DNA of 64,000 bases from assembly GCA_964016885.1 (NCBI GenBank), contig OZ024742.1, positions 58,156,001 to 58,220,000 on the forward strand. The letters are read 5' to 3'. Below the pieces are notes generated by a model. That model ran no database searches and was not told the DNA's origin. It was given only the letters and a program-made list of their open reading frames with translations. Origin of the DNA: Eledone cirrhosa. Its lineage: Eukaryota. Positions 1 to 64,000 of the stretch are shown piece by piece. The position numbers and the translations under genes are program-made. Numbering within the stretch: the first letter of the stretch is position 1; each line of letters starts with the position of its first letter.

Positions 1-3000
1 GAAGAAGAGAGAGAACCGCGGAAATCTAAAAAACAAAAAGAGACACCACAAAACCCACAAAACTCCAATCACCAACACACAACCACAGACACAAACAACA
101 ACACAAACAACACCACAGTCAAACATCCCCCTATCAGCAAAACAAGCACCAACACCACCACAATCACAAGCACCCACCATAAAAAGAAAACTCCCGGACG
201 AACACCAAACTAAAACAACACAACAAAAACACAAACAACAATACGCATACATCAACACAAACAACAAGAGTTTGATGGAGGTCATCTCCCAAAACCCCAA
301 GGTGGAGACGGAGGGCAAAACTTTCGTCAAGGCAGAATCGTCTCCACACCTTAAACTTATAAGGGTTTCTATGGAAACCTATAATGACCTAAAAAATAAA
401 TTTTCACAGGACGTGGGCAACCCCTGCCATAAACCCATCAACCACGCCCTGTTAAAATGTTTCCCCACCCCACCCAACACCCAAATGGAGATTGAACAAC
501 CCAATCTCCAGGAAATGAAAAGGTAAGTGCACCTTTCGTCCTTTTTCTCCAACTTTTCTTCACCAACATGGCTAGTTTACGAGTTGGAACCGTGAATGTG
601 CGTGGCCGAGGGATGCCCTGGAAACAGGGCCAACTTTTAAACAACCTTAGGTCACACAGTATGGATGTGATAGCCATCATCTAGTCCAGGATCCACAACA
701 GGCAGCAACTAACCCCCATCTTCGACGACTTTGAGATCTACGCATCTCTCTGTCAGCCAGGAGGTGGAGTGGCTGTCATGTTTCGGAAGAACCTGGACGT
801 CGGAGTACAGCAAGTACACTTGGACCCGGAGGGTAGACTGGTAGTCCTAGACGTGAACAGTATCGGAGGTGGAGCCTTCAGACTGGTGGCCGTTTATGCC
901 CCGACCGGGCTATCGCAATCACGCCCAGACTTCTTTAAGCGTCTAGAGTCTTTTCTGGGAACGTCTCGCTCCTTACTTTTAGTGGGGGACTGGAATGGTA
1001 TCCTAGATGCACGATGGGACTATGTGGGAGCATGTTCCAGTAGAGCTGGGTGCAACAGCCTCAAAACTTTAATCGGCCAATTCCAACTGGCCGATAGGTA
1101 TCGACTGGATTTCCCGACTGCACCACAGTGGACGTGGGCAAACCGCAGTGGGACATCTAGATCGTATTTAGATAGGTTCTTCATTAGAGAAAGGGATAAG
1201 ATGTTAAGCTGTCCATGAATGCACATAGTTGCCTATTCAGATCACAAGTTAGTCGTCTGCTTAGTCAACCGTGATAGAATAGAATACATAGACAGGGTCC
1301 CGGATACTGGAAGCTGAACGTGTCGTTGCCGGCACGTAAAGCTTACAGTGAATGGATAAGTAGACTAGTCAAGCAACAGTTAACGGGAGCCATCGTCAAC
1401 AATAAATGGTGGTACTCTCTCAAGAAAGCAATTAGAATAGAATCGATAGGGTATAGCAGAGAGTTAGTCTTAGAGAAAAACAGAATAGAAAGAGAACTAG
1501 TAACCAAGGTAGAGGAGGCACTTAGAAGTGGCAACGCGGCTAGAGTGTTAGCGTTGAGAACGGAACTGGACCAGTTCTTCGATGCGAAACACGAAGGCTG
1601 CGTGGTCAGAAGCAAAATACGTGCTCTAGGAAACGAAGGAAAGCTGTCAGCTGGGCCCGAGTGGCGGAGGCAAAAAGTGGCAACAAGTCCATAATTCGTT
1701 CTTTGAAAGACCAAAACGGACATGTGCTACTTGACCCCAAGCAAATGTGCGCGGCCTTTCAGCGGCACTTTGCGCGACTGTTTGAGCAGAACGACGGTGA
1801 GCCGAACGGGGCAATGGACTTTAATTCATACCTCAACGGCCTGCCGGGTCTCTCGAACACGGACGCCGAGTTCTGCGAAAGACTGATCACGGACACTGAG
1901 ATACGGGACGCTCTGAGCCGCTGCGGGAAACGCAAGTCACCCGGTCTAGATGGTCTACCCTACGAATTGTACATAGGCATGCTGGACTTGTTCTCTGGCG
2001 TCCTCGAAGCCATCTACTGCAATTGGCAGCAGAACTGGAGAATTCCCAGTTCTGCAGGCAAGGGCGTAGTAACGCTGATCAGGAAGGATGAGAACAAGGG
2101 GGACGAAATTAACAACTTCAGGCCCATAACTCTGCTCAACACAGAGTTAAAGATTTTGGCCAAGGTGCTAGCGACGAGGTTGGCGCTTATCGCCGAGAAC
2201 CTGATAGGGAAAGCGCAAACGTGTGCAATCCCGACCAGGTCCATATACGACAACCTCCACCTCATGCGATACATCATAGAGAGGGTGGGTAGTAAACCCG
2301 GCTTCGGTGGGGCTGATCAACTTGGATCGGTCTAAGGCATTCGATAGGGTTGACCATCGATACTTGGAAGCGGTTCTCAAGGCGGCCGGTTTCGGTCCCG
2401 TGTTCAGAGGATGGATCGAGATGATGCACACCAGCATCTGCTCGAGGGTCAAGGTGAACGGCAGGGGTGCCCGCTCTCCTCCATTCTGTATGTATTGACT
2501 CTAGAGCCACTACTGCGGAAATTGGAGCTGTTGCAGGGCATCCCTCTAGAACCGGGACTGCACAAAGTGGCGGCAGCTTATGCCGACGACATGACAGTAA
2601 TGGTGTCGAGCACCTCGGAAATCGGGGTGATCGGCAACTTACTGAAATAATACGAAACGCTGACGGGAGCAAAACTAAACCCGGACAAGTCTGTCGGTTT
2701 GCAACTCGGTACGTGGAGAGGCAAACCGATGACATCCGACAGCGTCGTTGGACACTGGACGGACGGACCGGTGAAATTGCTCAGGGTCTGGTTCGGTCCA
2801 GACCTCCAGGTGGAGAAAAACTGGAACGAGGTCACGGCCAAGGTGTTTGCACTCACCCAGAAGTGGGCAGAGTGCAAACTGTCCTTGAAAGGTCGAGCGG
2901 AGGTGGCGAACACTTTCATCGCGTCCGTCATCTACTACCGCTTGACTGTCGTGCCTTGTCCCCGTGAACACCTTGCCAAGATGGAACGCATGCTCTTCCA

Positions 3001-4220
3001 GTTTCTGTGGAAGAAGCAGGCTCCGCTGGTGAGGAGATCCGTCTGCTGTCAGCACCCTTCCAACGGAGAGCTGGGAATGCCGTGGCTGATGATGTGCAAA
3101 CATGCGCTGAGGCTGTGGCATCTCCAGGTATTCTTCACCGACCCCCAACCGGTGTGGGCACCGTTTGTGAGACAGGCTTTCCCACAGCTCGTCTCGCTGA
3201 CGGAGTTGCAGTCCTGGGTGAAGAAAAGACCGAAAACAATGGGCGCCTGGCACATTGAATGCACTCAGGCGCTCACAGTCCTCTGGCAAACGGGCGCAGC
3301 AATCAGTGGAGACTCCACTTCAACATTCTATAGAGGGATTGTACGTTACAAGGGCGACAACGTGCTCGGAGAGACTCTGGGCGTCGAAGACGATGAGCTC
3401 ACCAGTCTGTTTGGTAGGACTTTCCGCCCGGGACCTATGGACAACTTCCAGGGGTCCCTGGCCTGGCAGTGCTACCGACGAGCTCTACCGGTTCGTGACA
3501 AGATCTACAGGCACGGACGTCCCGGCAGGGATCCCTCCAAGAGGACGTGTCCAAGATGCGCGCAGGACATTGAAACAGTCCTGCACGCAATTGTACACTG
3601 CCCAGGCGTAACCGACCTGTGGAACTATGCAGAACAACTGCTGTCGCGTATGGGACAAATCCAGTTGCTGAGTCCATAGTAAGGATCAAACCGCCAGCCT
3701 CTTTCAAAAACGAAAGAGAGGCGGTTTTCCTCTGTACGGTGGCTATGGTGAAAGAAGTTATATGGTGGACGGACGAGTTTGAGAGGACTGAGGACAGATG
3801 CCTTTCTCTCCGGACAACAATTGATTCCCTTCTTTAAGTATCACTTTAGAAGGAGAATCAGGGTGGAAAGAGAGGCACTGCACCCCAGTAAATTTACTGA
3901 AAGGTGGGTGAATGAAGCGAAAATGGCCTGAGTGATTGGGCCTTCTCTGTTTATAAGCCTGTAGGTTGAGGAAGAGAGCAAAAGGAAGAAAGGAGCACTT
4001 GCACAACACGCTCCTGGAGTTGAGGGTTGTTCTATCGACGGGGTATTAAACAACCTATTCGTGGCGCCTCCACCTTATTAGGGATTTCGATTGTTGTAAT
4101 TGTTTGTTTTTATATTTTTTACACGACTGTATGTAAAATCCCCGGCATGTCTTTGTATTGTCCCCTTTTCTTGTGCGCCCTTGTCGCTAATAAAGAAATC
4201 TATCTATCTAATCTATCATC
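1..4220 (+). mobile_element. Tx1/L1-clade non-LTR retrotransposon, copy A (5' end outside window)
   Basis: ORF1 tail to 526. ORF2 from ATG 568 with APE endonuclease (VGDWN, SYLDR, SDH), RT (FRPITLLN, KAFDRVDH, QGCPLS, YADD) and CCHC finger (CPRC..ETVLHAIVHC). AATAAA and (TATC)n tail at ~4189-4220. Confidence 0.93.
568..3964 (+). pseudogene. ORF2 (APE endonuclease-reverse transcriptase) of Tx1 copy A, with stops, frameshifts and a small deletion near 2461
   Basis: ORF fragments 769-1218, 1320-1694, 1661-2335, 2411-2650 and 2699-3679 are colinear with copies B-D. Confidence 0.92.
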
Positions 4221-7200
4221 TGGGATGGACACGTTTTAAACTTGCTCGGTAAGTTTTGTTTAAATTTCCTTAGAAATTCGTCATTGCGAACTTTTAATTT
4301 TAGAGGGCCTGACAGGTCAAATTTTGATCTGGTCAGTCCTCCAAAATATCGTTCCCCTCAGGGCAAAAACATCCAAAATATTTTTGCAAAACAGTACATT
4401 TTTTAAAAAATGGCCGAAGCACATACTTCTTTGCCAAAACAAGAAGCCATGCCTACTTGACCAGCAGGTAGTAGCAGACATGGACAAAGAAAGGCCAACA
4501 TCATCGCCTCAACATCTAGAAGTGGAACAAGCTTCAGCTGCTTGTAAGCAACTGAACACGCCTGACGTCACAAACGTCACATGTATCCACACACAGAAAG
4601 ATATATATGTAATAAACACTTCCTTTCGTAAAGAAATGGAAATTCACACAACAAAAACTGAAAATAACAGCCCACAACAGACACCAAAAAATACAGAAAA
4701 TGAAAAAATTGAAAACACATCCAACAATACCAATCAAAAGAAAAAAATGTCAACACAAACACCAAAGAAAATACAAATAACAGTGACAACAACAACAAGA
4801 AAGGCAACAACAGCAAAATTTCTTTTGCTGATACCGTAAAAAACCCGGAAAATATTTCAACTTTTGGATTTAACCAACGCGAAACAAAAGTTGGAAGAAG
4901 CTAAACAATATGTGACTTTTGGACCCGATGGGTCATTTAGCATAAATTCACAAGAACTAAGGAGAGAGAATGCCCTGAACACGGTGGTTTTCAGGACAAT
5001 CTCAAATGCATAAAAAAAACCAGCTCAACTATCTCAGAGTGAGATTGAGCTAGTATTAAGGAACCACATGGATAACATTTTATTTATTCAGAAAGCCAAA
5101 CTTTTTCGGCAGCATCTCGGTGCTAATGAAAAACAACATAACAGCACAAAAATATTCCATCGCGCCCATTGTGTTCACCCATTTTACATTTTTCCCTACA
5201 TACATGGGAAAAAGAACGCAAAAAATAAAAATTACATGCATAAGACCCAAAGTAGATATTTGGTGGATACTTTATGGCCTAATTGACTTTGAACAAGACA
5301 TTTTGATCTCAGTAGGAAAATCCTCCAGAGATATATTTAGTGGGACTAGCGTCGAAATTCTGGTGCAGATGAGCCCAGAACGTATAATGAAAATCCCACA
5401 GAGAGTACCTCTGGATGGACAGACCTACATAAACATTTCGGTTGAGCGTAGGCGGCCCGCATGTTACCACTGCACAAGCAGAGGTCACCTAAGGGCTGCC
5501 TGTCCCCAATTGACATAAAAAAAACCACTTTTACCAATACCACAAATAACAACACAACCACCACCACGACAACAAGAAAAAAACAACAGAGAACACTATC
5601 CCCCCACCCAACGCCTCCCCACCCAAAACAAATACAAAAACACACACAGACACTACAGAACCCCAAAACATACCCCTACCCATCAACACGGATGAAGAAC
5701 CCCTATCGACGGCACCCAGCGGCGATGAGGAGGAACCCTTCCAACCCATGAAAAGAATAAAAAGAAAGAACCGTATGAACAAAAACGAAACAAACACACA
5801 AACACCAGCACAAACAGCACAAAAATCACAAATAAAAGTTCCCCCTCCCGAAAACAAAACACCCACAACAAAGAGAAAACACATGCAGGAACCACAGACA
5901 AAAACAAACACAACACAGGAAAAGTACACATACACTTACATAAATGAAGAAAATAGAACACTGATGGAGACCATCAGAAACAACCCTTTGGTCAAAACCG
6001 AAGGGAAAACTTTGGATAGCTCCAACAAAAACAAAAAAATGAACCTAAAACTGATCAGGGTCCCTATAGGAACTTATAGATCCCTAAAATAAACATTTGT
6101 AGAGGACGTGGGGAATTCCTGCGTGAAACCAATCAACCGCGTCCTCTACAAAGGCCTCCCCACCCAAGTCATCCCCATCCCACCAGACACCCCTTCCCCA
6201 CCAAACACCTCCGTGCCCACCCCACCCAACAACCCATCCCCCACACTCATGGAAATTGTGCTGCCCGATACCCGGGACGCAGAGAGGTAAGTGCCTTTTC
6301 TCTTCACCACCAACATGGCTATGCTAAGAGTAGGCTGTCTAAATGCGCGTGGCCTGGGCTCAACTTGGAAGAAAGCAATGCTTCTAAATGACCTCAGGTC
6401 ACAACGTATAGATGTGATGGTTATTTGCGAGGCCCGGATCAGCAGCGTGCGACAGCTGGCCCCCACCTTTGATGACTTTGAGATGCACGCATCTCTCTGT
6501 CAGCCCGGAGGTGGGGGTGGGGTTGTCGTTCTGCTGCAAAAACATATGGGTCTCGCAACACAGATGATACATTTGGACCCAGAGGGTCGACTAGTGGTTC
6601 TGGACCTTGGCAGTGGTGAAGGCGGAGCGTTTAGGTTGGTAGCCGCCTATGGTCCTTTCGAGTCAATGCGGCCGGACTTCTTCCATCATCTGTAGAGTTT
6701 TCTAGGGACGTCCCGCTCCTTGCTATTAGTGAGGAACTGGAATGGTATCCTAGATACACGCTTGGACTACGTAGAGGCCTGTTCCGATAGAGAGGGGTGT
6801 AATAGCCTCAAAGGGTTAATCGGTCGATTTGATCTGGCCGATAGATATCGACTAGATTTTCCAACTGCGCCAACCTGGACTTGGGCAAATCGCAGCGGAT
6901 CATCTAGGTCGTACCTAGATAGGTTCTTAGTTAGAAATAAGGATAAGGACTTTTTAAGTTGTCCAAAAATGCGCATGGTTGGCTATTCAGACCACAAGTT
7001 AGTGAGCTGCATGGTCAACCTTGACAGAACGCATAGACAGGGACTCGGTTACTGGAAGCTCAACTTGTCCTTAGCGGCAAGTAAGGCTTACAGGGACCGG
7101 ATTAGGACTTTAGTTGAGGAGCGGTTGACGGGCGCCTTCGTCAACAGCAGGTGGTGGGGACCTCTCAAAAGAGAGATTAGAGTAGTCTCTATAGAATTTA

Positions 7201-9791
7201 GTAAGGAGTTAGCCTCAAATAGAAATAGGAAAGAGAGTTGGTAGATAGTGTAGAAGAGGCAATTAGAAGCGGCGACGTGGCCAGAGTGATAGCATCGAGA
7301 ACGGCCCTGGGCCAGTTCTTCGACGCAAAACACGAAGGCTGCATCGTCAAAAGCAAAATACGTGCTCTGGGAAACGAAGGGACCAAAGCTGTTAGCTGGG
7401 ACTGCGTGACAGAAGCGAAAAGAGGGAGTAGATCCACTATCCAGTCTTTGCGAGAACAGGATGGACGGGTGATCCTTGAGCCTAAGCAGATGTGCGAGGC
7501 TTTTCAAAAGCACTTTGCCAGATTGTTCGGAAGGGGCGGGGGGCCGGTTGGGGAAATGGACTTCGGTCCATACCTCGACGGCCTGCCGCGTCTCTCGGAC
7601 AGGGAGGCGAAGTCCTGCGAGGAGCCGATTTCAGCCGCTGAGATAGAGGACGTGCTGAGCCAATGCGGCAAACGCAGATCCCCGGGTCTCAATGGTCTTC
7701 CATACAAACTATATCTAGCTATGCCGGACTTGTTCCCCGATCTCCTCTAGGCGGTCTACTGCAACTGGCAACAGAACGGGAGAATTCCCTGTGCTGTGAC
7801 CAAGGGCGTAGTCACGCTAGTGAGGAAGGACGAGAACAAGGGGGATAGTATAAATAATTTCAGGCCCATAACTCTGCTAAATACAGAGTTACAGATTTTG
7901 GCCAAGGTGCTAGCAAAGAGGTTGGCGCTTGTCGTGGGCAACCTGGTGGCAGAGGTGCAGACATGTGCTAACCCGTCCAGGTCCATCCACGACAACCTCC
8001 ACCTCATTATATACATCATAGAGAGGGTTGGGAACGAACCCGGCTTTGGTGGGGCCCTGATCAACTTGGATCAATCTAAGGCGTTCGATAGGGTCGACCA
8101 TGGTTACCTGGATGCGGTGCTAGCGGCGGCAGGCTTCGGACCCGTTTTCAGGGGCTGGATCAATGCCATGCACAGCAGCTGCATCTGCTCTAGGGTCAAA
8201 GTAAACGGCTACCTATCGGAGCAGTTCGAAATCGTACGGTCCATCCGACAAGGGTGCCCTCTCTCCTCCCCTCTGCATGTAATGACTCTAGAGCCACTGC
8301 TGCGGAAGCTGGAGTTGTTGCAGGGTATCCCGTTGGAACCGGGATTGCGGAAAGGGGTGTCGGACTACGCCAATGACGTAACAGTAATGGTGTCGACGGC
8401 CTCGGAAATCGGGCGATCGACAGCTTACTGGAGGAGTACGAAAGGTTTACAGGGGCTAAGCTGAACCGGGACAAGTCCATCGGACTGCAACTCGGCACGT
8501 GGAGGGGCAGATCGATGCCCTCCGATGGCGTCGTCGGGCGCTGGACGGAGGGCCCGGTGAAGTTGCTCGGGGTCTAGTTTGGACCAGACCTCCAGGTGGA
8601 GAAGAACTGGGGTGAGGTAACGAACAGGGTGTTTGCACTGACCCAGAAGGGTCGGGCGAAGGTGGCGTACACTTATATAGCGTCCATCATCTACTACCGC
8701 TTGACCGTTGTGCCTTGCCCAAGGGAAACGCTTGCCAAAATAGAGCGCGCGCTCTTCCAATTCCTTTGGAAGAAGCGGGCTCCTATGGTGAGGAGATCCA
8801 TCTGCTGCAAAGACCGAGAAAACTGGGCGCCTGGCACACCGAGTGTGCCCAGTCACTCACGGCTCTCTGGCAGGCGGACCCGGCTGTCAGTGGAGAATCC
8901 ACCTCGTCATTCTATAGAGGGCTGGTGGTTAGCAGGTGCGACGACGCCCTCGGAGAAGCCCTAGGCATGGAGGAAGACGAACTGGCCAACCTGTTCGGTA
9001 GGACATTCAGCCCGGGACCCATGGATAACTTCCAGAGGTCCCTGGCCTGGCAGTGCTACCGAGGGGCTCTGCCCATTCGAGAAAAGCTCTACAGACACGG
9101 GCGCCCGGGTAGGGACCTCTCGAAAAAGATCTGTCCCAGATGCGTGTGTGATGAGGAAACCGTTGCACACGCATTGGTACACTGCTCGGGCATTGCCGAT
9201 CTGTGGGGCTATGTCGAACAACTGCTGTCAAGGGTGGGACTGATCCAGTTGACCACCGAGTCTATTGTAACGATCAAGCCGCCTCCCCTCTTCAAAAACG
9301 AAGGAGAGGCGGTGTTTCTGTGCGTAATAGCCATGGCGAAAGAGGTTGTATGGTGGACGTGTCTGAAAGGACTGAGGTCAGACACCTTTCTCTCTGGCCA
9401 ACAACTGGTCCGTTTCTTCCGATATCATTTCGGAAGAAGGATCAGGATGGAGAGAGAGGTGCTGCACCCCAGCCGTTTTTATGAAAGATGGGTGAAAGTG
9501 GCGAGAATGGCCCGTGTGAATGGGCCTTCACTCTACATCAGACTATAGGTGAGGAAGATGAAAAATCAAGGGAGCACCCCCTCTCTGTGCTCCTGAGGAG
9601 AAGGGTTGCACACTTTTTCTCGGGGGTGTGAATTTATTATTTATTATATTTTATTTTATTTTTATATCTTGTTATTGCCTCCTCCTTATTGAGGACACCT
9701 TTTCATGTAAACTCCCCCCATTGTACTTGTCCCACCTTTTGATGCTCTGGTGGCAAATAAAAAGAAAATTATCTATCTATCTATCTCTCTC
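4221..9791 (+). mobile_element. Tx1-clade LINE, copy B (5'UTR, ORF1, ORF2, 3'UTR; decayed)
   Basis: ORF1 remnants with gag-like CCHC knuckle (CYHCTSRGHLRAAC, within 5120-5518). ORF2 6315-9548 with EN, RT and CCHC. AATAAA plus (TATC)n(TC)n tail at 9756-9791. Confidence 0.93.
6315..9548 (+). pseudogene. ORF2 EN-RT of Tx1 copy B (frameshifted, with internal deletions)
   Basis: MAMLRVGCLNARGL start, then FRPITLLN, DQSKAFDRVDH, RQGCPLS and YAND, ending in NGPSLYIRL*. Confidence 0.92.
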
Positions 9792-9799
9792 TTAATCTA

Positions 9800-12700
9800 G
9801 CTGTCGTCTGTTCTACAGCGTAGATGTAATTCACTTCGCGCAGAAGTTTTGTTCCAATTTATTGCGGAAATTTTTGTAAGTTCAATTTTAATTTTGAGAC
9901 TATTGTGTAGCTTGATCCCCCGTCTGAACTGTCGGGCGGTGGGTCAGCTCATCTTCGCCCCTCCCAGGGCTGAAAAACCTGTTTTTAAAAATTTTGTGGC
10001 ATAAAAAATTCAATCGTCTGACAGAAATGTTAAACGAAGCTAACGAAAATAGTGGTGGGGGGACAGCGGTAAGAGTTGTAAGCTCACACGCTTTAGTCCC
10101 CCCTTCCTTCCCAACTAACGTCATAGAGAAGGAAAGAAAAAATAAAATAAAAACAGACGAATGTGCGGAGAAAAATGACGAAAACACAAATCTGGACATT
10201 GATTCCAACAACAAAAAAAATTTGAAAAATTGCATGACAATATTAATACCACAAACAAAGACACAACAAACACAAAAATAACATTTGAAAACAACATCAT
10301 AACAGAAAGCAAAGCAGACGACAAAGTCAACACCAATAATATTTCGTTTGCACAAACAACAAAGAAATCTTTGACATATATACCTGAAAATATTTCAGAT
10401 GTGGCACAAAGAATTATAAACGCCAAACAATACATAACTCAAGGGGAAAATGGTATTTTATCGGTAAAAATGCCTCAAGAACTCAGCAAAGACATTGAAA
10501 GTCGGAGGTCGTTTTCCGCACCATCAACAACATTTCTAAAAAACCTCAACAGCCAACACAAACAGAAATCAAAGCAGTACTTACAGAAGTACTTAATGAA
10601 ACCACTTTCATAAGAAGAGACAGACTGTATGGAAGCCTAGCGATTATTATGAAGAACAAATCGGCGGCAAAAAAATGTGCTTTGTCGCCGATTCGTTTGA
10701 CAAATTTTATCTTTTATCCATCTTATATGGGTAAAAGAACTCAGCGCATATGGCTGGATGCAATGATGCCAGATGTGGACTACTGCTGGCTCATAGCTGG
10801 CTTCATCGATCCAGCGAATGACAACGTAATTTCCATTGGGAAAACCACAGGCAATGCGTTCAGTGGAACAGGTATAGAACTTGTAGTGCAAATGAAGCCT
10901 GAATGCATCACCCAAATACCCGACAGAATCCTATTAGAGGGCCACGGGTATATAAACATTAGCGTGGAGGGGAGAAGGCCGTCCTGTCATATCTGTGCAG
11001 GCAGAGGGCACATGAAGGCGGCTTGTCCCTAACTCAACAAGAAGAAAACCCTGCTACCAACACCAGCTCCACCACCACAACAGATAAACAAACAACAAAA
11101 CTCAGTCCCACCCAACCCGTCCCTCAGTAAAACTACACCACCACCACAACACATTACCCAAAAACAAAACACAGTCCCACCCAACCCCTCACTCAATAAT
11201 ACAACACAACCACCGCAGCCACAACACACAACACAGTCTAACATAGTGACATCCATCTCCCCGATTGATCGGGGGAGGCGAACGTCCGACGGGGACGGGG
11301 ATTTCGGTCCATACCTCGACGGCCTGCCGCGTCTCTCGAGCGAAGAGGCAGAGTCCTGCGAGGGACCAATCTCGGCTGATGAGATCCGGGATGCGCTGAG
11401 CCAATGCAGCAGACGCAAATCTCCAGGTCTCGATGGTATACCTTACGAACTTTATTTAGCAATGCCGGTCTTCTTCTCCGAACTCCTCGAAGCAGTCTAC
11501 TGCAATTGGCAGGAGAACGGGAGAATTCCTTGTTCTGTAGCCAAGGGCGTAGTCTCGCTGGTGAGGAAGGACGAGAACAAGGGGGAAAGTATAAATAATT
11601 TTCGGCCCATAACTCTGCTAAACACAGAGTTAAAGATTTTGGCCAAGGTGTTAGCAAAGAGGTTGGCGCTTGTCGTGGGTAGCCTGGTGGGAGATGCACA
11701 GACATGTGCTATCCCATCCAGGTCCATTCACGACAACCTCCACTTCATGCGATACATCATAGAGAGGGTTGGCAACAAACCCGGCTTCGGTGGGGCCCTG
11801 ATCAACTTGGATCTGTCTAAGGCGTTCGATAGGGTCGACCATGGTTACCTGGATGCGGTGCTAGCGGCGGCTGGGTTCGGTCCTGTCATAAGAGGCTGGA
11901 TCACTGCCTTACATAGCAACCACATCTGTTCTAGGATCAAGGTGAACGGCTACCTTTCGAAGCCGTTCGAAATCACACGATCCATTCGACAGGGGTGCCC
12001 TCTCTCCTCCCTTCTGTACGTATTTACTCTCGAGCCTTTACTGAGGAAGTTGGAGTTGTTGCAGGGTATCCCCCTGGAACCAGGATTGAGCAAAGCGGTG
12101 TCGGCCTACGCCGATGACGTAACAGTAATGGTATCGACCGACTCGGAGATCGAGGTGATCGGTACCTTACTGGAGGAATACGAAAGGTTGCCAGGAGCGA
12201 AACTGAACCGGGAAAAATCCATCGGGCTGCAACTCGGAACGTGGAGAGGCAGACCGATGCCTCCCGACGGTGTCGTCGGACACTGGACGGAGGGCCCGGT
12301 GAAGTTGCTTGGTGTCTGGTTTGGACCGGACCTCCAGGTGGAAAAGAACTGGGGCGAGGTTACGAGCAAGGTGTTTACACTGATCCAGAAATGGGCCAAG
12401 TGTAAGCTGTCCCTAAAAAGGCCAGGCGGAGGCGGTGAACATTTACATAGCGTCCGTCACTTACTACCGCCTGACTGTCGTGCCTTGCCCTAAGGAAACA
12501 CTCACCACCATGGAACGCATGCTCTTTCAATTTCTTTGGAAGAAGCGCCCTCCTATGGTGAGAAGATCCATCTGCTGCCAACAACCTTCGAAAGGAGGGC
12601 TGGGGATGCCGTGGTTGATGATGCGTAGGCACGCATTAAGGCTACGGCACCTACAGGTATTCCTCACTGGTCAACCGGTGTGGGCTCCGTTCGTGAGACG

Positions 12701-13600
12701 AGCCTTTCCAAGACTCGTCTTGCTCACCGAGCTGCAGTCCTGGGTCAAGCAAAGATCCGGAAAACTGGGCGACTGGCACACTGAGTGTGCCCAGGCGCTC
12801 AGGGCTCTCTGGCAAGCGGACCCAGCCATCGGTGGAGAATCCACCTCATCATTCTATAGAGGGCTGGTGGCTAGCAGGAGCGATGACACCCTTGGAGAGT
12901 CGCTGGACATGGAAGAAGACGAACTGGCCAGCCTGTTCGGTAGGACTTTCGGCCTGGGACCAATGGACAACTTCCAGAAGTCACTAGCCTGGCAGTGCTA
13001 CCGGGGGGCTCTACCCGTTCGAGAAAAGCTCTACAGACACGGGCGCCCGGGTGGCGCCGATTCGATTGACCGCCAAGTCCGTGGTAACAATCAAGCCGCC
13101 TCCCTTCTTCACAAAGGAAGCAAAGGCGATTTTTCTGTGCGTAATAGCCATGTTGAAAGAGGTTGTTTGGTGGACACGATTGAAAGGTCTGAGGTCAGGC
13201 AACTTCCTCTCTGGCCATAGTCTGATCTACTTCTTCCGATATCACTTCGGAAGAATAAGAATGGAGAGAGAGGTGCTTGGCCACAGGCAGTTTTATGAAA
13301 GGTGGGTGATAGTGGCGAGAATGGCTCGTGTAAATGGGCCTTCTCTGTATACCATCCTGTAGGTAAAGAAGTGAAGGAGAGGGGAGCACCTTCTCCATGT
13401 GCTCCCCGGGCAAAGGATTGCACACTTTTTCGGGGGTGTGTGCAACCCCCATCATGTCCCCTCCCTTTTGAGGTTGTTTTTGATTATTTTCATTTTATAC
13501 CCTTTTTACTCGGTTTTATGTAAACTCCCCCTTTGTATTTGTCCCTTCTTTTTATACCTTTATGGTAAATAAAGAAATATATCTATCTCTCTCTCTCTCT
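9800..13600 (+). mobile_element. Tx1-clade LINE, copy C (internal deletion removes the ORF1 end and the EN domain)
   Basis: ORF1 knuckle CHICAGRGHMKAAC (within 10649-11032), then a jump at ~11260 straight into pre-RT sequence. RT ORF 11246-12493 (YADD) and C-terminus to 13362. AATAAA plus (TC)n tail. Confidence 0.92.
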
Positions 13601-16600
13601 ACCATACGTGTGTAACTTCGCAGAGAAGTTTCCGTTATTTTATGTAAGAAAAAAACGTGAGTTTTCAGTTAAATTTTATATTATTGTGTAACTTGACCCC
13701 CCGTCTGGACCTTCAGGTGGTGGGTCAACTCATATTCGTTTGATAAATTTTTTCTCCATCGAATTTTGGAAAAAATATCGTAAGAAGTTTGATTACGTTA
13801 TGAACGCTGCGTTCGACGATAATGGTGGTGGAGAGTCGGTAAGACTACAGAACTCGCAGTCAACATCGTCTTCTTCCCTTTCCTTCTCCATAGATACTGA
13901 GATGGAAAGACGAAATGAAATTGTAAAAACAAATTCATATCCAAACAACACAAATGACACCAAACAGTTCAATGACAACAAAAATAACAACAACAACACC
14001 AATAATGATGATAAAAACAACAATGACAACAACAAAGAAAAAATAAAGACAACACCAATAACACCAGCATCAAAGACAACAACAACACCAACACCAACAC
14101 CAAGGAAAATACGAATAATATCAACATCAGTGACAAGAATAACAGCAATAATGACAACACCACCAACACGGATAATTCCACAAAGAAACCATAAAATCTC
14201 CTTTGCGCAGACAGTTCAGAAAAAGGAGGAACTGACATATCTCGACATAACAAATGCCGAACAACTTTTAAAGGGTGAAGAAAAGTTAGTCAGATGGGCT
14301 GAACATTTCAAGGAAGTCCTCAACCGACCATAGCCACGTGTGCCAGCAGACACTAAGGAACCTACTAGTTTGTTGCCTATCAATACTGATGACTTCACCG
14401 AGAAGGAAGCCCGCATGGCCATCAAAACCCTTAAGAATAACAAGTCACCAGGTATGGATGGCATTTCTGCTGAAATGCTGAAGTCAGGAGGCGAAAGCAT
14501 GGTCAAGTGGATGGGCCACTTATGTAATCTTGTGTGGAACACGGGTGAAGTCCCAGAAGATTGGAGGAACAGAGCGGTTGTCTGTATCCCCAAGAAGGGC
14601 AACCTTGCCGATTGTGACAACTGGAGGGGAGTGACACTTCTCTCCATACCAGGGAAGGTTTATTGTCTGATGATCCTGAACCGCATACGTGGCATGGTAG
14701 ACCGGGAACTGCGAGAACAACAGGCAGGGTTCCGACCAAAGCGTTCCTGTGCAGAGCAGATCTTTACGTTACGCCGCATCATTGAGAGGTACAACGAATT
14801 CCAGAGGCCCCTCGCCGTCAGCTTCATCGATTTCTCCAAAGCATTCGATAGCATTCATCGGCCGTCACTCTGGAGCATCATGCATGAGTATGGTCTGCCC
14901 CAGAAAGTCATTTTGGCAATCAAACAGATTTATGCAAACTCCAAGTGCTGCATACGGACAGAGGATGGTTACAGTGACTGGTTTGAGGTGGTTACTGGTG
15001 TGCGTCAAGGTTGCTCGCTCTCTCCAATTCTCTTTGCCATAGCCATTGACTGGGTACTAAGAAGAGCGTCTAAAGACCAGGGTATATCTTGGGTGGGAGA
15101 GCAAAAGTTGTCTGACCTGGACTTTGCGGACGATATTGTTGCACTTGCAGAGAGCACAGCTGACCTGCAAATCATAATGAACAATATCAATGTCGAAGCA
15201 GGAGGCTTAGGTCTCAATATCAGTGCTAAGAAGACCAAAAGCATGTTACCTGGGACACACCCATCACCAACTAGTGTTTTCATTGAACAGGGGGAGGTGG
15301 AGATAGTGGACAACTTCACCTACCTAGGAAGCTCCATTGACAGTGAATTGCAATGTAGAATGGGAAAGGCTTCAGCAGCATTTAACCAGCTTGTCAAGAT
15401 CTGGAAGAGCAGGAAGTTCACCCTCAAAACAAAGATGAGATTCTACAACAGCAACGTGCTGTCCATACTCTTGTACGGAAGTGAAACATGGCACCTTAAG
15501 ACCAGCCAAGAGAAGAAGTTGGACGCATTCAATTCCAGGTGTCTGCGAAAAATCCTGGGGATTAAATGGAGCGACCATGTAACAAACCAGGAAGTCAGGA
15601 ACCGCACCAACCAGCAGCTAGTCTCTTCTGCCATCTGCAAGCGACGCCTGGGCTGGTTTGGGCACGCTTTGAGACTTCCCCCGGAGAGACTGGCGAACCA
15701 AGTACTTAAATGGAACCCACAGGGAAGCAGACGGAGAGGGCGACCCAAAATGAACTGGCGCCAGACAGTTGAGAGGGACCTGCGAGCGGAGCGACAAACA
15801 GACAATGGCGGGACGCTGTGCAACTGGCTGCTGACCGAATGTGGTGGAACACTATGATTGCCTCATGCGTCGCAAGACGCAGGAGAGTCTGAGTCTGAGA
15901 GGAGATATGTCACTTTCGAAAAAAATGGTGCTTTCAGCATCAATTCTCCGGTAGAAATTCGCAAGGAAACTGCTCTCAAAACGATAGTTTTTAGGACAGT
16001 TTCCAATTCTACCCGAAAACCAGTCCAATTGTCACAGAAAGAAATTGAACTGGTTTTCAAAAATTCAATGAATGATATTTCATTCATTCAAAGCAAACTC
16101 TTTGGGAGTATTTCGGTACTCATGAAGGATCAATTGACGGCCCAAAATTACTCTGTGTCGCCAATTGTATCCAACCTGTATACCTTTTTCCCTACATACA
16201 TTGGAAAAAGGACACAAAAGATTAAAATCACGAGTGTCACACCAAAGGTGAACATATGGTGGATACTGTGCGGCTTCATCAATTTTGATGAAGACAGAAT
16301 ACTGTCAGTAGGAAAGTCCCCCAGAGATGTATTCAATGGGACTAGCGTTGAAGTTCTGGTGCAAATGAGCCCAGAGAGAATAGCTATGATGCCACAACGT
16401 GTACTCCTGGAGCGACTCACCTACATAAACTTTTCAGTTGAGGGTAGGCGGCCATCATGTTACCATTGCTTTAGCAGGGGTCACCTGAGGGCTTCCTGTC
16501 CTAAATTAATGAGTCAAAAAAAAGGCTCTTCTGCCGACACCCATCAAAACAACACAACCACCAACACCAGCACAACAACAACAACACCAACACACAAAAA

Positions 16601-19600
16601 TAACCACAACAAACACAGTCCCACCCAACCCCACTCCACCTAAAACCACTGCAAAATCACATACAGACACAACAGCTCTCCAAGACATACCCCTCCCCAA
16701 TCACACAGACGATACAACAGATGAGGCTATCTCGCCATCACCCCGTGAAGACGAGGGAGAACCCCATCGCTCGAAAAGAAAGAAAAGACATCACAAAAGC
16801 AAAAAACCAGCAAACACTACCACAAAGATACAACCACCAACACAAACAAAACCCCCACCTCCTGAAAACAAAATACCTACAACAAAACGAAAGCACACAC
16901 AAGAACTACAGACAAAAACAAACACAACACAAGAAAATTACACTTACACTTACATAAACACTGAAAACAAAACACTAAAAGAGACCATCACGAACCCTTC
17001 GGTGAAAACCGAAGGGAAAATTTTCGCGCACTCTATTAAAAATAACAAAAAACTGAACCTAAAACTGATTAGGGTACCTATACAAACTTATAGGTCCCTA
17101 AAAGAAACATTTGAAAAGGATGTGGGGAATTCCTGCGTGAAACCACTTAACCGCGTCCTTCTCAAATGTCTCCCCCACCCCAGACACCCTCATCCCACCA
17201 GACCCCACCCCACTAAACATCTCCGTCCCCACCCTGCTGGAAACCACCACCCACCCAGACAGCCCCTCCAACACTCCCATGGAAATCGTGCAGCCTGGTC
17301 CCCAGGAGACAAAGGGCAAGTGATCTCTTTTCCTCTTTTAACTTTTCGATCCCAACATGGCCAATATAAGAGTTGGATGTGTGAACGTACGCGGCCTGGG
17401 GAAACCCTGGAAACAGGGCAAACTCTTAAACGACCTCAGGTCGCACAGTATGGATGTGGTAGCCATTTGCGAGTCCAGGATCCACAGCGAGCGACAGCTG
17501 GCCCCCATCTTCGATGACTTTAAGATCTACGCATCTCTCTGTCAAGCGGGAGGTGGCGGCGGAGTTGCCGTTTTGCTGCGGAAACACCTGGGCCTTGTAA
17601 CACAGACGGTACATCTGGACCCGGAGGGTCGACTGGTGGTCCTAGACGTTGACGGTAGTGAAGGTGGAGCCTTCAGGCTGGTGGCCGCATATGCCCCATC
17701 CGGGACACCGCAGCCAGACTTCTTCAAACATCTAGAGACTTTTCTGGGAACGTCCCGCTCCTTGCTTTTAGTGGGGGACTGGAATGGAATCCTAGATGCA
17801 CGTTGGGACTATGTGGGAGCATGCTCCGATAAAGGGGGGTGTAACAGCCTCAAACAGTTAATCGACCAATTTGACCTGGCCGATAGATATCGACTAGATT
17901 TTCCGACTGTGCCACTGTGGACGTGGACTAATCGCAGCGGAACATCTAGATCGTACCTAGATAGGGTTATAGTTAGAAATAAGGATAGGGACATGTTAAG
18001 CTGTCCACAAATGTTCATGGTTGCCTATTCAGATCACGAACTAGTGACCTGATAGAACCCATAGACAAGGACCCGGCTACTGGAAGCTGTACTTGTCGTT
18101 ACCGACAAGCAAAGCCTACAGTAGACGGATTAGCACTTTAGTTAAACAGCACTTGAAGGGGCCATTGTCAACAACAGATGGTGGTACTCTCTCAAGAGGG
18201 CAGTTAGATTAGACTCGTTAGTTTTTAGTAAAGAATTAGTGTTAGATAGAAATAGAACCGAGAAGAAACTGGTAGATAAAGTAGAAGAGGCAATTAGAAG
18301 TGGCAACGTAGCCAGCGTGCTAGCGACGAGAACGGCCTTGGACTAGTTCTTCGACGCAAAGCACGAGGGCTGCGTTGTCAGAAGCAAAATACGTGCTCTG
18401 GGAAACGAGGGAGCCAAAGCTGTTAACTGGGCCCGAGTGACGGAGGCAAAAAGTGGCAACAAGTCCACGATTCGGTCTTTGAAGGACCAAAACGGACGCG
18501 TGATACGTGAGCCGAAGCAGATGTGTGCGGCCTTTCAGCGACACTTTTCTTAACTGTTCGGGCTCAACTGTACTACCGCTTGACCGTAGTGCCTTGTCCA
18601 GCCAAAACGCTCGCCAAAATGGAGTGCGCGTTCTTCCAATTCCTTTGGAAGAGGCGGGCTCCTTTGGTGAGAAGATCCATCTGCTGCCAACACCCTTCTA
18701 ACGGAGGGCTGGGGATGCCGTGGTTGACGATGCGCAAACACGCGCTCAGGCTGCGGCATCTCTACGTATTCCTCACCGGACAACCAGTGTGGGCCCCGTT
18801 CGTGAGGCCAGCCTTCCCACGACTCATCTCGCTGACCGAGCTGCAGTCCTGGGTCAAGCAAAGACCGAGGAAAATGGACGACTGGCACATCGAATGTGCT
18901 CAGGCGCTCACAGCCCTCTGGCAGGCGGACCCAGCGATCAGTGGAGACTCCACTTCGTCATTCTATAGAGGGTTGATCCGCAGCAAGTGCGACGACGGGC
19001 TCGGTGAAACTCTAGGCGTAGAGGAAGATGAACTGGCCAGTCTGTTCGGTAGGACCTTCCGCCCAGGACCGATGGACAACTTCCAAAAGTCCCTGGCCTG
19101 GCAGTGCTACCGAGGAGCTCTACCAGTTCGAGACAAGCTCTACAGACATGGGCGCCCGGGCAGGGACCCTGCAAAAAAGATCTGTCCGAGGTGCGTGCGT
19201 AACGAAGAAACCGTCGCGTACGCATTCATACACTGCCCGGGCGTCACTGTCCTGTGGGGCTATGTAGAACGACTATTGTCGTGGGTGACCACCGAGTCCA
19301 TTGTCATGATCAAACCGCCACCCTCCAAAAACGAAGGAGAGGCGGTTTTCCTTTGTGTGATAGCTATGGCGAAAGAGGTTGTATGGTGGACAAGGTTGAA
19401 AGAGCTGAGGTCAGACACCTTTCTCTCCGGCCAACAACTGATTCTTTTTTTCAAATACCACTTTGGAAGAAGAATCAGGATGGAGAGAGAGGTGCTGTAC
19501 CCCAGCAAGTTTTATGAAAGGTGGGTGAAAGTGGCGAGAATGGCCCGAGTGAATGGGCCTTCTCTCTATATCAGCCTGTAGGTTGAGGAAAAGGAGGAGG

Positions 19601-19834
19601 AGAGGAAAGGAGTACAAACTCTTCGTACTCCTGGAGATGAGGGTTGCACATTTTTTCGGGGGTATGTGTTACCCATATGAATTGTCTCCCCCTATTGGGG
19701 AAAATCGACTAATTTTTTAAATTGCATTTGTGATAACATTTTACACGTTTTTATTGTATGTAAACTTCTCCCTTTGTATTTGTGCCCTTCTTTTGTGCCC
19801 CTGTGGCTAATAAAGAAACATATATATATATATA
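13601..19834 (+). mobile_element. Tx1-clade LINE, copy D (ORF1 interrupted by an RTE; RT deleted at ~18565)
   Basis: ORF1 13800-14273 resumes at 15900 (knuckle CYHCFSRGHLRASC). EN 17357-18052, C-terminal ORF 18523-19581, AATAAA plus (TA)n tail. Confidence 0.92.
14274..15899 (+). mobile_element. 5'-truncated RTE-clade LINE nested in ORF1 of Tx1 copy D
   Basis: 505-aa RT ORF 14340-15857 (CDNWRGVTLLS, QQAGFR, FIDFSKAFDS, GVRQGC, LDFADD, RRRGRPK). 3' hairpin followed by a (GAGTCT)n tail. Host ORF1 resumes on the right. Confidence 0.9.
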
Positions 19835-20457
19835 CCTTCCAGCCCTTTTAAAGTCAAGCACTCTTCAGTCAATAGGATTTTAAACCAATACTGAACATGG
19901 ATAAATACCCTTTGGATTACTCTATCAAGAATATCTCAACACCTTCTATATATATATTTTTTTTGCATTTCTTGAGGAGACTTTCCAAATATTTCGCTAT
20001 GTTTTATATTGCCTTGTCCGACGAACGAATGAGGACGTTTTTTTCGTATTCGTCTTATTCTGGAAACCTCTGGTAATGAGGTAATTATATTGTATTGTTT
20101 ATTATACATTAAATTTTGCTCTGGTACTTACATAGAGCACTCTTCACTCCTATGACTTTTTCAATTTTAAACGGAAACTTCAATACTTATACAGCTCCCA
20201 AGGGAATGATCGCAGCATATTCTACATTTTTATGAGATTGGCACCTTCCAGCCCTTTTAAAGTCGAGCACTCTTCAGTCAATAGGATTTTAAACCAATAC
20301 TGAACATGGATAAATACCCTTTGGATTACTCTATCAAGAATATCCCAACACCTTCTATATATATATATTTTTTTGCATTTCTTGAGGAGACTTTCCAAAT
20401 ATTTCACTATGTTATTCGGGAAACCTCTGGTAATGAGGTAATTATATTGTATTGTTC

Positions 20458-20462
<5 letters not shown>
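19835..20462 (+). repeat. Two tandem Penelope pseudo-LTR remnants (19835-20105 and ~20244-20462)
   Basis: Direct repeat encoding the PLE-type start MDKYPLDYSIKNIPTPS. The first copy carries a hammerhead motif that is deleted in the second. Confidence 0.7.
20008..20085 (+). ncRNA. Type I hammerhead ribozyme motif (core CUGANGA mutated to CCGACGA)
   Basis: Stem I attgccttgt/atgaggtaat, stem II gaatgaggacg/cgtcttattc, then GAAACC-tct-GGUA. Confidence 0.7.
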
Positions 20463-20495
<33 letters not shown>

Positions 20496-20498
<3 letters not shown>

Positions 20499-20779
20499 GA
20501 GGCACATGGCTCAGACCGGGTGATGTGTTGTTTCCTTGAGCAAGACACTTTATTTCACATTGCTCCAGTTTACTCAGCTGTAGAAATGAGATGATAGGGA
20601 CTGGGTCCATATCATTCTACTGCAAAGTGGTCATGGAGGTGCCACGGCAAAAGAGCACCTAGCACTCACTGTAAATGAGGTTGGTGTTAGGAAGGGCATC
20701 CAGCTGTAGAAATCAAGCCAGAATCAGTTCCCGTCCCACCCTTGCAAGCAGGGAAAAGCGGATGTAAAATGATGATGAT
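20496..20779 (+). mobile_element. tRNA-derived SINE with RTE-derived 3' tail
   Basis: A-box-like GGCACATGGCTCAG and central ccttgagcaagacac motif. The 3' part is nearly identical to the 3'UTR of the RTE LINE at 44188-44445. (GAT)n tail, preceded by a (TA)n run. Confidence 0.75.
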
Positions 20780-22800
20780 AACATTGTGAAAAAACTGAAA
20801 CTGTCTGATAGAACCAAGCCTTTAACCCCTTGTAGCCCCACATTTAACCTAAAAGATCACACATATAATTTCGAAACAGACCCTACAATTAGACTGATAT
20901 GACCATCGAAATCAGATATAGGTAGAATTAGCAAGTATATACTAGATAGGGTAATAGCGCAGATCAAAGACAAACTAGAAATTAAGCAATCGATTGGTTT
21001 AACGGAATAGACAATAAGGAAACATTCAGCTTCATACATTTCGACATTAACGACTATTATTCATCCATCTCCCCAGTCATGCTAAATAAGGCGCTTGATT
21101 TTGCCCGGAAAAAATCAGACATAATCTCGGATGAAATTAGAATAATACCAGCTGCTAGGAGAACTATCATTAGGGAACGAAGAAACAGATAGAATCGCTT
21201 TGATATTACAATGGGGTCTAGCAACAGCACAAGTGACATACTAGGAGTATATATAGCACATAACATGCATAAAGAATTTAGTAACCTCCAAGGATTTGTT
21301 TATAGACGACGATACGTTCCTTCTGGCTAAAAACATGAACAATCAAAGCATGGAAAGGTTACGGAAAACATAATGGTTTTCTTCAGTGGACTAGGCCTAG
21401 GTATCACTTTCGAGCTAAATTCTAAAAAAGCGAACTTCCTAGATGTAACACTCAACTTAAACACAGGACTAATAGAGCCATTCTATAAGAATAATGAGAA
21501 TCTAACCTACATTAGTGATAACTCCAACCATCTTTGCTCCGTAATTAATTTGATAGCTCACAGTATATCTCTCAGAATATGCCACCTATCTTCGTATCTA
21601 GAAATAGTCAACGAACACGCAAACTACTATAACATCGCTTTACGTAAGGCAGGTCACAAGAATATATATAAACAAGTGTTTATATATATTCAATTCATAT
21701 ATATAAACACCAACAGATCAAGATCCCAGGCCATCTCAAACCACAAATCGAACTATGACAAGGAACCAGCACATAGGAAGGCCTCCATATGTAACTGCCA
21801 CCTACCGGATAAATACCCACTACAGAATAGATGCCTAGAGTCAAGTATAGTATACCTGAGCACTATCAAGTCTGGCAACCTAGCATGGCACTCCATAGGT
21901 TCTACGGCTGGCTACTTCATCAGGAAAAGACGTGTATCAACACTCCATAAAAAAACAAAAACTCGGTAATACAACAACGCTGGCCAATAAAATCTGGCAG
22001 CATAGGACATCAATCAGGAATATGAGATTAGCTGGTCGAAGTTATCGAATGCAAGGGCCTACAGAAATGGAATGTCTCACTGCGGACTCTGCAATATGGA
22101 GCTGCTCCATATTCTGCAATATAACAAAATGCTGCTCAATAGCAAGATTGAGCGAACAATTTTATGTAGGCACAAAGCCGCCACTAAATTCTCCAACTAC
22201 AAACTGCGACAAGCATAATTCGATCCAGCGATCTCACTATCCAGTCAAAACCACCCGGATTAAAATGTCTACTACACCGACGCCAACAGACCAACTTTAC
22301 ACCTCCTCACTATTATCAACTGTCAGTTGACCAATTGGATATTAAATCAATCTCGGCAATCCCTCAACTTTTTTATAGACACATCCTCTCACGCATAACG
22401 TTTCCATCAATCCTCACCCCATTAAGATAAAACATTCAAATTACCCCAACCATAATCATCCATATGTTATCATTATCTCTTTTACTTTTTATTCTCTATT
22501 TATCTATTTATTGTTTTCTGATTTTTACTTTTATTTTCTTATTTTCAACTCCTTATTCTTTATTTTTATCTCCTATTCTTCATCTTTTACTTTTTATTTT
22601 TTATCTTTTATTATTTTTTATCACTTTTTATTTCGCTAATTCATGAATTTAATCCACTATATTAGAATGGCGCCAATACACCAGTTTACGACTGACCAGT
22701 ATTTCGCCTACCACATCTCTTCTTCCCTAACTGTTTTCAGTAATGTACTGGGTAATTGCTGGCCTTGTGCCAAAAGTAGAAACAATTATTGTAACTGTCA
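20780..22800 (+). mobile_element. Penelope-like element (RT + GIY-YIG), decayed
   Basis: FDINDYYSSISP..LNKALDF, ITMGS, YR-DD and NFLDVTLNLNTG motifs, then CNC..CPLQNRCLESSIVY..IGST. Same family as 32520-35475. Confidence 0.85.
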
Positions 22801-22839
22801 TTATCATTATTATGTTGTGCTGAATCTCTCGAGACGGTT

Positions 22840-25438
22840 GTAACTACGGCGGAGTAAGTCAGTTAAATATTATGAATTTATCGAAAGTTCTATATAGTAA
22901 TTTTTACATTGGCGTGTAGTTAAAGAACCCCTCTTTCAAAGGAGGTGGGGTTTTTTAACTGTATCTCGCGTCCTTAAGGGCTGAATTTGTATTTATTTAC
23001 AATAGTAACCCCAATTTTTGTTTAAAAAACAAACATGGCGGACAAAAAAAATTGTCCACGGAGAGGAACAGCGGGTTGTTCGGAGAGTAGAACAGCTGAT
23101 TCCATCCAATCACATGGCAAAGGCAAAAACAACAGAAACGACAGTGACAGTGGTGGTGACAACAGCAGCAGCAGCCACTGGAACAGTAACAGCAGTAGTG
23201 CAAATTACAACAAAAACTTCCCTCAATTAGAAAATCACCGCCCAATAACAACAGCAACAGCCATAAAGAACCCAAGGAGCAACAACTATAACAGCAGCAA
23301 CACAGAGGGAAAAAAACCCAACAAAAACACCAACGACGGCAACAACAACAACAAAGAAAAAACTAGTGATGAGTCAGCACAGCAAATCAAAACAAACACA
23401 TCTTTCGCTAAAGCCACAAAAAATATTGAACAGGTACACATCACCAATGAGGAAATAAAACAAGCGAAGATCTTGGTTAAAAAGACCGGACACAGGGTAA
23501 GTCTCATCCGCCCAGCGGATATAAAAAACAAGCTTTTGTGTTCAGTCAGTTATCGCACAATCGGAACAAAATTTTGTCGAGTCAAACGGGCAACGGAGTC
23601 ACAAGTCCCAAGAGCTATGGCTGCCGTCTGGGCACAGAAAACATACATAGCCCGTGGATTGAGGTATGGCACAGTGCATGTGCTCTTCGCTACACCAGAA
23701 GAAGCCAGAGCACACTTCACTGCGGCCAGAGAGTCGTGAGGGTTCAAGTGGCCCAGGTTTCGCCCTCAGTGGAGATGGCATGGTTGACGGCGGCCGTCCT
23801 CGCTGACATTGAGGATTCAACAACTATACTCAACATCATGCGAATAAAACAGGAGAATTGGACAGGGTCAGGGATGGAGCTAACCATCCAAGTAGACCAT
23901 GAGAGCATCGAGGCCATCCCCAATGTAATAGACGTGGACGACGGCAGCCATCTACCCGTGACTGTCGAGGGTAGGTGCCCAAGGTGTCATGGATGCGGTG
24001 AGAAGACGCACCTTAAGGCCTTCTGCCCCAAACTCACCAAAACGGGCACGCGCCCATCCCTTCTCCTTCTGTGCCCCGCGACTGGAGTGGACAAACAAAC
24101 CAAGACCTCAGTGGCAGAAGAGAAATCACTATCCCCAACAACAAAAGTACCATCTCTTCCACCACCCACAGAACCAATGGAAAGCATGCCCCTTCCCGAT
24201 ATTGCTAAATCGGACAAGGAGTGCGATGAGGCTGAAGAATGGAAAACTATCCTAGCAAAAAAAAAAGGAAGAACTCCCTACCTTCGTCGTAAAAAAGAGA
24301 AAGAGGAAGAAAGAACTACCCCAAAAAAAGAAAATGAAAACGACCCCACCTCCTCCACCACCATCAACAGCCACACCAACATCACAGAAACAAACTACAT
24401 ACAGTACACATCTCCAAGCCGTCCCGGATTTGGGGTGGAGTGGCCGTGTTGTTCTGGAGAAGTCTGGATCTAGAGATACGGGCCGTCTTCTTGGACCCAG
24501 AAGGTAAGTTGGTGGTGCTGGACATGACCAGCAGAGAAGGGCAAGCTTTCAGGCTAGTGGGCGTCGATGCCCCGACAGGGGCAGGACAGCCTGACTTCTT
24601 GCAGCGACAGGAGACTTTTCTTGGAACAGCCTGCTCTTTAGTGTTAGTGGGTGACTGGAACGGGATCTTAGATGCACACTGGGACTGTGTGGGATTAACG
24701 GATAGGGGAGGAGAGTGTAAAAGCCTCACAAACCTGCTCAGACGTTTTCAACTGTCTGACAGGTACCATCTGGATTTCCCAAATGTGCCAATGTGGACAT
24801 GGACAAACCACATCGGGTTATCCAGATCATATCTAGATAGGGTATTTTGTAGGAAAATAGATAGGTCTAGCATAGGCTGTCCACAATTCAAGATAGTCGA
24901 CTACACGGACCACAAATTCATCTGTGTGGTTGACTTAGATAGGCTTCATAGACAAGGACCCAGCTACTGGAAACTAAACGCGTTAACAGCGCACAAAGCT
25001 TACAAATTAGTTAAGTGGGCGTTGACAGAGGCCATCGTCTACAACAAATGGTGGTTTGCCTTGAAAAGAGCAATTAGAATAGAGTCCATTAGGTTTAGTA
25101 AAGCGATAGTATCAGAGAAAAATAGAGCAGAAGGAAATCTAGTTAGCAAATTAGACGAGGCGCTTAGTAAAGGTATCGCAACCGACGTGCTTGCGGTGAA
25201 ATTGGCTCTCGACCAATTTTTCAACGCTAAGCACGAAGGCTGCATTGTCAGAGCTAGGGTGCGTGCTCTCAGACACGAGGGGATGAAAGCCGTTCAATGA
25301 GATCGGGTGGCGGAGGCGCTTTGTGGCAACAAATCAACGATCTGGTCTTTGACGGACCACGACACATGCATGATACTCGATCACGGGCAGATGTGTGCGG
25401 TTTTTCAGCAGCACTTTGTTCAGCTGTTCGGGGGCACC
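22840..25438 (+). mobile_element. Tx1-clade LINE copy E (divergent subfamily; ORF1 + EN, truncated before RT)
   Basis: ORF1 23035-24410 with knuckle CHGCGEKTHLKAFC. EN 24440-25300 (VGDWN, SYLDR, TDH, YWKLN). Confidence 0.88.
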
Positions 25439-28400
25439 AAAGAAGCCGATAAAATGAATACTGTGGTCATTATGAACACTGACTACTATAGGGACCTGGC
25501 ACTTAAAATCTTAGACGACAACAAATACTACGAAAAAACAGAACTACAAACTAAAACAACGGGGAATCTCCCAGCATTACTACAAAAATATCGCAATAAC
25601 TTAACCACAAAAGAATTTGAATATATAAGCCATTTCAAATATAAAACAAGTGCTTTCTACGGCTTATCAAAGATACATAAATGTAAACTCATAAACGATG
25701 CATGTGACACTTCGACTAACAAATACATACATTTAACACCACCAGAAAACTTAAAACTCAAACCAATTATAGCAGGCCCTGCATGTGAATCCCACAGACT
25801 TAGCAACTTCCTGGACATCTTTCTAAAGCCCTTCCTAAAACATATACAGAGTTACATACGGGATGACCTTGATATGCTGAACCACCTACCTAAAACAGTA
25901 AGTGAAGACACTATTCTTGTCTCCTTTGACGTAAAGTTTTACACTAATATACCCCACAACTATGGAATAACAGCAATCCAGTTTTGGCGAGACACACCAA
26001 TCTGAAATACCAACACGCATCAACAAAAACTTTATTATTGATGGCCTCCGATTTATCTTACAGAATAATTATTTTACTTTCAATGATTCAACATACCGAC
26101 AAATCTCATGTACTGCAATGGGCACGAAGGTAGCCCCCACATACGTTAACCTAGTCATGTGATTCCACGAACAACAAACTTACAACCAATCCCTTCTATT
26201 ATTTGGAGACTCTTTCCTTACACATCTCAAAAATAATTGGGAGACCTAGATGATTGCTTTATACTATGGCAGGAAAACATGAATACATTCATTATTTTCA
26301 AAAATATGATAAACACTATTAACAATAACATACAATTCACAATGGAATCAAACTCCAAGGAATTAGCCTTCTTCAATATCCTTATTTTAAAAACAAATGG
26401 GAAAATAGAAACAGACATCTTTTATAAACCCACCGACTCCAAACAGTACCTCCTCTTCACATCAAGGCACCCAAAACATACAAAACTTAACATTCCTTTT
26501 AACTTAGCCAAACGTATATGCACTATAGCATCAGACCCAACTAAACGGGAACAAAGACTAAATGAACTAAAAAACACACTTGCCTTCCCACTTGACATAA
26601 TTAATAACGGAATAAACAGAGCAAAACATGCAAATTTTCATCCACTTAGCAATCCAAAGCACAGAACCAATAGCTACAATCATTTCCCCATTATATGGAG
26701 CACAGATGTCAGACCAGGAGAAATGAAAAAACTTAAATATATTCGAAACATTTATAAAAAGGCAACTAGACTGACTGAAGCGTTACATACCATCAACAAT
26801 GGCTAATTACTTCTGCTAACTACCAAGAAGAGTGTTGATAGAAGGCAGATGTTACATCAATGCAACTTTCTCTAACTGGTGTATGGAGACATACATACCA
26901 AAACTTGAGAGACCATCGACTTCGGCTGCCATAGATAACGTTACTGAAACAGAACCAAAATTCATTAGTAAAAGCGGAACAACTCTGTTTCTTTTCAACT
27001 ATCTATCATATATATTTACTTCGAAAAAATTCCGTACAGAGCAGGACAAGAAGGCTTACTGGCTAAATCGATCTAATAACGAAAATTTCATGAAAGCCAT
27101 TGCTCATCATCAATACGACAGTGTGATGAAGAAGGTTCTGGAATGCGAGAAACTAAATACGCTGCCTCGACCATTCAGAACGAAGTTCGAAAATATGAAT
27201 TGGGAGTTCTTCAATAGCAACAGCACTTACCTCGATGTAGACACTTCCTTGAAAGTTATTAGAACGATAGTCATAACACAAAACATTGTAGAGAACTATT
27301 TCGTCAACCAAGTGTGGGAACTGTTGACGCTGAAAGCTCAAAAACGAAATCTGTTATTACGAGGACTTCCTAACACCGGGAAGAGTATGATAGCACGATC
27401 TATTGCAGATCTGTTCACACACATTTCGACAATGCAGGGGACATCCAGTTTCCCTTTCCAAAATTTTATAAATGTAGAAATTGGTTTAATTGAAGAGCCA
27501 TCATTCATGCTCAAAACACTGCAAACATTTAAAAAAACTAGCAGAAGGGGTCGATACTAAAGTGATGGTCAAATTCAAGTTAGACCAAACTGTCAAATAT
27601 ACACTGCTGATTATATCAAATACAAAATTTGATTCGCAAGGACAGACAGCAGAAAAACAAGCTTTCGTTACTAGATATTCGGAATTCGTGTTCAACGTAC
27701 AATCTCCTTTTCTGAAGCATGTCAGAAAAATGTTAAATCCTAGCATATGGAATATTTCGTTTTATGAACACTGTTTCTCATCTATATCAAATGAAGAGAG
27801 TGATTCATTGGATGAACACCTCGCTTTCATTTTAGATGAATATGAAAGAAAATGTGAAGAACATCGAAAAAGAAGTACCGAAGAAAACAAACGAGTGGAT
27901 TGGGGACTCCGAGTAGAACTGGAAGCAGGGACACCCTGCATGCACACCAGAACAAAGAGAATATACCTCCAAAGAAGATTTTACAGAGGAGCCCAAATGG
28001 GCATTATGCATGTCTTCATTATATAATTAAAATGCATGATTTATATATTATTATATTATATTTTGGGGCAATTAAAAATACTTTTAAAAAAAAGAAATTG
28101 AAAAAACAGAAAGTAAAAAGAAAATGAAGACCGATCGGTTTGCATTTTTCTTTTTAAAACGGCGATCAATGCACCGTTCAAAGAGGGTCAAACTTTTACA
28201 GAGAAGCTGATCTACGTAATCACATGCGGTGGTTGTCGAGATAACTACATAGGACAGACGGGTGTGACATTATGCAAAAGAATGACCATCCATCGCCTAC
28301 AAATCTGTGAACACAAGAAAAATCCCCTTAAGTAGCTACATTGCAGATTGTGCAGGAATGACCCTACCCAACTTTAAAATCTTCACCCTTTATAAGTGCT

Positions 28401-28480
28401 CATATTCTTTCACACAACAACAAAGAATAAACAAAAACTACTTTATTAACAGATTTAAACCAAAATTAAATACGTAATCA
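25439..28480 (+). mobile_element. Penelope-like element (RT 25439-26680, GIY-YIG 28200-28480) split by a parvoviral insert
   Basis: KEADK..VVIM, FYGLSKIHK, KPIIAG, LVSFDV..YTNIPH, MGTKVAP, LDDCF and YKPTD..QYL..SRHP. Downstream LIYVITCGGCRDNYIGQTG..KRMTIH. Confidence 0.9.
26832..28026 (+). pseudogene. Endogenous parvovirus/densovirus NS1 (Rep, SF3 helicase) fragment with one frameshift near 27535
   Basis: KRNLLLRGLPNTGKS (Walker A), FPFQN, IGLIEE (Walker B), FKKLAEGVDTKVMVK (motif B') and LLIISN (motif C). Confidence 0.85.
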
Positions 28481-28499
28481 CCCCCATTAGATGCTCTCT

Positions 28500-30420
28500 C
28501 TCTTACTATAAACTCTTCCTCCATAAAGTTGAAGATGTGGTCAAGCATTTGAAATGGAGAGCATTAGGTTTCGATGGAATGCTGTCAAGTTCTGCCAATA
28601 TATTCAACCTCAAATCTAGAAAGTACCCACCTAAGGTAAATGAACTCGCTAGCTTTGAGGTGATCTTCTTAGTCTCGTTGCACTCCAATTCTTTTCAAAA
28701 CAAAATAAGTAGAGTCATTAAAAACATCAGATCTTCTGATAGAACTTCCGTCCTATCTGATAAAACTAACAACCTGTATGAATTAGATCAGTCTACCTAT
28801 AATCAACTCCTTAGCAAAATCATACAGGCTAAATACAAAAAAGCTGACTCTGCTACCTATTATGCCATTAATACTGGCGCTAAGGATATAGCCACCACCC
28901 TTAGAGTAGGCAACAAATTAGAGTGTTTGGTTAGGTGAGAGGCCTATATCACCCTTAAGGACCATAAGGATGACTTTGCCAACAAACCAACGTGTAGATT
29001 TATAAACCCTGCTAAAACAGAGCTAGTTCTTGTTAGTAAAGACATACTCAAGAAAATTAATATAGCCATTAGGAAACAGTCCAGCCTTAATCAGTGGGAT
29101 AATAGTCAAACAGTTATAGATTGGTTTAATGTCCTCAAACACACTAAGAAAGCTAGATTTACACAATTTGACATTATTGACTTTTACCCCTCGAATTCCA
29201 GGACCTTACTTGATAAGGCCCTTGATTTCGCTACTAAATTTACTAGCGTAGATGATTTGGACTGTTTAGTCATATCCCACTGCAGGGAAACCCTCCTCTT
29301 TAGCAATGGAGACCCATGGATAAAACAATCAACCACCAATGACCTATTCAATGTACTGATGGGATCATTTGACAGCGCAGATATATGCGATTTGGTGGGC
29401 CTATTTGTTCTAGACACCATACAGAACAAATTCCCAGATTTCCATACGGGGATATATCGCGATGACGATCTGGCACTATCTATCCATGAAAATGGCCATG
29501 ACCTGGACACTTTTAGGAAAAGCTTAATCACTACCTTCAACAGTCTAGGTTTAAAAATTACAATAGCCACTAATCTCATGCACGTATAGACCATTCCACA
29601 AACCCAGTACATCCATAAAAACCTACATCACCAGCAAACACAAAAGCCCTCCACCATAGGGATGTTCATGTAGAAGACCTGAAACATGTCCACTAGACCA
29701 ACAGTGCAATTCCAAGCAGAGTTTACCTCCACCAACCAGAACTACCAAACTGAAGCCTGGACCAATGTTGGTATGTCCGAGAGCCAGTTTAAAAACTGGT
29801 AACTGAATCATGAAACAACATTCAGATATCCCAACAAAAAACATACCACCCAGCTCAGAACAACAGCACCCCTTTCCATCTAATGGCGGGTTTTGAAAAG
29901 CTCTACTGCCCACGTAAATGGGTCGAAATATTGTTGACTTTGTAATTCTGAAAAATGGTGGATACTCTCACAATTACCTTCAGATAAGGACTGCCTCAAC
30001 ACATGGCTCAATTGTTTTGGCGGCTGAACCCATGTGGTGAAGTATATTTTGGATAAATGGCTTAGGCCTAACTAGCAGGTCTAAAAGTATCTTTTAATTT
30101 ACTGACTATATTGTAATTCAGTGAAATTGGATTTTTTGAGTCAACTAGAAGAAATTATTGTGCTTCTATTTTCATTCAAAATTGACTGTGGTCTCTCGAG
30201 TTACCTCCCTTGATCTTACCCTATAATTTTAAAAACCTTTTTTCTAAATTACCTGCCCCTGCATAAACTCTTAAAAGGATAGCACAATCAACCCTAGGTG
30301 GCCATCTTTGTTTTTATTTTTCTCATGACAAGCTAAATGAGTTGGAGCCCAGAACCCAATGAAACTTGAGTACCTGTCTATTTCACTGTTGTGGGTGTAT
30401 AATCTATACCATCATATTTT
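28500..30420 (+). mobile_element. Penelope-like element, decayed and internally deleted
   Basis: KVEDVVKHLKWRA, DKTNNLY, YITLKDHKDDF..KPTCR..NPAK, FTQFDIIDFYPS, MGSFDSADICDLVG and IYRDDDL. 3' hammerhead remnant. Confidence 0.88.
30327..30378 (+). ncRNA. Degenerate type I hammerhead ribozyme motif
   Basis: gacaag-CTAAATGA-gttgg..ccaat-GAAACT-tg-AGUA-cctgtc. Core altered from CUGAUGA. Confidence 0.55.
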
Positions 30421-30494
30421 AAAGAATGAATATATTTAGCTAGGGAGGTAACATTTTTAAGCCTATTATATCTAAATGTATAATTAAATGTATA

Positions 30495-30928
30495 ATAGCA
30501 GCCTCCTCCAGAGTCTGATCCCATTGAGCGTCATCTTCCAAGAGTCCAAGTTTTGCACATGCCTCCCTATACGTAATGCAGAGGTTGCCATTGATGCGCC
30601 GTAGCTCAGTGAAAGAAGTAGGATCCCTAACACTGTGCAGCAAAATACATACCTACGTCAAATTTCATTGGAAGTGGACAAATTCCGTAAATATCGACTT
30701 TTGCCTCTGGTGATCCAGTTATCATCGCCGGATCAAAATACACACTTGCGTCGAGTTTCATCGAAATCAGACGATTTTTGAAAATATCGATTTTTGGCTT
30801 CTGGGAGACCGATTATTGATTTTTCAAAAATTTCAAGTAGCCTATTCCAATCTACGGGTCGAGTTTTATGAAAACCGGATGAACGGTGTAGCCTGCAAGT
30901 TTGGGACACCAAACAAACAAACAAACAA
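30495..30928 (-). mobile_element. Helitron fragment (RepHel linker plus (GTTT)n 5'-region-like sequence)
   Basis: LLHSVRDPTSFTELRRING..TYREACAKLGLLEDDAQWDQTLEEAA is a typical Helitron RepHel motif. Confidence 0.75.
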
Positions 30929-32121
30929 AAATCAAGGCCTTGTTTAATAGGATAGGGGAGATAGATGCATAGTAGAAATTTAAGTATTTTCTTGTCTGGT
31001 ATCCCAGTGAACCAATTAATAACCTGATCTGTGTTACCCCATAACATAATATTAGCCTCAACCTTTAATTTATGTATTAATCTATCTAGGATATTTTTAC
31101 TAATTTTACCAATGTCTGATGTAGATGGGCATATTAGTCTAATCGAGGGGTTATCATTAAATTAACCTTGTGATTCTTAAGGGAGAATAGTGGTCATAGG
31201 TTTATAAGGGTCAGTGTATTTTTCAATTTCTAGGTTAGTTACAATAGTTTTACCCAATCTATTTATATTTTTAAGTGTGCTTACAGGTGTCTTGTAATTT
31301 TTACTTAATTCACTAGACATAAACAATTTATACCTATTTATATCGATCTTATATAAGTTTTTAGTCTTGTCTGAGACAACATATAAGCATTTCTCATCCC
31401 TTATTTCTTTATAGAATTCAAAAAGTTGTTGATGTATGTGGATATTTCTTTGAATTGTAGGTTTCTAATCATGTTCAGTAGATCATTTTCGAAGGAGTCT
31501 AGTAAGATATGTGGTGGGTTTCTATAAGTTTTGAATTCATACATTTCTTTAGTTTTAGGGTGTTCAGTCATTTCTTTATCCATGTGGTAGGCTTTTTATC
31601 TAACTCTATGTATGAACAAGTTGATAGCTACGATCATCTGTTTGAGGTAGGCCTTATTATTGGGCACAGGTATGGACTTAAGCGACATCAATAGTGGTTG
31701 CTTCTCCAACATTTTGGCAACTAATGTATAGAGCTCAACTGCTAGGAGCACAATATCAAAGAAAGAGATATATATCATAAGAATAGAGGACAATAATATA
31801 ATATATTAGATGCCTATAGCCGAAGCAGTGTGCTCTATGCTTGGAAATGCAATGTTAAATATTATATTGAGGTTAATATTTAAGGAGAGTTAAATGCAGA
31901 AGGTAAACAGAGTCGGTATAATCAAAGTATATGGAGGAGAAGGCAATACATTTAAAACCAAGATTTACTTCTTACACTGTATTTCATCTCGAAGTACAAT
32001 TATAATATAACAGGTAGACATATATTGGTGTGTGTATATACTACAGTATTCATGTACTTAAGACTCATCAGAGAAAAAAATTGTCTTTAAGGATGTTGCT
32101 GGAGGGAAAGTCCAATCCGTA
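30929..32121 (-). mobile_element. 5' part of a Penelope-like element with 5' pLTR
   Basis: SLKSIPVP..YLK..FIHRVR, FENDLLNMIRNLQFK, WGNTDQVINWF and YYASISPILLNKAL. Hammerhead upstream. Confidence 0.8.
31963..32080 (-). ncRNA. Type I hammerhead ribozyme (inverted twin of 32351-32465)
   Basis: Reverse strand reads tttct-CUGAUGA-gtcttaagtaca...tgtacttcgagat-GAAAUACAGUGUA-agaag. Confidence 0.75.
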
Positions 32122-32350
32122 TGATGGAAAAGCACAGCTACACATCAATGATACAATTATTCCTTAAGAGGAATGGTTGGAGGCATTTATACACATCTCT
32201 GCTCATACTTTCATTGTTACTTGTTCAAAAAGATAAGGATTTTATTTTCCGAAAATGGTGGCTATAAAGGAGCATAATTACCTAAGGGAAATAACTGCAG
32301 TGTATTTTATGGAATTGGACTTTTCCTCCAGCAACATCCTTAAAGACAAT

Positions 32351-32465
32351 TTTTTTCTCTGATGAGTCTTAAGTACATGAATATTGTAGCATATATACAC
32401 ACACATATATGTCTACCAGTTACATTATAATTGTACTTTGAGATGAAACAGTGTAAGAAGTAAAT
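32351..32465 (+). ncRNA. Type I hammerhead ribozyme with intact core and long stem II
   Basis: tttct-CUGAUGA (32359-32365), gtcttaagtaca...tgtactttgagat, GAAACAGUGUA (cleavage after 32455), agaag. Confidence 0.8.
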
Positions 32466-32519
32466 CTTGTTTTTATTTTGATTATATATATGTGTGTGTG
32501 TATATATATATATATAAGG

Positions 32520-35475
32520 GATAACAAAATATCGTTATAGGTAATCCAGTTAGAGGTTGTGAATACTCCGTATTGTGGATAGTTTTAGCGTACAGCGTTG
32601 TTTGACTCAACAAGAGGTTTCCGTAGGTGGCGAGTTTGTGAGTTCTCTTGAATTCCTATGTAAGTTTATCTTGGAGTAATAATATTGAAAGAGTGAAGAA
32701 TAACATGGTCAACAGTATAAAAAAGGGTTTTATTTACAGTATTAACAATTGTTTCACTGATTAAGTTGTCTAAAAATTGCTGAACATTTGAAGCTGTGCC
32801 AGTCAATTTTAAATACGATGTTAGCTTAACCAGATCATCAGAAAGGACTGTTAAAATATACTCAGCGTTTACGAATTCAAATTACATCATTAATAAAGAA
32901 AGAGAGAGAAAAAAGATAAAAGATAAAGAAAAAGAAAAATATAGAGAAAAAAATAATAAAGATAATAATAAATGAATAAATGTTAATAAATAAGTTATAA
33001 CGAGGATGAAAAAAAATAATACAAAATATGATAAAAAATAAATAAAAAAATTTAATATGTGCGCGGAGAAAAGTAAACAGTATGATTATTGAGTAGTTGT
33101 GGTGTTGGTGGTTAAAATATAGAGATATGATGGTATAAACATGAAAATGTTAAATATATTCATATATGTATTAGTTACATTAATAAATTAATTAAATAAT
33201 TGTAAGTTATATTAGAAGTGAAAATAATACGATAAGATATAATGTAAGAGATGAAATAAATTTAGGGAAAGAAATAGAAAGATAGAAAATGAAAGAAAGA
33301 AAATATAAGAGGTTATGATGTTGGTTCATTGACAGTTGATGACAATAATAATAATAATGATGATAATAGGTTATAATGGATTCAGGTGGTACAATTTGAA
33401 TTATGGAATAGATGGGATGAATTAAGTTGGTCTGAAATTATTGAATTTGCTCGCCGTTTTATGTCTACAGAAAATTGCTCGTTCAATTTTACTGTTAAAC
33501 AGCAATTTTTATATTTTAAAATATGGAATAATTCCATATTGCAAAGTCTACAATGGGACATGCCAATTCTATAGGCTATTGCCGTTGACAACTTCACCCA
33601 GCTAATTCTGTATTCCTGGTTTGTATCTTTGAGCTGCCAGATTTTATTGGTGAGCATCATTGTGTTCATAAGTTTACGGTTATTTATAGTGTCTGTGGGC
33701 ATACCATCTTTTCTTGAACTCCCTCGCCGTCGAACCTATGTAGTGCCATGCTAAGTTGCCTGAATTTATAGTACATAGGTTCACTATGTTTGACTCCAGG
33801 CATCTATTTTGTAGAGGGCATTTATCAAGTAAATGAGTTACATTTTGATGCTTTCCTATGTGCCGGTTCCGTGATACGGTTTTGTATGTTGTGTATGGGC
33901 TGAGAAGTGGGTTTGTTGATGTATTGTTGTGATGTGTTCTGACGTGTGTTTGGTTGTGATGTTGTTATGTGTTTGTTTTATATTTGGTGTTATGGTGCCT
34001 GTTTGTAGGCTATTTGTATTAGAGATTCTTTTATAGTTAATTTTATGTATGTGCGATTCTATGTTGGTGGCAGTAGAGTAAGATAGTTTGATAGTATTTC
34101 TATTAAAGATTTTATGGTATTTGTAAAGTTTAGGGAAGTGCTTGTCAATTAATTTAAAGAAAGTAGAAGTTAGTTTGGTTTTTATAGAGGAGTTAAATAT
34201 TGGATTGAACCATAAGTATTTTCTATCTCTGCATCTTCTATAGTTTCTAGTGGTCCTTATATTAGTATTCGGTTCTATTATTTCTGGTGATTGTTGCCAA
34301 TTTCTATGTTTAGTCCTAGATTTGTTGTTTCTATAGGTGTGGATAGTGTGTTGTTACTGTTTGTATCTGGTATGTATTTGAGCCTCTCTTTATGGTCTGC
34401 CTTAAGTAAAGCTATGTTGTAGTAGTTAGCGTGTTCCTTAAAAATCTCTAGATTAGAAGATAAGCATAAAATTCTAAGGGATATACTATATGCTATGGAG
34501 TTAATTATCGAGCGAGGGTGATTTGAGTTATAATTAATGTAAGCTAGTTTTCGTTATTTTTATGGAAGGGTTCTATTAGTCCTGTGTTTAGGTTAAGTGA
34601 TACATCTAAGAAGTTAGCTTTTTTAGAGTTGAGTTCAAAAGTGATGTTTAAGCCTAATTTATTGAAGAATGTTCTAATCTTTTTACGTAATCTTTCCAAG
34701 TTTTGATTATTTAAGTTTTTAGCTAAAAGTAACGTATCGTCTCTATAAATTCCTTCCTGTAGGTTATCAAATTCCTTATGCAAGATATGTGATATATATA
34801 TTCCGACAATGTCCGTTACTTGAGCTGAATCGTTAGATCCCATAGTGATATCAAAGTTATTTTGTCTATTTTTTCTTTCCCAGTAACTATTATCTAACCT
34901 AATGATTGTTCTAGCAGCTAGTATTATTTTAATTTCATCTGGTGATAAGTCAGAGTTTTTTTGTGCAAAGGTTAGTGCCTTATTTAGGGTAACTGGAGAA
35001 ATAGAGGAGTAGTAGTCATTGATGTCAAATTGTATGAAGTCGGAAGATTCCTTATTGTCTAATTTGCTAAACCAATCTATTGCTTCATTAGTGTTACCCC
35101 AAAGCTTAATTATTAGTTTTTCTTTAATTTGTGGTATTATTCTATCTAGTATATACTTGCTAATTTTGCCTATATCAGATTTTGATGAGCATATTAATCT
35201 AATAGTAGGGTCAGTTTCAAAGTTGCATTTCAGATTAAAAGTAGGTTTACAAGGGGTAAGAGGTTCAGTTCTATCATATTTTCATTTTTTTTACTGTTAA
35301 GTCCTTCCTTATTAATGCTATTGAGTGTAGACTCTAGTTTTCTTGTATTTTTTGTGTAATTCCCGGCGTATAAAGTTGTATGTATTAAGGCTCATGGTGT
35401 ATACGTTTGATGTTTTGTCTGCCTTTACTATAATACCGTTGGTGTTACGCAATTTTTTTAGTAGTGCATTGATGT
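32520..35475 (-). mobile_element. Penelope-like element (RT + GIY-YIG + 3' pLTR), 5'-truncated
   Basis: FDINDYYSSISP, MGSNDSAQVTDIVG, IYRDDTLL and NFLDVSLNLNTG, then GIY-YIG region WHYIGST and CRLCNME. Confidence 0.88.
32737..32850 (-). ncRNA. Type I hammerhead ribozyme motif with long stem II
   Basis: Reverse strand reads cagtccttt-CUGAUGA-tctggttaag...cttaatcagt-GAAACAAUUGUU-aatactg, with a palindromic stem III. Confidence 0.7.
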
Positions 35476-35561
35476 TATCTTTCTATTTCTTTCCCTAAAT
35501 TTATTTCATCTCTTACATTATATCTTATATTATTTTCACTTCTAATATAACTTACAATTAA

Positions 35562-36180
35562 TTGACCCAAAGGTCAAAACATTGGCCTTGACAAAGGTTG
35601 CTGTCGACAGGCCGCCTAGGTCAGCGCCAGAGTTGGGGAGGCCAAGGCCGAGTGGTGCGAAATAGAGGCGCTCCCAGTTGCTGGCTCGATAAGAGTCCAG
35701 AGTACTCTCAATTGAGGAAGCGAGAGCATCAGCTACCGGCACCCGGGCCACTCTCGGGATCTTGAGCGGAATCTTCCGGAGTCGTCTGAGCCGAGCGATG
35801 TTGACCAGCGTGGCTTGGGCATCAGACAATCTCACTGTCCCATCTGATGATGTGGCAGACGGCCATGGCTGGGCAGACGATGGGAAGAAACAGTTGCTGC
35901 ATCTCCACGCTACAAGGGCACTGGATGTTCGACGCGTCAAACAAACACAAGTGAGGTGGTGGAAGCAGCCGCAAATGAAGAGTTCCGGCCCTTCTTCCGC
36001 CTGTTCATGGTGTTGCAAGTGCTGCAGATGTCGACTGGTGGGGATGGAGGATGGGGCGTAGAGCCGGGGACTGTGGAACCAAACGGCATCAAGGGCAAGT
36101 GGCTGGTTGTCATCAGCCTGGATGCTAGGCTCAACTGTATGTGGGTGGAAGAGGAAGTGCGTATATGAGTGAGGCCTCAT
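35562..36180 (-). pseudogene. 5' fragment of a CRE-like non-LTR retrotransposon ORF with a PHD-like finger
   Basis: Frameshifted C4HC3-like motif (CSTC...CGCFHHLTCV..WRCSNC) followed by KIPRVARVPVADALAS..NWERL..F, similar to CRE-clade N-terminal regions. Confidence 0.55.
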
Positions 36181-36629
36181 AGTTCACCTAGACCAGATCT
36201 GGAGGCGACAGAAGACAAGATAGAAAAGAAGGGGACACATGAGAAAGTAGAAAATTAGTAAATAAATGAATGAATGAATGAATGAACAAATAGAAAACCG
36301 GGGTTTATTCCCAGCGAAAAGACCCAGGGTTCTGCATGCATACATGCGAGCATGTTAACAGATTCTCATAGAACCATGTGGCTAAAGATGAGTCTATCAA
36401 TCCTGAAAACATATGTATTGTTGTTCCTGGTGGTGGTGTTATTTTCATTGTTGCTGGCGTTGGCTTTCTCTTGTTAATGGTAGTGGTAGTGATTGCTGGT
36501 ATGATGTTGGTGTATACACATATATGTTGTTGTTGTTATTGTCACTGCTGCTGTCATTGCATTCCTCTTGTTAATGGTAGTGGTAGTTGATACTGCTACC
36601 TATTTTGGCTGCCAGAGCTCGAATGCCTT

Positions 36630-39600
36630 TGTAGCAAGAGTTGTCTCCCTTGTCAAGACAATCACATCACCGCTCTCTAGACAGGAAGTAGCTGGAGTTA
36701 CTTTCCGTTGGGGTGATAGAACCCTTTTGTCACTTCCGACCAGACCCTATAAAAGGGACAGGTCAGGGCGATCTCTCTCTCGCCTCCTGAATCCCAAAGT
36801 GTTAACAACACCTGCGACCTTGTCATGAGATGATTCCTCTCTCATAATCCTTCGCCACTCAAGAAGAATGCCACCAGCAGCCTAAGATGTTAACACCTCC
36901 AAGAGAAGATCTGTGTTCTTCTCCACACACTTCAGCCTAGGGTAATGATTTATTTATATTAATCCCTTTGACTTCTGTGAAGTAAAAACCTTGTCACAAC
37001 ACACCGGCATTTATTGTCATTTCTGATAATGCATATATGTACACCGATACTAATCTCCTAAAGTGGTGACCCCCGACGTGATTAAAAAAAATAATTAAAA
37101 AATGGGAAATAGTATAAGGTGTATATTAAAAAAAAAGAGAAGAAAAAAGAAAAAAAAATTTTAATACAAAACGAACACCTACAGTTATTGACACACAAAC
37201 AAACAGCAATTGTATGAATGTTTTTGCCTTTTTTTTCTCTCCCTTTCTGCTCTTCTCTGGCTAAAAATTTTGAGGATGACAAGATGGAGGCTTTCTTCTC
37301 CATCATTAATGTTTTTAGCGCGAAATAGTCCACCATGTTGGATTTTGTTTTAAGTTCCTTGCCCTTACCTTAATAATAACATCATTCAGTTAGTCGCTTT
37401 TTTGCATATTGTCCCGAATGCATTATTTTTCCGGTCCAGTGGTTTGACAGAAAAATAAGCGATTGTTTTCCTTTTCTGTTGTGTTGGAGACATTTTTCCA
37501 AACGGAGACGATTATTTTTTTTTTTTTGTTCTTGGTAAATTACCTACGGTATAGCAATGGCTTCTCACTCTGTTCTGCCAACGTACACGGGCGACGTAAG
37601 GCTATGTTTCGCCCAACTCGAAACATTTTTCAAGGCGAACAGAGTTGACGAGGAACTACAACATCCTCTGGTCCTTAGTGCAATTCCGGCAATTCTCCCA
37701 GCAATTAAGGACCTGGTGTTAGAGACACCCACAGACTCAACGTACACGTCTCTGAAGGCTGAAATACTTAGCCGGACAGAACAGTCTGCAGAAAAAAGGT
37801 TTAGGGTTTTGGTCCATCTGGAGCATATAGGGGATGGCACCCCATCGAACCTCCTAAGGTGAATGAAGGACCTAACGGAGGGGTCGGTAGCGGAAACTGC
37901 CCTGCTGAAGCAGTTGTTCTTCTAGTGCCTGCCGACCAACGTACAGGCAATTTTGGCCCCCATGAGGGATACAAGCACGGTGAATCAGCTTGCCGCCTCT
38001 GCGGACAAAGATTTCGAGGTGACGAGTGCCGGAGGCAGCGAACCCCTTGCTGCTGTTCACCACCCAGCTCGGCCCACACTCGACCATACCATCTACGCGG
38101 CAGCACCAATAGACAGCTCAACCATTATGGCGATGCGAAAGTCCATTCAGGAACTCACCATAGAGCTCCACAAGATGAAGGCCTTGTGTGGTGCCCGTCC
38201 GGGCCCCCGCAGTCGCGAGAGATCGCAAAGTTTTAGACGTCGTTCAAAATCACCAGCTTCGTCTTTATGCTGGTACCATGAGCGATTTGCTGAGAGCGCG
38301 AATAACTGCGTACAACCTTGCTCCTTTCATAAGGCGGGAAACGCCTAAGAGGTTCGCTGATGGGGACAGTTGACCTCAACATAAAGCCACCAAACCGCCA
38401 TTTCTTCATTAAGGACCTAATGTCGGGAAGAGGTTTCCTCGTGGATACAGGAGCCTCCTGTAGTATTTGGCCGGTCCATTGCCTGAAAGATACCCCCATA
38501 GAGTCATCTGTTACGCTGCAGGCAGTTAACCACTCATCTATAAAGACGTACGGGCAAGTCTCGCTTCCTCTCAAATTCCTAAATCTTCGTAGGGATTTTA
38601 GGTGGATTTTTACGGTTGCCGATTTGCCATACCCCATCTTAGGAGCGGATTTCCTACACAACTTCTCTTTGACTGTGGACGTCCGTGGCCAACGCCTGGT
38701 GGATAACATCACCGGTTTTTCAATTCATGGCCAGGAAGCCAATGCTCAAATAGTCAGCCCCATATTCTTCATCGCTGCCGCTGGAGACACCTACCATTCA
38801 TTGCTGGGTTCTTTCCTGGAGCTCACGGATGGAAATTTTCGAGTCACTGAGCCAACACACTTAACCGAACATTTCGTTTCCACCGCCGGTGCTCCAGTGT
38901 TTTCGCGTCCACGCCGCTTACCGACGGAAAAATTAAAGGCAGCACGGTCCGAGTTCGACCATATGCTGCAGCTGGGCATTATTCGCCCATCTACGAGTCC
39001 TTGGGCTTCACCGTTACACATGGTGCCCAAGACTTCCGGCGACTGGAGATCCACTGGGGATTATAGGAGCTTAAATGCCATGACCGTCCCGGATAGGTAT
39101 CCCATTCCCCATCTCCAGGATTTTGCATCTTCACTGCAGGGTGTAAGATTTTTTCAAAGCTAGATTTAGTGCGAGCCTACCACCAAATTCCGGTCAGGAA
39201 GGAGGATATTCTGAAAACGGAGATTACAACCCCTTTTGGATCCTTCGAATTTTTTACCATGCCTTTTGGACTCAGGAACGCCGCTAGCACTTTTCAGCAG
39301 TTCATAGATGAGGTCACTCGTGGTCTGGACTTCGTTTATGCTTACATAGACAATATTCTCGTCACTAGTTCCTCTCCGGAAGAGCATATGCGCCACATGC
39401 ATCTCTTATTTCAGCGACTTCAGGATTACCGCGGTCAGGGCGATCTCTCTCTCTCGCCTCCTGAATCCCAAAATGTTAACAACACCTGTGACCTTGTCAT
39501 GAGATGATTCCTCTCTCATAATCCTTCGCCACTCAAGAAGAATGCCACCGGCAGCCTAAGAAGACGTTAACACCTCCAAGAGAAGATCTCTGTTCTTCTC

Positions 39601-39756
39601 CACACACTTCAGCCTAGGAGTTGTGACCCACGGGTAATGATTTATTTATATTAATCCCTTTGACTTCTGTGAAGTAAAAACCTTGTCACAACACACACCG
39701 GCATTTATTGTCATTTCTGATAATGCATATATGTACACTGATACTAATCTCCTAAA
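36630..39756 (+). mobile_element. Ty3/gypsy LTR retrotransposon, CsRn1-like, internally deleted
   Basis: 5' LTR 36630-37062, truncated 3' LTR 39433-39756, and TSD CCTT (36626-29 and 39757-60). gag with CWYH-x9-C-x3-C motif, protease [28 protein letters not shown]. Confidence 0.93.
37064..37082 (+). promoter_or_regulatory. Primer-binding site complementary to tRNA-Trp
   Basis: TGGTGACCCCCGACGTGAT matches the complement of the tRNA-Trp 3' end with one extra C. Confidence 0.9.
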
Positions 39757-40778
39757 CCTTCTTTCACCGAAGATGCGGGGTTGTTGTTATTGTCACTGTT
39801 GCTGTCGTTGCCTTCCTCTTGTTAATGGTAGTGATAATTGTTGGTGCTACCTATTTCGGCTGTCAAGTTGGCTGCTGAATCAACTTCTGTGAGTGAAGCT
39901 CCTAAGGTATTCTTTGACCGAAGATGCGGGGTCATTGGCTTTCTGCATTTTCAAATTTGGTGAAATTCTAATAAATTTTACACAACTTATTTCTTCTCAA
40001 AAGCGACTTGCCCCATACACATACATTATAATTTCTACCAATTCGCAGCACAACGGTATATAAATGTTCTTTTTTTCGTTCTTCTTTCTTCTCGTATATT
40101 TTGGTGCATTATATTTGTGAGGTTCCTATCAGTGGTTAATTGTATTTATTATTTGTGGTTATATTTCCATTCTAGGATGTATTCAATCATTACAGCACAT
40201 TCTGCTTCCCAGCATCTTGTATTAAACTGGGAATTAAAATATTTGGAACAAAAGAATATTTTTCTATTGAGTATTCAGATAATCCAAGTCATCAATGTAG
40301 AGTAAACAAATCTTAAATAGAGCTCGAAGCAGATGTTACGTTAAGAGAACATTCGGACAGAATAGATATGGATAGAATCTAGTAGATTTAAGAATATATT
40401 AGAACTGATGAAGCAACGTGGTAAATGTTTAGGATAAACGTTCATTATAAACTAACCTTAATCTTTTTAACTCATGTGAGGCTGCCGCGAGATAGGAGGG
40501 GGGGGGGCGGTTTGAGCTGCCGTGGGAAGGGGATTGCCGAAAGCTGGAGGACGGGGGCAACTTGAGGGACCAGGCATACGCCCTGCAAGGTGATGGACAT
40601 GCGAAGACAGACGCAAGTGGAAAGTACCCACACGTGGACCAAAGAGACGCAAGGTAAGTCCGAATGCCTCCGGCTACAAGCTATTTTGGTGCTTAATGAA
40701 ATTTCCCATCTTTCGGCATTATTATTCCGGCACAGCAGCTCTTTAGTTAAGCTTTTAAAAAAAAAAGAAAAAAAAAAT

Positions 40779-41680
40779 TTAGGTGGGGAGGGGTTGGGTG
40801 GGACTGTGTTTGCAGTTTCGTTTGTTTTTGTTATTTTTGTGTTGTTGTTGTGGTGGTAGTTGTGTTGTTGTGTTAGGTGTCGGCAGTAGTGCCTTTTTTT
40901 TTAATGCAGTTAATTGAGGACAGGAAGCCCTCAGGTGACCACTGCTTAAACACTGGTAACATGAAGGCCGCCTACCCTCAACAGAAATGTTTATGTAGGA
41001 ATTTCCATTCAGAGGCACACGTGGTATTCTAGCTATCCGTTCTGGTTTCATTTGGACTAGAACTTCTAAGCTTGTACCATTGAATATGCCCCTGGAGGAC
41101 TTTCCTACCGAAATTACTGTATCTTCATCAAAATTGATGAAACCAGCTAAAATCCACCAGATGTTTACATTTGGTGTGATATTTGTTACTCTTATTTTTG
41201 GGGTTCTTTTTCCCATATATGTGGGGAAAAAGGTGTAAAGGGGGGACACAATTGGCGACACAGAATATTTTTGTGCCGTCAATTGGTCTTTTATTAGCAC
41301 CGAAATGCTTCCAAAAAGTTTACCTTTTTGAAAAAGGCAATATCCTTCATTGAATATTTCAGAACCAGTACAATTTCGTTTTGAGATAATTGGACTGGTT
41401 TTTTAGACACATTTGAAACTGTCCTAAAAATTATTGTTTTTAGGATAGTTTCTCTACGTAACTGTTGAGGAGAAGTGATGCTGAAAGCACCACTCTCACC
41501 AAAAGTTGCATACTGCTTTGCATCACTTAACAGCTCCCTAGCATTGGAAATGTCAAGGTATGTAAACAGTTCCGTCCTTTGGACGGTTTGTGCGAAGGAA
41601 GTCTTTTCCTTGTTTGTGGAGTTGTGCGTATTGCTGTTGTTATTGGATAGATAGCTGGCTATGGTTAGTTATGTTTTAAG
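40779..41680 (-). pseudogene. Tx1 ORF1 fragment (same family as copies B and D)
   Basis: FFPTYMGKRT, WWILAGFINFD and EGRRPSCYQCLSSGHLRASCP. Confidence 0.88.
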
Positions 41681-41689
41681 TGCGCTTAC

Positions 41690-42901
41690 ACTTCTGCTAC
41701 GCTGCTAAGTGGTGACCGCACGGCCCATTCGTCTTTCAAACTCCCTTTGGACCTGTCCAAGAAAGAGAAGGCAACTTGCAACATCAGTTGTGGCTCTATT
41801 AAGAGGCAAACTACACAGTGAGTGCAAGCTGATCATCTGGGATGAGGCGACTATAAGCCATAAGGGGGCTTTTGAGGCTCTTGACAGGGTATTGCAAGAT
41901 GAGGCACAACACGCGGCTCATGGGAGGTGGAACAGTCCTGCTTGCTGGAGACTTCAGACAAACACTTCCGGTGATTCCAAAGGGAACAAGAGCTGACGAG
42001 GTAAATGCCAGCAAAAAGTCTTCCTACCTGTGGAGCAGTGTGACTAAGTTAAAACTCCAAACGAACAGCTCAGTGGTGATGAGGAAGCTGAAACTTTCTC
42101 CAGGCAGCTGATGGACGTAGGAAACGGCAGTCTGGTTGTTGGACAAAATGGCCAGGTCAGTTTACCTTTTGGAAACATGGTTTCCGATATGCATGACTTA
42201 TTGTCTAAAGTGTATCCAAACCTGGGGATTCAGTTCAAAGACCTCACCTGTCTGAGAAAACGAGCCATCTTAGCGCCAAAAAATGCTGCAGTGGATGACT
42301 TGAACATCACACTCCTAGAGCAGCTGCCAGGTGAGCGTCGCAGCTACAAATCATTTGACACTGTACTTAACCCGGATGAAGCTGTGCACTACCCCATCAA
42401 ATTTTTGAACAGCCTGACACCAGCAGACCTCCCACCTCACAACTTGCACCTCAAAATTGCAAAATTTCACCAATTATGCTTTTAAGGAACCTGGACCCAA
42501 CCAAACAGTGCAATGGGACACGACTTATGATCAAGGGGATGATGCCAAGAGTCCTAGAGGCGACCATTTTGACTGGCAAAGCTAGTGGTGAAGTTGTCTT
42601 CATACCGCGTATTCCTCTGGTCCCATCTGATGTGCCATTTGAGTTCAAGCGCCTACAATTTCCAGTGAAACTGAACTTTGCAATGACCATAAACAAGGCA
42701 CAGGGTCAGTCCTTGGAGGTAGTTGGCCTAAACTTTGCCGAACCTGTTTTTTACCACGGACAGCTGTATGTACATTGTTCCTGGCAAAGGTTGCTATTGA
42801 AAATCCAGTTTTGGCACCCAGGGTCGCTAACATTTTCAGGTGCACTCTGAGAACTGCAAATAACCCAATCTTTCCCGGGTATTACTGGGTACTGCAGCTA
42901 G
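41690..42901 (+). mobile_element. Helitron PIF1 helicase remnant with intact 3' terminus
   Basis: KLIIWDEA, LAGDFRQTLPV, ILAPKN, CNGTRL, QFPVKLNFAMTINKAQGQS and HGQLYV. Ends in the hairpin cccgggtattactggg followed by CTAG|T (42898-42901). Confidence 0.92.
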
Positions 42902-42919
42902 TATATACATATATATAAA

Positions 42920-43713
42920 CAAACTAGAGAGGCAGTTTAGAAATATAAGATTTAAAATTTTAAACTCCAAACTACACCTGCTGAAACAGCAACTCACAGC
43001 TTCAGTGGAAAGACTGAAATATAAATCAACAGCACAAACGGCAAGAGCTAAATAGATTACTTGCCAAAGATCCTAAATCAGTCTATTGCAGCTTCAATAA
43101 GAAAGGCTCAATCTCTGTAAATGAGACCACTACAAAAGAACAGGTTGAGAGCTACTTGAGATCTGTATAGGAAACAAACGACAAATTTGACAAACGAGCT
43201 ATATGGTTAAAAGAACTGAAATAGGAGAACTGCCAACAATATGAAATAGATGGTTCAATACTGGAAAAGGCTCTACAGAAAATGCTGAATAGGAAATTAC
43301 CAGGCCGAGACCTCATAACAGGTTACTGGCTGAAGAATTTCACCTATCGGCAAGATCTCATGCGCCCACATAGAGAAAGAATCAAAGGCACACAAGAACT
43401 ACCCCAATGGTTATCAACTGCCTCTACTCTCCTCATCCCCCAAAATAGCCAAACCACCCTTGCTAAAAATTACTGCCCAATAGCCTGCCAGAACATCATG
43501 TACAAATTATATACTGGGTGCCTTAATCTGTTCTTGCAGGAACATTGTGCCACGAACAATATTATAACATCTGAGCAAGCTGATGGAAAGAAGGTGGTAT
43601 GGGGCTGCATAGATCAGCTACTAATTAATAAAATGATACAGGAAAAAATAGTGAAGAATCGCAGGAACGTGACTGTAGTGTGGCTGGACTATCAGAAGGC
43701 TTTTGATAGTGTA
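42920..43713 (+). pseudogene. N-terminal RT half of an R4/Dong/NeSL-type (RLE) non-LTR element
   Basis: PGRDLITGYWLK, NYCPIACQNIMYKL, GCIDQLLI and WLDYQKAFDSV, then an abrupt end. Confidence 0.85.
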
Positions 43714-44085
43714 TGTAGTGAGTAGCGACATCTGTACTTGGGGAACTAAACTAATTGGAGTTACTTGCCCGTGGCCAGAATAAGGGAGTGTTCTGACGCC
43801 ACTCGATCCCTCTCTCTCTTTCGGTCCAGCTTCTCCGAGCTGCACACATCTGCTGGGGACCTCTACCATAAGGCTCAGCTCAGATGCATTTCAATCCTTC
43901 TCGTAAGGATTAAGAATAACAAGTCACAGGTATGTTCTTTAATCATTGTAACACACACACAAGCACACAAATAAAGAGTAAAACTACTTTTATACACTGT
44001 TGAGAAAACTTATCATTATTATTATTATCATGTTTGAATTACCACCAGCTAACCAGATGAGTGAACTATATTCATGTATATTACA
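43714..44085 (+). repeat. Probable gypsy LTR fragment (right boundary uncertain)
   Basis: Starts TGTAGTG exactly at the RT break. Shares taattggagttac with the LTR at 62743 and contains AATAAA. Confidence 0.5.
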
Positions 44086-44187
44086 TTTCCTGTCTGCATC
44101 GCATCATCTTGATTCCTGCCTTCCTTATGTATTCTTGTATTCCTGCCTTCTTTCATATTATATAATTTAACATTTAGTATTCCAGAC

Positions 44188-47100
44188 TCATCATCATCAT
44201 CACCGTTTTACGTCCGTTCTTCCACGCTAGCATGGGTTAGACGGGTTGTCCTGTTGTGGGCAGTGTCTGGTCGGCTGACCATGCCTTGCTCATACAGGAA
44301 CTGATTTGGCTTGATTTCTACAGCTGGATGCCCTTCCTAACACAACCTCATTTACAGTGAGTGCTGGGTGCTTTTTCGTGGCGCCTACACGTCCACTTTA
44401 CAGTGTGGGCTGGGTGCTTTTTTGCCGTGGCACCTCCACGACCACCTTGCGGTGGGGGGGGGGGGGGGGGAGCATATTGTTTATATGCTTCAGCTTGTAC
44501 CCATGGGAGGTCGGGTACTCTGTATTACTGCGTGACGCCAGAAGTCATGGTCGTGTGTCATTGACTTTGAGAGGTGTAATTGGGTAAGGTCGGCTTTTAT
44601 CACCTGATCCCAGGTCATCTTGGGTCTCCCCACTCTGCGGTTTCCATCAACTTCTAGTGCTCTGCACCTTTTTATGCAGCTGTCATCCTTCATATGCATC
44701 ACATGTCCATACCAGCGCAACCGCCTCTCCTGCACACAGCATTTGATTCCTCTTATGCTCAGTCTCTCTCTCAATTCATTTATGCTTTGTCGTTCACGTA
44801 TATTACTGTTACACATCCATCAGAGCATGCAGGCTTCGTTTCTCTCTAATCTACGTAAGTCTTCCACCTTCAGCGCCCAGGTCTCACTACCATGCAACAT
44901 TGCTGTTCAGATACACGCATCATACAGTCTGCCTTTCATTCTGAGGGAGAAGCCTTTTGCAGCTAGCAATGGTAGTAGTTCTCTAAACTTCTTCCATTCC
45001 GTTCTTACCCTAGTTATTGTACCTTCTGAACACCCACCTCCGCTGCTAATTCGGTCACCTAGGTAGCAGAAGCTGTCTACTGTTTCTACAGAGCCCTCCC
45101 AGAGATTGGTGGTACTTGTTTCCTGTGGCTGTTTGCTGCTTGCTGTCTCAGCACAGCTGCTGCATGTGAAGCCTACATTCTTAATTAAGCTTCCTGAGAT
45201 CCCGCTACATCTCGTGTACCCATTGTTTGCATTTGGGGCAGAGAACGGAGTTCCTACCTACACCTTTCCTACATACTGAGCAAGGCCATTTCCCTGAGGG
45301 GATCTGGGTTCTGTTTTCTCGTCTACTTACAAGGACCTTAGTCTTTGTCATGTTGACTTTGAGACCCTTTCTTTCTAGTCCCTGCTTCCAAGTTTGGAAT
45401 GTATTCTCTAGTTCTACCATAGATTCAGCTATGAATGCGAGGTCATCAGCATACAGGAGTTCCCATGGGTATCCGGTCTTAAACTCCTCCGTTATTGCCT
45501 GCAGGACTATGATGAACAGGAGGGGGCTAAGAACAGAGCCCTGGTGGACCCCAACCTGTACGCTAAATTCCTCGCTATACTCATTGCTGACTGCTCCCCT
45601 ATACATGGCTTGTACCGCTTTCACAAGCCATTCATCTACTCCTAGTTTTCTAAGAGCCCACCAGATTACAGCACGTGGAACTCTGTCAAAGGCTTTCTCA
45701 AGGTCGACAAATGCCAAGTAGAGTGGCTTACTTTTAGCTAGGCACTTTTCCTGTAATTGCCTCACAAGGAAGAGGGCATCAGTGGTGCCTCTTCCTGGTA
45801 CAAACCCAAATTGCATCTCGTCAATTTCCACCCGGTCCCTAATCAACTGTGCTATAACTCTTTCTGTTACTTTCATGACCTGGTCCATCAACTTTATACC
45901 TCTATAGTTTCCTCTATATAGTGCATCGCCTTTACCTTTGTAGCAGTTGACAATGATGCTACTGTACCAATCTTTTGGTATGACACCTTCTAGTATTACC
46001 TGGTTAACAATACGTGTGGTTATAGTGTGACCTACAGACCCAGATGCCTTCAGCATCTCGGCAGCTATACCCGATGGACCGGTTGCCTTCCCCATCTTCA
46101 TATCTTTGATTGCCATACTTACTACGTTGCTGCTGACTTGTACTGCTGGCCCTTCTATAGGGTCTACTTGGGGTAGGGTCTCTTTTTCCCATGCATTCTC
46201 CTCATTTAGTAATCTATCATAATGACTCTTCCATGCATCTTTCTTCTCAGCACTTGTGAGGGCAAGCTCACCTTTATCATTCCGGATACACTTCTCTCCA
46301 ATGACATCACAATTCTCTCTGACACACTGCCTCGCAATCTTGAATACCTCCTGTTTCTGGTCCTCACGTTGCAAAACATGCTTGAATTTTCTATCCTCTG
46401 CTTCCCTCCTAGCTAAGTATACTTGTTGCCTAGCTTCCCTCTTGGTCTCTATGTAATGTACCCTGCTCCCCCCGTTCTTCCATTCTTTCCATGCCTGTCT
46501 CTTGGCCTTAACTGCTTCATCTACCTTATTGTTCCACGACCAAGTCACTCTCCTCCTGCTTGAGGTCTTACTCCAGCCACAGACCTCATCTGTCGCCTCT
46601 AGTAAATTATTTTTTAGGAACTCCCAGTTCTCTTCTACATTAAATGTCTTTATCTGTTCTTCTTTACTGTCGTAGGCGTTGAGTAAAATATCTTTAAATC
46701 TGTTACTGGTTGAGGGGACTTTCAGCTTCCAGATCTTTCTTCTCCAGGTTGGCCTCTGTTTCCAGGTTCGTCTAGTTCTGACCGTGAGGTCGCTGACAAC
46801 TAAGCTACGTTGGGATGTACATTCCTCACTAGGGAAGGCTTTTGTGTTTACGACCGTCCATCTGTCACGTCCTCTGATGAGGATAAAATCTATCTGACTG
46901 GAGTGCTCCCCTGATCTATAGGTGATCAGGTGGTTGTCAGGTTTTTTGAAGTTTGTGTTACATATCAACATGTCATTGGCGTCGCAGAATTCTAGAAGTC
47001 TGAATCCTTCCTCATTTCTTGTGCCAACCCCATGGCCTCCATGTACTTTATTGAAGCCGTCGCAGTGTTTACCTACATGTCCGTTAAAATCTCCCGCGAT

Positions 47101-47362
47101 GATTAGGAAGTCATTGTCGTCTGTTAGAGCAGTAGTGTGCATTAGGGACTCGTAAAACCTATCCTTAAGTTCGTCTGGCAGCCCCGATTGGGGTGCGTAA
47201 GCTGATATTATTGTGGTAATTGTTTTATTCAGGACTAGTCTGAGTTTAATGATTCTTGCATTTACCCTGTACACTGAGATTACTTTATCTACCCACTTGT
47301 CAGATAGTAGTATACCTACACCACCCATCCCATTGTCATTTCCCACCCAGAAAAATTTGTAG
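44188..47362 (-). mobile_element. RTE-clade LINE, near full-length ORF2 (EN-RT-PHD-like insert), frameshifted
   Basis: 726-aa ORF 45205-47385 (AYAPQ, GDFNGHVG, NYRGIKL, QFGF, DLEKAFD, GVHQGS, YADD, PCSVCRKGVG). C-terminus RRLRWYGHV/GRPK and a (GAT)n tail. Confidence 0.92.
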
Positions 47363-47409
47363 CACTCACTTGGACATAAACCCAAATCCCTTTATCCCAT
47401 TCGCTAAAG

Positions 47410-47437
47410 TGTTGAACCCGACGTGATTGAACACGCA
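47410..47437 (+). promoter_or_regulatory. Extended tRNA-Trp primer-binding site after an LTR end (...GCTAAA)
   Basis: TGTTGAACCCGACGTGATTGAACACGCA compared with the tRNA-Trp complement TGGTGACCCCGACGTGATTTGAACACGCA. Confidence 0.75.
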
Positions 47438-48099
47438 GCAAAAACAAACCACCATCGCTAAAAATGGTGACCGATGCTATTAAATTCGCAACCCGAAAGA
47501 ATAAAAAAATAAGGAACAAGCAGACGTAAACACAGACACCAAACACATGGTGAACTTTTCGTTGGGACACATTTTCTTCCACCTAACGTGGCATTCCGGA
47601 CAAAAAAAAAATTTCTCAGCATCTAGGACACAAATTTGCTCCGACAAACAAAAAAAAAACAGTTTCTCCAACGAACAATAACATTTTCCTACACCTCGTG
47701 TGTTGTATCACCTAAATGTGTCTCACTCACTGGATATATATTTCGTTACATCTTTCAACGAACACTGAAAAAACAAAAAATTGGACTCTTGCAATTTTTT
47801 CAACATATTTCTTTTGTTCAACTAAGCCTTTTCCTTCTTCTTCATCACATTCACAGTGAAAATCAATATGGCCAACAGCTACCTCTTCTTTCATTTTCGG
47901 TAGCCATCTTGTCTCTTTCGTAATTTTCCGCGCAAAAGAAATTTTTTCAACTTCAATTTTACCTTGTACTAGCACGTGTGTAGTGCACAATCTCGACTCA
48001 CTGAGATCCCACGCTTTGCTATTTCTTTTCAAGGACTTCATCAGCCCAAGCTATTTTTTTGCATTTGCCAGTAAAAAATTTGCGCTGGTAGCAGCGGAC

Positions 48100-49320
48100 T
48101 AGGCGTCAGAAAGAGGGGGGGGGGGTCTTCTTTGCTGTCTTCTGCGGGCAAAAGGCCCTAAGGTGACCCACAGAGATAGCACTTTGGGCACCTTCTTTCC
48201 ACACTTATGGGGAATTGAACTCCTTCGAGGTCTATAACGTCCGAGATAGCCTCAATACACTCCTGGTCAGTTTGGATTAGCATTTGCATTCCAATACCTG
48301 TCCTCGATTCTGGCGAGGACAGACGTGACCAGCCAAGGTATGGGCATATCAGGTGGGACCTGGGCCACTTTGACCCTCACAATCTTCTGCCCACAGTAGG
48401 AGGGCACCAAAACTATCTCCTCACTCTTTAGGGTTACCAAAGAGTGAGACTTCGCTTCTTGAGGGGTGGCAAAAAGTATGTCTACAGTGGCATGCTTTTT
48501 GCTTCGGGTGATGTGGGTTTTGCATGCCCACACGCACCCCAAGGCCTTTTGAATTTGAGCCTCCATGGCTCTCTCCACTTGATGTGCTTTTTTGCTTATT
48601 GTGCGGTATATAATCGTCCGCAGCTGTTGATCTTTGAAAAACTCTGGTTGAGGTTTCAGGGAGACTATAATTCTTTCCTACTCACCATGGCCCTTGCGAT
48701 GGCTATCTCTTCCTCCGAGACTACCACTGTCTCTATATTCTGGGCCACCCCCGCAAAGGAAATGGTCCCTTTTTCAGCAGTACCATTGTTGCTACTGCTG
48801 CTGGGATCGTTGTTACTGTTATTGCTGTTTTTGTTATTGTTGTTGTTTGTTTTTGTTGATACTGTTGCTGTTGGTGATAGTGTTGCTACTGTTATTGTTG
48901 TTGTGGCTGTCATTGTTGTCATTGTTATTGTCTTTCTCAACCATATCGCAGTTATTTTCATTGTTGCAGTTGTTATTGATGGCGTTGTTGTTGGTGTTGT
49001 TTGTGTCAGTACCATGTGGTTCTTTTAAAACTGAAACATCATTAATAACGATATTGCTTTTCTTTTCATTTGTAATATTTTCTTCTTTTGAATTTACTTT
49101 CGCTCGAACGCTGTCTTGTTGAAATATTGACAACGTCTTCCTCTCTCTGTTGTCTTACAGCACTCTCTCTGTTTAGTGTTATCCATATTCCGACAAAAAA
49201 AATTTTCCAGGGAAATTTTAAAGAATACGACATCCCATAACGGGGTGTCATATTATTTTACGGGTGAACCCCCTGTGTTGAGTGGATCACTTCCTCTAAA
49301 CTGTTATCAAGTTTAAGACT
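48100..49320 (-). pseudogene. Tx1 5'UTR + ORF1 fragment (copy-E subfamily)
   Basis: N-rich linker, ISFAGVAQNIE, ATVDILFATPQEA and VRVKVAQV, all homologous to 23035-23900. Confidence 0.82.
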
Positions 49321-49888
49321 TGAATAAAAGGTTAGAAATGGACGAAATAAATGTACACAGTTAAAAAAAACTGGAGCCGATAAGAAGCGTGGCTTCACCT
49401 TCAAAAATATAAACCTCGTCCAGAACATTATAAACATTATAAATATTTAAAACAAAAATTCCCCAACGCAGCGGGTCGCTTACCAAGAAAATATACACCA
49501 TTATTAAGCATAATGTTATTATTATGCTATCATTATTATTATCATCATTAATATTGTATTATTGGTTATCCTAAACGGACGGTAGTCCGTTTAGTAATGT
49601 TGTTGTGGTCGTGTTTTCGTTGGCAATCGTCTGTTTACGACAGTACAGCATGGCTGTACTTTATTTAACTGAGATAAAACTTATATGAGCATGAACAGTA
49701 GATCATTACGCATCTTTTGGCTTAAAAATCTAGAAATTTGGTCCAGCGGGAAAAAGTCTATAATCAAAGTTTGCTGATAAATCTTGTAAAGTGAGTAGTA
49801 AGCGTGACGCTGTGTGCATTTGATGCATCTATGAGAATCGGCCCGAGATAACAAGGGGAGGTAATTACGAGTCTCTCTCTCTCTCTAC

Positions 49889-50002
49889 GGGGTCATCCAG
49901 AAATGACAAATTTTTTTCGCCAGAACTCTTGTGATTGTGATTACGTTAGTCAAATCGCCGAATCCCCTCCTCTTAATTGACTACGTCATTTCTGAACGGC
50001 CC
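49889..50002. mobile_element. 114-bp MITE, PIF/Harbinger-like
   Basis: TIRs GGGGTCATCCAGAAATGAC and GTCATTTCTGAACGGCCC, flanked by TAC on both sides. Confidence 0.7.
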
Positions 50003-50528
50003 TACTTGCGTCAGTATGAAACATTACTTCACTTTTCACTGCTAAAATGCTTTTTAAATACTTCGTTAAAAATTTATGTTTATTATCAAAGCTATTTTTT
50101 GTACCAATCTATCAATAGTTTGCAAAAATATAGGTAAACATGTGAGTTAAATTTTTTTTAATCGCATCGATCGCTTTGTCCCACCGACTGTGACACTGTC
50201 TGACTGACACCTTTGTCGGACCGACACTTTTGTTCAAGCGGACACCTTTGTTCATGCCGGCATCTCTGCGAAACACCGATGACAACAACCAGACCAAAGT
50301 TTCACTTCATTCTTCATTCTTCTTCAAGACCGATCGCCAACCGATCGTATCGGTTGCTCTTCATATACCAGGTATTCAACAGATAGTTTGCACTTCTAGT
50401 ATTATTAACAGTCGTGCAATTTTTTGTACCGATAGGTGCGAATAGTGCGCTATATTTTTGTACCGATAGGTGCGAATAGTGTACAATATTTTCTGAGATT
50501 TGCATCCACTAATTTCGCTTAATTAAAA

Positions 50529-51324
50529 ATGATGTTTCGCGGCTTTTTGATCAGCTTATTCATTTTTTCCATGGCACAGAAATGGAGTATTTCCATTTCG
50601 AATCAAAACTTTTCACTAAAATCGGGCAATTGGACTGATCAAATTCACATTCATGCCAGTTTTTACAAATCCATAATTAGAAATGTGGCGAAATCGAATG
50701 ATCAGAAGGTATAAAAATATTAATTCAAATGTATTTACTTATCATACCAACAAAAATACTTAGATATTTTGTATACCTGGGGCTCGTCAGGGCCAGGTAA
50801 TGTTAATCGCCAACATTGTTATCTGTTGTCCTTTTGTGAAAGTATTGGTGGTTCATGTCGGCTCTAATGATCTGAATCCTCGTCGCACCGTTGGCACTAC
50901 AAAGCTGTGCAAAGTAATACAATAATTTTTGCCCAAGTATTTTTTATTAATCATTTATTTGTAAATTAAGGACAAAGTGCCCATTCGAGGCACAAAACCG
51001 GAAAAACAGGGAAAGAGTCTCTTTGCAAGGCTACAGAAAATAGCGGAAAAGCACCACTGTACACCCATTTTCTAAAGTGGTGTCATTCCACGTCCACAAA
51101 GTGTAATTGAAAATAAAAATGACTTGGGCAAGAGAAATTCTCGTTTGGAAAAGTTTAATTACTGCATGAAAGAAATGATTCAAAAATTGAACTTGCCCAA
51201 TCTTCACAACATTGAAAATTGGTCAAAATTTGACAAATCTGACTTCAAACCAGATATGATTCATTTGAACAATGTTGGAAATCTTAAATTGACACAAATT
51301 TTTGCCAATGTTTTTGCCACCTGA
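50529..51324 (+). pseudogene. Three-exon SGNH/GDSL hydrolase (esterase) gene with one in-frame stop (51073-75)
   Basis: Exons 50529-50708, 50764-50913 and 50971-51324, joined by phase-0 GT-AG introns. Blocks KSIIRNV, CIPGAR, VHVGSND, SGVIPR and DMIHLNNVG. Confidence 0.75.
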
Positions 51325-51504
51325 TCCTTGTTCTATGGCTGACTGACTAATTTTGTGACTTAATAAAATGTCATCATACTAGTAATGCACAATGGTCATT
51401 TTTAAATTTAAATTTTATTAAATAGTTGTTGCTTGCATTGCCTTAAAATAGTAACAAGAATGTACACATACTTTTTAAAAATACATCATTATCAGTCAAA
51501 TCAG

Positions 51505-51864
51505 TCAAATGTCACTAAAAGCCAGGTGGTCGATAACAACTTCTATAAGATTAGTTACATGCTCACACATTGGATCACCTCTCATCAATGGCATTGGGTG
51601 TCTGAGATAATTGTGGAGATAACTGATGAAGTCACAAATGAAGTGATGGTCTTCCAGTGTGAACAACTCCCTATATCCATTGATATATGTGATGGCTTCC
51701 GATTCATAGGTGCATTTTATGAGGAATTCCATGCATCCGATTTTCAGTGATTCAATGGGCATTTTATCAGAGATGATAAGGTATTTGACCACGTTTTGCT
51801 TTGTAAGTAAATTGGAGAGAATCACTGCAGTCAAAGTCATTTCTTTGCATGGGTTTTTGTCCAT
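51505..51864 (-). CDS. Small protein resembling the BACK/BPM domain C-terminal to BTB (SPOP/TDPOZ-like)
   Basis: LTKQNVVKYLIISDKMPIESLKIGCMEFL...INGYRELF matches the pattern L..ENV..IL..AD....LK..C..FI....G...L. Confidence 0.5.
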   Translation of the reverse strand: MDKNPCKEMTLTAVILSNLLTKQNVVKYLIISDKMPIESLKIGCMEFLIKCTYESEAITYINGYRELFTLEDHHFICDFISYLHNYLRHPMPLMRGDPMCEHVTNLIEVVIDHLAFSDI

Positions 51865-52138
51865 TCTAAAAAGTTAAAATGATAAAGTATTACTACTATA
51901 TAACTTACATCTATTGTTGTAACACCATTGAAATGCACAAGTTTCACCAATTCACTATTATGCACTAATCATCTCAAGTGCATTCATGATTTACTAGCTT
52001 TGTCATTAAGCCAGTTGCCTCAACTAGATTGCAATTATACTCAAAAGAACTTTAAAATGTCAATCACTTGTCAGTAATTCACTATGATCATTTAATTATT
52101 AGATAGTTGTTGCTTGCATTGCCTTAAAAAATAGTAGA

Positions 52139-53176
52139 CCAGATAGAAAAATGCGTACAGCAAAAAAAAGTAATATTGTTGGAATATAAACCTTTAAAAA
52201 TACAGGACAAGAAACTAAAATAAAACTTTAAAAGAATAGGACAAGAAACTAAGATAAAACTTTAAAAGAATAGGACAAGAAACTAAGATAAAACTTTAAA
52301 GAATTGTACAAGAAATAAAAAATTTTACAATAATATTAGTGGCAAAATTTTTTTATTCGTTTCCTGTGCTATGCCCCAGTATCTTCTTGATTAGTGCATA
52401 ATAATTGTCATGCCCTCATTGTGCGTTGCCCCTGAGCGGTTGGTTCTGGTTGGGGTTGGTTGGCTGAGCAGTTCTGCTCCGTCAGAATGACCATTGCAAG
52501 AAGAATTGGTCGAAGCAGCTGCAGGTCTCCTCCAAGAATGCACTTCTGGTGCCGCAACACCAGACGAAGATGAAGACGACCGGGACAAGATGTCGACTCT
52601 GACCACCGACTACGGCACCTCCCTCCCTCTGTCCCGTCATCCCTCCAGTCCTCCTGCTGCCCCTTCCTGTACCAGAAAGCTGTGGCACGCATTCATCTGG
52701 ACTGCCGGACTTGAACTCAAGGACAAGATGCAAGGAGAAGATGGACGGGTTGGTCAAGATCAAGGATGAGCGGGCCGACAAGACCGTCCGCTGCTGCTCA
52801 AGATCTGTGCTCATGGGCCCATGGGTCCATTCACATTATGCATGACACATGAGGCGTGTCGCCGAATGATGAAATAGGGGTATGGTTATGGCCCAATTGG
52901 TTTTCAAACCAGGATCAAATGATTCCCCCGGTCTGACGACGACCTCTGAATGTGGAACCCAGAGCCTATGAATGTGGAACTCGATTTTTTACCAATAAAA
53001 ATTTTGCCACTAATATTATTGTAACATTTTTTATTTCTTGTCCAATTCTTTAAAGTTTTATCTTAGTTTCTTGTCCTATTCTTTTAAAGTTTTATTTTAG
53101 TTTCTTGTCCTGTATTTTTAAAGGTTTATATTCCAACAATATTACTTTTTTTTGCTGTACGCATTTTTCTATCTGG
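52139..53176. mobile_element. Foldback-like non-autonomous DNA transposon with long modular TIRs
   Basis: TIRs ~52139-52357 and ~52994-53176 containing 33-bp tandem units. Ends CC...GG, flanking duplication TAGA. Confidence 0.75.
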
Positions 53177-54284
53177 TAGATATATGTATATATATTCTTT
53201 CTCAATTTTGAGTACATTTTTGACCGGCCACCTCCCTGGTGTCAAGGTTGTTAAAGACAAGAAATTTTCATCTCTTGAATCACAATGTTTTTCAAATTTT
53301 GAAGGGGCCGGATATCACGGCCATTTGTAGTCTATGAATTAGGGAGCTGCGTTCTTTGTCCACAAATCCAAGTTTAGTCATACTTTGGTCTACGTGGTTT
53401 GGTATATAACCTGTAGCTCCAATAATAATGGGTATGAAGCTGAAGGTGTATCTTGGATATTGGATCTACAAACTCCTCTTCAATGGGTTGTAGATGTCCT
53501 CCTCCTCCTGTATTTTTCTTACAACGTTGACATCAAGTGGCCAACTAATCTCTACAACAGATCACATTTTCAATGTGTAGTCCTAAACAACAATATCAGG
53601 TCAGTTGTGCTTTAATTTGAGTTTTTATTTTCAGGTTTCACAAGTATTCCTTAGTGTCATCTATCTCAACATATTCTTCCTCATTTGTTTTTAATTTTGT
53701 TTTCCTTGGGGTGTTCCAGATGGTTCTAGCTATCACATTGTATCTCATAGGGAGGTAGTAATGACACAACACTCTTTCGCAGTTGGCAACAATGTGGCTA
53801 ACATCTTCGATCTTTGTTTTACAAAGCCCACATTTATTGTCGACTGATGGCCCTCTTTTGTGTAGCAGATATTTGGTAGTAATTTCTTGTTTCTGTATTG
53901 CATAGATATCCTTCAAGGTGGGATGTCATAAACTTATCGGAACTCCATACCAGGCTCTTTGAATGATTTATCACCTCTATGGTCTGTTTTTTGTCTCCGG
54001 TACCCATACACAACTTTCTCTGCATTGGTACGCTTTTTTAATCTTGTTCAAGCATTGAATAGGATCTTCCAATGTTCCTGGGAGAGAGATTTATATTGGG
54101 CCTTATTCCATGTTTCTCCTCCAGATCAGTAGCTATCCCAATGATATTATTTCCTTCATGTTCATAAACCTGGGCAAGATGGTTACTGACCTTTTTCTTC
54201 TGTTGAAGATGTTGCTTCAGTGTTACTATCTGGGTCTTGTATGATGTTAATATGGATTTTAGACCTCGGCCACCTGTCTTGCGT

Positions 54285-57200
54285 TGTTCATGTTAAGCAT
54301 CACCATAGACAAGACCAACTAACGTCGCCCATTATCTCCCTTGATACAGAGACAATAAGGAAATCTCCTGCCCGAGGAGACACCTTGTATAGACACAGTA
54401 TAATAAAGTATATTGTATTGTTAACACGTCTTTTCAGTCTCTCTCACGTTCTTGATCTTTCATACTAAGTACTCACTATTTCCTTTCATACACAACATAT
54501 ATATATATATCTATATAACAACAACATGGTGTCAGATTACTAAAAGAACCCATCCTACAGAAACGAAAAGAAAAAAGAAGTAAAAATCATACTTCGAAGA
54601 CGAAATGGAAAATCTACCGCATCCAAAAGACCTAGATTTTAATCAAGAAAATCTAGCTGCAGCATGGAAAAAGTGGAAAAAAGAATTCAATCTCTTTTTG
54701 ATAGCAACAGAATGTGACATAAAGCCAGACAAAGTAAAAACTTCAATGTTTTTAACTTCCATCGGTTCCAAAGGCCGAGACATCCATTCTACTCTGGATT
54801 TCGATTCACCCGACGAAGAAATGAACCTTCAAACAGTAATCGAAAAATTCGATGCATATTGTGAACCCAGAAAAAACATAATTTTCCTGAGACACAAATT
54901 CTTCACATGTGGACAAGCGGAACATCAAAAATTCGATGAGTACGTGGTAGAGTTACGCCAAAAGGCACAACAGTGCGAATTCGGCGACCTTACAGACAGT
55001 CTCACCAGAGATATTCTGATATCTGGAATCAGAGACATGAGACTAAGAGAAAGATTATTGAGAGAACCAAATTTAGACTTACAAAAAACAATTCAAGCAG
55101 GTCAGAATGCAGAGCAAACACGACGCCAATCAAGGATGCTGAATGCCACATCCAAAACAAGAGATAACGAAATCTCGGCGATACATAGTCAACACGACAG
55201 AAAAGGCGCCAAAACACAGATAACTCGCCATATGCAATCGAGACGTCAAAACGAGCAAGGTGGAAGTGATAGAAAGCCCGCGAAATTTCAAGCGCCAAGT
55301 CAACACTACGTCACTAACTGTCACTATTGTGGTTACAATCACCAAAGAAATAAGTGCCCAACATTTCACAAGATATGTGAAAAATGCAAGAAAAAAGGAT
55401 ACTATGCAAAAATGTGCAAATCAAGAAAATTTGTACATAAAGTGGAGACACATTCCGACGATGAATCAGATGACGATATACATGCACTCAAAGTGATCAC
55501 TTTAAATAAATCCCGCGTGCATAAAATCGAAAAGTTCAAGACTACAAAAGACATTTGGACGGTCGAACTAAAAGTGAATAACTCGAATGTAACATTCAAA
55601 ATTGATACTGGAGCAGACGTGACCGTACTGCCATTCAGAGAATATAAAAATATTATTCCAAAACCCCAACTGCAAAAACCTCAACTCGATTATCAGCCTA
55701 CAATAACACAGCTATAAAAGTGCTAGGAAAATGCACAGCAGTCGTTAAATACAAAAAAGTATCAAAACAAACAAAATTCATTGTTGCAAAAACAAACTCA
55801 CACGCAGTTATAGATGCAAAGACAGCACATGATCTGAACCTAATTCAGAGAATTTTAAAAATAAATTCGTCGAACGCAAACGACATAACAGAAAAATATG
55901 AAGACTGTTTCGGAGAAATCGGCACTCTGCCAATAACACATCATATCACAGTGGATCCACAAATAACTCCTGTAATTCATCCACCAAGATCGGTTCCTTT
56001 TTCTATAAAAGAAAAACTAAAAAAAGAACTAAAAAAAATGACAGAATTAGGAATCATAAAACCCGTTAGTGAACCTACAGACTGGGTAAATTCCCTAGTC
56101 ATCGTTGAAAAAGCCAACGGAAAACTCCGACTCTGTTTGGACCCCAAGAATCTAAACAAAGCCATAAAAAGGCAACATTTAAAACTCCCTACAGCGGAGG
56201 ACATTTTTGCACAAATGCATAAACCTAAATATTTCTCCAAACTCGATGCATCTAATGGATACTGGCAAATTCCAGTTGACGAAGAAAGCTCCCACCTGTT
56301 AACGTTCAACACACCTTTTGGAAGATATCACTTCACACGACTGCCCTATGGAATTCACAGCGCCAGTGAAGTTTTCCAAAAAGAAATCGCAAAAATAATA
56401 GATGGCATAGAAGGAGCAAGAAATTCACAGGATGACATTATAATCTGGTCCAGCACTTTAGAAGAACACACAAATAGACTACAACAAGTTTTCGAACGAA
56501 TCCGAAAGCACGGATTAAAGTTAAATAAATCAAAGTGTATCTTCAATGCATCACAAATAACGTACCTTGGGCATCTATTAACCAGCGAAGGGATAAAACA
56601 AGATCCAACCAAAGTGCAAGCAATCATTCACATGCCACTACCTACAGGCAAAAAAGAATTACAAAGATTCCTAGGTATGACAAATTACCTATGTAAATTT
56701 TTACCAAACTACTCCGAAGTTACAGCACCATTACGCCAGCTTCTACAGAGTGACACATTATGGTCACTCGACAAACCTCAAATCGAAGCAATAAAAAAGC
56801 TAAAAGAAATGATTACCAGAAAACCAGTGCTACAATTTTATGATCCAGATCTACCAGTAAAAATAACTACAGATGCTAGTAAGCATGGGCTCGGAGCTAT
56901 ACTTGAGCAGAAACACAACGAAAGATGGCTACCTGTTTCGTTTACATCACATGCAACAACTCAAGCGGAACAAAACTACTCTCCGATAGAGAGCGAAGCT
57001 CTCAGTATGGTTTTCGCATGCAAGAAATTTCATCAGTTTATATACGGAACTCATTTCAGAATCGAAAACGACCATAAAGCGTTGAAGCAAATATAAAAAT
57101 AAAAAAATAAAAAAAAAAAAAAAAAAATCGATCACTAAATGCCCCCCCCAGAATCCAAAGATTTCTACTAGCATTACAAAGATACGATTTTGACCTAAAC

Positions 57201-58857
57201 TACATACCTGGTAAAGAATCAGTTGTTGCAGATACTCTATCACGTGCATACCTTGAACAAAATACTCCAGAAGTATCAGACGAAGATATGAAATCGCACA
57301 TACATGCAGTAATAAAAAATTACCACATAACCGACACTAAATTAAACGAGTACAAAGAAGCCACTGCACACGACTCGTCACTACAGACACTCATCACATA
57401 TACAAGAACAGAATGGCCCCCAAAAGACAAAATACCAACAAACATTAAACCATTCGTCTCTGTTCGTGATGAAATATCGATCGTCAATGGCCTCGTTCTA
57501 AAAAGTCCAAGAATCATTGTACCTAAGTCATTACATAGAGAAGCGAGAAGCTCTACAGGAAATACATACCGGACACATGGGTATCGAAAAATACACAGAG
57601 CGAGCCAAGGAATGTATATACTGGCCCGGCATTAACGCTCAAATCAAAGACATGATTAACACATGCTCATACTGCATCGATTACAAAAATCAACAACCAG
57701 CCGAACCACTAATAAATCATGAAATACCTACTACACCATGGACCAAAGTAGGTACAGACATATTTCACCTGTCTGGAAATTTGTATGTCACAATCATTGA
57801 CTATACAACAAGATTTTTTGATTTACACGAAATAAATGATTGCCAGTCAAAAACTGTAATCAAAAGAATAAAAGAAACTTTTGCCAAATTCGGCATTCCA
57901 CAAACAGTTGTCAGTGACAACGGTCCAGAATTCAATTCGGCTGAATTTAAAAAATTTGCAAAAAATTGGCATTTTTATCACACGAAAACAAGCCCACATT
58001 ATCATCAAGCAAATGGCATGGTTGAGAGAAATATACAGACAATAAAAAAGACGTTAAAAAAGGCATTCAAAAGTGGCGAAGAACCTCAATTAGCGCTCTT
58101 AGCATTACGCACGACTAAATTACAAAATGGTGCACCATCCCCTGCAAATCAAATAATGAATAGAACATTGCGAACAAATCTCCCAAACATACTACACGAC
58201 AAAATTGTTCTCAGGCCACACGAACAGAAGAAATCAAAAATTACAACAGAACTCCCAGAGTTAAAACCACACGACACGGTTAGAATTAAGTTCGATAACA
58301 ATTGGTTTAGAAGGGGCAAAATAATTAAAAAACTAGAACAACCTCGTTCATACTTAGTAGTAACAGAGGAAGGTAATACAGTCAAACGAAATAGACAACA
58401 CATTCTTAAAACAAAAGAAAACATTCGCATAACAGAAGAAATAGATTATGAAAATATACTTCCAAATTCAACAAACACGCATGAAAAAACAAAAACAGCA
58501 CAACTACAGAATTCAACACTCCAAAATAATAGAACCACAAAAAGTGGACGACGAATAATTCTCCCCTGTAGATACAGATAAAAAAAAAAAAAAAAAAAAA
58601 AGAAAAAGAAAGGAAGATGTTCATGTTAAGCATCACCATAGACAAGACCAACTAACGTCGCCCATTATCTCCCTTGATACAGAGACAATAAGGAAATCTC
58701 CTGCCCGAAGAGACACCTTGTATAGACACAGTATAATAAAGTATATTGTATTGTTAACACGTCTTTTCAGTCTCTCTCACGTTCTTGATCTTTCATACTA
58801 AGTACTCACTATTTCCTTTCATACACAACATATATATATATCTATATAACAACAACA
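54285..58857 (+). mobile_element. Full-length Mag-like Ty3/gypsy LTR retrotransposon, recent insertion
   Basis: LTRs 54285-54526 and 58618-58857 (TG...CA; one substitution and one TA-unit difference). TSD GCGT, PBS TGGTGTCAGA (tRNA-Leu-like), and a purine tract before the 3' LTR. Confidence 0.96.
54605..58581 (+). pseudogene. gag-pol polyprotein (gag, double zinc knuckle, protease, RT, RNase H, integrase) with frameshifts
   Basis: FKIDTGAD, SQDDII, TTDAS, ENDHKAL, HTGHMG..C..C, VVSDNGPEF and NGMVER. Confidence 0.93.
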
Positions 58858-59616
58858 GCGTGAGAAGTATAGCATATCCACATCACCATTGATGTTAAAG
58901 TTTCCAATAACACTGAGCAGCTTGCGAGTTCTTACATCCATCTCACTTAGTTCTTGCAATGACCAAATGTAGGTGTTAGGATTGGCACAGCAAAAGTATT
59001 GTGCGCAACGTACTTGTTGTACACAGAGTTCTGATGACCATATTTTCTTTACTCTCCTGAGGTATTCAGTCCTGGTTCTCTCCTTATTTATGGGTCCATC
59101 ATATCTGACATTCTCATTCAGTCTAACATATCTGTAGTTGTCACCTGACTGTAGAGGTTGTATTGTCAAGTCGTTCATCTCTAGATTTCCAGAAGAGAGC
59201 ACAACCCTTCCACGTTTTACTGACAAGTATGCACATTTGGACTCAGCAAACTTCATTCTAATGTCTGTAGAACATTGTGTAATGAAGTCCAATTGTTTTT
59301 TGATATAGTTGGTTTTAGCCCATACAACTTCAGGTCATCGACAAAGTAAAAATTTCTGGATCCATTTCTATGACCAATTTGTTTTGTGAGCAGGTATGAT
59401 AGTGGCTTTAGTGAGAAGACAGAGAGCAGCACTGAGAAGTTATCACCCTGAAAGATGCCTTTCTGGTAGTGTATCATATCAACCTCAATTTGCTCCTTCT
59501 CACCCCTAAGGATCAAATTGGTGTACCAGTTCTTGGTCAGATGTTCAACAGCAGCTATTAGTGGTTGTGGGACTTTGGCTAACTGTAAAGCTTTAATAAT
59601 CCATCCATGAGGTACA

Positions 59617-60036
59617 TTTAGTAAAAGTTATTATGCAGATATTATTATAACAGTTGTTGTTGAAAGAATAAGAATGGCTGATTTACTTTTTGTACAAAGG
59701 TTTACTTCATTGAAGTCAAAAGAGAACAATAAACATATTACCAATGAGTTACGAAAGTTGTTGATGCTATCTGTGTAGTTGGTTCATGAGGTTGTTAGTG
59801 AGAGAGTTGCTCTTGGCATGTTCACGTCACGTGTTGTGGATGAAGTCCGAAGTGGAGAAGGCGAAGTCGCATCCGTTCTCCAGGGCTGCTGCGGTGTAAG
59901 AGAGAGCGCCATCTCGCTGTCTCAATGTATAGTCCCCATGGGGACGTAACTCTAATTACTTCTGAGTTCTCAACGCTAGGGGTCACTACAGTCCCCAAGG
60001 ACTCATTACTTCTGGATTTCACCGCTAAGGGTCACA
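59617..60036 (-). repeat. Gypsy LTR (CsRn1-like family), inverted relative to 62743-63173
   Basis: The reverse complement aligns along its length with 62743-63173 and ends ...ACTAAA. Confidence 0.85.
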
Positions 60037-60149
60037 AAAAAAAAAAAAAAGAAAACCATCCCTACCTTCGCCCTCCAAAAAAAGAGGAAAAAAACAAAAA
60101 ATTGAAAAAGTCAACGACCCCACCGCCATACAACCACCTACATCATCAC

Positions 60150-62040
60150 CAACCCTGTTCTTTTAGAAGGGACTCCCGTTATGTTCCGGCAGACGACGTG
60201 GCCAGGCAGTAATGGTGGCAACAACACCTGGCTCTTCCAAACCTAGCCACCTGTTTCACATTAGCGACCGATCAACCGGTGTCCGTTTTCTGGTGGACAC
60301 CGGAGCGGAGGTTAGCGTAATACCATCATCTCTGGTGCCAGGTAATAGGAAACCCACAACAGTCCTTCTCAAGGCGGAGAACCATTCTGCTATACCCACA
60401 TGTGGGAAAAGTCCTTAACCATTAATCTTGGGCTCCGCCGAGTTTTCCAGTGGGTTTTTGTCATTGCCAAGTTGCCAACTCGGTCTCCTGGTGGACATTA
60501 AACACAACAGACTGATTGATTCCACCGGTGGCTTCAATGTTCGCGGTATCAGCACTAAGGCCAGTTTTTTTTAACCCAGTGCAATCCGGAGATTCAATGC
60601 TATCCTGCGCAGGCACTCTGACATCTCGCGCCCAATTTTTAACAGTTGGCCAGTGACCCACAGTGTTACGCATCATATCGTGACTGAGGGCCCTCCGGTT
60701 TCTTCTAAACCACGGTGACTCGCTCCTGACCGCACTAAGATCGCTAAAGCAGAGTTCGATCATACTTATCGGGTTTTGTGCGTGTATCGCACAAAACCCT
60801 ATAAGTATCCGGTGCCTCACATACAAGATTTCTCTGCTACCCTACATGGAGCTAGGGTCTTTTGAAAAATGACCTCATGCGGATGTACAACCAGATTCCT
60901 ATTGAAGCTAATGACATTCCGAAAACGGCCATTACAATTCCTTCCAGCCTCAAGTTTCTTAGAATGCCATTTGGTTTATGCAATGCTGCATCAACCTTCT
61001 AGCATTTCATCAACACAGTAGTACGTGGTTTACCCCGTGTCTATGCGTATATCGATGATATGCTGGTAGCCAGCACATCCCATGAGGAACACGAAAGGCA
61101 CCTACAACTGCTCTTTGAGCGTTTTTCTCAGTTTGGTATCATCATCAACCCCAGCAAATGCCTTTTCAGTATTTCTTCCCTTGACTTTCTGGGACATCAC
61201 ATCGACGAATGAGGAATCTGCCCCCTCCATGACAAAGTTAAGTCTATTTTGGAGTTTCCCACTTCTACGTCACTGAGGAAAATATGTGAGTTCCTCGGCC
61301 TCATAATAAATTTTTATCGCCAGTTCATTCCTCACTGTGCAGAGTCTCTCCAGCCACTAACAGACATCCAACGTCAGTGCAAACGGAATAAGCTTATCAC
61401 TTTTGATGACGCCCAAGTGGCTGCTTTTCTGAGAGTCAAGCGGGCCTTATGAGAGGCCACAATGTTGGTTCATCCCAAACCAGACGCACCGCTCGGTCTG
61501 TTCGTCGATGCACCGGATGTCGAGGTTGGTGGCGTACTCCAACAATGTGTAGACAATGCATGGCAGCCAATTACTTTCTTCTCTAGGAAACTCAAACTGG
61601 CAGAAACAGCACATTCAGTCGGGAACTTTTGGCAGCGTACCTCAGTGTGAGACATTTCTGGCACGTTAGAATGTTTGGTGTTATCTGTTTACATGGATCA
61701 TAAACCTCTCACATACGTTCTGTATTCCAAGCCTGACCGCCACTCACCTAGAGAAGTGTGCCTCCTGGATTTTGTATCCTAGTATACTACGGATATTCGC
61801 CACATTAAAGGTTCAGACAATTCAGCAGCAGACACCCTTCCTCGCGCACACTTGGGTGCACTGCACACCTCTTTTTCCATCAGCCTCCCAAGACATTGCC
61901 ACCAGTCAACAGACAGATGGGGAGCTCCTCAAACTCCGAAATCCTGCATCTTCTTCCTTGACTTTCAAACTCCTCCCTCTACCTTTTTCTTCTGATGATA
62001 TTTGGTGTGATATGTCTCCGCCCTTATGTACCCCTACAGC
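60150..62040 (+). pseudogene. Decayed CsRn1-like gypsy pol (protease, RT, RNase H)
   Basis: FLVDTGAEVS, RMPFGL.NAA, YIDDML, DFLGH, FVDA, AWQP..FFSRKL and DHKPL. Confidence 0.88.
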
Positions 62041-62044
62041 ACCA

Positions 62045-62565
62045 ACCGGTTCCACACAGTGAAGAGCTTCCTGTTCTTGCCTTCAATGTCTTACCTCAGA
62101 TAACAAAGAAGATTCATCACCTGAAGATGACACTAGAGATCAAGACTTTTTAGTTGAGACTTTACCTCAGCTATTCTCCCAGGTAGAGCTGAATGATCTA
62201 GTTCGTGACTTCAACCTCGCCAAAAATTCTGCAGCACTGTTGGCTTTCCAACTGAAAAAGAAGAATCTTCTAGAGAAAGGTGTCCGTATAACCTTTTATC
62301 GGAGTCAGCAAGAGTTCCTTTCTTTCTTCACAAAAGAGGAAGAGCTGGTTTATTGCAGAGATGTCAGTGGGCTTCTTAATAAACATGGCATTGAGGAATA
62401 CAAACCAGAGGAATAGCGTCTTTTCATAGACAGCTCTAAGCGTAGTTTAAAATGTGTATTGTTGCACAACGGAAATGTGTATGGCTCTGTCCCACTTGGC
62501 CACTCAAGGACTCTGAAGGAAAAATATGAAGAAATTAAGTTGGTTTAGAAGATACTGTATCATGA
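62045..62565 (+). pseudogene. Chapaev3-like (CMC) DNA transposase fragment
   Basis: PVPHSEELPV, ELNDLVRD, KNLL..FYR, VYCRDV.GL and RLFIDSSKRSLKCVLLHNGN..PLGHS..KEKYE. Confidence 0.8.
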
Positions 62566-62742
62566 TCAAGGCGAGGAAGTGTGACGAGGCAGCCATCAAG
62601 AAAGGAAATCACCGGTCAGTAGAGCAAAACAGTACAAGTAATGAGCTGTGTAATTTACCGTTAATAAAAGCTTTTCATAAAACCTATTACGTGTCATACT
62701 TAACAAATGGTGACAAGGATAAGATACGGAAAACATTTGAAC

Positions 62743-63920
62743 TGTAGTGCCCTAGCGGTCGAGAACTCAGAAGTAATGAGAGTTACGTCCCTTGGAGACT
62801 GTAGTGACCCCTAGTGTCAACAACAAGAGGTAATTGGAGTTACGTCCCCATGGGGACTATATATTGAGACAGCAAGAGTGCTCTATCTCTTTTACTACCA
62901 GCAGCCCTGAAGAGAAGATGAACTTTGCCTTCACCCACAACACGTGGAGTGAAGATACCCAGAGCAAACTCTCACCCACTATGGTCTCAAACTACTCAGC
63001 AAAAATGAACCAACTACACAGATAACATCAACAATCTTCGTAACTCATTGGTAATATGTTTATTGTTCTATTTTGACTTCAATGAAGTAAATCTTTGTAC
63101 AAAAAGTAAATCAGCCATTCTTATTCTTTCAACAACTGTTATAATAATATCTGTACTAATACCATTTACTAAAGTGGTGACCCAGCCGTGGGAACTAAAT
63201 GTTCCTTTAAAAAAAAAAAAAAAAAAAAAAAAATACAGAGTGGTATTATAAAATAAAAAATTAATAGAAAACAACACGCTTTTTGATTCTGATATGGCTT
63301 CATTTACCGATCACATAAGGAAGAGAAAACTGAACTTTTTGTTAAGAACAATTATGTAAATATTTTTTTTTCTTCTTTCCCTTGCTCAAATTTGTGAAGA
63401 TGTCAAGATGGCGGCTTTCTTCTTCAACAGTTTTTTTGTCGCGAAACTGTGCGCTATGTTGGTTTCTGTTTTAGGTTCTCTGTAAATATATTGATAATGC
63501 CATTGTTTGCTTAGTCGCTCACTTAGATATTTCGGATGCATTCTTTTTCCTGTCCGGTTGTTTGACAAGTGGGTTTACTTTCTTTTTCCCTTGATATTTC
63601 TTTATTTTCAGAGACGCATTTTGCCGCTTACTGAGATTGCATCAATGGCATCTTATTTTGTTCTCCCTGCTTATACGGGCGACGTGAGATTATGGTTCAC
63701 TCAATGGAAGCATTTTTCGAGGTTAACAACATCGCTGAGGCACAGCAATGTCCCCTCGTCCTTAGTGAAATTCCTCCGGCACTTATCCCAAATATTAAGG
63801 ATCTTGTATTGGAGACACCGACTGACACTACTCACAAGTCGTTAAAGGCTGAAATACTCAGCCGGACTGCACAGTCCGCAAAAAAACACTTTAGAACCAT
63901 ATTAATCTTTGGTCATACTT
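62743..63920 (+). mobile_element. 5' end of a CsRn1-like gypsy element (LTR 62743-63173, PBS 63175-63192, gag from 63645)
   Basis: TGTAGT...ACTAAA LTR and PBS TGGTGACCC. gag MASYFVLPAYTGDVRLWF is homologous to the ORF at 37557. Confidence 0.88.
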
Positions 63921-64000
63921 AGCTCCCTGAAGGTTGAGCGCTTCTTCTGTAATAGATTACTAATAAATGATGGAGTTCTTCAGGATTTCTTCATCTCTCA

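What the first reader, a model, noticed from the sequence alone, without database searches (positions are those of the whole stretch)
26680..28130. Parvovirus NS1-like gene captured inside a Penelope element, between RT and GIY-YIG
Seen: a complete SF3 helicase motif set (A, B, B', C) in parvoviral spacing, co-oriented with the PLE. It replaces the RT-endonuclease linker and is followed by ATTAAA (28071-76) and a decayed A-rich tract (28086-28124) before the GIY-YIG resumes. No capsid gene or ITR is visible. Known: EVEs in arthropods often arise by retroelement RT template switching and collect in piRNA clusters, and giant PLEs (Terminons) carry Rep ORFs. Inference: a viral mRNA was reverse-transcribed into a PLE. 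This would record a possibly undescribed invertebrate parvovirus lineage and a PLE-mediated route to antiviral sequence memory.
Basis: partly seen in the sequence, partly recalled or inferred. Interest (0 to 1): 0.8.

Follow-up and report, generated by a model that had tools for sequence, protein, structure and literature searches.

The report
Capsid-first parvovirus fossil in Penelope element
A broken 1.5-kb piece of a parvovirus (replication gene plus genome end) replaces the middle of one Penelope retrotransposon in a likely octopus genome, likely joined in by a template-switching reverse transcriptase, and related viral fossils elsewhere in this genome carry the capsid gene ahead of the replication gene, the reverse of the usual parvovirus order.

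Summary
Window 26670-28183 is parvoviral: a broken NS1 (HUH remnant, full SF3 motif set) followed by viral 3' non-coding DNA. It replaces about 284 nt of linker between the RT and GIY-YIG halves of one Penelope family; both halves are equally aged (5.1% and 5.5%). The 'poly(A)' is not a tail: A-tract, hairpin and a downstream motif are shared viral terminal sequence, so the template was not a mature mRNA. The chimera is a single dead copy within a seam-to-seam chain LINE|PLE|virus|PLE|PLE, in a 70-kb tract whose retroelement coding DNA is 43,232 vs 89 bp plus/minus. Related viral loci are co-oriented with their nearest retroelement in 17 of 21 cases (controls 8 of 17). RT template switching is the best reading (0.55); DNA-repair insertion remains open (0.3). 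The larger finding: the virus lineage is capsid-first on one strand (18 of 19 places) between two different hairpin ends, with NS1 predicted to be spliced over the capsid gene. Octopus NS1 fragments of this clade were listed in 2016; I found no report of this gene order. No small-RNA data were available.

The parts
22831..25436 (+). 5' part of an APE-type LINE (ORF1, endonuclease), cut off mid-ORF2; upstream member of the chain; start approximate
   Evidence: Pfam Exo_endo_phos; family copies continue where the window switches to the PLE, 2-nt overlap; 6.2-6.4% from column majority
25435..26669 (+). Penelope family 1, RT half, 5'-truncated and broken
   Evidence: 85-89% to many family copies, all ending at 26669; 58/1142 = 5.1% from column majority
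26670..28183 (+). Parvoviral insert, 1514 nt, replacing about 284 nt of PLE linker
   Evidence: 65-74% to other viral loci over 26674-28183; junctions
26670..28001 (+). Broken, 5'-truncated NS1: HUH motif remnant 26675-26689, SF3 A 27363-27386, B 27480-27500, B' 27532-27579, C 27604-27621; frameshifts near 26775, 27530 and 27900, a stop at 26817-26819, about 80 nt lost near 28001
28071..28076 (+). Poly(A) signal variant ATTAAA (AATAAA at this place in most relatives shown)
28086..28124 (+). A-rich tract, genomic viral sequence, not a retro-tail
   Evidence: aligns with the same tract in L051 and is followed by further shared viral sequence
28114..28156 (.). Subterminal hairpin of the viral right end
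   Evidence: like hairpins in L051, L052, L053, L065, L066, L069, L070
28170..28183 (+). Conserved viral subterminal motif that also resembles the PLE sequence at the right junction (imperfect microhomology)
   Evidence: 16 of 20 columns match between a viral relative and an empty PLE copy
28184..28503 (+). Penelope family 1, GIY-YIG half, with a 27-nt deletion near 28200 and lacking the family's 3' UTR
   Evidence: 86-91% to 29 family loci; 16/290 = 5.5%; 3' extension of other copies absent
28502..30392 (+). Penelope family 2, 5'-truncated, internally deleted, running to the end shared with family copies; last member of the chain
   Evidence: 2-nt overlap with family 1; 4.4% and 7.9% from column majority

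Best explanation
This is a dead, single-copy chimera in which a parvovirus fragment replaces the linker of one Penelope element, likely made when a retroelement reverse transcriptase switched templates from Penelope RNA to an unspliced plus-sense viral strand and back. Shown: the anatomy, the same-family halves, the viral terminal sequence beyond the poly(A) signal, the seams with 1-4 nt overlaps, the strand bias of the tract and the co-orientation of related viral loci with retroelements. Inferred: copying ran right to left (PLE family 2, PLE family 1 GIY-YIG, virus entered at a roughly 20-nt look-alike stretch just inside the viral right end, PLE family 1 RT about 284 nt further upstream, then a LINE), with read-through viral RNA or plus-strand viral DNA as the template rather than mature mRNA. 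Inferred and untested: the tract is a piRNA source transcribed from the minus strand, which would give antisense viral piRNAs. The donor is an octopod parvovirus lineage whose capsid gene precedes NS1 on the same strand.
For: Halves equally diverged, 58/1142 vs 16/290, Fisher p 0.77. Replacement without target duplication; right-junction likeness 16/20, 0.3% of 20,000 random pairs score as high, but the pair was chosen after the fact and with the window's own viral end the figure is 7%. Four successive seams, all sense, none at a natural element end, overlaps 2, 1, 4 and 2 nt, ages 4-8%. Nearest retroelement co-oriented in 17 of 21 viral loci with any hit (27 examined) vs 8 of 17 ordinary PLE loci (20 examined), Fisher p 0.04; 7 of 7 among the 10 loci fetched later, one of which adjoins an earlier locus and one was picked for its PLE neighbour. 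Viral 3' ends run straight into co-oriented retroelement 3' parts in L056 and L060 (library hits) and into short pieces ending in simple-repeat tails in L054, L067, L070 (read by eye), the pattern expected from target-primed copying with a switch. Precedents: polarity match of EVEs and LTR elements read as copy choice in Aedes (10.1101/127498, passages); a 1.5-kb foreign insert between RT and EN of a rotifer Penelope (PMC3846280, section 7).
Against: Parvoviruses need no RT: recent near-identical copies here show inverted joins and hairpin ends in both orientations with no retroelement coding sequence within several kb in L057-L059, so DNA-level integration happens in this genome. Short overlaps and target loss fit end-joining repair equally. 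The PLE 3' piece lacks its own 3' UTR, so it cannot be the priming end unless a further switch is assumed. No target-site duplication was found around the chain (best 7-mer match, chance level). Co-orientation could come from selection inside one-strand clusters, and several copies hold left-end hairpin and promoter DNA that no ordinary mRNA contains. The age test is inconclusive: 15 of 163 conserved NS1 codons changed (95% CI 5-15%) fits co-insertion if background is low (p 0.46-0.70) and fits a later arrival if it is about 4% (p 0.02). Internal deletions are common in ordinary copies of these families too. I could not read the in-vitro Penelope RT paper.
Confidence: 0.55

Rival explanations
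1. A fragment of viral single-stranded DNA patched a double-strand break inside a resident Penelope copy by microhomology-mediated repair, with loss of about 284 nt; co-orientation is chance or was kept because the tract is a one-strand silencing cluster.
For: DNA-level integrations with replication-form hairpin joins occur in this genome. The right junction lies just inside the viral terminus; sequence beyond the poly(A) signal is included; no spliced copy in 19 places. Parvoviral EVEs are generally read as derived from genomic DNA (PMC3205384, passages). The NS1 decay estimate may be lower than that of the PLE.
Against: Does not predict 17 of 21 co-orientation or direct joins to retroelement 3' ends with tails without an extra selection step; does not explain the chain of four seams.
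Confidence: 0.32
2. A polyadenylated NS1 mRNA was reverse-transcribed into the Penelope element and the A-tract is its decayed tail.
For: Sense orientation, poly(A) signal followed by an A-rich tract. One other locus, L056, does show AATAAA plus 14 A joined to a LINE 3' part.
Against: The A-tract, hairpin and 14-nt motif downstream are shared with other viral copies, so the insert passes the expected cleavage site by about 110 nt; in these viruses an A-run follows the signal in the genome itself.
Confidence: 0.05
3. Deletions in a tract densely packed with co-oriented insertions brought two separate Penelope copies and an independent viral insert together.
For: The neighbouring seams join unrelated elements without natural ends; the tract is 61% retroelement coding DNA.
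Against: Needs two copies of the same family, of the same age, cut at nearly complementary places on either side of the virus; no other family-1 piece was detected in the neighbourhood examined.
Confidence: 0.08

Closest known systems
Parvoviridae (NS1 with HUH and SF3 domains; VP with PLA2; hairpin ends); nearest solved capsid: Penaeus monodon metallodensovirus, 6wh3
   Same: NS1 domains, PLA2 at the VP start (PF08398, 51.5 bits), capsid match to 6wh3 (E 4.3e-8; 8.5e-9 with a profile), two different hairpin ends, right end seen in both orientations.
   Different: VP precedes NS1 on the same strand with a 52-58 nt gap in 15 places; a 2024 review states that all parvoviruses encode NS on the left and VP on the right (PMC11357303, passage). 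No classified parvovirus fell in the clade (few rows carry names).
Octopus parvovirus-related sequences (O. bimaculoides A0A0L8GWZ8; O. vulgaris 'nonstructural' and 'capsid' annotations)
   Same: Same NS1 clade, SH-aLRT 99; A0A0L8GWZ8 is listed as an NS fragment in the supplement of PMC5013282; an O. vulgaris capsid is 37% identical.
   Different: The supplement rows I saw list NS fragments only; no gene order, termini, splicing or retroelement chimeras were in the passages read.
EVE-retrotransposon hybrids in Aedes aegypti piRNA clusters
   Same: Same-polarity EVE and retroelement fragments in large unidirectional tracts holding several virus kinds (10.1101/127498, passages).
   Different: There RNA viruses and LTR elements; here an ssDNA virus joined to Penelope, LINE and Gypsy pieces in a mollusc-type host; piRNA output not shown here.
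Penelope elements with captured linker inserts (Adineta vaga Pen2a)
   Same: 1.5-kb foreign insert between RT and EN (PMC3846280, section 7).
   Different: There an N-rich insert that keeps the ORF and is present in two copies; here a viral insert in a broken single copy.
Terminons with Rep ORFs (recalled; paper not held)
   Same: PLE-type RT next to a Rep-like gene.
   Different: This is a small endonuclease-bearing Penelope with a one-off insert, interstitial, not a propagating cargo.

Membership tests
Parvoviridae-derived EVE | NS1 with SF3 helicase motifs A, B, B', C | tested here: met
Parvoviridae-derived EVE | HUH endonuclease upstream of SF3 | tested here: met
   remnant YNHF at 26675-26686 matches the conserved NHFH motif of relatives; motif label from established knowledge
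Parvoviridae-derived EVE | Linked parvoviral capsid gene | tested here: met
   absent from this insert; present in relatives with PLA2 and a match to a solved densovirus capsid; the fold prediction failed (mean pLDDT 32)
Parvoviridae-derived EVE | Hairpin termini of a linear genome | tested here: met
   left and right hairpins in relatives; only the subterminal hairpin in the window
Described monosense parvovirus genera | NS cassette upstream (left) of VP cassette | tested here: not met
   VP upstream of NS1 in 18 of 19 places holding the NS1 start vs PMC11357303
A named parvovirus subfamily or genus | SF3 tree clustering with classified members | tested here: inconclusive
   tree of 148 of 163 rows (15 dropped for short overlap), quick search; almost no named anchors
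Endonuclease-bearing Penelope element | One ORF with RT then C-terminal GIY-YIG | tested here: met
   empty copies join both halves; GIY-YIG Pfam hit is weak (E 0.099); RT identified by motif reading and family copies, with no Pfam RT hit in the broken frames
Endonuclease-bearing Penelope element | pLTR ends, hammerhead ribozyme, target duplication | tested here: inconclusive
   window copy lacks both ends; no Rfam hit in 4 family loci; no duplication found
Processed (mRNA-derived) retrocopy | Ends at a poly(A) tail, introns removed, target duplication | tested here: not met
piRNA cluster | Dense, strand-biased retroelement fragments | tested here: met
   43,232 plus vs 89 minus bp in 70,400; controls 14,191 vs 16,801 in 200,000
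piRNA cluster | Antisense 1U small RNAs mapping to it | not testable with these tools
   no small-RNA run could be laid
Terminon | Giant telomeric Athena-type element with co-propagating cargo ORFs | tested here: not met
   interstitial (58 Mb into a 379-Mb contig), small, no second chimera; family features recalled

The most novel reading that the evidence does not exclude
Octopods host a parvovirus lineage of subfamily rank with an inverted, capsid-first single-strand gene order in which NS1 is made by splicing an 18-codon leader over the whole capsid gene; host retroelement reverse transcriptases, Penelope among them, repeatedly splice pieces of this DNA virus into one-strand piRNA clusters that serve as heritable antiviral memory in a cephalopod.
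Probability: 0.25. Interest if true: 0.85.

Novelty: new variant of a known kind. Interest (0 to 1): 0.66.

Why it matters
Parvovirus gene order is treated as fixed (NS left, VP right). A lineage with VP first on the same strand, bounded by real hairpin ends and with conserved in-phase splice sites, would be a new genome plan that raises a testable question: how the replication protein is made early when the capsid gene sits next to the only evident promoter. Parvoviral fossils are usually put down to DNA repair; a genome in which they are repeatedly joined in polarity to Penelope, LINE and Gypsy pieces gives a natural test of RT-mediated capture of an ssDNA virus and of piRNA-type antiviral memory in a mollusc. 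The Penelope chimera by itself is a dead single copy and matters mainly as one clean example.

Tried and rejected
Papillomavirus E1 or AAA+ origin: the window ORF alone is ambiguous, but relatives score higher as NS1/Rep and have a parvoviral capsid. Simple adjacency of two PLE families: rejected. A propagating PLE-NS1 family: none of 39 other matches to the left-junction query passes position 129 of 241 (junction at 110; 40 of 178 candidates scored), and none of 20 viral loci held family-1 PLE sequence. A second PLE-virus chimera: L091 has VP and the NS1 start about 200 nt upstream of a co-oriented family-1 3' piece, but a short repeat lies between, so it is not counted as a clean junction. 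Circular or concatemer origin of the VP-NS1 order: no hairpin lies in the 52-58 nt gap and hairpins flank the pair. Relatives in viral and metagenome contigs: none (77 and 117 pattern matches, 0 confirmed). Capsid fold: model unusable, so no fold search. Expression: no RNA holder listed. Run X4 (another organism) had only a small share and short matches: no evidence. Rfam on 4 PLE loci: nothing. Earlier scan findings: nothing relevant. Literature searches for an octopus parvovirus or an inverted order found no description of the gene order; the library lacks most subscription papers, and three wanted papers (Terminons, Penelope RT in vitro, PmMDV genome) were not held, so absence from print is not established.

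Full report
Scope and host. The window is G000:C3:58156001-58220000 of a 3.0-Gb animal assembly. The only named close relatives of the insert are Octopus vulgaris and O. bimaculoides proteins, so the host is inferred to be an octopod; this was not tested otherwise.

The insert. Three-frame translation shows SF3 motifs A, B, B' and C at 27363-27621. The first ORF alone scores Parvo_NS1 26.2 and PPV_E1_C 27.5 bits and has only weak PDB matches. A DNA search of the own genome gave 52 matches, among them about 20 separate loci at 65-74% identity; their less decayed ORFs score clearly as NS1, match parvoviral NS1 and AAV Rep before E1 and show that the window's piece begins at the HUH motif, in frame with the PLE RT tail. 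NS1 is broken by frameshifts near 26775, 27530 and 27900, a stop at 26817 and a loss of about 80 nt near 28001. In a quick IQ-TREE tree of the helicase region (148 of 163 rows; 15 dropped for short overlap) the window ORF sits in a 13-row clade (SH-aLRT 99) of 8 own-genome copies, 2 Octopus proteins and 3 unnamed proteins. Of 30 proteins looked up for names, only Octopus, a Lamellibrachia hypothetical protein and an unclassified bird-associated parvovirus were named, so the rank is open.

The Penelope host. Both flanks match one abundant family (1063 first-look candidates); 19 of 29 loci carry both halves, typically 326 nt apart. The window keeps the last 42 nt of that spacer less a 27-nt deletion, so about 284 nt are replaced by 1514 nt of virus. 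The halves differ from the family majority by 58/1142 and 16/290 (p 0.77), like other copies (means 5.8% and 5.4%). No second chimera was found.

The right end is viral DNA, not a tail. After the poly(A) signal the window shares the A-tract, a hairpin and a 14-nt motif with other copies, which then go on into the terminal palindrome. The switch back to the PLE falls in a stretch where virus and PLE look alike: 16 of 20 columns between relative L052 and empty copy L023 (0.3% of 20,000 random pairs; chosen post hoc; 7% using the window's own end). The left junction shares about 1 nt.

Context. The chimera is the centre of a chain of co-oriented pieces joined seam to seam: LINE 5' part, PLE1 RT, virus, PLE1 GIY-YIG without its 3' UTR, PLE2 to its end; overlaps 2, 1, 4, 2 nt; divergences 4.4-7.9%. 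No target duplication was found. From 58.116 to 58.186 Mb retroelement coding matches total 43,232 bp on plus and 89 on minus in 70,400 bp; 20 control regions around ordinary PLE1 copies give 14,191 and 16,801 in 200,000 (the query library was drawn largely from these loci, which inflates density but should not set strand). The closest viral relative lies 71 kb upstream on the same strand at 74% identity, too distant to be a local duplicate. Among 27 viral loci examined, 21 had a retroelement hit within the 10-kb stretch and the nearest was co-oriented in 17; controls 8 of 17. Several viral 3' ends run into retroelement 3' parts or tails; 5' ends join Gypsy or LINE pieces. Against this, L063, L067, L068 and L069 have an opposite-strand nearest hit, 6 loci have none, and recent near-identical copies show inverted joins typical of DNA replication forms.

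Mechanism. Template switching by a retroelement RT onto an unspliced plus-sense viral strand explains polarity, the look-alike junction, the replaced linker and the chain (0.55). Repair of a break in a resident copy explains the local anatomy as well and needs only selection or chance for polarity (0.32). The age test does not decide: 15 of 163 conserved NS1 codons are changed, against 10.5-11.5% expected for co-insertion without background and 13-15.5% with it. A mature mRNA template is excluded by the sequence beyond the poly(A) signal. The piRNA role is an inference from architecture; molluscs have the pathway (PMC6128900, passages) but no small-RNA data could be laid.

The virus lineage. 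Where the NS1 start is preserved (19 places, 5 of them copies of one recent virus), the VP C-terminus lies just upstream on the same strand in 18, 52-58 nt away in 15. VP starts with a PLA2 domain and matches the Penaeus monodon metallodensovirus capsid. A hairpin, TATA-like sequence and a short leader lie upstream of VP, and a different hairpin, seen in both orientations, lies downstream of NS1. A GT donor follows codon 18 of the leader in 6 of 6 copies where the leader pattern was found (10 looked at); a CAG acceptor after a pyrimidine-rich stretch lies 15 nt before NS1 position 1, in phase, in 17 of 19 places, whereas ATG at that position is present in only 8. The prediction is that NS1 is translated from a transcript spliced over the capsid gene; no spliced copy was found in the genome (0 of 19) and no RNA was available.

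What is known. PMC11357303 (passages) states NS left and VP right for all parvoviruses and has no mention of octopus or cephalopods; PMC13426907 (introduction and passages) describes an upstream PLA2 ORF in one new lineage but keeps NS1 before VP. PMC5013282 (passages and supplement search) already lists O. bimaculoides A0A0L8GWZ8, a member of this clade, as an NS fragment; I saw only the first two supplement hits per term. PMC6631224, PMC12287923, PMC8557442, PMC3205384 and PMC6011040 were read as passages or term searches only. The supplement of the bioRxiv preprint was not seen. Ten searches found no report of the capsid-first order or of a Penelope-parvovirus chimera, within a library that lacks most subscription papers.

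Verdict. New variant of a known kind, interest 0.66.

Noticed in passing
L171-L193 and L051-L070 (own genome, many contigs): Capsid-first parvovirus organisation with conserved in-phase donor and acceptor sites predicting NS1 splicing over VP.
   Followed up: yes
G000:C3:58.106-58.28 Mb (L077-L087 and window): Long tract of plus-strand retroelement fragments of many classes; strand flips to minus left of about 58.105 Mb; holds two related viral inserts 71 kb apart.
   Followed up: partly
L066 and L093 (C12:9.068-9.088 Mb); L052, L055, L061, L095: Several viral pieces, including a second unrelated densovirus-like NS and VP, lie close together on one strand, often beside LINE fragments.
   Followed up: partly
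L065:2045-5578: A Gypsy pol reading frame runs in frame into NS1 at a short look-alike stretch; L004 shows a like LINE-NS1 join.
   Followed up: partly
L091:3973-6780: VP and NS1 start about 200 nt upstream of a co-oriented 3' piece of the same Penelope family, with a short repeat between; possible second chimera.
   Followed up: partly
L057-L059, L062 (four contigs): Near-identical recent viral copies with inverted duplications and hairpin joins, pointing to recent DNA-level integration.
   Followed up: partly
G000:C841:41791-71250: About 28 copies of a 150-nt NS1-like match spaced 0.7-1.6 kb apart on an 87-kb contig: a tandem array containing viral sequence.
   Followed up: no
L069, after the viral right end: The viral end is followed by a short hairpin and CTA-ending motif that resembles a Helitron-type 3' end (recalled).
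   Followed up: no
L045: A family-1 Penelope copy that has lost most of the same linker without any insert.
   Followed up: no
window 27856-28085: One run of the same sample shows a second version of the insert with an 18-nt gap and two substitutions, so both haplotypes likely carry the chimera.
   Followed up: no
window 30440-30652: Minus-strand ORF fragment that reads like a Helitron Rep/helicase piece (recalled), just beyond the chain.
   Followed up: no
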